Positions 1 through 22,557 of a stretch of DNA of 22,557 nucleotides are shown here, piece by piece (position 1 is the stretch's first letter; every line of letters starts with the position of its first letter). This DNA is from Pseudomonadota bacterium. Its GTDB lineage: Bacteria; Bdellovibrionota; Bdellovibrionia; Bdellovibrionales; SG-bin7. Both the position numbers and the translations under genes were made by a program. The stretch covers positions 1 through 22,557 of the forward strand of contig JAWXAY010000058.1 of NCBI GenBank assembly GCA_034439715.1. The letters run 5' to 3'. A model generated the notes under the pieces. It was not told where the DNA came from, searched no databases, and worked only from the letters and a program-made list of their open reading frames with translations.

Positions 1-62
1 ATCAGCCTGAAACCTGAGCCGAGTGGTTAATTCAACCAGCTAAACTTAATTGAGCTCCCACT

Positions 63-100
63 AAAAAAGGAGAGAGACAAATACCTGTCTACTTTTTTTT
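63..100. terminator. Probable intrinsic (possibly bidirectional) terminator of the gene upstream of the window
   Basis: AAAAAAGGAGAGAGACA-AATACC-TGTCTACTTTTTTTT: AGACA/TGTCT core stem, flanked by an A-run and a T8 tail. Confidence 0.55.
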
Positions 101-223
101 AACTGTTTATAGTTTTGACAGTGGCTAAACAAGAAAGGGCCAGAGCAATTATTCAAGCCGTAAAGTGGCCCAGAGGGTTCTGCCCCAGATGGCTAACGGC
201 CTGAAAAGACTTAAAATTGAACG

Positions 224-239
224 GGGCGCAGAATTTGCG
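224..239 (+). promoter_or_regulatory. Putative sigma54 (-24/-12) promoter
   Basis: GG(225-226)-CGCAGAATTT-GC(237-238): exact GG-N10-GC spacing with TTGC at -12, about 34 nt before ATG 272. A second near-copy TAGCATCAGTTTTGCA lies at 243-258. Confidence 0.45.
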
Positions 240-271
240 AACTAGCATCAGTTTTGCAATTCTGAATTTTG

Positions 272-3200
272 ATGAATTTCTTAAATTATTACCTACGTTT
301 GATTTTAGTCTTTACGATGGTCTATTCGGGTCCTGGTTACGCCTATGGCCAAAATGCTAAACCGTCCCAACTCTCGCAAGTCGTTGTCAGCGCGCCAGGC
401 GCCGAACTGAGTTTGAATTACAGCCCAAAACTAAAAAAGACTGCTGAGCTCAACGATCAAACGATTAAGTTTTCACAGAAGCTTTTTGAAAAGTTAAAAA
501 TAAACATTCAAAAAGGAAATGTAACCAAAGAGGTTATAGCAGACATAAATATCGCCAAAGCTACTGCACAGGAACTTCAAATCTGGAAGGCCGGAAACCT
601 CTATGCTGGCGGAGGAGCACACCCTTACCGCGCAACAACAGCAAGACTGCCACTTGAAGTAATGCTTTTTTATTCGGCTATATTTTTTAATACCTATATT
701 TCAGGAGTCTTTTCTAGCTGGAGTTCGAGTTATGAAATGGACCCCGCCGCATTCCATACGTTTATGAAAATGCTTCAGGACCCGATAGGCATATTAAGTT
801 TTTATAGTTTTATGATGACCAGCACCGCAATTGGACAACGTGGACACAATATGGTCGGACGCTTGGTAAAGTCATCAACTGAATATTTTAAAGAGTTAAA
901 TAAAGACATTGCGATTAAGGCTTTTGCCGGTGCGAACAAAGATTTTGCTAAAATGCCAGACTACCGATTACCTGAAAATCTCGCCAAAACTAAAGCGGTG
1001 CGTGGACGTGTCAGTTACATCTTAAGAACAATTGGCCCTGTCGGCATGGCATTTGGTATGACAACCAGTCATTTCTTTGATCAAATTCTTCACGATGAGG
1101 ATTTGAAAAAGTGCAACTCAACTTGGCTAAAGGCATTTTCTAGCGAAATCCCCGTTTCGCCCCAGTGGAAAGAGCATTGCGACGTGGCCTACGTTAAATG
1201 GGTAAATTCGGGAACTATTTTTCGCTTGTTGCCTGATCTCGGAGCCATGTTGACTTCAATGACTATTTCACATCTTTTGGTAGGCGGAGTATCAAGTTAC
1301 CTCAGCACTCATCTAGCGAATAAGAACAGCGTTAAGTGGATATTTAAGGGATTGCAGTTAGGGTTCACATTTACACCAATGGGTAAAGTTATAAATGTCA
1401 CTGTCGGAAAGGCGCTGTTTTCTATTTCAAACTTTATGGTGTTTTTGGCTATTCAAGACCATATCGCTGCACCTGTTTTTAACGAAATCTTCAAAGAAGA
1501 TATTGATAAACACATTATATATGCCCAATTTGATAAACTTTTACAGGGCGTAGATGAGCTTAAAGATAAAAATTGGAACGAAAAAAAAGAAGTGTGTAAG
1601 TCAGAAAATGAGCTCTGGTGTCTGTTGAGCTTTGCGAAGCAAAAACTTTGGGATTCAACTACATTTTCGGATAATCTGGTGAGGTTGAACCAAGTTATGA
1701 GCCAACACCGAGCCCAACAATTGGCAGCTGCTTCTCAGGCCAATCAAAGTTGGGTTGATTTTACTCATGAATACATAGTCAGCTATCAGTCAGCCTATCA
1801 AGCTTACAAACAGTTTATCGTTCAAGATGGTAGTGGCGATGTTGATCCCTTTCAACTTCGCGAATATTTACGTGGAGTCCATATTCGAAAATTTGGAAAA
1901 GCTTTTTTTACACGTGATGATTATATAAATGAAGAACTAGGTTTAACTCTAGATCAGTATTTGGAGTCGAAAAGTGTCGATATGCCCTTAGCCAAGCGAA
2001 AGGGCTATTTGCGAACTGAGAGATTCCTAACTATATCTGATGCCGCACAAAAGATTACACCATGGTTAAAAGACCCCTATCACGGCCTTACCCAAACAAT
2101 AACCGCAATTCAAAAACAATTTACTTTTGCGGATGAGCGATACGAAATATTAAGCTTAATTAGCGGTCCAGAAAAAACAGAGTATTTAAAGCTGTCAGAC
2201 AGGAACAGAAAAATCTGGGAGTTTAATAAAAGAAGTCGAGAGGCAGCAATCGGTATTATTATATTAGACCGTGCCCTCATTCAGTTAATGGAAGAACAGG
2301 GCTATACCGACCTTGAGCAAGTACCCATAGAAAACATCTTGGTGCAACTCAAGATTTTTGTCGGCAACTTTTATCCTGAAGGTGACGTCGGTGAAATGCA
2401 GGTATTAGAATTGGCCGTTAACAGCGATATTATGGATCCCAAAAATCTAGAAATTTTGCCAAAGAAATTGGATAGTGTAAGAACACCAAGGCATATTGAC
2501 TATCTTATTGCATCTATGGCGTGCGGACCGATAGCTGAAAAAAATAATCACTTTAATCTTTCGCAACACCTAAACGAAAACATTTCTGTGGGAGAAGCCT
2601 CGGACATCATTAAGGCAAATAGCGAATTGGTTGCTAAAGCGTGGGGAGGAATTTTGCAGTTCTTGCCGCCGCGAATTGTAACAAATCCCACAGACCAAAC
2701 AGTTTGTAATCAAGGATTTTTTAGTCGCGATCTATATTCGGGACCGATTTCAACTACAGGCGCTATGTCAGCAGTTAGCCCAGTCCCCAAAACCTACAAT
2801 AATATTTTTGAGTATATTCGTGGTGACATCAAGCCCTCAGTCTTAGGCGTGGGCGCAGATAATAAAATGAATTTTGACACTTGGTGGGAGCAGAACACAG
2901 GTAAACTTACGCGTTCTGTATTCACTTACCTAAGAGCCCGTTATCGCAAAATTCTGACCCAGCATTTTTATCCCGCGATTGTCACTGGGGAGCAAGATAT
3001 TCGCGATGATTTTGGTTATAAATATTCAGAATCAAAAAAAATTAATGATAAGAACTTTAAAGCTAAAAAGTTTTATACGCAGCCATTGTCTCGAGGTGTT
3101 TTAAGTTCCATCGAGCAAGAGGCCGAATTTTACATAGATTTTCTCTTATATCTATACATGAGTGGAATCTCTGGCGGAAAGCAAAATGAATTGGTCTCCT

Positions 3201-3643
3201 TAAAAAACTCTCTAAAAAATCCTACGGAGTTTGAAAATTTTTGGAACTCACTTCATGGTGCGGAGCCTGAACTTGATGATAAAAAGAAAAAGAAGCTTGA
3301 AGAATTAAAAACATTTTTTACTGAAACTCTAGGCATGTTTAAAAAATCTCATTTAAAAATTCGAAAAATTGGCCGAGGGCCCAATGACCTCAAACTTGTA
3401 AGGACAAAGTTGAAGGAACTTGAGGATTCACAAAAGATTCTCCTTAATCAAATTAAGGGAATAGGCGTGATTTATTTTGGCGAGAAGTTTTCTAACGATC
3501 AATTGGAGTTGCCATTAACTAAACTAGGCACACGTGAGCATTATGTGGAGTTGGCTCTTAAACGCCTAAGGACTCTGGCTAATGAAACGGGCCTCTATGG
3601 CGGCATGGCAGGCAATTTAGCCGAGAGCTTTTTTGGTGATTAG
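272..3643 (+). CDS. Large hypothetical exported/membrane-associated protein (about 1123 aa)
   Basis: Uninterrupted ORF (TTG 269 / ATG 272). Signal-peptide-like N-terminus (RLILVFTMVYSGPGYAYG), several hydrophobic Gly/Met-rich segments within aa ~128-400, and a Lys/Glu/Leu-rich helical C-terminus. No family recognised. Confidence 0.8.
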   Translation: MNFLNYYLRLILVFTMVYSGPGYAYGQNAKPSQLSQVVVSAPGAELSLNYSPKLKKTAELNDQTIKFSQKLFEKLKINIQKGNVTKEVIADINIAKATAQELQIWKAGNLYAGGGAHPYRATTARLPLEVMLFYSAIFFNTYISGVFSSWSSSYEMDPAAFHTFMKMLQDPIGILSFYSFMMTSTAIGQRGHNMVGRLVKSSTEYFKELNKDIAIKAFAGANKDFAKMPDYRLPENLAKTKAVRGRVSYILRTIGPVGMAFGMTTSHFFDQILHDEDLKKCNSTWLKAFSSEIPVSPQWKEHCDVAYVKWVNSGTIFRLLPDLGAMLTSMTISHLLVGGVSSYLSTHLANKNSVKWIFKGLQLGFTFTPMGKVINVTVGKALFSISNFMVFLAIQDHIAAPVFNEIFKEDIDKHIIYAQFDKLLQGVDELKDKNWNEKKEVCKSENELWCLLSFAKQKLWDSTTFSDNLVRLNQVMSQHRAQQLAAASQANQSWVDFTHEYIVSYQSAYQAYKQFIVQDGSGDVDPFQLREYLRGVHIRKFGKAFFTRDDYINEELGLTLDQYLESKSVDMPLAKRKGYLRTERFLTISDAAQKITPWLKDPYHGLTQTITAIQKQFTFADERYEILSLISGPEKTEYLKLSDRNRKIWEFNKRSREAAIGIIILDRALIQLMEEQGYTDLEQVPIENILVQLKIFVGNFYPEGDVGEMQVLELAVNSDIMDPKNLEILPKKLDSVRTPRHIDYLIASMACGPIAEKNNHFNLSQHLNENISVGEASDIIKANSELVAKAWGGILQFLPPRIVTNPTDQTVCNQGFFSRDLYSGPISTTGAMSAVSPVPKTYNNIFEYIRGDIKPSVLGVGADNKMNFDTWWEQNTGKLTRSVFTYLRARYRKILTQHFYPAIVTGEQDIRDDFGYKYSESKKINDKNFKAKKFYTQPLSRGVLSSIEQEAEFYIDFLLYLYMSGISGGKQNELVSLKNSLKNPTEFENFWNSLHGAEPELDDKKKKKLEELKTFFTETLGMFKKSHLKIRKIGRGPNDLKLVRTKLKELEDSQKILLNQIKGIGVIYFGEKFSNDQLELPLTKLGTREHYVELALKRLRTLANETGLYGGMAGNLAESFFGD

Positions 3644-3788
3644 AACTGGTATGAGAATAGCAATAAATGACTAGCGAATGGTTTAAGTCGCGTAGGACGG
3701 AGCTTAAGAGGTATTAGAACCCAAAAGTGACAGAAAATGCGCAAAGTGTTTAACAATTAACAAAATAACCCTATTGAAGGAGTGAGAC

Positions 3789-4493
3789 ATGAAGAAAGTA
3801 TTACTAGGAATGACAGTGGCTACATTATTGGGAAGCGTTTTTACGGCGGACCTAGCTTTAGCAAGAAAAGGACAAAAGATTGATGCTCGCGCTTCTGACG
3901 CAAAGTTGCTATTTACCGAAACTGTAAATACACATATGAAAGAAAAGACATTATTAGAAGTTAAACTCGGCAATAAACCAGTATCGAGCGTAGAAGTTAG
4001 TTCAAAAAATCTATCTACTATTAAAGATATGTTATCAAATCTAACACCCAGCCAATTAGAAATTCGGGAATTGGTTTCAAACCTCATTAAAGGGTCTGAT
4101 AAGGGTATTATCACGGCAGATACAGCTAAAACGATAGCGTCAATTAAATTGGAACCGAGTTCAGAAAAAGAAACGCTTGTCCTTGACGCCAGTCGAATTA
4201 TTGAAAATTTGGCACTTCGAAAATCAAATGGGACAATTGAGAAAGGTTCTTACGCCGATGCAGAGTCAGCGTTTGCCACTCTACTAATTGATGCAGCCGC
4301 AGGATCAGGTCGATTTGAAAAAGCTTCGCCAGAGGAAATTAAAGGTCTGATTAAAGCGTCTAAAGTTTATCTTGATAACAAAGCTGACGCAAATGTTATG
4401 AAGCTTGTTATCGAAACCATCACCGGCAGCAAAGATGATAAAGTGAACAGTGAAAAAGCTAAAGAAATTGCTGAGCGTTGTAAAAAAGCGTAA
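3789..4493 (+). CDS. Hypothetical secreted protein (234 aa)
   Basis: AAGGAG RBS upstream. Classical Sec signal MKKVLLGMTVATLLGSVFTADLALA, then a K/E/A/S-rich, probably helical mature region. Followed by a terminator. Confidence 0.85.
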   Translation: MKKVLLGMTVATLLGSVFTADLALARKGQKIDARASDAKLLFTETVNTHMKEKTLLEVKLGNKPVSSVEVSSKNLSTIKDMLSNLTPSQLEIRELVSNLIKGSDKGIITADTAKTIASIKLEPSSEKETLVLDASRIIENLALRKSNGTIEKGSYADAESAFATLLIDAAAGSGRFEKASPEEIKGLIKASKVYLDNKADANVMKLVIETITGSKDDKVNSEKAKEIAERCKKA

Positions 4494-4526
4494 TTTAGCA
4501 TTAAATTTTTGAAATCTAAGTAATTT

Positions 4527-4560
4527 AAAATACCTGCTCCTAATAGGAGTGGGCATTTTT
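4527..4560 (+). terminator. Rho-independent terminator
   Basis: AAAATACCTGCTCCT-AAT-AGGAGTGGGCATTTTT hairpin (with G-U pairs) followed by a T-rich tail, 34 nt after stop 4493. Confidence 0.7.
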
Positions 4561-4602
4561 ATTTATTGACCATTTCAATGTCTTTAATGATACCGTAAAG
4601 CC

Positions 4603-5217
4603 TTGAACAAAAATGCACTCGATATTCTGCAAGACTACCACGCCATTCTTTCAGATGGTCATTTTGCCTACACCTCTGGAAGGCACGGTAGCCAGTACGT
4701 TAACAAGGACGCAATTTACCCACATACTGACGCCGTCTCAAAATTATGTGAATGGATGGCCGAAGGGTTTTCAAAACACTCCATCGAAGTGGTTTTAGGC
4801 CCTGCTCTCGGCGGAATTGTTTTAAGTCAGTGGACGGCGTTTCATTTGTCGAGAATACAAAAAAAAGACGTCCTAGCTGTATTTGCTGAAAAGCTCGATG
4901 AAAATAAATTTGCCCTAAAGCGCGGCTACGATGAAATTATCAAGGGTAAAAAGGTTTTAGTCGTTGAAGACATACTTAACACAGGCGGCTCGGCTAAAAG
5001 ACTAGTGGAACTTGTGGCGGCGGCTAGTGCCGAATTAGTAGGAGTTTCTGTACTTTGCAATCGTGGAGGAGTGACAGAAAAAGAGCTCGGCACTGAGGCT
5101 AAACTTATGAGTTTGGTGAATTTAGATTTTAAGACTTGGGACGCGGCGGACTGTCCACTATGCAAAAAAGGTGTGCCTTTAAATAAAACGGTAGGAAAAG
5201 GCAAAATCCCCACTTGA
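4603..5217 (+). CDS. pyrE: Orotate phosphoribosyltransferase (type I PRTase)
   Basis: GHFxxTSGxHxxxYxNK N-terminal motif, PRPP-binding loop VLVVEDILNTGGS, flexible loop FAEK...KRG, C-terminal CPLC. TTG start. Confidence 0.88.
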   Translation: MNKNALDILQDYHAILSDGHFAYTSGRHGSQYVNKDAIYPHTDAVSKLCEWMAEGFSKHSIEVVLGPALGGIVLSQWTAFHLSRIQKKDVLAVFAEKLDENKFALKRGYDEIIKGKKVLVVEDILNTGGSAKRLVELVAAASAELVGVSVLCNRGGVTEKELGTEAKLMSLVNLDFKTWDAADCPLCKKGVPLNKTVGKGKIPT

Positions 5218-5242
5218 CTAAATATTGGTGCCTCTCTAATTT
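5214..5242 (+). promoter_or_regulatory. Putative sigma70 promoter for the ferredoxin gene
   Basis: TTGACT (5214-5219) - 17 nt - TAATTT (5237-5242); overlaps the pyrE stop codon. Confidence 0.5.
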
Positions 5243-5277
5243 TATGATTTAGCAGGAGAAATTTAGTTGGAGACGAA

Positions 5278-5562
5278 ATGGCTCAATCAGCAAAGATTAA
5301 ATTAGAGATTGAAGGAAAAATTTACGACATTCAGTGTGATGCTGATGAAACTATTTTAGAGGCAGCCCTGCGCCAAGATATAGACGCCCCCTATTCGTGT
5401 ATGTCGGGAACTTGCAATGCCTGCCAGGCCAAGGTTCTCAGTGGTAGTGTCGAAATGGAGACCTGCGAAGCCCTAACCGATAGCGAAGTGGCGGCTGGCG
5501 AAATTTTGACTTGCCAAGCCCATCCAACGACGCCCGCTGTTCATCTTAAGTATCCAAACTAA
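5278..5562 (+). CDS. Plant-type 2Fe-2S ferredoxin
   Basis: Fer2 signature PYSCMSGTCNAC (Cx4Cx2C) plus distal ILTCQ; ETILEAA motif; GGAG RBS. Confidence 0.93.
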   Translation: MAQSAKIKLEIEGKIYDIQCDADETILEAALRQDIDAPYSCMSGTCNACQAKVLSGSVEMETCEALTDSEVAAGEILTCQAHPTTPAVHLKYPN

Positions 5563-5693
5563 TTATCCGGTCTAATTTCTTGGTCTGAGCCAATTTTTGG
5601 CACTGTTTATGTAGAAACTGTATATTTCCTTAGTTCAATAGGCGATTTTGCCTTACTAGGACCGCTACGCTTGAGCCCCTTCCGATCATTCCA

Positions 5694-5709
5694 TGGCACA
5701 TTTACTGCT
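5694..5709 (+). promoter_or_regulatory. Putative sigma54 (-24/-12) promoter
   Basis: TGGCACATTTACTGCT: TGGCAC -24 box, GG(5695-96)-N10-GC(5707-08), 27 nt before ATG 5736. Confidence 0.7.
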
Positions 5710-5735
5710 CATAATAACTGCAAGTGGAGGTGGAT

Positions 5736-6803
5736 ATGTCTAAGTCTAAATCGGTTGGAATATTGTTACTTTTGGTTTTTGGGCTCACTGTGGCCTTCAA
5801 CAGTTCGGCGGCAACAAGCGTTCCGACAATAAAGAAAACTAGCAAAATAGTTCCTCTAAAAAAGTCATTAAATAAGCTGACAAATAAGTCCACTAAAAAG
5901 CCCACAGTAAAGACTGCGAAAAAATCAGACGTTAGAAGGGCCTCAATAAAAGTAGCAAAAACTAATTCTATCTCTAACTCTGAAAATATTCTTACGACTC
6001 GAGCAGCCACCCAAGGGTCTGTCTCTGAAAAAGCAAAAAAATGGACTTTCGGTACTCATGTTGATTATAGACCCGAAACTTCAAAAGCATTTAATTCTGG
6101 AATTGGCTATGGCTTAGATTATTTTTATCGACCTAGCTCTTACCATACGTTTCGTATTTTTAAAGGCGCCGATCAGATAATCCTGCCCTCAGAAACTCCC
6201 GAGAGATTCGTCGTTGGAAATACCAAGTTATTCTATTATTATAAATTCACTAGCCCTGATACTAAGGACCACGCGGTCGCCATGCGTTTTCTTGTGACTG
6301 TGGGCGACTCCCAGCAAGCCCGCACAGATGGCTTAAATTCTGTTCAGAGTGCCCGCCTGGAGTTTAATAAAATGATTGGTGGATTTACACTAGGTCTTAA
6401 CCCGTATGTTTCTTACTATTGGGCGGATTATGCCACTAATGCCAAAAATGAACCTTTGCCACTTTTTGGTTTGGGTCATACTTTGCTTCTTGCTTACTCA
6501 TTTACTGATAAGTGGAGCATTGGCACTGATGTCACGACTGGGTTTAGTTTTTTGCAGCCTGAAGAAATTAGAAAAGCAAAAGTGCTAGCTGAAGCCCAAG
6601 GTCAAGACGCTAGTGCTGTCGTCGATACCACTAAATCAAGCTTTAATGCTGGTGTTGAGCTTGGCTATAAGGCGACAAAAGCATTTTCGATGCGCTTAGG
6701 TTATGCACAAGAGGACGCGCTTGTGAGCGAAGGCAAATACGGCGTTGAATTCTTAGATAAAAAATCAACTAGGGGTTACGTCGGTTTCGACTACAGTTTT
6801 TGA
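5736..6803 (+). CDS. Hypothetical outer-membrane beta-barrel protein with a Lys-rich N-terminal linker
   Basis: GGAGG RBS at 5726-5730 favours ATG 5736. Signal peptide, about 65 aa K/S/T-rich low-complexity segment, alternating amphipathic aromatic-rich strands (WTFGTHVDY, FTLGLNPYVSY, WSIGTDVTTGF, FNAGVELGY), and a C-terminal beta-signal GYVGFDYSF. Confidence 0.75.
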   Translation: MSKSKSVGILLLLVFGLTVAFNSSAATSVPTIKKTSKIVPLKKSLNKLTNKSTKKPTVKTAKKSDVRRASIKVAKTNSISNSENILTTRAATQGSVSEKAKKWTFGTHVDYRPETSKAFNSGIGYGLDYFYRPSSYHTFRIFKGADQIILPSETPERFVVGNTKLFYYYKFTSPDTKDHAVAMRFLVTVGDSQQARTDGLNSVQSARLEFNKMIGGFTLGLNPYVSYYWADYATNAKNEPLPLFGLGHTLLLAYSFTDKWSIGTDVTTGFSFLQPEEIRKAKVLAEAQGQDASAVVDTTKSSFNAGVELGYKATKAFSMRLGYAQEDALVSEGKYGVEFLDKKSTRGYVGFDYSF

Positions 6804-6902
6804 AGTAGGGCTTTACGCCAGGCATTACATATTAAATATTTGAGCTTTGAACCAATTCATCTTAATTCTTAAAGACTTGAGGCCACAGTGGCCCTGAATT
6901 TC

Positions 6903-6918
6903 AGGCACCTGTCTTGCA
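6903..6918 (+). promoter_or_regulatory. Putative sigma54 (-24/-12) promoter of the opp operon
   Basis: AGGCACCTGTCTTGCA: GGCAC and TTGCA boxes with exact GG(6904-05)-N10-GC(6916-17) spacing, 37 nt before ATG 6955. Confidence 0.75.
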
Positions 6919-6954
6919 ATGGACTTAGTCGCTTGTAAAAACAAGGGGGAATTT

Positions 6955-8571
6955 ATGAATGGTTTTTTATCTAAATTAACAATACTGTTATTTGTCGTAG
7001 CGGCTGTTGTGCCGGCACAATCTGCGACAGCAGGAAATTCGAAAAACACGGTTACCATGTCTTTGACCGGGGAACCGCCCGATCTCAATAGCATGCGGGC
7101 GACTGACACTCAAAGTGGTTTTGTTCTTGGTCACATCATGCAGGGCCTTACCTCGCGCGATAAAACGGGAAAAATTGTTCCGGGCGTAGCCGAGAGTTGG
7201 AAGTTGGATGCAACTACTGCCACATTTAAACTTCGTAAAAATGCTAAGTGGAGTGACGGAAAACCTGTGACGGCCCATGACTTTGTGTTTGCCTGGCAAA
7301 CTGTGGTCGATCCGGCAACAGCTTCTCAATATGCATTTATTTTATATCCCATTAAAAATGCCGAAGCGATAAATACAAATAAGGATGGAAAAAAGGCTAG
7401 CGACCTAGGCGTTAAAGCTGTCGATGACTATACACTCGAAGTGGCATTTGATAAGCCCTGCGCCTATTTTTTATCTTTGGCTGCATTTTCGACTTATTAC
7501 CCTGTTAGAAAAGATTTTTATTTGGCACAAGATGGTGGCAAAAAGTTTGCTGCCGACGCCAAAAATCTAATTTTTAATGGACCCTTTAAACTTGATGTTT
7601 GGGAGCATGGCTCCAAAATGAAAATGACAAAAAATGAATTTTATTGGAATAAAGAAACGATCAAAATGGATGTGATCGATATTCCTTATTTTATCATCGA
7701 TGCAAAAGCTCGATACAACCTCTACAAAGACAAAAAAATAGATATGGTAGGCTTGGACTCAGAAACTTTTAAAGAGTCTATAAAAGATTCGTTTAAAGCT
7801 AATCGCTTTGCTGATGGCAGCGTGTTTTACTTAGAGTTTAACCATCGACCCGAGCGCGTGACTCGAAATATAAAACTTCGCGAAGCTATTCGATCTATTT
7901 ACAATGCCAAAGAGGTAGTTGATAAAGTTATAGCCTTGCCAGGAAATGAGCCTGCCTACACGCTCTTTCCGAAGTGGCTTAGGGGAGTGGGTAGATCATT
8001 TAGACAGGAGTACCCCGTCAAGTCGCATAAGGTTGACTTTACTCAAGCCAAAAAGCTTCTTGAAGAAGCAAAAAAAGAATTGGGCCTAACACAGTTACCG
8101 CCGATTTGGTTTTTAGTAGACGATGGAGCGGCACCAAAAAGGCAGGCTGAATACGTTCAGGGACAATTGAAAAAACATTTAGGGTTAGATATGAATATTG
8201 ATATTCAGACCTTTAAACAGCGCTTATCTAAAATGTCGAGCGGTGACTTTGATATCGTTGCTGCCGGATGGGGACCTGATTATGATGACCCAATGACATT
8301 TGCCGATCTGTTTACGTCTTGGAACGAAAACAACCGAGGCAAATACGCAAATCCTGAGTATGATAAGGTGATCAATGAGGCAATGACAACAATAGATGCG
8401 AAAAAGAGAATGGATGCCATGGGCAAGGCTCAGGATATACTTATTCGCGATGTCGTCATTCTGCCACAGTACGAACGCGGTATTGTATATCTGCAGAATC
8501 AGAAATTAAAGGGCGTTGTGCGCTCCGTAGTGGGAGCTGATCCTAATTTTATTTTTGCAAGCGTGGAGTAG
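6955..8571 (+). CDS. oppA: Oligopeptide ABC transporter substrate-binding protein (SBP family 5)
   Basis: PGVAESW, FKLRKNAKWSDGKPVTAHDFVFAW, NGPFKL and GWGPDYDDPMTF motifs. AAGGGGG RBS favours ATG 6955. Cleavable signal peptide. Confidence 0.95.
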   Translation: MNGFLSKLTILLFVVAAVVPAQSATAGNSKNTVTMSLTGEPPDLNSMRATDTQSGFVLGHIMQGLTSRDKTGKIVPGVAESWKLDATTATFKLRKNAKWSDGKPVTAHDFVFAWQTVVDPATASQYAFILYPIKNAEAINTNKDGKKASDLGVKAVDDYTLEVAFDKPCAYFLSLAAFSTYYPVRKDFYLAQDGGKKFAADAKNLIFNGPFKLDVWEHGSKMKMTKNEFYWNKETIKMDVIDIPYFIIDAKARYNLYKDKKIDMVGLDSETFKESIKDSFKANRFADGSVFYLEFNHRPERVTRNIKLREAIRSIYNAKEVVDKVIALPGNEPAYTLFPKWLRGVGRSFRQEYPVKSHKVDFTQAKKLLEEAKKELGLTQLPPIWFLVDDGAAPKRQAEYVQGQLKKHLGLDMNIDIQTFKQRLSKMSSGDFDIVAAGWGPDYDDPMTFADLFTSWNENNRGKYANPEYDKVINEAMTTIDAKKRMDAMGKAQDILIRDVVILPQYERGIVYLQNQKLKGVVRSVVGADPNFIFASVE

Positions 8572-8583
8572 GCGGAAAACTAA

Positions 8584-9522
8584 ATGCTGAGTTTTATATT
8601 CAGGCGAATGGTATCGGCCGTCGTTACCATTCTAGCATTGGCTACACTAATATTTTTTGCCATGCATGCGGCACCCGGTGATCCTCTATTAGAATCTAAG
8701 GCTAGTTCGCCAGAGATTCGCGCGAATTTACTTAAACACTATGGACTTGATAAACCTCTCATTGTTCAATACGGACTTTTCATGAGTAATGTTTTTTTGA
8801 AATGGGATTTTGGGATCTCCTATTCTCAAAAAAATCGTCGGGTCAATGACATTATAAGAGATCACTTTCCCGTATCCGCAATTCTAGGCTTGCTTGCCAT
8901 TGTGATGGCAACAGTCGGTGGAATACTTTTTGGCGCATTGACCGCACTATTTCGCAATAGACTTCCGGATCGAGTAATTATGATGTTGGTTATTTTTGGA
9001 ATCAGTGTTCCTAACTTTGTTTTTGCGGCCTGGGGTCAATATTGGTTTACAGTTCTAAATGCCTGGGCTGGCTGGACTGTTATTCCGGTCGCCGGTTGGG
9101 GAACATTTCATGAAATGATTGCACCAGCCGTATTTTTAGAGGTGGGAACATTGGCCTATCTCACTCGGCTGATGCGTTCATCTATGCTTGAAGTAGTGAC
9201 GACAGATTACATTCGAACGGCAAAGGCCAAAGGTCTTTCGCCCTTGAGAATATTTTTTTCGCATCAGCTGCGAAATGCGATTCTGCCGATTATAACCACT
9301 TTAGGTGTAGCACTCGCGGCGATTACTACTGGCGGATTTGTTATTGAAAATCTCTTTGCGATTCCTGGCCTGGGCCGTTACTTTGTGCAAGCTGTGCAGC
9401 AATTGGATTACACAGTAATTATGGGAACTGGAGTATTTTACGGTGCCTACCTTATTATAATGGTACAAATAGTTGATGTTATTTATGGCTTTGTAGATCC
9501 CCGAATACGGGTAAGTAAATAG
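8584..9522 (+). CDS. oppB: Oligopeptide ABC transporter permease
   Basis: APGDP, YGLDKPLIVQY, DFGISY and EAA loop RSSMLEVVTTDYIRTAKAKGL; IENLFAIPGLGR; DPRIR C-terminus. Confidence 0.95.
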   Translation: MLSFIFRRMVSAVVTILALATLIFFAMHAAPGDPLLESKASSPEIRANLLKHYGLDKPLIVQYGLFMSNVFLKWDFGISYSQKNRRVNDIIRDHFPVSAILGLLAIVMATVGGILFGALTALFRNRLPDRVIMMLVIFGISVPNFVFAAWGQYWFTVLNAWAGWTVIPVAGWGTFHEMIAPAVFLEVGTLAYLTRLMRSSMLEVVTTDYIRTAKAKGLSPLRIFFSHQLRNAILPIITTLGVALAAITTGGFVIENLFAIPGLGRYFVQAVQQLDYTVIMGTGVFYGAYLIIMVQIVDVIYGFVDPRIRVSK

Positions 9523-9523
9523 T

Positions 9524-10941
9524 ATGAGTGTTGAAACAACTAAAACCCAATTTAGCCCCTCTGACTTTACGGCCGCCTCAAGAAAAGACAGTTTGCAACA
9601 GCTCAGTCGACCCTCACTTTCTTATTGGGAAGATGTGTGGATCAGATTTAAGAAAAATCGGCAAGCAACAGTGTCACTTTGTGTTGTGGTGTTTTTACTC
9701 GCCTTTTCTTTTTTGGGTCCCTTTATTTGGATAGTAGAACCTTCTCAACAAAATTTAAATCGCATATCTGAAGGTCCTTCTTTGGGTAGAATGGCACTGG
9801 TAGTTGATGAAAGCTCCGATGAGCAGACGATAGAAGACCCCAGTTTTTTGTATCTACCAGAGCATGATAATCCAAATATAGGTGCGCCCGAGAAATTTGA
9901 GATTATCGGAACTCCGTCAACTTTGGGAGTCGAAATACACTGGACACCCGTCGAAGGAGCTGCAGGATACTTAATTTACCGTAGCGAAAAAGTGAGCGAG
10001 AATTTAGAGGCCATCTCAGATAATGGAGTAGTGATAAAAGAAATTACCTCAGGCAATGAGATCGGCTTTGTCGACCGTTTCGATATTCAACCGAGAAACT
10101 ATTGGTACGCAATTGTTGCCAAATCTATCGATACAACTTCGACACAATATAAAATCGTAAGCGCCAAGGTAGTAAGGGCAATTGGTATTGAGGCAGCGCA
10201 AACTGAGAGTAAAAATCTGGTTAAAGTTGGAGAAATGATAAAGATGTCTGTCCACCCCCTAGGCACTGACTATTTGGGGAGAGATATGCTGGCGCGCCTT
10301 ATGTATGGTGGTCGCATTTCGCTTATCATCGGAATTTTTGTGCCGTTGATTTATATTTTATTTGGTACTCTTTATGGCGGACTTTCTGGGTATCTAGTGG
10401 ACGCGTAGACAACATAATGATGCGGATTTGTGATATTGTGGCAACAATGCCTTACCTTTTAGTTGTCATTATTTTATACATATTGTTGGGTGGGCACGTT
10501 GGCGCGAGATCGGTTTTTGCTCTGATGGTTGCGATGACGTCGACATTTTGGCCGGGAACCGCTCGATTGATTCGTGGGCAGGTTTTGCAGATTCGCGAAG
10601 AAGGCTATGTACAGGCATCTAAACTTTTAGGCTCGAGTACGATATTTATTATTTTACGTCATATGATTCCGAACACCATGGGGCTAATTCTCGTTAACCT
10701 AACCTTTGCTGTGCCAACATCTATTTTTAGCGAAGCCTTTTTGGCCTTTATTGGTATGGGTGTTAAGCCACCTTTTGCCTCATGGGGCACTCTGTGTGAA
10801 GAAGGTGTGAAGACTATGTCATCATCTCCACATGAACTTTTTTGGCCCGCAGTTTTTATTTGTGTTACTACATTGGCGTTTAATTTATTAGGAGATGGGT
10901 TGCGAGATGCCACTGACTCTAAAATGAGGTCACGCGAATGA
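9524..10941 (+). pseudogene. oppC: Oligopeptide ABC transporter permease OppC, split by a single-base frameshift near 10397 (real lesion or sequencing error); contains an FN3-like insertion
   Basis: ORF 9524-10408 has the OppC N-terminal motif SYWEDVWIRFKKNR and HPLGTDYLGRD. ORF 10417-10941 has ARLIRGQVLQIREEGYVQASKLLG, SWG and FNLLGDGLRDA. Adding one G (CTA GGT GGA CGC GTA GAC AAC ATA ATG ATG CGG) restores the usual GYLGGRVDNIMMR and a 472-aa protein. Confidence 0.88.
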
Positions 10942-11963
10942 GCACTCCCTTACTCGAAGTCAAAGACCTCAGTGTAGAGTTTGACACTTATGGCGGCATC
11001 GTAAAAGCGGTGCGAGGTGTAAGTTTTAGTGTGGAGCGGGGAAAAACGCTAGCAATTGTCGGGGAGTCGGGTTGCGGTAAGTCGGTAACCGTGCAGTCAA
11101 TTATGGGGTTAATTCCAACCCCTCCGGGAAGAGTTACTTCAGGATCAGCAAAACTTAATGGTAAGGAACTGATTGGCGTATCGGTAGATGAATTGAATAA
11201 GTTTCGCGGCAATGAAATTGGTATGATTTTTCAGGATGCGATGAGTTCACTTAATCCCACTATGAAAGTAGGCCATCAAATCGCCGAAACGTTAATAGTT
11301 CATCGTGGCATGAGTCGCAAAGATGCCATGAAAAAATCTATCGAACTACTCGAACGAACCAGAATTCCCGAAGCCGAAAAAAGAGCTGATCAATACCCTT
11401 TTCAGTTTTCAGGTGGTATGTTGCAACGAGCAATGATTTCAATTGCGCTGGCTTGTGGTCCAAAAGTATTGATTGCCGATGAACCAACGACAGCACTTGA
11501 TGTGACAATTCAATCTCAAATATTAGAACTTATTAAAGAGATTCAAAGAACAGAGCACATGGGCTTGATTCTTATCACTCATGACTTAGGTGTCGTCGCG
11601 CGAGTGGCTGATGAAGTTGCTGTGATGTACGCTGGCAAAATTTGCGAGTATGGTCCCGTCGATGAAATTTTTTACCAAAGCGCTCACCCTTACACCGAAG
11701 GTCTTAGAGAGGCCATGCCACAAAATGTCGAGGGCGTACATAAGCGTTTAACTCCCATTGAGGGCAGCCCACCGGATCTATTTAGGCCGCCAGTTGGGTG
11801 TGGTTATTATGCCAGGTGTCCTTATGCTATGAAGCTCTGCGAAAAGAACCAGCCACCGAGTTTTGATTTAAAGAAAAACCATTTTAGCTATTGTTGGCTT
11901 CAGGATAAGCAGGCGCCTCGACTAAATGATATGGTTCATGTGCGACAGAGGCCTATACAATGA
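10938..11963 (+). CDS. oppD: Oligopeptide ABC transporter ATP-binding protein
   Basis: Walker A GESGCGKS, signature FSGGMLQR, Walker B LIADEPTTALDVT, ITHDLGVV, and a C-terminal HPYT domain with Cys cluster; ATGA overlap with oppC. Confidence 0.95.
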   Translation: MSTPLLEVKDLSVEFDTYGGIVKAVRGVSFSVERGKTLAIVGESGCGKSVTVQSIMGLIPTPPGRVTSGSAKLNGKELIGVSVDELNKFRGNEIGMIFQDAMSSLNPTMKVGHQIAETLIVHRGMSRKDAMKKSIELLERTRIPEAEKRADQYPFQFSGGMLQRAMISIALACGPKVLIADEPTTALDVTIQSQILELIKEIQRTEHMGLILITHDLGVVARVADEVAVMYAGKICEYGPVDEIFYQSAHPYTEGLREAMPQNVEGVHKRLTPIEGSPPDLFRPPVGCGYYARCPYAMKLCEKNQPPSFDLKKNHFSYCWLQDKQAPRLNDMVHVRQRPIQ

Positions 11964-12907
11964 TCTTAGAAATTAAAAACCTAAAAAAATATTTTGATAT
12001 AGGTCGCGGCAAAAAAGTTCATGCCGTGGACGATATTAGTCTGAACATTAATGAAAAAGAAATAGTTGGGTTAGTGGGCGAAAGCGGAAGCGGCAAAACT
12101 ACTTTAGGTCGTACGGTTGTAGGACTTTGGGATAAATCAGCTGGAGAAATTCGCTATAAAGGTGAAAAACTCCCGAAAAATTACTCGGCACGGGATTTTA
12201 AAAAATATGCTAAAGAAATGCAGCTGATTTTTCAGGATCCTTACTCTTCTTTGAATCCCCGCATGACAGTCAAAGAAATTGTCGCTGAAGGCCTAAGAAC
12301 CATCGGGGGATTTTCTAGCGCTCAAATGAATGATAAAGTTGCCGAGTGGCTTAGAAAAGTGGGATTAGAGCCCGATCATATGTCGCGCTACCCTCACGAA
12401 TTTTCTGGTGGTCAGCGGCAAAGGATTGGGATTGCTCGCGCCATGATTGTCGAGCCTAAATTTGTAGTTTGTGATGAACCCATTTCTGCGCTCGACGTAT
12501 CAGTCCAGGCGCAGGTGATTAACTTGCTCGAAGACCTAAAAAAATCGATGGGTTTAACGTTATTGTTTATTGCACACGATCTGTCGATGGTGCGCTACGT
12601 GTCTGATCGCATGGCCGTTATGTATTTAGGAGCAATGGTAGAACTAGGCCCCGCCAGTGAAGTTTATTTTAGACCTAAACACCCTTACACCGAGTTGTTA
12701 ATCAAAGCTAACCCTGAACCCGATCCGAGATTAGAAAAAACGCGGCAGCACTCTCTTATCAAAGGCGAAATTCCGTCACCAATAAATGTGAAGGCGGGCT
12801 GCCGTTTTGCGGGTCGCTGTCCAAAAGTCATGCCTCATTGCGCGACCGAGACTCCCAAATGGAAATCGGTGGGTAAAGAACATTTCGTGGCTTGTCATTT
12901 ATATTAA
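11960..12907 (+). CDS. oppF: Oligopeptide ABC transporter ATP-binding protein
   Basis: GESGSGKT, FQDPYSSLNPR, YPHEFSGGQRQR, CDEPISALDVSVQAQ, HPYT and VACHL; ATGA overlap with oppD. Confidence 0.95.
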   Translation: MILEIKNLKKYFDIGRGKKVHAVDDISLNINEKEIVGLVGESGSGKTTLGRTVVGLWDKSAGEIRYKGEKLPKNYSARDFKKYAKEMQLIFQDPYSSLNPRMTVKEIVAEGLRTIGGFSSAQMNDKVAEWLRKVGLEPDHMSRYPHEFSGGQRQRIGIARAMIVEPKFVVCDEPISALDVSVQAQVINLLEDLKKSMGLTLLFIAHDLSMVRYVSDRMAVMYLGAMVELGPASEVYFRPKHPYTELLIKANPEPDPRLEKTRQHSLIKGEIPSPINVKAGCRFAGRCPKVMPHCATETPKWKSVGKEHFVACHLY

Positions 12908-12919
12908 GGAAAGCTTTTT

Positions 12920-13561
12920 ATGACGGCTAAACGCGATCTCGTTTTTCTATTCTTAGCAGGTCTTTTTATTTCTAACGCCATTTTAGCAGAAATAATTGGC
13001 GGAAAGTTAATTCAAGTAGGTCCCTATTTAATGAGTGTGGGCGTGATACTTTGGCCAGTAGTGTTTTTAACTACAGACATGGTGAATGAATATTTCGGAA
13101 AGTCGGGAGTTCGGCGTCTGACATGGTTAACAGTGGGACTAATAGTCTATGCCTTTATCGTTTTGTATTTCGCCATGTGGACAAAGGCGGCGGGAGTATC
13201 GCCGGTAAATGACGACCAGTTCAATGCCGTATTTGGACAAAGTCTTTGGATTATTGTTGGCAGTATCGTGGCTTTTTTGGTGAGCCAGTTTGTGGATGTT
13301 ACGGTGTTTTGGTTTTTTCGGCAAAAGACAGGCTCTGGGCGTCTTTGGTTAAGGGCGACCGGATCTACAGCTATTTCTCAGTTAGTCGACACCTTTATTG
13401 TTTTAGGAATCGCTTTTTATTTGTCGGGTAAGCTCACTCTCGAAGACTATCTGAGACTTTCATTTATCAATTATTCTTATAAATTATTGATTGCTCTGGC
13501 CCTCACACCTGTCATTTATGGATTTCATCATGCGATAGACAGGTATTTAGCAAAAGAATGA
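12920..13561 (+). CDS. yhhQ: Queuosine precursor transporter (YhhQ / Vut_1 family)
   Basis: About 213-aa six-TM protein with family motifs PVVFLTTDMVNEYFG, GSIVAFLVSQFVDV and LWLRATGSTAISQLVDTFI; AAGGA RBS, 12 nt after oppF. Confidence 0.85.
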   Translation: MTAKRDLVFLFLAGLFISNAILAEIIGGKLIQVGPYLMSVGVILWPVVFLTTDMVNEYFGKSGVRRLTWLTVGLIVYAFIVLYFAMWTKAAGVSPVNDDQFNAVFGQSLWIIVGSIVAFLVSQFVDVTVFWFFRQKTGSGRLWLRATGSTAISQLVDTFIVLGIAFYLSGKLTLEDYLRLSFINYSYKLLIALALTPVIYGFHHAIDRYLAKE

Positions 13562-13680
13562 AATTTACTGATGGCCGCGAATCTTGGCCATAAGCCGGAT
13601 AGTGCTTTAGTCTAGGTGCATTTCCTTATTTCGGGAATTTGCTTTACACTTTAGAGCACAGTTTAATTTGGGAGGCCCCT

Positions 13681-14502
13681 ATGAAATCAATGATCTTACT
13701 GTTTCTCTTTTTTGCATCGATAAACGTTCAGGCTCAAGATTTTAAATTTGGTGATCTCGATCAAACAAAGTTTAACGATTTCGTTTTGGATATGTCTGCC
13801 AACTTTACTGCAACGACGGTCAGCTCCGCCAAACCGCTCGGAAAAATTTTTGGTTTTGAAGCCGGGCTGATGGGTGGAACGACAAACATTAAAAGAATTG
13901 AGCAACTTATTAAGTCTAATGATCCTAATGCGGATGCGCCCAAGAGCTTGCCGCATGCAGGTCTTATTGGGGTGGTGTCGGTGCCGTTTGGAATTACCTT
14001 AGAGGTTAATACAATTCCCCAGTTAAAATCAGAAAACTCTCAGTTTGGCACGGTAGGCGCAGCACTCAAATGGACGATGACCGAAAACCTGTTAAGCGCA
14101 CTTCCTTTTGACTTAGCCATTCGTGCACACACTTCAAAAACCAATTTTGATTTCAATCAAATCATTAACAACGCCTCGACCGGTAACGTACCCGTAGATA
14201 CTAAAATCAAATTCGAAGACAGTGTCAGTGGGGCCATGTTAATGTTAAGCAAAAATTTTATTTTAATTGAGCCTTTTGCGGGGATAGGCACAATTAAGGC
14301 AACTGGAAATCTTAGAATGGAAGGCACCGGAGACATTTTTGATAATAGTTTTACTGTCGGTCAAATGGCCGAAACAACCCTTTCGGGAAGTCACACGGTA
14401 TTCGGCATCAACATTAACTTGTTTATTATTAAATTTGGCCTTGAGCACTCAAGATTATTCGACACCGAGAGGACCACCGCAAAGTTTTCCTTTTACTTTT
14501 AA
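13681..14502 (+). CDS. Outer-membrane beta-barrel protein (resembles DUF6588-type proteins)
   Basis: GGAGG RBS at 13671-13675 favours ATG 13681. Signal peptide MKSMILLFLFFASINVQA, SAKPLG-FGFEAGL segment, amphipathic strands, terminal AKFSFYF beta-signal. The family name is from recollection, not a search. Confidence 0.7.
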   Translation: MKSMILLFLFFASINVQAQDFKFGDLDQTKFNDFVLDMSANFTATTVSSAKPLGKIFGFEAGLMGGTTNIKRIEQLIKSNDPNADAPKSLPHAGLIGVVSVPFGITLEVNTIPQLKSENSQFGTVGAALKWTMTENLLSALPFDLAIRAHTSKTNFDFNQIINNASTGNVPVDTKIKFEDSVSGAMLMLSKNFILIEPFAGIGTIKATGNLRMEGTGDIFDNSFTVGQMAETTLSGSHTVFGININLFIIKFGLEHSRLFDTERTTAKFSFYF

Positions 14503-14597
14503 GTAACTGCTGCGACGCAAAGCGCAAAAGTCTCTGTTGCTAAGGGGCCCGATTCGCAATAGAAAAAGGTATTCAATATCGAAGTCGGAGCCAATTC

Positions 14598-15371
14598 TTG
14601 GATTTAAAAGGTAAAAGGGCACTAGTTTGTGGAGCTTCTCAGGGCATTGGCGAGGCCATATGTTTTGAATTATCAAGTCGGGGATGCGAAGTCTTCGCCC
14701 TGGCTCGAAACAAAGAGAAGTTAGAAAAGCTAACTACAAATTTACCTAACAAAGGCCATAAAATAATAGCTATCGATGTGGCCCATCGAGAGAAATTAAA
14801 AGTTGAAGTTTCAAATCTGCTAAGAGACGTTGGACCCATTGAAATCTTAATTTGTAATACGGGTGGACCCAAGGCAGGTGCTATTACAGATGCGAGCGAG
14901 GAGCAATTCTTAGAAGCTTTTCAAAATCATGTTTTAGTAAATTCTCTATTAGCAAATCTATTATTGCCAGGTATGAAAGCGGCCCGCTACGGCAGAATAA
15001 TCAATATTATTTCTACTTCGGTAAAAATTCCGATTCCCAACTTAGGAGTGTCAAATACGATTCGTGCGGCTGTGGGCAGTTGGGCCAAAACTCTGTCATT
15101 AGAAGTTGGTGAGTTTGGCGTCACTGTAAATAATGTTTTACCAGGTTTTACTAAGACACCAAGACTTGAAGCATTAATTAAAGTCGCGGCTACTCGTGAG
15201 CAAAAATCCGAGGCACAGATTATAGAGAACTGGAAGGCCACCATCCCGCTACGACGTTTTGCCGAGGCCAACGAGATTGCCAATGTGGTGGGATTTCTCG
15301 CGAGTGCAAAAGCTTCTTATGTTAGTGGTGTGAGTGTCCCGGTGGATGGCGGACGGACAGGTTCACTATGA
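14598..15371 (+). CDS. SDR-family oxidoreductase with an atypical active site
   Basis: Rossmann motif CGASQGIG, NTGGP, VTVNNVLPG and VPVDGG. The catalytic YxxxK position reads SNTIR. TTG start with GGAG upstream. Confidence 0.9.
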   Translation: MDLKGKRALVCGASQGIGEAICFELSSRGCEVFALARNKEKLEKLTTNLPNKGHKIIAIDVAHREKLKVEVSNLLRDVGPIEILICNTGGPKAGAITDASEEQFLEAFQNHVLVNSLLANLLLPGMKAARYGRIINIISTSVKIPIPNLGVSNTIRAAVGSWAKTLSLEVGEFGVTVNNVLPGFTKTPRLEALIKVAATREQKSEAQIIENWKATIPLRRFAEANEIANVVGFLASAKASYVSGVSVPVDGGRTGSL

Positions 15372-16543
15372 AGTTCGATATTTTTTTCTCTATATGTCAA
15401 ACAGAAGTCGACGGCTATATGCCGACCGAAAAAATCATGTTTCAGAATTTTTTTGATCAAGTGAGGCTTGCCGATGAGCTCGGATTTGGTACGGCGTGGG
15501 TGGCTGAAACCCACTTATCTTGCCAAATACAAAAACAAAATCCAGGCGCAGTCATTCCTCATTTTAAGGGTGAAATTGGTCTTAACACAGACATCTTGCA
15601 GTTGGCACATTTGGTTTTTGCTCAAACTAAAAGTATTAATATTGGTTCAGCCATTCGAAACATTCTTTGTAATGGCGGCCCCATTGCTCATGCTGAGGCC
15701 GTAAAAATGTTTTTGAGCCTGCATGACCTGTCCCCCCATCGCGAGCGTCTGCTCGAATTGGGATTTGCCTCTGGGCGGTTTCCATTTTCAAATACTCCTT
15801 ATGGTATTAGGCCTCGAAACGCCAATGAAGAGGCGATGTGGCCCTTAATTAAAGGAAAAATATTTCATCAGGCTAGCGAAATTTTCTTAAGGTTTTTACG
15901 CGGTGATGTTTTTTCAAGCCGCGATATAAAGCCAATAATCATTAAACGTGAGGATGCCAGCCAAGTTGAAATTGAATCGTTTTGGAAGTTTGACAAAGTG
16001 GGTGTGATTCCATTGGAAGCACCGCTTGAGAGCTTGCGTTTGATTACGGGCTCTCACGATCCCGCGGCGCAAATATTAGCTAATGAATTTATGCCCGTGG
16101 GGACATTTAATTTATCAATTACGCCCTCCTCTGAAATAGAGACTACCCATGAGCGAATGAAAAAATACTTTCATAAATCCGGTGGACCCTGGAAGCGCTC
16201 GTATATGCCACGTACCGTACTAGTTTTTGTGGATGCCTCTGGCGATTCTGCTGAAGAACAAAATCAACGCGCTCGCGAGCAAGGAAATAAGGTCCTGAGC
16301 AATTATTGGAAGGCGATAGAAGGAACTCTTGATCCAAAAAAAATCGAAAACGCAGTCGACAATGCGCTTTCTGGTAGTCCCACCCAAATTGTTCAACAAA
16401 TTAGAGAGCGCTTTCATCCTGATGACCGTGTGATGTTGTGGTTTGATTTTAATAACCATGATAATGAGGCTGTCAAAAAAAGTATGAGCATTTTTATGAA
16501 AGAGGTAGTGCCTCAGTTAAAAAATTATAGCGGAGGTTTGTGA
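15368..16543 (+). CDS. Luciferase-like (LLM class) flavin-dependent monooxygenase
   Basis: MKFDIF start, QVRLADELGFGTAWVAETH, TKSINIGSAI, LELGFASG, GSPTQIVQQI and SMSIFMKEVVPQL are typical of the LLM TIM barrel; ATGA overlap with the SDR. Confidence 0.88.
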   Translation: MKFDIFFSICQTEVDGYMPTEKIMFQNFFDQVRLADELGFGTAWVAETHLSCQIQKQNPGAVIPHFKGEIGLNTDILQLAHLVFAQTKSINIGSAIRNILCNGGPIAHAEAVKMFLSLHDLSPHRERLLELGFASGRFPFSNTPYGIRPRNANEEAMWPLIKGKIFHQASEIFLRFLRGDVFSSRDIKPIIIKREDASQVEIESFWKFDKVGVIPLEAPLESLRLITGSHDPAAQILANEFMPVGTFNLSITPSSEIETTHERMKKYFHKSGGPWKRSYMPRTVLVFVDASGDSAEEQNQRAREQGNKVLSNYWKAIEGTLDPKKIENAVDNALSGSPTQIVQQIRERFHPDDRVMLWFDFNNHDNEAVKKSMSIFMKEVVPQLKNYSGGL

Positions 16544-16545
16544 CC

Positions 16546-17991
16546 ATGGAACTCATACAAAATTTTATAAATGGTGAATTTGCTTCACCTCAAGACGGCA
16601 AGTACCTCGACGGCTTTAATCCGGCTACGGGTAAGGTCTACTCGAGAGTTCCCGATTCTCGAGACGTCGATGTGGCAATGGCAGTAGTAGCGGCTAAGAA
16701 AGCCTTTCCTGCGTGGTCTAAAAAAACTGCCGAAGAGCGCGCGGAGTATCTTTATAAGATTGCCGATTTAATTGATCGTGATCGCGAAAAATTGGCCTTG
16801 GCTGAGAGTATCGATCAAGGTAAGCCCCTTTCTCTAGCCCGGGAGCTCGATATTCCAAGGGCCTCGAAAAATTTTAGATTTTTTGCGGGAGCCATACTCC
16901 ACACACAGGAAATGTCTACTACTCAGGGGGATACGTCTTTAAACTATGTTTTAAGGCAACCTGTAGGTGTCGCGGGCCTTATTCCTCCATGGAATCTTCC
17001 TCTCTATCTACTCACCTGGAAAATTGCGCCCGCGCTCGCCGCAGGAAATACAGTCGTTTGTAAACCTTCGGAGTTTACCTCAATGACCGCCTTTTTGCTT
17101 TGCTCATTGATCAAGGAGGCCGGCCTACCCTCTGGTGTTTGCAATATTGTTTTTGGCACTGGCGAAAAAGCGGGAGCAGTATTGGTAGATCATCCTGCCG
17201 TACCACTTATTTCATTTACGGGTGGCACCGCCACCGGCGAAAAAATTTATCGGGCTAGTGCTGCCAATTTTAAAAAAATTAGTCTTGAGCTCGGCGGAAA
17301 GAATCCAAATATTATTTATGACGATGCCGATCTTAGCAAAGCAGTGCCGGGGACCATTCGCTCAAGCTTTCTCAATCAGGGTGAGATTTGTGTTTGCGGA
17401 TCACGTATTTTTGTACAAGAAGGCATTTACGAAAAATTTCTTAGTGAGTTTAAGGCTGAAACTGAAAAACTAATTGTGGGAAATCCACTTGATGAAAAGA
17501 CTTTTATGGGTCCCCTTGTGAGTTCTTCACATTTAGACAAAGTCATGAGCAGCATCGAACAAGCTCGCAACGAAGGTGCTAAAATTATTTTTGGAGGAGA
17601 TCGGCCAAAAAATTTAAGCAATGAATTTAAAGACGGCTATTTTTTAAATCCGACAATTATCACGGAACTAGACCGCTGCAGTGAAATCATGCAGCGAGAA
17701 ATTTTTGGTCCAGTGGTGACGGTAACACCTTTTAAATATATGAAAGACGTGGTTGAGTGGGCGAACAATGTGCCCTACGGGCTCACCGCAACTGTTTGGA
17801 CTACAAATCTAGATAGAGCTCACAAAACTGCTGCAAAGTTAGAAGTCGGTACTGTATGGGTCAATACCTGGCTTAAGCGTGACTTGAGATTACCTTTTGG
17901 TGGCATGAAGGCTTCCGGCATTGGCCGAGAAGGCGGCGAATTTTCTTTAGAGTTTTTTACAGAGGCAAAAACAGTAACAATTGGATTGTAA
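16546..17991 (+). CDS. amnC: 2-aminomuconate 6-semialdehyde dehydrogenase (ALDH8/HMSDH family)
   Basis: ALDH motifs PWNLP, FTGGT, LELGGKNP, NQGEICVCGSR and EIFGPV. Family-diagnostic substrate arginines in DIPR and WLKRDLRLPFGG. GGAGG at 16532-36 favours ATG 16546 over GTG 16540. Adjacent to the aminophenol dioxygenase. Confidence 0.85.
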   Translation: MELIQNFINGEFASPQDGKYLDGFNPATGKVYSRVPDSRDVDVAMAVVAAKKAFPAWSKKTAEERAEYLYKIADLIDRDREKLALAESIDQGKPLSLARELDIPRASKNFRFFAGAILHTQEMSTTQGDTSLNYVLRQPVGVAGLIPPWNLPLYLLTWKIAPALAAGNTVVCKPSEFTSMTAFLLCSLIKEAGLPSGVCNIVFGTGEKAGAVLVDHPAVPLISFTGGTATGEKIYRASAANFKKISLELGGKNPNIIYDDADLSKAVPGTIRSSFLNQGEICVCGSRIFVQEGIYEKFLSEFKAETEKLIVGNPLDEKTFMGPLVSSSHLDKVMSSIEQARNEGAKIIFGGDRPKNLSNEFKDGYFLNPTIITELDRCSEIMQREIFGPVVTVTPFKYMKDVVEWANNVPYGLTATVWTTNLDRAHKTAAKLEVGTVWVNTWLKRDLRLPFGGMKASGIGREGGEFSLEFFTEAKTVTIGL

Positions 17992-18005
17992 TTAAGGAGT
18001 AAGCG

Positions 18006-18884
18006 ATGATTGTAGCTGGAGCTTTAGCACCGCACCCACCCCATCTTGTGTATGGCGATAATCCCAAACAAAACGAGCCGCGCTCTGAAGGTGGCTGGGA
18101 AGTTTTGCGCTGGGGTTATGAGAGGCTGCAGAAAAATCTAGATAAATTGGATTACGATGTCTTAGTTGTATTGTCGCCCCACTGGCGCACACAAGTTGGT
18201 ACGCATTTCGTTGGCGTACCCCATCTTAAAGGTAAGTCAGTAGATCCCATTTTTCCTAATTTATTTCGCTTTAATTACGATATGAATTTCGATGTTAAGT
18301 TGAGCGAGGCCATTTCTAAAAAAGCAGAAAAAATGGGTTTAGTCACTGATATGATGCGAAATCCCGATTATCGAGTCGACTACGGCACGATTGTATCGTG
18401 TCACATGACAAATCCTAAATGGAACAAGCCCATCGTAAGTATTTCTAGTAACGGGGCCGCACAGTATTTTAATTTAGAAGTCATGAATTCATTGTTTACT
18501 AAACTAGGTATTGCCACGAGAGAGGCCATTAACGAGTCAGGAAAACGCGCAGTTTTACTAGCCAGCAACTCGCTTTCTCACAGACACTTTACCTTAGAAC
18601 CAGAAGTTCCCGAAGATATGAGTAAGGAACACATTACCAGTCACGCCCTTTATCTATGGGATATGCGCATGCTGGAACTTATGAAAAAAGGCAAGACGCG
18701 CGAGATGACAGAAATCTTGCCTGACTTTACCGAGCAAACCATGGGAGAGACTGATAGTGGCGCTCTGACTTGGTTAATGTCTGCCCTCGATTACCCTGAA
18801 TATCCCGCTGAAGTCCATGCCTACGGTACCGTGATTGGCACCGGAAATGCGATTGTGGAGTGGAGTAAGGGAGTAGAGTCATGA
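18006..18884 (+). CDS. amnB: 2-aminophenol 1,6-dioxygenase, catalytic beta subunit (LigB-type extradiol dioxygenase)
   Basis: Very close to AmnB/CnbCb motifs: LAPHPPHLVYGDNPKQNEPRSEGGWEVLRW, SPHW, GKSVDPIFPN, RVDYG, LLASNSLSH, PEDMSKE and YGTVIGTGNA. Fe ligands His/His/Glu (PH, SPHW, GETDSG) are retained. Confidence 0.93.
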   Translation: MIVAGALAPHPPHLVYGDNPKQNEPRSEGGWEVLRWGYERLQKNLDKLDYDVLVVLSPHWRTQVGTHFVGVPHLKGKSVDPIFPNLFRFNYDMNFDVKLSEAISKKAEKMGLVTDMMRNPDYRVDYGTIVSCHMTNPKWNKPIVSISSNGAAQYFNLEVMNSLFTKLGIATREAINESGKRAVLLASNSLSHRHFTLEPEVPEDMSKEHITSHALYLWDMRMLELMKKGKTREMTEILPDFTEQTMGETDSGALTWLMSALDYPEYPAEVHAYGTVIGTGNAIVEWSKGVES

Positions 18885-19882
18885 AGAATACAAAAAAGAA
18901 CACAAAAATGAAATCTAAAAAAACGTTCAGAAGAGTGTTAAAATCAAAAAGCAAAAAGTCTAGCCTCTCTCCCCTTATTAAGGGCTTTATTGTACCGGGT
19001 TTGCCACATATCCTGCTGGCGCCGGAAAAAAATCCTGGTTGGCAAAAAATGCGAAATGCTTTTGATGAAGTCAAAAATGAAATAGCTGCGAGTGGAGCAG
19101 AAATCCTGGTGATCTACAGTACTTATTGGTCAAGTATTTTGGGTCATCAAATTCAGGCTGAGCCTGAACCAGAGTGGGTCCACGTGGACGATCAATTTTA
19201 CGCCTTGGGCTCGATTCCCTATAAATTGAGAATGGATTCTAAATTTGCGGAATTACTAAAAGAAAAATGTTTGAGCCGAGGTCTACAGGCGCGCACGACG
19301 GCCTATAAGGGTTTTCCGATAGATACGGGTTCGGTGGTGGCGCTAAAATTATTGAATCCTGATAATAAAATTCCGGCGGTGATAATTTCTAGTAATATTT
19401 ATAGCGACCGCGCCGAGAGCATTGTATTGGGTAAGGCTGCGCGCGATGCAATTGAGGCAAGTGGTAAGAAAGCGATCTGTCTGGTTATCACGTCACTCTC
19501 GAATCGCATGCACACAACACATGTGCCTTCTGAAAAGGATAAAATTCATTCTCTCAAGGATCATGAATGGAATTTAAAATTTTTGGAGTATTTGCAAGCG
19601 GGAAGACTCGAAGATGCTTCGCAACTTTCTCGTCAGTTTCATAGAGAGGCCAGGGTTCAGAAAGTAGTAAATTTTAAACCGTTTTGGTGGCTAGCAGGAG
19701 TCATGGGACAAAACAATCTCTACGGTGGAAAACTTTATGAATATCAGCCTATTTGTGGCACAGGCAACGCGCTCGTCGGACTGACTCCTTCACTTCGTTC
19801 AGCAAGAGATCTTGAGTTTGATGAAGACGATCCACAAAACTATAAGGGCGAGCGAAACGTACTGGGCGAAAAATATGATTGA
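18881..19882 (+). CDS. amnA: 2-aminophenol 1,6-dioxygenase, non-catalytic alpha subunit, with terminal extensions
   Basis: FIVPGLP, IYSTYW, HVDDQFY, YKGFPIDTG, SSNIY and FKPFWWLAG match AmnA/CnbCa. Lacks the Fe-binding SPHW His. ATGA overlap with amnB. Confidence 0.88.
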   Translation: MKNTKKNTKMKSKKTFRRVLKSKSKKSSLSPLIKGFIVPGLPHILLAPEKNPGWQKMRNAFDEVKNEIAASGAEILVIYSTYWSSILGHQIQAEPEPEWVHVDDQFYALGSIPYKLRMDSKFAELLKEKCLSRGLQARTTAYKGFPIDTGSVVALKLLNPDNKIPAVIISSNIYSDRAESIVLGKAARDAIEASGKKAICLVITSLSNRMHTTHVPSEKDKIHSLKDHEWNLKFLEYLQAGRLEDASQLSRQFHREARVQKVVNFKPFWWLAGVMGQNNLYGGKLYEYQPICGTGNALVGLTPSLRSARDLEFDEDDPQNYKGERNVLGEKYD

Positions 19883-20981
19883 GCACGATAACTATCCGAA
19901 GAGTCCTTTTGGCGACAGCGAGTCGGGGATTCCCACGGGTCGTCAAGTCGAGTGGGAGCCACTAATAGATTATCGACGAAATGGTGTGAGTGAAAATACT
20001 ATTCACGGAGCGATCTCGTGGTTTAGTGGAAGCAAAAATATTCATTCATTTGGCGGGAACGTACTTTGTTATGGCCGCAGTATGATGAAACCATTTTATA
20101 TTAAGGTTTTTGCGAATGAACTCAATTCGAATACCAATTGGAAGCAAAAGGCAATAAGTGTCGCTAGCCACAACGGCACGGCTCAACACGTCGATGCGGC
20201 GCAAAGTTTGTTAAAGGAAAGCGAGTGGGGGCTGATGTTGACCCCACTGGACACTCCACTTGTGCAGTTTGGCCGGCAGGTACGTCGGCCACGTCGCTGG
20301 TTTAATAATTCTTCGGGTCATCATGCCGCGATACTTCTTGGCTGCCGACTCCGGGGCTTCAATCGCGCTGGCTACACTTTGCCGAGTCATCCTGTATTTC
20401 ACGAATATATGAAAATCGTAAAGACCTACATTGGGAAGGATTGGATGCCTCTAAAAATAGCTCGGGATGGTGACGGGCTGCCCACTGTGGCAATGACTGT
20501 TAATGAGCTTGCGAAATGCTATGCTGAGCTCGCTAAGAATCGCAATGAGGATTGGATTTGGGAATCGATGTGCCGGGAGCCCGACCTTGTGGGAGGATAT
20601 AATCGGCTCGACACTACCATTATCAAGTCTTGCAACAATAAGGTTATAGCCAAAGAAGGCGCTGATGGTCTCTTGGGTTTGGCGATTGATCACACAGATT
20701 ATCCAGAAGGCTTGGGCGTCGTCATAAAAATTGCACACGGTTGGAATCCACAAGCGACTTGGTATATTGCGCGTGGGATTTTAGGATCTTTGGGTTTTGA
20801 TCTCAGAAATCCTTATCCCCTCAAGCGCCAAAAGGCCTTTTTAGTTCCAGGAATTGTGCCGCCAACCCTGATAGATAAATTAGAGAAAATTCCGACTTGG
20901 GATGAATGGGATCCTGATCACGATAGATGGTATTTTGATCCTAGTGAACATAAAAATATTTTAGGTGGTGAGGTTTTATGA
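19875..20981 (+). CDS. Class 3 (Rhizobium AnsA / Asparaginase_II family) asparaginase-like amidohydrolase with an altered metal site
   Basis: RSMMKP, ASHNG, NSSGHH (canonical NCSGKH), HPV, DGDGLP (canonical DGCxxP), AKEGADG and GVVIKIAHG. ATG 19875 overlaps the amnA stop and is preferred to TTG 19812. Confidence 0.82.
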   Translation: MIEHDNYPKSPFGDSESGIPTGRQVEWEPLIDYRRNGVSENTIHGAISWFSGSKNIHSFGGNVLCYGRSMMKPFYIKVFANELNSNTNWKQKAISVASHNGTAQHVDAAQSLLKESEWGLMLTPLDTPLVQFGRQVRRPRRWFNNSSGHHAAILLGCRLRGFNRAGYTLPSHPVFHEYMKIVKTYIGKDWMPLKIARDGDGLPTVAMTVNELAKCYAELAKNRNEDWIWESMCREPDLVGGYNRLDTTIIKSCNNKVIAKEGADGLLGLAIDHTDYPEGLGVVIKIAHGWNPQATWYIARGILGSLGFDLRNPYPLKRQKAFLVPGIVPPTLIDKLEKIPTWDEWDPDHDRWYFDPSEHKNILGGEVL

Positions 20982-21391
20982 GCGAAAAAATAATTGTCAA
21001 TAGTGCCCCAGAGCCAGTTGGAGCCTATCCTCATGCCCGCAAGGTCGGAAATCTTTTATTTTTATCGGGCGTGGGGCCACGAAAGAAGGGAAGTAAAGAA
21101 ATTCCGGGAGTGACTCTCGACGTAAATGGTAACATCAAATCTTATGACGTCGAAGTCCAAACCAAAGCAGTGATTGAGAACGTAAAAAATATTTTAGAAG
21201 CTTCGGATAGTTCGCTAGACAAAGTGGTCGATGTGATGGTTTTTTTAACTAATATGAAAAACGACTTTAAAAAATTTAACGAAGTTTATGCAAAAACATT
21301 TGCAAAAATTGGTGCAACCCGCACCACGGTCGAAGTGGGTGCATTACCTACTCCCATTGCGGTTGAATTTAAAGTGATAGCAACGATTTAA
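20978..21391 (+). CDS. amnD: RidA/YjgF-family deaminase, probably 2-aminomuconate deaminase
   Basis: APEPVGAYPHA, LFLSG, the extra GVGPR..IPGVTLD loop seen in aminomuconate deaminases, FNEVY, and catalytic Arg in TRTTVEV; operon context; ATGA overlap. Confidence 0.8.
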   Translation: MSEKIIVNSAPEPVGAYPHARKVGNLLFLSGVGPRKKGSKEIPGVTLDVNGNIKSYDVEVQTKAVIENVKNILEASDSSLDKVVDVMVFLTNMKNDFKKFNEVYAKTFAKIGATRTTVEVGALPTPIAVEFKVIATI

Positions 21392-22202
21392 TCCACGGTG
21401 GTTCGTCACCTAGTTCTTTTTCGGGATTACGATTCATTTCTTCTAATTGGTTCCACTCTTCTTGGAGATATTCTTGTTGGTCAGCCGTTGCGTCGTCATC
21501 GTCTTCGGGTGTGCTTTTGCGACAGGCCTGATCGGGAGTGTAACTGTTAGTACTACAAATACTAACACGAGCGTCATGACTATTTTTTACCATCGTCATA
21601 ATCCAATCGCGTAAGGGTGTTGGCGATATGGGATTTATGGCGGCATCGAGTACGAAGGCCACTCCTTCTACAGAAACTACGGGTGCGACATGATAAACCC
21701 ATCCCACTCGTCCACTGGGACTATTGGGAGTTTTAACTCTTAAGTTTCCAAAAATAAAAACCTTGTAGGGCGCCTCTAGTTTGGTGTCTTCGAGTTTATG
21801 AACCGCCATAGCCGCGCGGGCATAGCAACCATCATCGGGGTAGAGCCACGAAATCCTTCTGGCAAAATCTGCTTTATCCTCTGTAAATAAAAAGCGGGAA
21901 TCGCGCATATATTCAAACGCCGAATTCATAACACCGACACTTGGCCACTGAGGTAAAATGGAAGTGTCGAGTTCATCTATATCTATCGCCATTTCTTGCG
22001 CGTTTTTGTCGTATAGTTTGGGGCTATGCCCATGAACTTTGATATAGGCTTTGCGCAGGCGTTTCATGCCGTCGTCACCGCTTTCGCCTGGCAGTCGGAT
22101 GGCTGAACTATAGGAATGTCGTTCGGCAAAGGTGGTGGGCCGGGCGTTAGCGAGCAGAGAAATCAGCGATATTAGAAGAGTAAAAAAACTTAAACTTTTC
22201 AT
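21369..22202 (-). CDS. Secreted protein-glutamine glutaminase (protein glutaminase) family enzyme
   Basis: Cys-His-Asp triad motifs WLYPDDGCYARA, GWVYHVAP and FVLD, with KVFIFGNL. AGAGGT RBS and signal peptide MKSLSFFTLLISLISLLANA favour ATG at 22202. Confidence 0.85.
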   Translation of the reverse strand: MKSLSFFTLLISLISLLANARPTTFAERHSYSSAIRLPGESGDDGMKRLRKAYIKVHGHSPKLYDKNAQEMAIDIDELDTSILPQWPSVGVMNSAFEYMRDSRFLFTEDKADFARRISWLYPDDGCYARAAMAVHKLEDTKLEAPYKVFIFGNLRVKTPNSPSGRVGWVYHVAPVVSVEGVAFVLDAAINPISPTPLRDWIMTMVKNSHDARVSICSTNSYTPDQACRKSTPEDDDDATADQQEYLQEEWNQLEEMNRNPEKELGDEPPWIKSLLSL

Positions 22203-22333
22203 AGAGTAACCTCTAGGTGATTTGAAGTAATATTCTAGATGGTAAAGGGGAATCAAAGGAGGCGTCGGCTCAAAAACTAACCAATTGTCTAGTGATTGAT
22301 GCCTTGAGTTATTAACATCGAAATTGATAAATC

Positions 22334-22362
22334 TTGAAAGGAGTTAGGACTGAAGTTATGGT
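22334..22362 (+). promoter_or_regulatory. Putative sigma70 promoter of the tRNA
   Basis: TTGAAA (22334-39) - 17 nt - TATGGT (22357-62), about 50 nt upstream of tRNA-Asp. Confidence 0.55.
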
Positions 22363-22410
22363 GTTCGCTCATTGTTCTTTAGATTATTCGTGTGACTTTT
22401 TTTTCTTCGC

Positions 22411-22487
22411 GGGGTGGTAGTTCAGTTGGTTAGAACGCCTGCCTGTCACGCAGGAGGTCGCGGGTTCGAGTCCCGTCCACCCCGCCA
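22411..22487 (+). tRNA. tRNA-Asp (GTC)
   Basis: 77 nt. Acceptor stem GGGGTGG/CCACCCC, D-arm TAGTTCAGTTGGTTAGAAC, anticodon arm CCTGC-CTGTCAC-GCAGG (GTC at 22445-47), T-loop GGTTCGAGTCC, discriminator G, encoded CCA. Confidence 0.98.
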
Positions 22488-22557
22488 TTTTTCTTAAGTG
22501 AAAATTAGGTTCAGGCCCAAATCCAGTGACAGGTTCCATAAGTACCCAACAGGTCTA

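Follow-up and report, generated by a model that had tools for sequence, protein, structure and literature searches.

An operon of a Bdellovibrionales bacterium that most likely encodes the middle and lower sections of a kynureninase-free tryptophan catabolic pathway

Tryptophan catabolism is thought to run via kynureninase. The canonical bacterial kynurenine/3-hydroxyanthranilate pathway, of the Burkholderia cenocepacia type, consists of TDO, KynB, KMO, KynU, HAD, ACMSD, AMSDH, and AMD (cited in bioRxiv 10.64898/2026.06.05.730449). A second set of described systems carries out 2-aminophenol meta-cleavage, as in the amn genes of Pseudomonas sp. AP-3, the cnb genes of Comamonas, and the ARO locus (PMC10470539). 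The upstream source of the 2-aminophenol pathway is called unknown in PMC10470539, and that paper makes no mention of kynurenine, tryptophan, luciferase, or asparaginase. The operon described here has close relatives of the AmnB, AmnA, ALDH, and Rid deaminase of the 2-aminophenol systems, but it lacks nitroreductase, mutase, and shell genes and has an LLM, a class 3 asparaginase-like hydrolase, and an SDR instead. With the canonical kynurenine pathway it has in common the entry (TDO and KynB) and the exit (ALDH, Rid deaminase, and SDR), with interleaved SDR and RidA trees, the latter a quick version without bootstrap, whereas KMO, KynU, HAD, and ACMSD are replaced.

The operon lies on contig JAWXAY010000058.1 of assembly GCA_034439715.1, from Bdellovibrionales SG-bin7 (host genome G000, 95.7% complete), and the window is the whole stretch of 22,557 nucleotides that was analyzed. 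All seven open reading frames claimed in a sequence-only reading of this DNA were recovered on the plus strand with unchanged coordinates (Table 1), and the families it had named for them held in a Pfam profile comparison. The tight packing it described, with overlaps or gaps of at most 14 nt, corresponds to intergenic distances of -4, +2, +14, -4, -8, and -4 nt. The ALDH and hydrolase genes start with ATG at 16546 and 19875, respectively, and a convergent minus-strand gene at 21369-22256 closes the 3' end of the operon. The window's upstream genes, encoding a peptide transporter, Vut_1, and DUF6588, showed no conservation beside the cluster in related loci. Scans for promoters (16 vs 13.0) and terminators (8 vs 7.5) gave chance levels, which leaves gene spacing and conserved order as the grounds for co-transcription. 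By sequence comparison, the seven genes are confirmed as a genuine, conserved operon.

Table 1 Genes of the operon, with coordinates in the window and the basis of each assignment.
Feature	Coordinates	Strand	Basis and assignment
SDR	14598..15371	+	PF13561; YxxxK tyrosine absent; candidate 2-oxo-3-hexenedioate (4-oxalocrotonate) reductase to 2-oxoadipate, function inferred
LLM, uncharacterised subfamily	15368..16543	+	PF00296 weak, E 1.3e-11; proposed kynurenine Baeyer-Villiger monooxygenase
2-aminomuconate 6-semialdehyde dehydrogenase (AmnC/NbaE-like ALDH)	16546..17991	+	PF00171; best PDB matches
AmnB, 2-aminophenol 1,6-dioxygenase beta (catalytic) subunit	18006..18884	+	LigB PF02900; 8IHG, 3VSG
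AmnA, 2-aminophenol 1,6-dioxygenase alpha subunit	18881..19882	+	LigB PF02900; 7TXY_A
Class 3 (Rhizobium-type) asparaginase-fold Ser-Lys hydrolase, zinc site rebuilt	19875..20981	+	PF06089; proposed beta-aspartyl ester/anilide hydrolase
Rid-family 2-aminomuconate deaminase	20978..21391	+	PF01042; 6IZH

The adjacent beta and alpha LigB-fold subunits are both nearest to solved 2-aminophenol dioxygenases. The best solved relative of AmnB is the beta subunit of 2-aminophenol 1,6-dioxygenase (E 1.6e-118), and residues 2-287 align to 8IHG and 3VSG without gaps (E ~1e-118). In the alignment to these two structures, AmnB keeps the equivalents of His13, His62, and Glu251, which we take to be the Fe ligands, and of Tyr129 and His195, whose roles are likewise presumed. 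Of 96 locus hits, 94 carry an Arg right after the catalytic His, a position taken by Trp or Leu in the three 2-aminophenol dioxygenases of solved structure; this subfamily-specific Arg could be a sign of a different, carboxylate-bearing substrate. For AmnA, the best solved relative is the alpha subunit 7TXY_A (E 7.5e-44), with 8IHG_B and 3VSG_A at E ~7e-37. The top PDB matches of the ALDH are all 2-aminomuconate 6-semialdehyde dehydrogenases (best E 3e-134), and it is 47-51% identical to ALDHs of canonical kynurenine clusters. RidA matches the 2-aminomuconate deaminase 6IZH best (E 1.7e-22) and is 58-63% identical to RidA of canonical kynurenine clusters, compared with 40% to the host's other Rid protein.

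In the SDR, Ser-Asn-x-x-Arg replaces the catalytic YxxxK, and the same replacement occurs in all patterns listed among 57 SDR hits (the top seven patterns account for 48 hits). The protein is 52% identical to the SDR of a canonical kynurenine cluster (L102) and groups in the tree with SDRs of such clusters (support 99/98). It is not special to the proposed route, being also a member of canonical kynurenine clusters.

The predicted structure of the LLM (pLDDT 92.6) has the luciferase TIM-barrel fold. In fold comparisons it is closest to luciferases (Z 29-30). It matches 8CBB at Z 30.0 (rmsd 2.9, 317 residues aligned) and LuxA at Z 29.7; RslO1 scores Z 29.1, the type II Baeyer-Villiger enzyme DKCMO Z 26.0, and RutA, SsuD, and F420 enzymes are lower (Z 21-23). 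Luciferases and type II Baeyer-Villiger enzymes have been grouped together (PMC6352141). DKCMO, LuxA, and RslO1 have the same fold and are the best structural matches, but identity between the LLM and its solved relatives is only 14-22%, and the LLM would act on an acyclic amino-acid aryl ketone. The fold it has in common with luciferases and Baeyer-Villiger enzymes does not show function. From the modeled structure, we propose that the LLM is a kynurenine Baeyer-Villiger monooxygenase.

DKCMOs draw FMNH2 from distantly encoded reductases (PMC6352141). The host genome has no match to the flavin reductase family PF01613 and encodes a PF03358 reductase outside the cluster. A search for conserved extra cluster neighbors, such as a flavin reductase, gave only shadow ORFs and lineage-specific genes. 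Relatives of the LLM number 3033 at E<=1e-10. A stand-alone relative occurs on a Streptomyces clavuligerus plasmid, with no kynurenine genes within 12 kb. In the eukaryotic protein P0125, the LLM is fused to a class I amidotransferase-like domain, ApbE, and a possible flavin reductase, the last scoring 0.87 and thus a lead only; no counterpart of these three parts turned up in the host genome or among 242 loci.

The asparaginase-like gene had been assigned to its family correctly, but the protein belongs to class 3, the Ser-Lys type of Rhizobium, rather than to class 1 or 2. The hydrolase resembles ReAV and ReAIV of Rhizobium etli (Z 34.8, rmsd 2.4, ~300 residues aligned) at 22-23% identity. 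Arg47, Ser48, Lys51, Ser80, and Lys263 of ReAV, whose essential catalytic residues have been described (PMC12292245, PMC11024299), all have equivalents here, so that both Ser-Lys tandems are retained. The zinc site differs. In ReAV it is formed by Cys135, Lys138, and Cys189 (PMC11024299), which are Ser, His, and Asp in the window's hydrolase; Lys138 is replaced in all 80 hydrolase sequences, and the changes of Cys135 to Ser and of Cys189 to Asp are each seen in 64 of the 80. ReAV is inactive when either Cys135 or Cys189 is lost (PMC11024299), so activity of the rebuilt site is an assumption. On sequence grounds, the protein is proposed to be a beta-aspartyl ester/anilide hydrolase. Seven genomes with KynU and KMO but no LLM keep a more divergent hydrolase that has intact motifs and is fused to KynB; that hydrolase clade is therefore not strictly tied to the LLM. 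Degeneration of the fusion in KynU genomes had been expected and is ruled out by the intact motifs.

The prediction of a conserved cluster was borne out, with the complete seven-gene set in 43 of 80 related loci. Also as anticipated, carrier genomes encode TDO (52/54) and KynB (48/54), which adjoin the cluster in relatives, and lack KynU, KMO, and ACMSD (0/54 each), with one weak HAD match; three of three control genomes were positive for all four of KynU, KMO, HAD, and ACMSD. The LLM was found in 53 of the 54. The host has TDO and KynB, both on contig C63, separate from the operon contig, and gave no match for KynU, KMO, HAD, or ACMSD. Within or beside the cluster, tdo and kynB occur in several lineages and several gene orders, including nine-gene operons of the order tdo-SDR-LLM-hydrolase-ALDH-amnB-amnA-rid-kynB (L058, L067, L068, and L071), and one hydrolase family is fused to KynB. 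In loci L134, L139, and L133, the LLM occupies the slot held in L096 and L097 by HAD-ACMSD-kynU. Canonical kynurenine clusters in this phylum also have the ALDH, RidA, and SDR, which means that LLM, the asparaginase-like hydrolase, and AmnBA replace KMO, KynU, HAD, and ACMSD. The operon is very probably tied to tryptophan/kynurenine catabolism.

TDO is itself widespread in the phylum (106 of 161 genomes), a counterpoint to the tryptophan link. Among these 106 genomes, KynU is present in 38, LLM in 24, and both in none, against 8.6 expected, with the caveat that related genomes are not independent. AmnBA is found in 18 of the 24 LLM genomes. Five genomes with TDO and an adjacent LLM-hydrolase pair encode no LigB protein, which places the LLM and hydrolase steps before ring cleavage and gives independent support to the order originally claimed. 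The proposed branch would span Bdellovibrionota, Acidobacteriota, Planctomycetota, Marine Group II archaea, and perhaps a protist. Among the carriers is a cultured organism, Sulfidibacter corallicola M133, with the genes at L009 and L114.

In the proposed pathway, host TDO and KynB, encoded elsewhere in the genome, would form L-kynurenine. The LLM, using O2 and FMNH2 from a separate reductase, would attack the aryl ketone of kynurenine (or, in a variant of the scheme, of N-formylkynurenine) with a flavin peroxide. Migration of the electron-rich 2-aminophenyl group, of the Baeyer-Villiger/Dakin type, would produce a beta-aspartyl ester of 2-aminophenol that may rearrange to the anilide. Next, a beta-aspartyl-serine intermediate would form on the class 3 asparaginase-fold enzyme, which would release L-aspartate and 2-aminophenol. 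AmnBA would open the 2-aminophenol ring, the ALDH would yield 2-aminomuconate, and RidA would convert this to 2-oxo-3-hexenedioate, which the SDR probably reduces to 2-oxoadipate, feeding the glutaryl-CoA route; glutaryl-CoA dehydrogenase is present in the host. Gene content, family assignments, linkage to tdo/kynB, and exchange with the canonical module are observed here, and the LLM, hydrolase, and SDR reactions are inferred. For the lower pathway of amn/nbz/cnb systems, three tblastn queries for 4-oxalocrotonate decarboxylase and hydratase found no match in the host, and genes of the decarboxylase/hydratase type are present in some related loci. The route would release aspartate (C4), in contrast to the alanine and CO2 of the canonical pathway, and would have no quinolinate branch. 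A role in NAD supply was rejected, as the host, searched for nadC and HAD, has nadC but no HAD and the route would form no quinolinate.

That the LLM-hydrolase pair yields aspartate and free 2-aminophenol is likely from the genomic evidence, and Baeyer-Villiger oxidation followed by aspartate release appears to be the best mechanism, by a modest degree of confidence. The hydrolase kept in the seven KynU/KMO genomes and the subfamily Arg of AmnB count against it. The LLM might instead be a new kynurenine 3-hydroxylase. AmnBA could then open 3-hydroxykynurenine itself, and the serine hydrolase would split off aspartate by C-C cleavage of the ring-opened product, in the manner of meta-cleavage product hydrolases. 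The Arg adjoining the catalytic His of AmnB would suit this, aspartate is also expected from the carbon balance, and the absence of LLM alongside KMO or KynU in the genomes searched fits any replacement. Yet the hydrolase would have no substrate in the five LigB-free genomes, AmnB aligns to 2-aminophenol dioxygenases without a gap, and the free exchange expected of two enzymes that make the same product was not seen (KMO beside AmnBA and hydrolase, 0/54; KynU in LLM genomes, 0/24), making this quite improbable. A 3-hydroxylating LLM could also act with a hydrolase that breaks 3-hydroxykynurenine at its aryl-acyl C-C bond, so that 2-aminophenol and aspartate again arise ahead of ring cleavage. 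This agrees equally well with the gene order and with the genomes that lack the dioxygenase, and it could account for hydrolase retention in KMO genomes, which make 3-hydroxykynurenine. It nevertheless seems unlikely: the nearest folds of the LLM are carbonyl-attacking luciferase/Baeyer-Villiger enzymes, not aromatic hydroxylases, and to our knowledge such hydrolysis is limited to strongly activated phloroglucinols.

If the alkyl group migrated instead, the product would be O-anthraniloyl-serine, cleaved to anthranilate and serine; the pair would be a kynureninase substitute, and 2-aminophenol would arise by further oxidative decarboxylation. The mutual exclusion with KynU and the dioxygenase-free genomes do resemble an anthranilate-ending route. 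In Baeyer-Villiger chemistry, though, 2-aminophenyl is expected to migrate first, a beta-aspartyl acyl group suits the asparaginase fold, and the cluster has no further conserved oxygenase despite AmnBA in most LLM genomes, so we regard this as the most improbable outcome. It is also very unlikely that the substrate is another N-acyl-aminophenol or a benzoxazolinone-type compound and the tdo/kynB link incidental. The host's tdo and kynB do lie on a different contig, TDO is common in the phylum, and the upper route of the ARO microcompartment to 2-aminophenol is likewise unknown (PMC10470539), but the recurrent placement of tdo/kynB in or beside the cluster, the KynB-fused hydrolase, and the frame genes common to canonical clusters argue against coincidence. 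We favor, at a probability of roughly 0.55, a separate and widespread tryptophan branch with two enzymes not described before: a monooxygenase for Baeyer-Villiger oxidation of kynurenine, and a PLP-free beta-aspartyl-aminophenol hydrolase that descends from class 3 asparaginase. Literature searches, which left subscription journals mostly uncovered, found no description of this route.

The operon thus most likely supplies the middle and lower steps of tryptophan breakdown by a kynureninase-free pathway in the host and many relatives. If correct, this would be a new tryptophan branch releasing aspartate and 2-aminophenol, with two new enzyme activities, and it would provide a natural substrate source for 2-aminophenol dioxygenases. 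Truncated carriers would be natural 2-aminophenol producers, and the shared SDR would be the bacterial step from 2-oxo-3-hexenedioate to 2-oxoadipate. Under this proposal, a diverged clade of class 3 asparaginases and the SDR, whose presence in canonical clusters lacks an explanation, would each have a function that can be tested. With 345 matching stretches in the genome collection, the proposed route is apparently common in predatory, soil, and marine protein-degrading microbes.

The seven ORFs of the operon are separated by -4, +2, +14, -4, -8 and -4 nt, so that the tightly spaced unit described in the sequence-only reading is upheld; promoter and terminator scans of the window gave no added support for an operon. 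The top solved relative of the ALDH is 2-aminomuconate 6-semialdehyde dehydrogenase, those of the two LigB proteins are the beta and alpha subunits of 2-aminophenol 1,6-dioxygenase, and that of the Rid protein is 2-aminomuconate deaminase. Because of these relatives, the four lower-pathway assignments can be considered firm at the family level. Elsewhere in the contig, the oppC-like permease is probably split by an assembly error, since locus L167, an otherwise identical assembly, has one extra base near 10397; it also has one base fewer inside the LLM gene.

Features of the contig and of two comparison loci
Feature	Position	Strand	Remarks
Seven-gene operon	14598-21391	+	Pfam, in order: SDR, LLM, ALDH, LigB, LigB, Asparaginase_II, Rid
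Gene 3' of operon	21369-22256	-	Convergent, closes the operon's 3' end; protein-glutamine glutaminase-like (PF18626; NF040782 below cut-off); 23-nt overlap with ridA
Long ORF, 1124 aa	269-3643		No Pfam match
Long ORF, 359 aa	5724-6803		No Pfam match; resembles a secreted or outer-membrane protein
oppC-like permease	9524-10941		Two ORFs through a one-base difference near 10397
Stand-alone LLM relative	L242:12001-13242		Streptomyces clavuligerus megaplasmid; 42.5% identity
Hydrolase-KynB fusion	L096:10214-11815		Also in L129-L145

The asparaginase-like hydrolase is matched in 345 of 358 candidate stretches of the genome collection. The best 80 of these 345 (63-84% identity) come from Bdellovibrionota, Acidobacteriota, Planctomycetota, Krumholzibacteriia and Poseidoniales archaea; 43 hold the complete seven-gene set, and many of the others are ended by a contig boundary or divided into two blocks. 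When the LLM served as anchor in a second, independent scan, 80 metagenome loci were obtained, none of which contains kynU, kmo, HAD or ACMSD. Among the 43 of these LLM-anchored loci that reach at least 10 kb, one of which (L167) is the window's own sequence, the hydrolase is present in 36, amnB in 19 and kynB in 10. The predicted co-occurrence as a conserved cluster is seen.

The host genome (95.7% complete) encodes TDO and KynB near each other on contig C63. It has no match to kynureninase, KMO, ACMSD, 4-oxalocrotonate decarboxylase or hydratase, nor to HAD, for which the first search had silent controls and absence was confirmed by tblastn. We then considered 54 genomes carrying the cluster: four from a phylum sample and 50 from the 80 loci, picked to include loci without an adjacent LLM and those outside Bdellovibrionota, their genomes having no completeness figures. 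LLM is present in 53, TDO in 52 and KynB in 48, while KynU, KMO and ACMSD are found in none and HAD in one, as a weak match; all four of these searches were positive in three control genomes. The six carriers without KynB are all Poseidoniales, and in three such loci (L060, L061, L064) a BD-FAE-type alpha/beta hydrolase adjoins the SDR and is possibly an AFMID-type formamidase. Four loci (L058, L067, L068, L071) contain nine-gene operons in the order tdo, SDR, LLM, hydrolase, ALDH, amnB, amnA, rid, kynB, and tdo adjoins the LLM block in L107 and L114-L117. Both expectations of the sequence-only reading, that carriers have tdo and kynB and lack the canonical genes, agree with these counts, and the link of the operon to the kynurenine pathway is strong.

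An evenly chosen phylum sample of 161 genomes includes 106 with TDO, 38 with KynU and 24 with LLM. TDO is found in every KynU genome and every LLM genome; 44 TDO genomes have neither KynU nor LLM. No genome has both, against 8.6 expected among TDO genomes if kin were independent, which they are not; the exclusion also holds within family f10 (28 genomes; 13 KynU, 10 LLM). Canonical clusters (L098-L104) combine KMO, KynU, HAD and ACMSD with relatives of three window proteins: the ALDH (47-51% identity), the Rid protein (58-63%) and the SDR (36-52%). In the SDR tree, sequences from canonical and new clusters group together to the exclusion of host paralogues (support 99/98, paralogue branches long), one canonical SDR falling inside the new-cluster SDRs; a quick tree of the Rid proteins mixes the two types. 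In f10, the LLM of L134 and L139 occupies the slot of HAD, ACMSD and kynU in L096 and L097, and the genes on either side are the same. The shared genes and this slot therefore indicate that, on the way from kynurenine to 2-aminomuconate semialdehyde, four genes are swapped for four. If the C10 compound is shortened to C6 with neither a PLP enzyme nor a decarboxylase taking part, a C4 amino acid would be left over, which the asparaginase fold suggests to be aspartate.

The LLM model (pLDDT 92.6) scores highest against luciferases (Z 29-30) and RslO1 (29.1), followed by diketocamphane monooxygenase (26.0); RutA, SsuD and F420 enzymes come lower (Z 21-23). Luciferases and diketocamphane monooxygenases are classed as type II Baeyer-Villiger enzymes supplied by distant flavin reductases (PMC6352141). 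Since identity to the solved relatives is just 14-22%, the likeness to such enzymes is a lead. The eukaryotic protein P0125 (EukProt ANDGO_01838, 1501 residues; presumably from the jakobid Andalucia godoyi) contains an LLM of the same subfamily (42% identity to the window LLM, 47 of 52 conserved positions) fused to class I amidotransferase-like and ApbE domains and a flavin-reductase-like tail (score 0.87, a lead). This single sequence would thus join the LLM to flavin supply and another amide-hydrolase fold.

For the hydrolase model, the match to ReAV and ReAIV has a Z score of 34.8. Mapped through the ReAIV alignment, the Arg-Ser-x-x-Lys motif is present in 79 of 80 sequences, the other being truncated, and the Ser80 and Lys263 equivalents in all 80. 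The Lys138 equivalent is replaced throughout, and Cys135 is Ser and Cys189 is Asp in 64 of 80 each. In ReAV, the tandems are reported as essential (PMC12292245), and the enzyme is inactive once either Cys is lost (PMC11024299). The hydrolase retains the Ser-Lys nucleophile site but has a rebuilt metal site, which fits a changed substrate.

The phylum sample also bears on the order of the new steps. The hydrolase is matched in all 24 LLM genomes and AmnB in 18; among the six others, five were searched for LigB proteins and gave no match (G097, G037, G051, G065, G104; loci L108, L129-L132). These five are small (2.2-2.8 Mb), G097 being a single contig and 99% complete; all have TDO, KynB is seen in four, and each has the LLM gene next to the hydrolase gene. 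Because the pair is kept here, it is a unit independent of ring cleavage. This favours 2-aminophenol as a free intermediate, which the LigB-free genomes are predicted to release.

Four observations count against the proposed route. Across the loci, the cluster is accompanied by no reductase gene, and the Streptomyces LLM relative has no pathway genes near it; its neighbours are DUF389, polyprenyl synthase and eCIS-core genes. In 94 of 96 AmnB matches the catalytic His is followed by an Arg, where the three solved enzymes differ. Lastly, a distant hydrolase is found as a fusion with KynB, its motifs intact and both cysteines present. This form occurs in LLM-type and KynU/KMO-type genomes of one Bdellovibrionota group and is retained in seven genomes with KynU and KMO and without LLM, where the hydrolase may be a relic preserved by the fusion or may serve another function. 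Least certain is the reduction of 2-oxo-3-hexenedioate to 2-oxoadipate by the SDR, because several canonical clusters contain a decarboxylase-type gene as well as the SDR. The catalytic Tyr is missing from the SDR, and the host encodes glutaryl-CoA dehydrogenase. This reduction is described as a recognised option, still open (PMC7842363), and the animal reductase for 2-aminomuconate as ASPDH, not an SDR (bioRxiv 10.64898/2026.06.05.730449).

No description of the route was found in full-text literature, where most subscription journals fall outside coverage; one source has 2-aminophenol arising from an unknown upper pathway in ARO (PMC10470539). The chemistry of the new steps is a well-posed hypothesis, and the operon is real and conserved and represents a kynurenine-pathway variant that is apparently undescribed.

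Follow-up and report, generated by a model that had tools for sequence, protein, structure and literature searches.

Locus and gene content

The window, here the whole stretch of DNA analysed, comprises 22,557 nt of a Bdellovibrionota SG-bin7 genome (GCA_034439715.1, contig JAWXAY010000058.1, positions 1-22,557 of the forward strand). It carries a seven-gene operon, in which five of the six gene junctions overlap and the 3' end of amnA overlaps the start of the hydrolase gene by 8 bases:

14598..15371, + strand: SDR (Pfam adh_short)
15368..16543, + strand: luciferase-like monooxygenase (Pfam Bac_luciferase, 1.3e-11)
16540..17991, + strand: AmnC-like ALDH of the muconic-semialdehyde type (best profiles TIGR02299 and TIGR03216, each scoring under its cut-off)
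18006..18884, + strand: 2-aminophenol 1,6-dioxygenase beta subunit, AmnB-like (PDB 8ihg_A, E 1.6e-118; 3vsg_B, 2.4e-117)
18881..19882, + strand: 2-aminophenol 1,6-dioxygenase alpha subunit, AmnA-like (PDB 7txy_A, E 7.5e-44)
19875..20981, + strand: Asparaginase_II-fold Ser-Lys hydrolase, 368 aa (Pfam, alignment, AlphaFold model, Foldseek)
20978..21391, + strand: RidA-family protein (Pfam Ribonuc_L-PSP)

A promoter and terminator scan gave no excess over shuffled sequences. The RidA-family protein is likely an AmnD-like 2-aminomuconate deaminase, and the SDR is likely a lower-pathway reductase that is not specific to the monooxygenase. Orthologues of the SDR are also found within canonical TDO-SDR-ALDH-RidA-HAO operons, and those of the RidA protein occur in canonical kynurenine operons too. 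As the reductase of the monooxygenase the SDR is an unlikely candidate, since canonical operons that have no monooxygenase carry it and searches of many monooxygenase genomes did not find it. None of the operon genes belongs to a flavin reductase family; elsewhere in the genome PF03358 is matched once and PF01613 not at all.

The model of the monooxygenase (pLDDT 92.8) has the luciferase-like barrel of type II Baeyer-Villiger monooxygenases, and Foldseek matched it to 8cbb, RslO1, luciferase and the type II enzyme 4uwm. The last is diketocamphane monooxygenase; it ranks tenth (E 2.7e-14). However, the two are 16% identical, other luciferase-fold proteins rank above 4uwm and the operon has no reductase gene; Baeyer-Villiger chemistry is putative. 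Identity to solved luciferase-fold proteins, non-oxygenases among them, is 12-17%. This low identity and the want of a reductase in the operon both weigh against the reading preferred below. We infer that this monooxygenase, of an uncharacterised luciferase-like subfamily, is a kynurenine oxygenase.

The hydrolase is encoded by an unbroken frame and scores 148.6 bits against Pfam Asparaginase_II (PF06089; cut-off 25). Its AlphaFold model has a pLDDT of 91.6, and the best Foldseek matches are the Rhizobium etli class 3 enzymes ReAV and ReAIV (PDB 7os3, 9g66, 8cly, 8ori), which share the fold at a TM of 0.65-0.70 and 20-24% identity. Complete loci number 43, and in 42 of them the hydrolase is the most conserved of the seven operon genes (mean 76% versus 50-66%), a rank inflated by the choice of loci for similarity to the hydrolase itself. 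The intact frame and the highest conservation within the operon rule out a decaying pseudogene.

Active-site residues of the hydrolase

Alignment to ReAV places the active-site motifs as follows:

20076..20093, + strand: RSMMKP, with Arg68, Ser69 (= ReAV nucleophile Ser48) and Lys72 (= Lys51)
20163..20177, + strand: ASHNG, with Ser98 (= ReAV Ser80)
20307..20324, + strand: NSSGHH, with Asn145, Ser146 (for Cys135), His149 (for Lys138) and His150 (= His139)
20466..20474, + strand: DGD, with Asp198 (= ReAV Asp187) and Asp200 (for Cys189)
20649..20669, + strand: AKEGADG, with Lys260 (= ReAV Lys263), Ala263 (aligned to the oxyanion-hole Ala266) and Asp264

The ReAV residue roles used for AKEGADG are those given in PMC12951835 and PMC12292245. 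Both Ser-Lys tandems and Arg47 of class 3 L-asparaginases, which ReAV and ReAIV share, are present as Arg68, Ser69, Lys72, Ser98 and Lys260, and the second-shell residues His139, Tyr156 and Asp187 as His150, Tyr167 and Asp198. Among 317 aligned rows Arg68, Ser69 and Lys72 are retained in 313, 314 and 314, the others being gaps save one Arg to Ile change, and Asp198 is invariant (317/317). The zinc ligands Cys135, Lys138 and Cys189 of ReAV are absent, and Ser146, His149 and Asp200 are read instead. In the alignment to the ReAV and ReAIV chains NSSGHH falls on NCSGKH and DGD on DGC, in agreement with an earlier sequence-only reading that had called Cys to Ser, Lys to His and Cys to Asp with the tandems intact. 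The hydrolase further differs from ReAV and ReAIV in having Asp for Cys249 and IAHG for IEDG. It is an intact, strongly conserved relative of the rhizobial asparaginases with all three zinc ligands swapped.

PMC11024299 gives the conservation of Cys135, Lys138 and Cys189 in orthologues of ReAV as 99%, 97% and 99%. The same paper describes the C135A and C189A variants of ReAV as binding no zinc and having no activity on asparagine, and the K138A variant as tolerated with lowered zinc binding.

Ligand swap across homologues

In the query and its 120 best homologues NNSSGHH is found in 116 of 121 sequences, NNSSGQH in four and DGDG in all 121. Because the motif is conserved in this set, the substitutions are due neither to chance nor to assembly error. 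They are not unique to the query, a possibility that the sequence-only reading had raised against itself. Among 310 related sequences 225 have Ser and Asp at the two Cys positions and 83 have both Cys; the two states are never mixed. The view that the site is remodelled rather than decayed is upheld by these numbers and by the intact frame, and NSSGHH/DGD marks a large group linked, as had been suspected, to amnBA neighbourhoods.

The Ser+Asp sequences have His (208), Gln (14), Leu (1), Val (1) or Asn (1) at position 149, and Asn145 switches along with the Cys-pair positions in 225/225. Three coordinated changes, as first proposed, therefore overstate the case: only the two Cys positions and Asn145 switch together, and position 149 varies. 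A metal-free substrate anchor is likelier, from the aligned sequences, than a new metal triad because the His position varies in this way. That a metal, either weakly bound Zn or else Mn or Fe, is still bound by Ser146, His149 and Asp200 together with Asp198 and anchors the substrate in the manner of ReAV is nevertheless a serious minority possibility. His and Asp are common ligands, His149 predominates, Asp198 is invariant, and in ReAV K138A is tolerated with reduced zinc binding. Against it stand the 17 of 225 sequences with Gln, Leu, Val or Asn instead of His149, the poor quality of Ser as a ligand, and the strict co-switch of Asn145, which fits a hydrogen-bond network.

The same operons also hold relatives with Cys/Glu/Cys, Cys/Gln/Cys or the complete Cys/Lys/Cys set. 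The Ser/His/Asp state is thereby ruled out as the origin of a new job, and the suggestion that the site change suits a new substrate is unsupported on the same ground. In at least three genomes (G098, G154 and G214) there is a separate canonical NNCSGKH paralogue.

In a tree that includes the motif columns the Ser/Asp sequences form one main clade plus P0140. Without these columns four changes between Ser/Asp and Cys are counted on 73 rows, and three on 53 rows, the set left after removal of 20 that were long, divergent or near-duplicate (AU p = 0.045, borderline). A single Ser/Asp origin is not upheld once the motif columns are removed; the trees are quick ones and do not settle the direction of change. 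Transfer of the stretch between both sites does not account for the state of P0140 and is ambiguous for L059.

Genomic context

The source genome is 95.7% complete. Its TDO (PF03301, 339.5 bits) and a KynB-like cyclase (TIGR03035, 193.7 bits, below the 223 cut-off) lie two genes apart. Kynureninase, 3-HAO, KMO and ACMSD were not found in this genome, and the control queries for the absence searches gave matches. For 4-oxalocrotonate decarboxylase and hydratase, which other members carry, tblastn gave zero matches in the source genome with a working control.

Hydrolase loci (n = 80, many cut by contig ends) span Bdellovibrionota, Acidobacteriota, Planctomycetota and Poseidoniales archaea, in several gene orders. 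They hold amnA in 73 cases, RidA in 67, amnB in 66 (69 matches less three cross-hits at <30%), ALDH in 54, the monooxygenase in 51 and SDR in 45. TDO was found in 39 of 40 locus genomes and kynureninase in none; at least two of the 40 are also part of the phylum sample that follows, and all genome counts come from related genomes and are hence not independent samples.

In the phylum sample of 221 genomes the monooxygenase is present in 35, all of which have TDO and a PF06089 partner. Kynureninase is present in 51 of the 221 and in none of these 35; in family f15 the two are mutually exclusive (monooxygenase 10, kynureninase 13, of 29 genomes). KMO orthologues and 3-HAO were found in 0/36 monooxygenase genomes and in 11/11 kynureninase controls. 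All 21 close orthologues of the hydrolase (at least 60% identity) co-occur with the monooxygenase and TDO. Every one of the 28 genomes with amnB is monooxygenase-positive, whereas amnB is absent from 7 of the 35 monooxygenase genomes, which counts against the reading preferred below.

Gene order varies in an informative manner. At L138 it is TDO-SDR-ALDH-RidA-HAO-ACMSD-cyclase-KynU-KMO, a module swap; at L096 monooxygenase, hydrolase, KynB and TDO are contiguous; and at L099-L101, L112 and L114 a hydrolase-KynB fusion lies downstream of the monooxygenase. The hydrolase domain is also fused to KynB in nine genomes that have kynureninase, KMO and 3-HAO and neither monooxygenase nor amnB. The eight full-length fused copies there keep their catalytic and Cys/Lys/Cys residues and fall on three separate branches, with end branches no longer than those of monooxygenase-positive copies. 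In genomes with kynureninase the fused domain was expected to decay, and no decay was seen; since the domain is intact there, it must have some use independent of the monooxygenase, which also counts against the reading preferred below.

Proposed pathway and alternatives

The operon is likely part of a kynureninase-free tryptophan route, of which no description was found in the literature; this context had escaped the sequence-only reading. Kynurenine is, chemically, an aniline ring bearing a beta-aspartyl group. In this route the hydrolase probably acts on kynurenine that has been oxygenated, freeing aspartate and 2-aminophenol, and likely binds this substrate without the help of zinc. TDO and KynB would produce kynurenine, and the luciferase-like enzyme would put an oxygen between ring and carbonyl in a Baeyer-Villiger type reaction. 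The product would be a beta-aspartyl ester of 2-aminophenol, with possible rearrangement to N4-(2-hydroxyphenyl)asparagine. Ser69 would then attack the beta-carbonyl to form a beta-aspartyl enzyme, as in ReAV, with 2-aminophenol leaving first and aspartate second. AmnBA, ALDH, RidA and SDR would process the ring further via 2-aminomuconate. In the Ser/Asp subgroup Asp200 may pair with the substrate alpha-ammonium and Arg68 grip the alpha-carboxylate in place of the zinc anchor, a geometry that is alignment-based only. In a variant order the monooxygenase and hydrolase would act on N-formylkynurenine and KynB would deformylate later, with the same products, which would suit the hydrolase-KynB fusions. 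The aryl-aspartyl ester or amide substrate of the sequence-only reading is thus the best fit, but it is not attributable to the ligand swap, as the Cys-bearing relatives share the operons.

Alternatively, the monooxygenase might hydroxylate kynurenine at C3, and the hydrolase would then yield aspartate and 2-aminophenol by cutting 3-hydroxykynurenine at the C-C bond between aryl ring and carbonyl. This is unlikely, although the gene set, the carbon balance and the absence of KMO all fit and a ketone could be attacked by a serine nucleophile. Pairing of the monooxygenase with kynureninase or 3-HAO would be expected in some genomes and was seen in 0/35 and 0/36, and amnB was not found in any of the nine genomes that combine KMO with the hydrolase domain. 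Ser-Lys tandems of the Asparaginase_II fold are also not known to cleave aryl C-C bonds.

It is improbable that the enzyme is no beta-aspartyl hydrolase but an aryl-formamidase, or an aryl-amidase of general scope, with N-formylkynurenine or an N-acyl aminophenol as substrate. Retention of the domain beside TDO in the nine kynureninase genomes would suit it, and loss of the zinc anchor could reflect lost recognition of an alpha-amino acid. However, the source genome has a KynB-like cyclase, and such a cyclase sits in the same operons or is joined to the domain; the Arg47, Asp187 and His139 equivalents are retained, with the Cys pair kept in sister sequences; and the step from kynurenine to 2-aminophenol would be left without a hydrolase.

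The least probable reading is an L-asparaginase of the ordinary kind whose anchor has been reshaped, kept in the operon by chance or to supply nitrogen, or else an enzyme with two functions of which the one on asparagine matters most. In its favour, the catalytic residues are all intact, the fused domains remain intact where the monooxygenase is missing, and no further class 1, 2 or 3 asparaginase was found in the source genome, which leaves room for such activity. Against it, ReAV is inactivated by either Cys to Ala change, all 21 close orthologues accompany the monooxygenase and TDO, and G098, G154 and G214 own a separate canonical copy.

Relation to known systems

According to PMC13451416, neither ReAV nor ReAIV acts as a beta-aspartyl peptidase; the hydrolase differs from them in being fixed in a tryptophan operon, presumably with an aryl beta-aspartyl substrate. 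With the 2-aminophenol meta-cleavage systems (amn/cnb; PDB 3vsg, 8ihg; ARO microcompartment 7txy) the operon shares, as judged from sequence, counterparts of AmnB, AmnA, the semialdehyde dehydrogenase and the deaminase. In contrast to these, it would be fed by tryptophan and not by nitroaromatics, and the source genome has the SDR and lacks the decarboxylase and hydratase. The canonical kynurenine pathway (TDO, KynB, KMO, KynU, 3-HAO, ACMSD, AMSDH, deaminase) has TDO, KynB and the lower ALDH-RidA-SDR or decarboxylase-hydratase part in common with the proposed route. Monooxygenase, hydrolase, AmnB and AmnA would replace KMO, KynU, 3-HAO and ACMSD, giving aspartate instead of alanine and CO2 and bypassing the quinolinate precursor.

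More tentatively, the route may be widespread, combining a Baeyer-Villiger monooxygenase with the first aryl-leaving-group relative of class 3 asparaginases as a natural 2-aminophenol source for the amn enzymes; the anchor would have switched at least three times between Cys-zinc-Cys and metal-free Asn/Ser/Asp, always as a set and for the same job. If true, predatory bacteria, planctomycetes, acidobacteria and marine archaea have a kynureninase-free tryptophan branch with two unassigned reactions, and hundreds of 'L-asparaginase II' annotations would be corrected. The route would also explain where 2-aminophenol comes from in nature; the ARO paper (PMC10470539) calls its natural upstream molecule unknown. 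The family would further offer a natural test of whether side chains can stand in for a zinc anchor, the engineered Cys mutants of ReAV being dead. The Ser/His/Asp form occurs in a cultured strain, Sulfidibacter corallicola M133 (L009), and the proposal is therefore directly testable.

Active site of the hydrolase

The frame at 19875-20981 (+) is uninterrupted and encodes a hydrolase of 368 aa that matches Pfam Asparaginase_II (PF06089) with 148.6 bits. Every motif named in the sequence-only reading was found in place on checking the sequence:

20076-20093 (+), RSMMKP
20163-20177 (+), ASHNG
20307-20324 (+), NSSGHH
20466-20474 (+), DGD
20649-20669 (+), AKEGADG

When aligned with the class 3 L-asparaginases from Rhizobium etli, ReAV and ReAIV, Arg68, Ser69 and Lys72 of the hydrolase correspond to ReAV Arg47, Ser48 and Lys51, its Ser98, His150 and Tyr167 to Ser80, His139 and Tyr156, and its Asp198 and Lys260 to Asp187 and Lys263. 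Ser146, His149 and Asp200 align on the ReAV zinc ligands Cys135, Lys138 and Cys189, confirming the proposed replacement of all three. According to the ReAV papers, Arg47 grips the substrate alpha-carboxylate and Ser48 forms the beta-acyl enzyme (PMC12292245), zinc binding and activity are lost with C135A and C189A, and K138A retains activity but is slow (PMC11024299). The top PDB matches of the predicted structure (pLDDT 91.6, pTM 0.89) are ReAV and ReAIV only (TM 0.65-0.70). The variant is widespread: among the 121 top sequences 116 carry NNSSGHH, 4 carry NNSSGQH and all 121 carry DGDG. The altered site is real, conserved and biologically meaningful.

For a survey of the site, 317 distinct sequences were pooled, of which 7 were canonical controls and the other 310 were counted. 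Positions 146 and 200 hold Ser and Asp in 225 of the 310 and Cys and Cys in 83; of the remaining two rows one is incomplete and one has Cys and Gly, and neither Ser with Cys nor Cys with Asp occurs among the 310. Asn145 accompanies Ser and Asp in 225/225 rows. In the 225 Ser/Asp rows, His fills position 149 in 208, Gln in 14, and Leu, Val and Asn in one each; the 83 Cys/Cys rows have Glu (62), Lys (20) or Gln (1) there. A more distant set comprised 72 representatives of at least 190 aa, 57 of which covered both sites; 55 are Cys/Cys, two are apparently misaligned, and the mixed state was found in 0/57. Trees built without the motif columns give at least 3 changes between the two states and narrowly reject one origin of Ser/Asp (AU p 0.045). 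Of the three coordinated changes proposed earlier, the two at the Cys positions do switch together, along with Asn145, while position 149 varies freely; from the pairing counts and trees, the linked set is Asn/Ser...Asp versus Cys...Cys, and the His is optional. Judged from sequence, the substrate anchor is probably metal-free, and Asp200 would receive the alpha-ammonium; a retained metal is a less probable alternative. The hydrolase resembles ReAV in its PF06089 membership and likely in its chemistry, but it lacks the zinc ligands and should not be classed as a class 3 L-asparaginase.

Genomic context

The hydrolase gene is the sixth of seven in a same-strand run, with overlaps at five of the six junctions.

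Gene order in the window and at other loci
Window, 14598-21391 (+): SDR, luciferase-like monooxygenase (15368-16543), ALDH, amnB, amnA, hydrolase, RidA
L096: monooxygenase-hydrolase-KynB-TDO
L084: TDO-monooxygenase-(one gene)-hydrolase-ALDH...amnB-amnA-KynB
Sulfidibacter corallicola M133, first locus: TDO-SDR-monooxygenase-ALDH-RidA
Sulfidibacter corallicola M133, second locus: amnB-amnA-hydrolase (NNSSGHH/DGD)
L138, canonical counterpart: TDO-SDR-ALDH-RidA-HAO-ACMSD-cyclase-KynU-KMO

The ALDH is of the muconic-semialdehyde type, and amnB matches 8ihg with E 1.6e-118. The gene set recurs, in shuffled order, in the best 80 of 345 loci, from Bdellovibrionota, Acidobacteriota, Planctomycetota and Poseidoniales archaea. 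At L138, four genes occupy the places held in the window by monooxygenase, hydrolase, amnB and amnA. Hydrolase-KynB fusion proteins occur in families f15 and f26 of the phylum sample. These gene orders point to the same tryptophan link as the genome co-occurrence counts.

In the source assembly, a contig other than that of the operon carries TDO and, two genes away, a KynB-like cyclase; kynureninase, 3-HAO, KMO and ACMSD were not found there with queries whose controls gave matches. Across 221 genomes of the phylum, TDO turned up in 150 and kynureninase in 51; 35 of the genomes have the monooxygenase and 28 have amnB. TDO and a PF06089 partner are present in 35/35 monooxygenase genomes and kynureninase in 0/35, and all 28 amnB genomes are monooxygenase-positive. 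A KMO orthologue and 3-HAO were found in 0/36 monooxygenase genomes and in 11/11 kynureninase control genomes; one genome (G144) has two flavoprotein matches at 31-33%, versus 43-47% for KMO orthologues. In forty genomes from which loci came, TDO was found in 39 and kynureninase in none. All these counts come from related, often incomplete genomes and are not independent trials.

The SDR (window 14598-15371; L137:1838-2854; L138:9673-10461), a candidate reductase towards 2-oxoadipate, is present in canonical kynurenine operons too and appears to alternate with a 4-oxalocrotonate decarboxylase and hydratase pair. In one genus (g9, 14 genomes of the phylum sample) TDO is found in 14/14, kynureninase and the monooxygenase in 0/14 each, and an SDR orthologue in 9/14; at L136:8484-9260 no tryptophan genes adjoin it. 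In Poseidoniales an alpha/beta hydrolase with an HGGFW motif, a candidate non-KynB formamidase, adjoins the SDR (L060:18870-19637), and a panB-like gene breaks up the operon. A glutamine-synthetase-like gene lies immediately 5' of amnB-amnA-hydrolase in Sulfidibacter (L140:6396-7496), and L094 has two near-identical RidA copies (6134-6541, 8088-8495) either side of an unrelated gene, 3' of the hydrolase.

Proposed tryptophan route

AmnBA requires 2-aminophenol, and kynurenine is an aniline ring bearing a beta-aspartyl group. The swapped module would have to convert kynurenine to 2-aminomuconate semialdehyde. Insertion of one O into the aryl-carbonyl bond would turn it into 2-aminophenol's beta-aspartyl ester, or the N-acyl isomer, differing from asparagine solely in the leaving group. 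A class 3 fold, acting via a beta-aspartyl enzyme, would suit the hydrolysis step. The predicted model of the monooxygenase has the luciferase fold, which includes type II Baeyer-Villiger enzymes, and since it shares none of the sampled genomes with kynureninase its product is argued not to be 3-hydroxykynurenine. We consider it fairly probable that kynurenine is oxygenated in Baeyer-Villiger style and then split by the hydrolase into aspartate and 2-aminophenol, the latter for AmnBA.

Against this route, no flavin reductase gene was found in the operon, and no asparaginase besides the hydrolase in the source assembly. Nine kynureninase genomes without monooxygenase or amnB still carry a KynB-fused hydrolase domain; the 8 full-length copies, spread over three branches, have intact catalytic and Cys/Lys/Cys residues. 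Fusions in such KMO/kynureninase/3-HAO genomes are:

L097:8214-9812
L098:1190-2764
L102:6615-8201
L104-L109

In 7 of the 35 monooxygenase genomes (G097, G186, G210, G037, G051, G065, G104), which also have the hydrolase, amnB was not found; one guess is that they retain aspartate and discard the ring as 2-aminophenol.

A search of open-access full texts found no published account of this tryptophan route, and the hydrolase is a variant of a known fold set in this proposed, seemingly undescribed pathway. The ARO microcompartment paper describes the natural upstream molecule of 2-aminophenol as unidentified (PMC10470539). RidA-family 2-aminomuconate deaminases are confirmed in kynurenine clusters by a 2026 preprint (10.64898/2026.06.05.730449).

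Other features of the window

269-3643 (+), ORF of 1124 aa, signal-like N-terminus
3789-4493 (+), ORF of 234 aa, signal-like N-terminus
5724-6803 (+), ORF of 359 aa, signal-like N-terminus
9524-10941, oligopeptide-permease-like gene
21369-22256 (-), protein-glutaminase-like gene

The first three have no Pfam match. The protein-glutaminase-like gene (Gln_deamidase_2, 97.6 bits) overlaps the end of RidA with its 3' end, on the opposite strand. The permease-like gene, OppC type by eye, occupies consecutive ORFs of 294 and 174 aa, the first with a long insert; a frameshift or a nonsense codon may have interrupted it.
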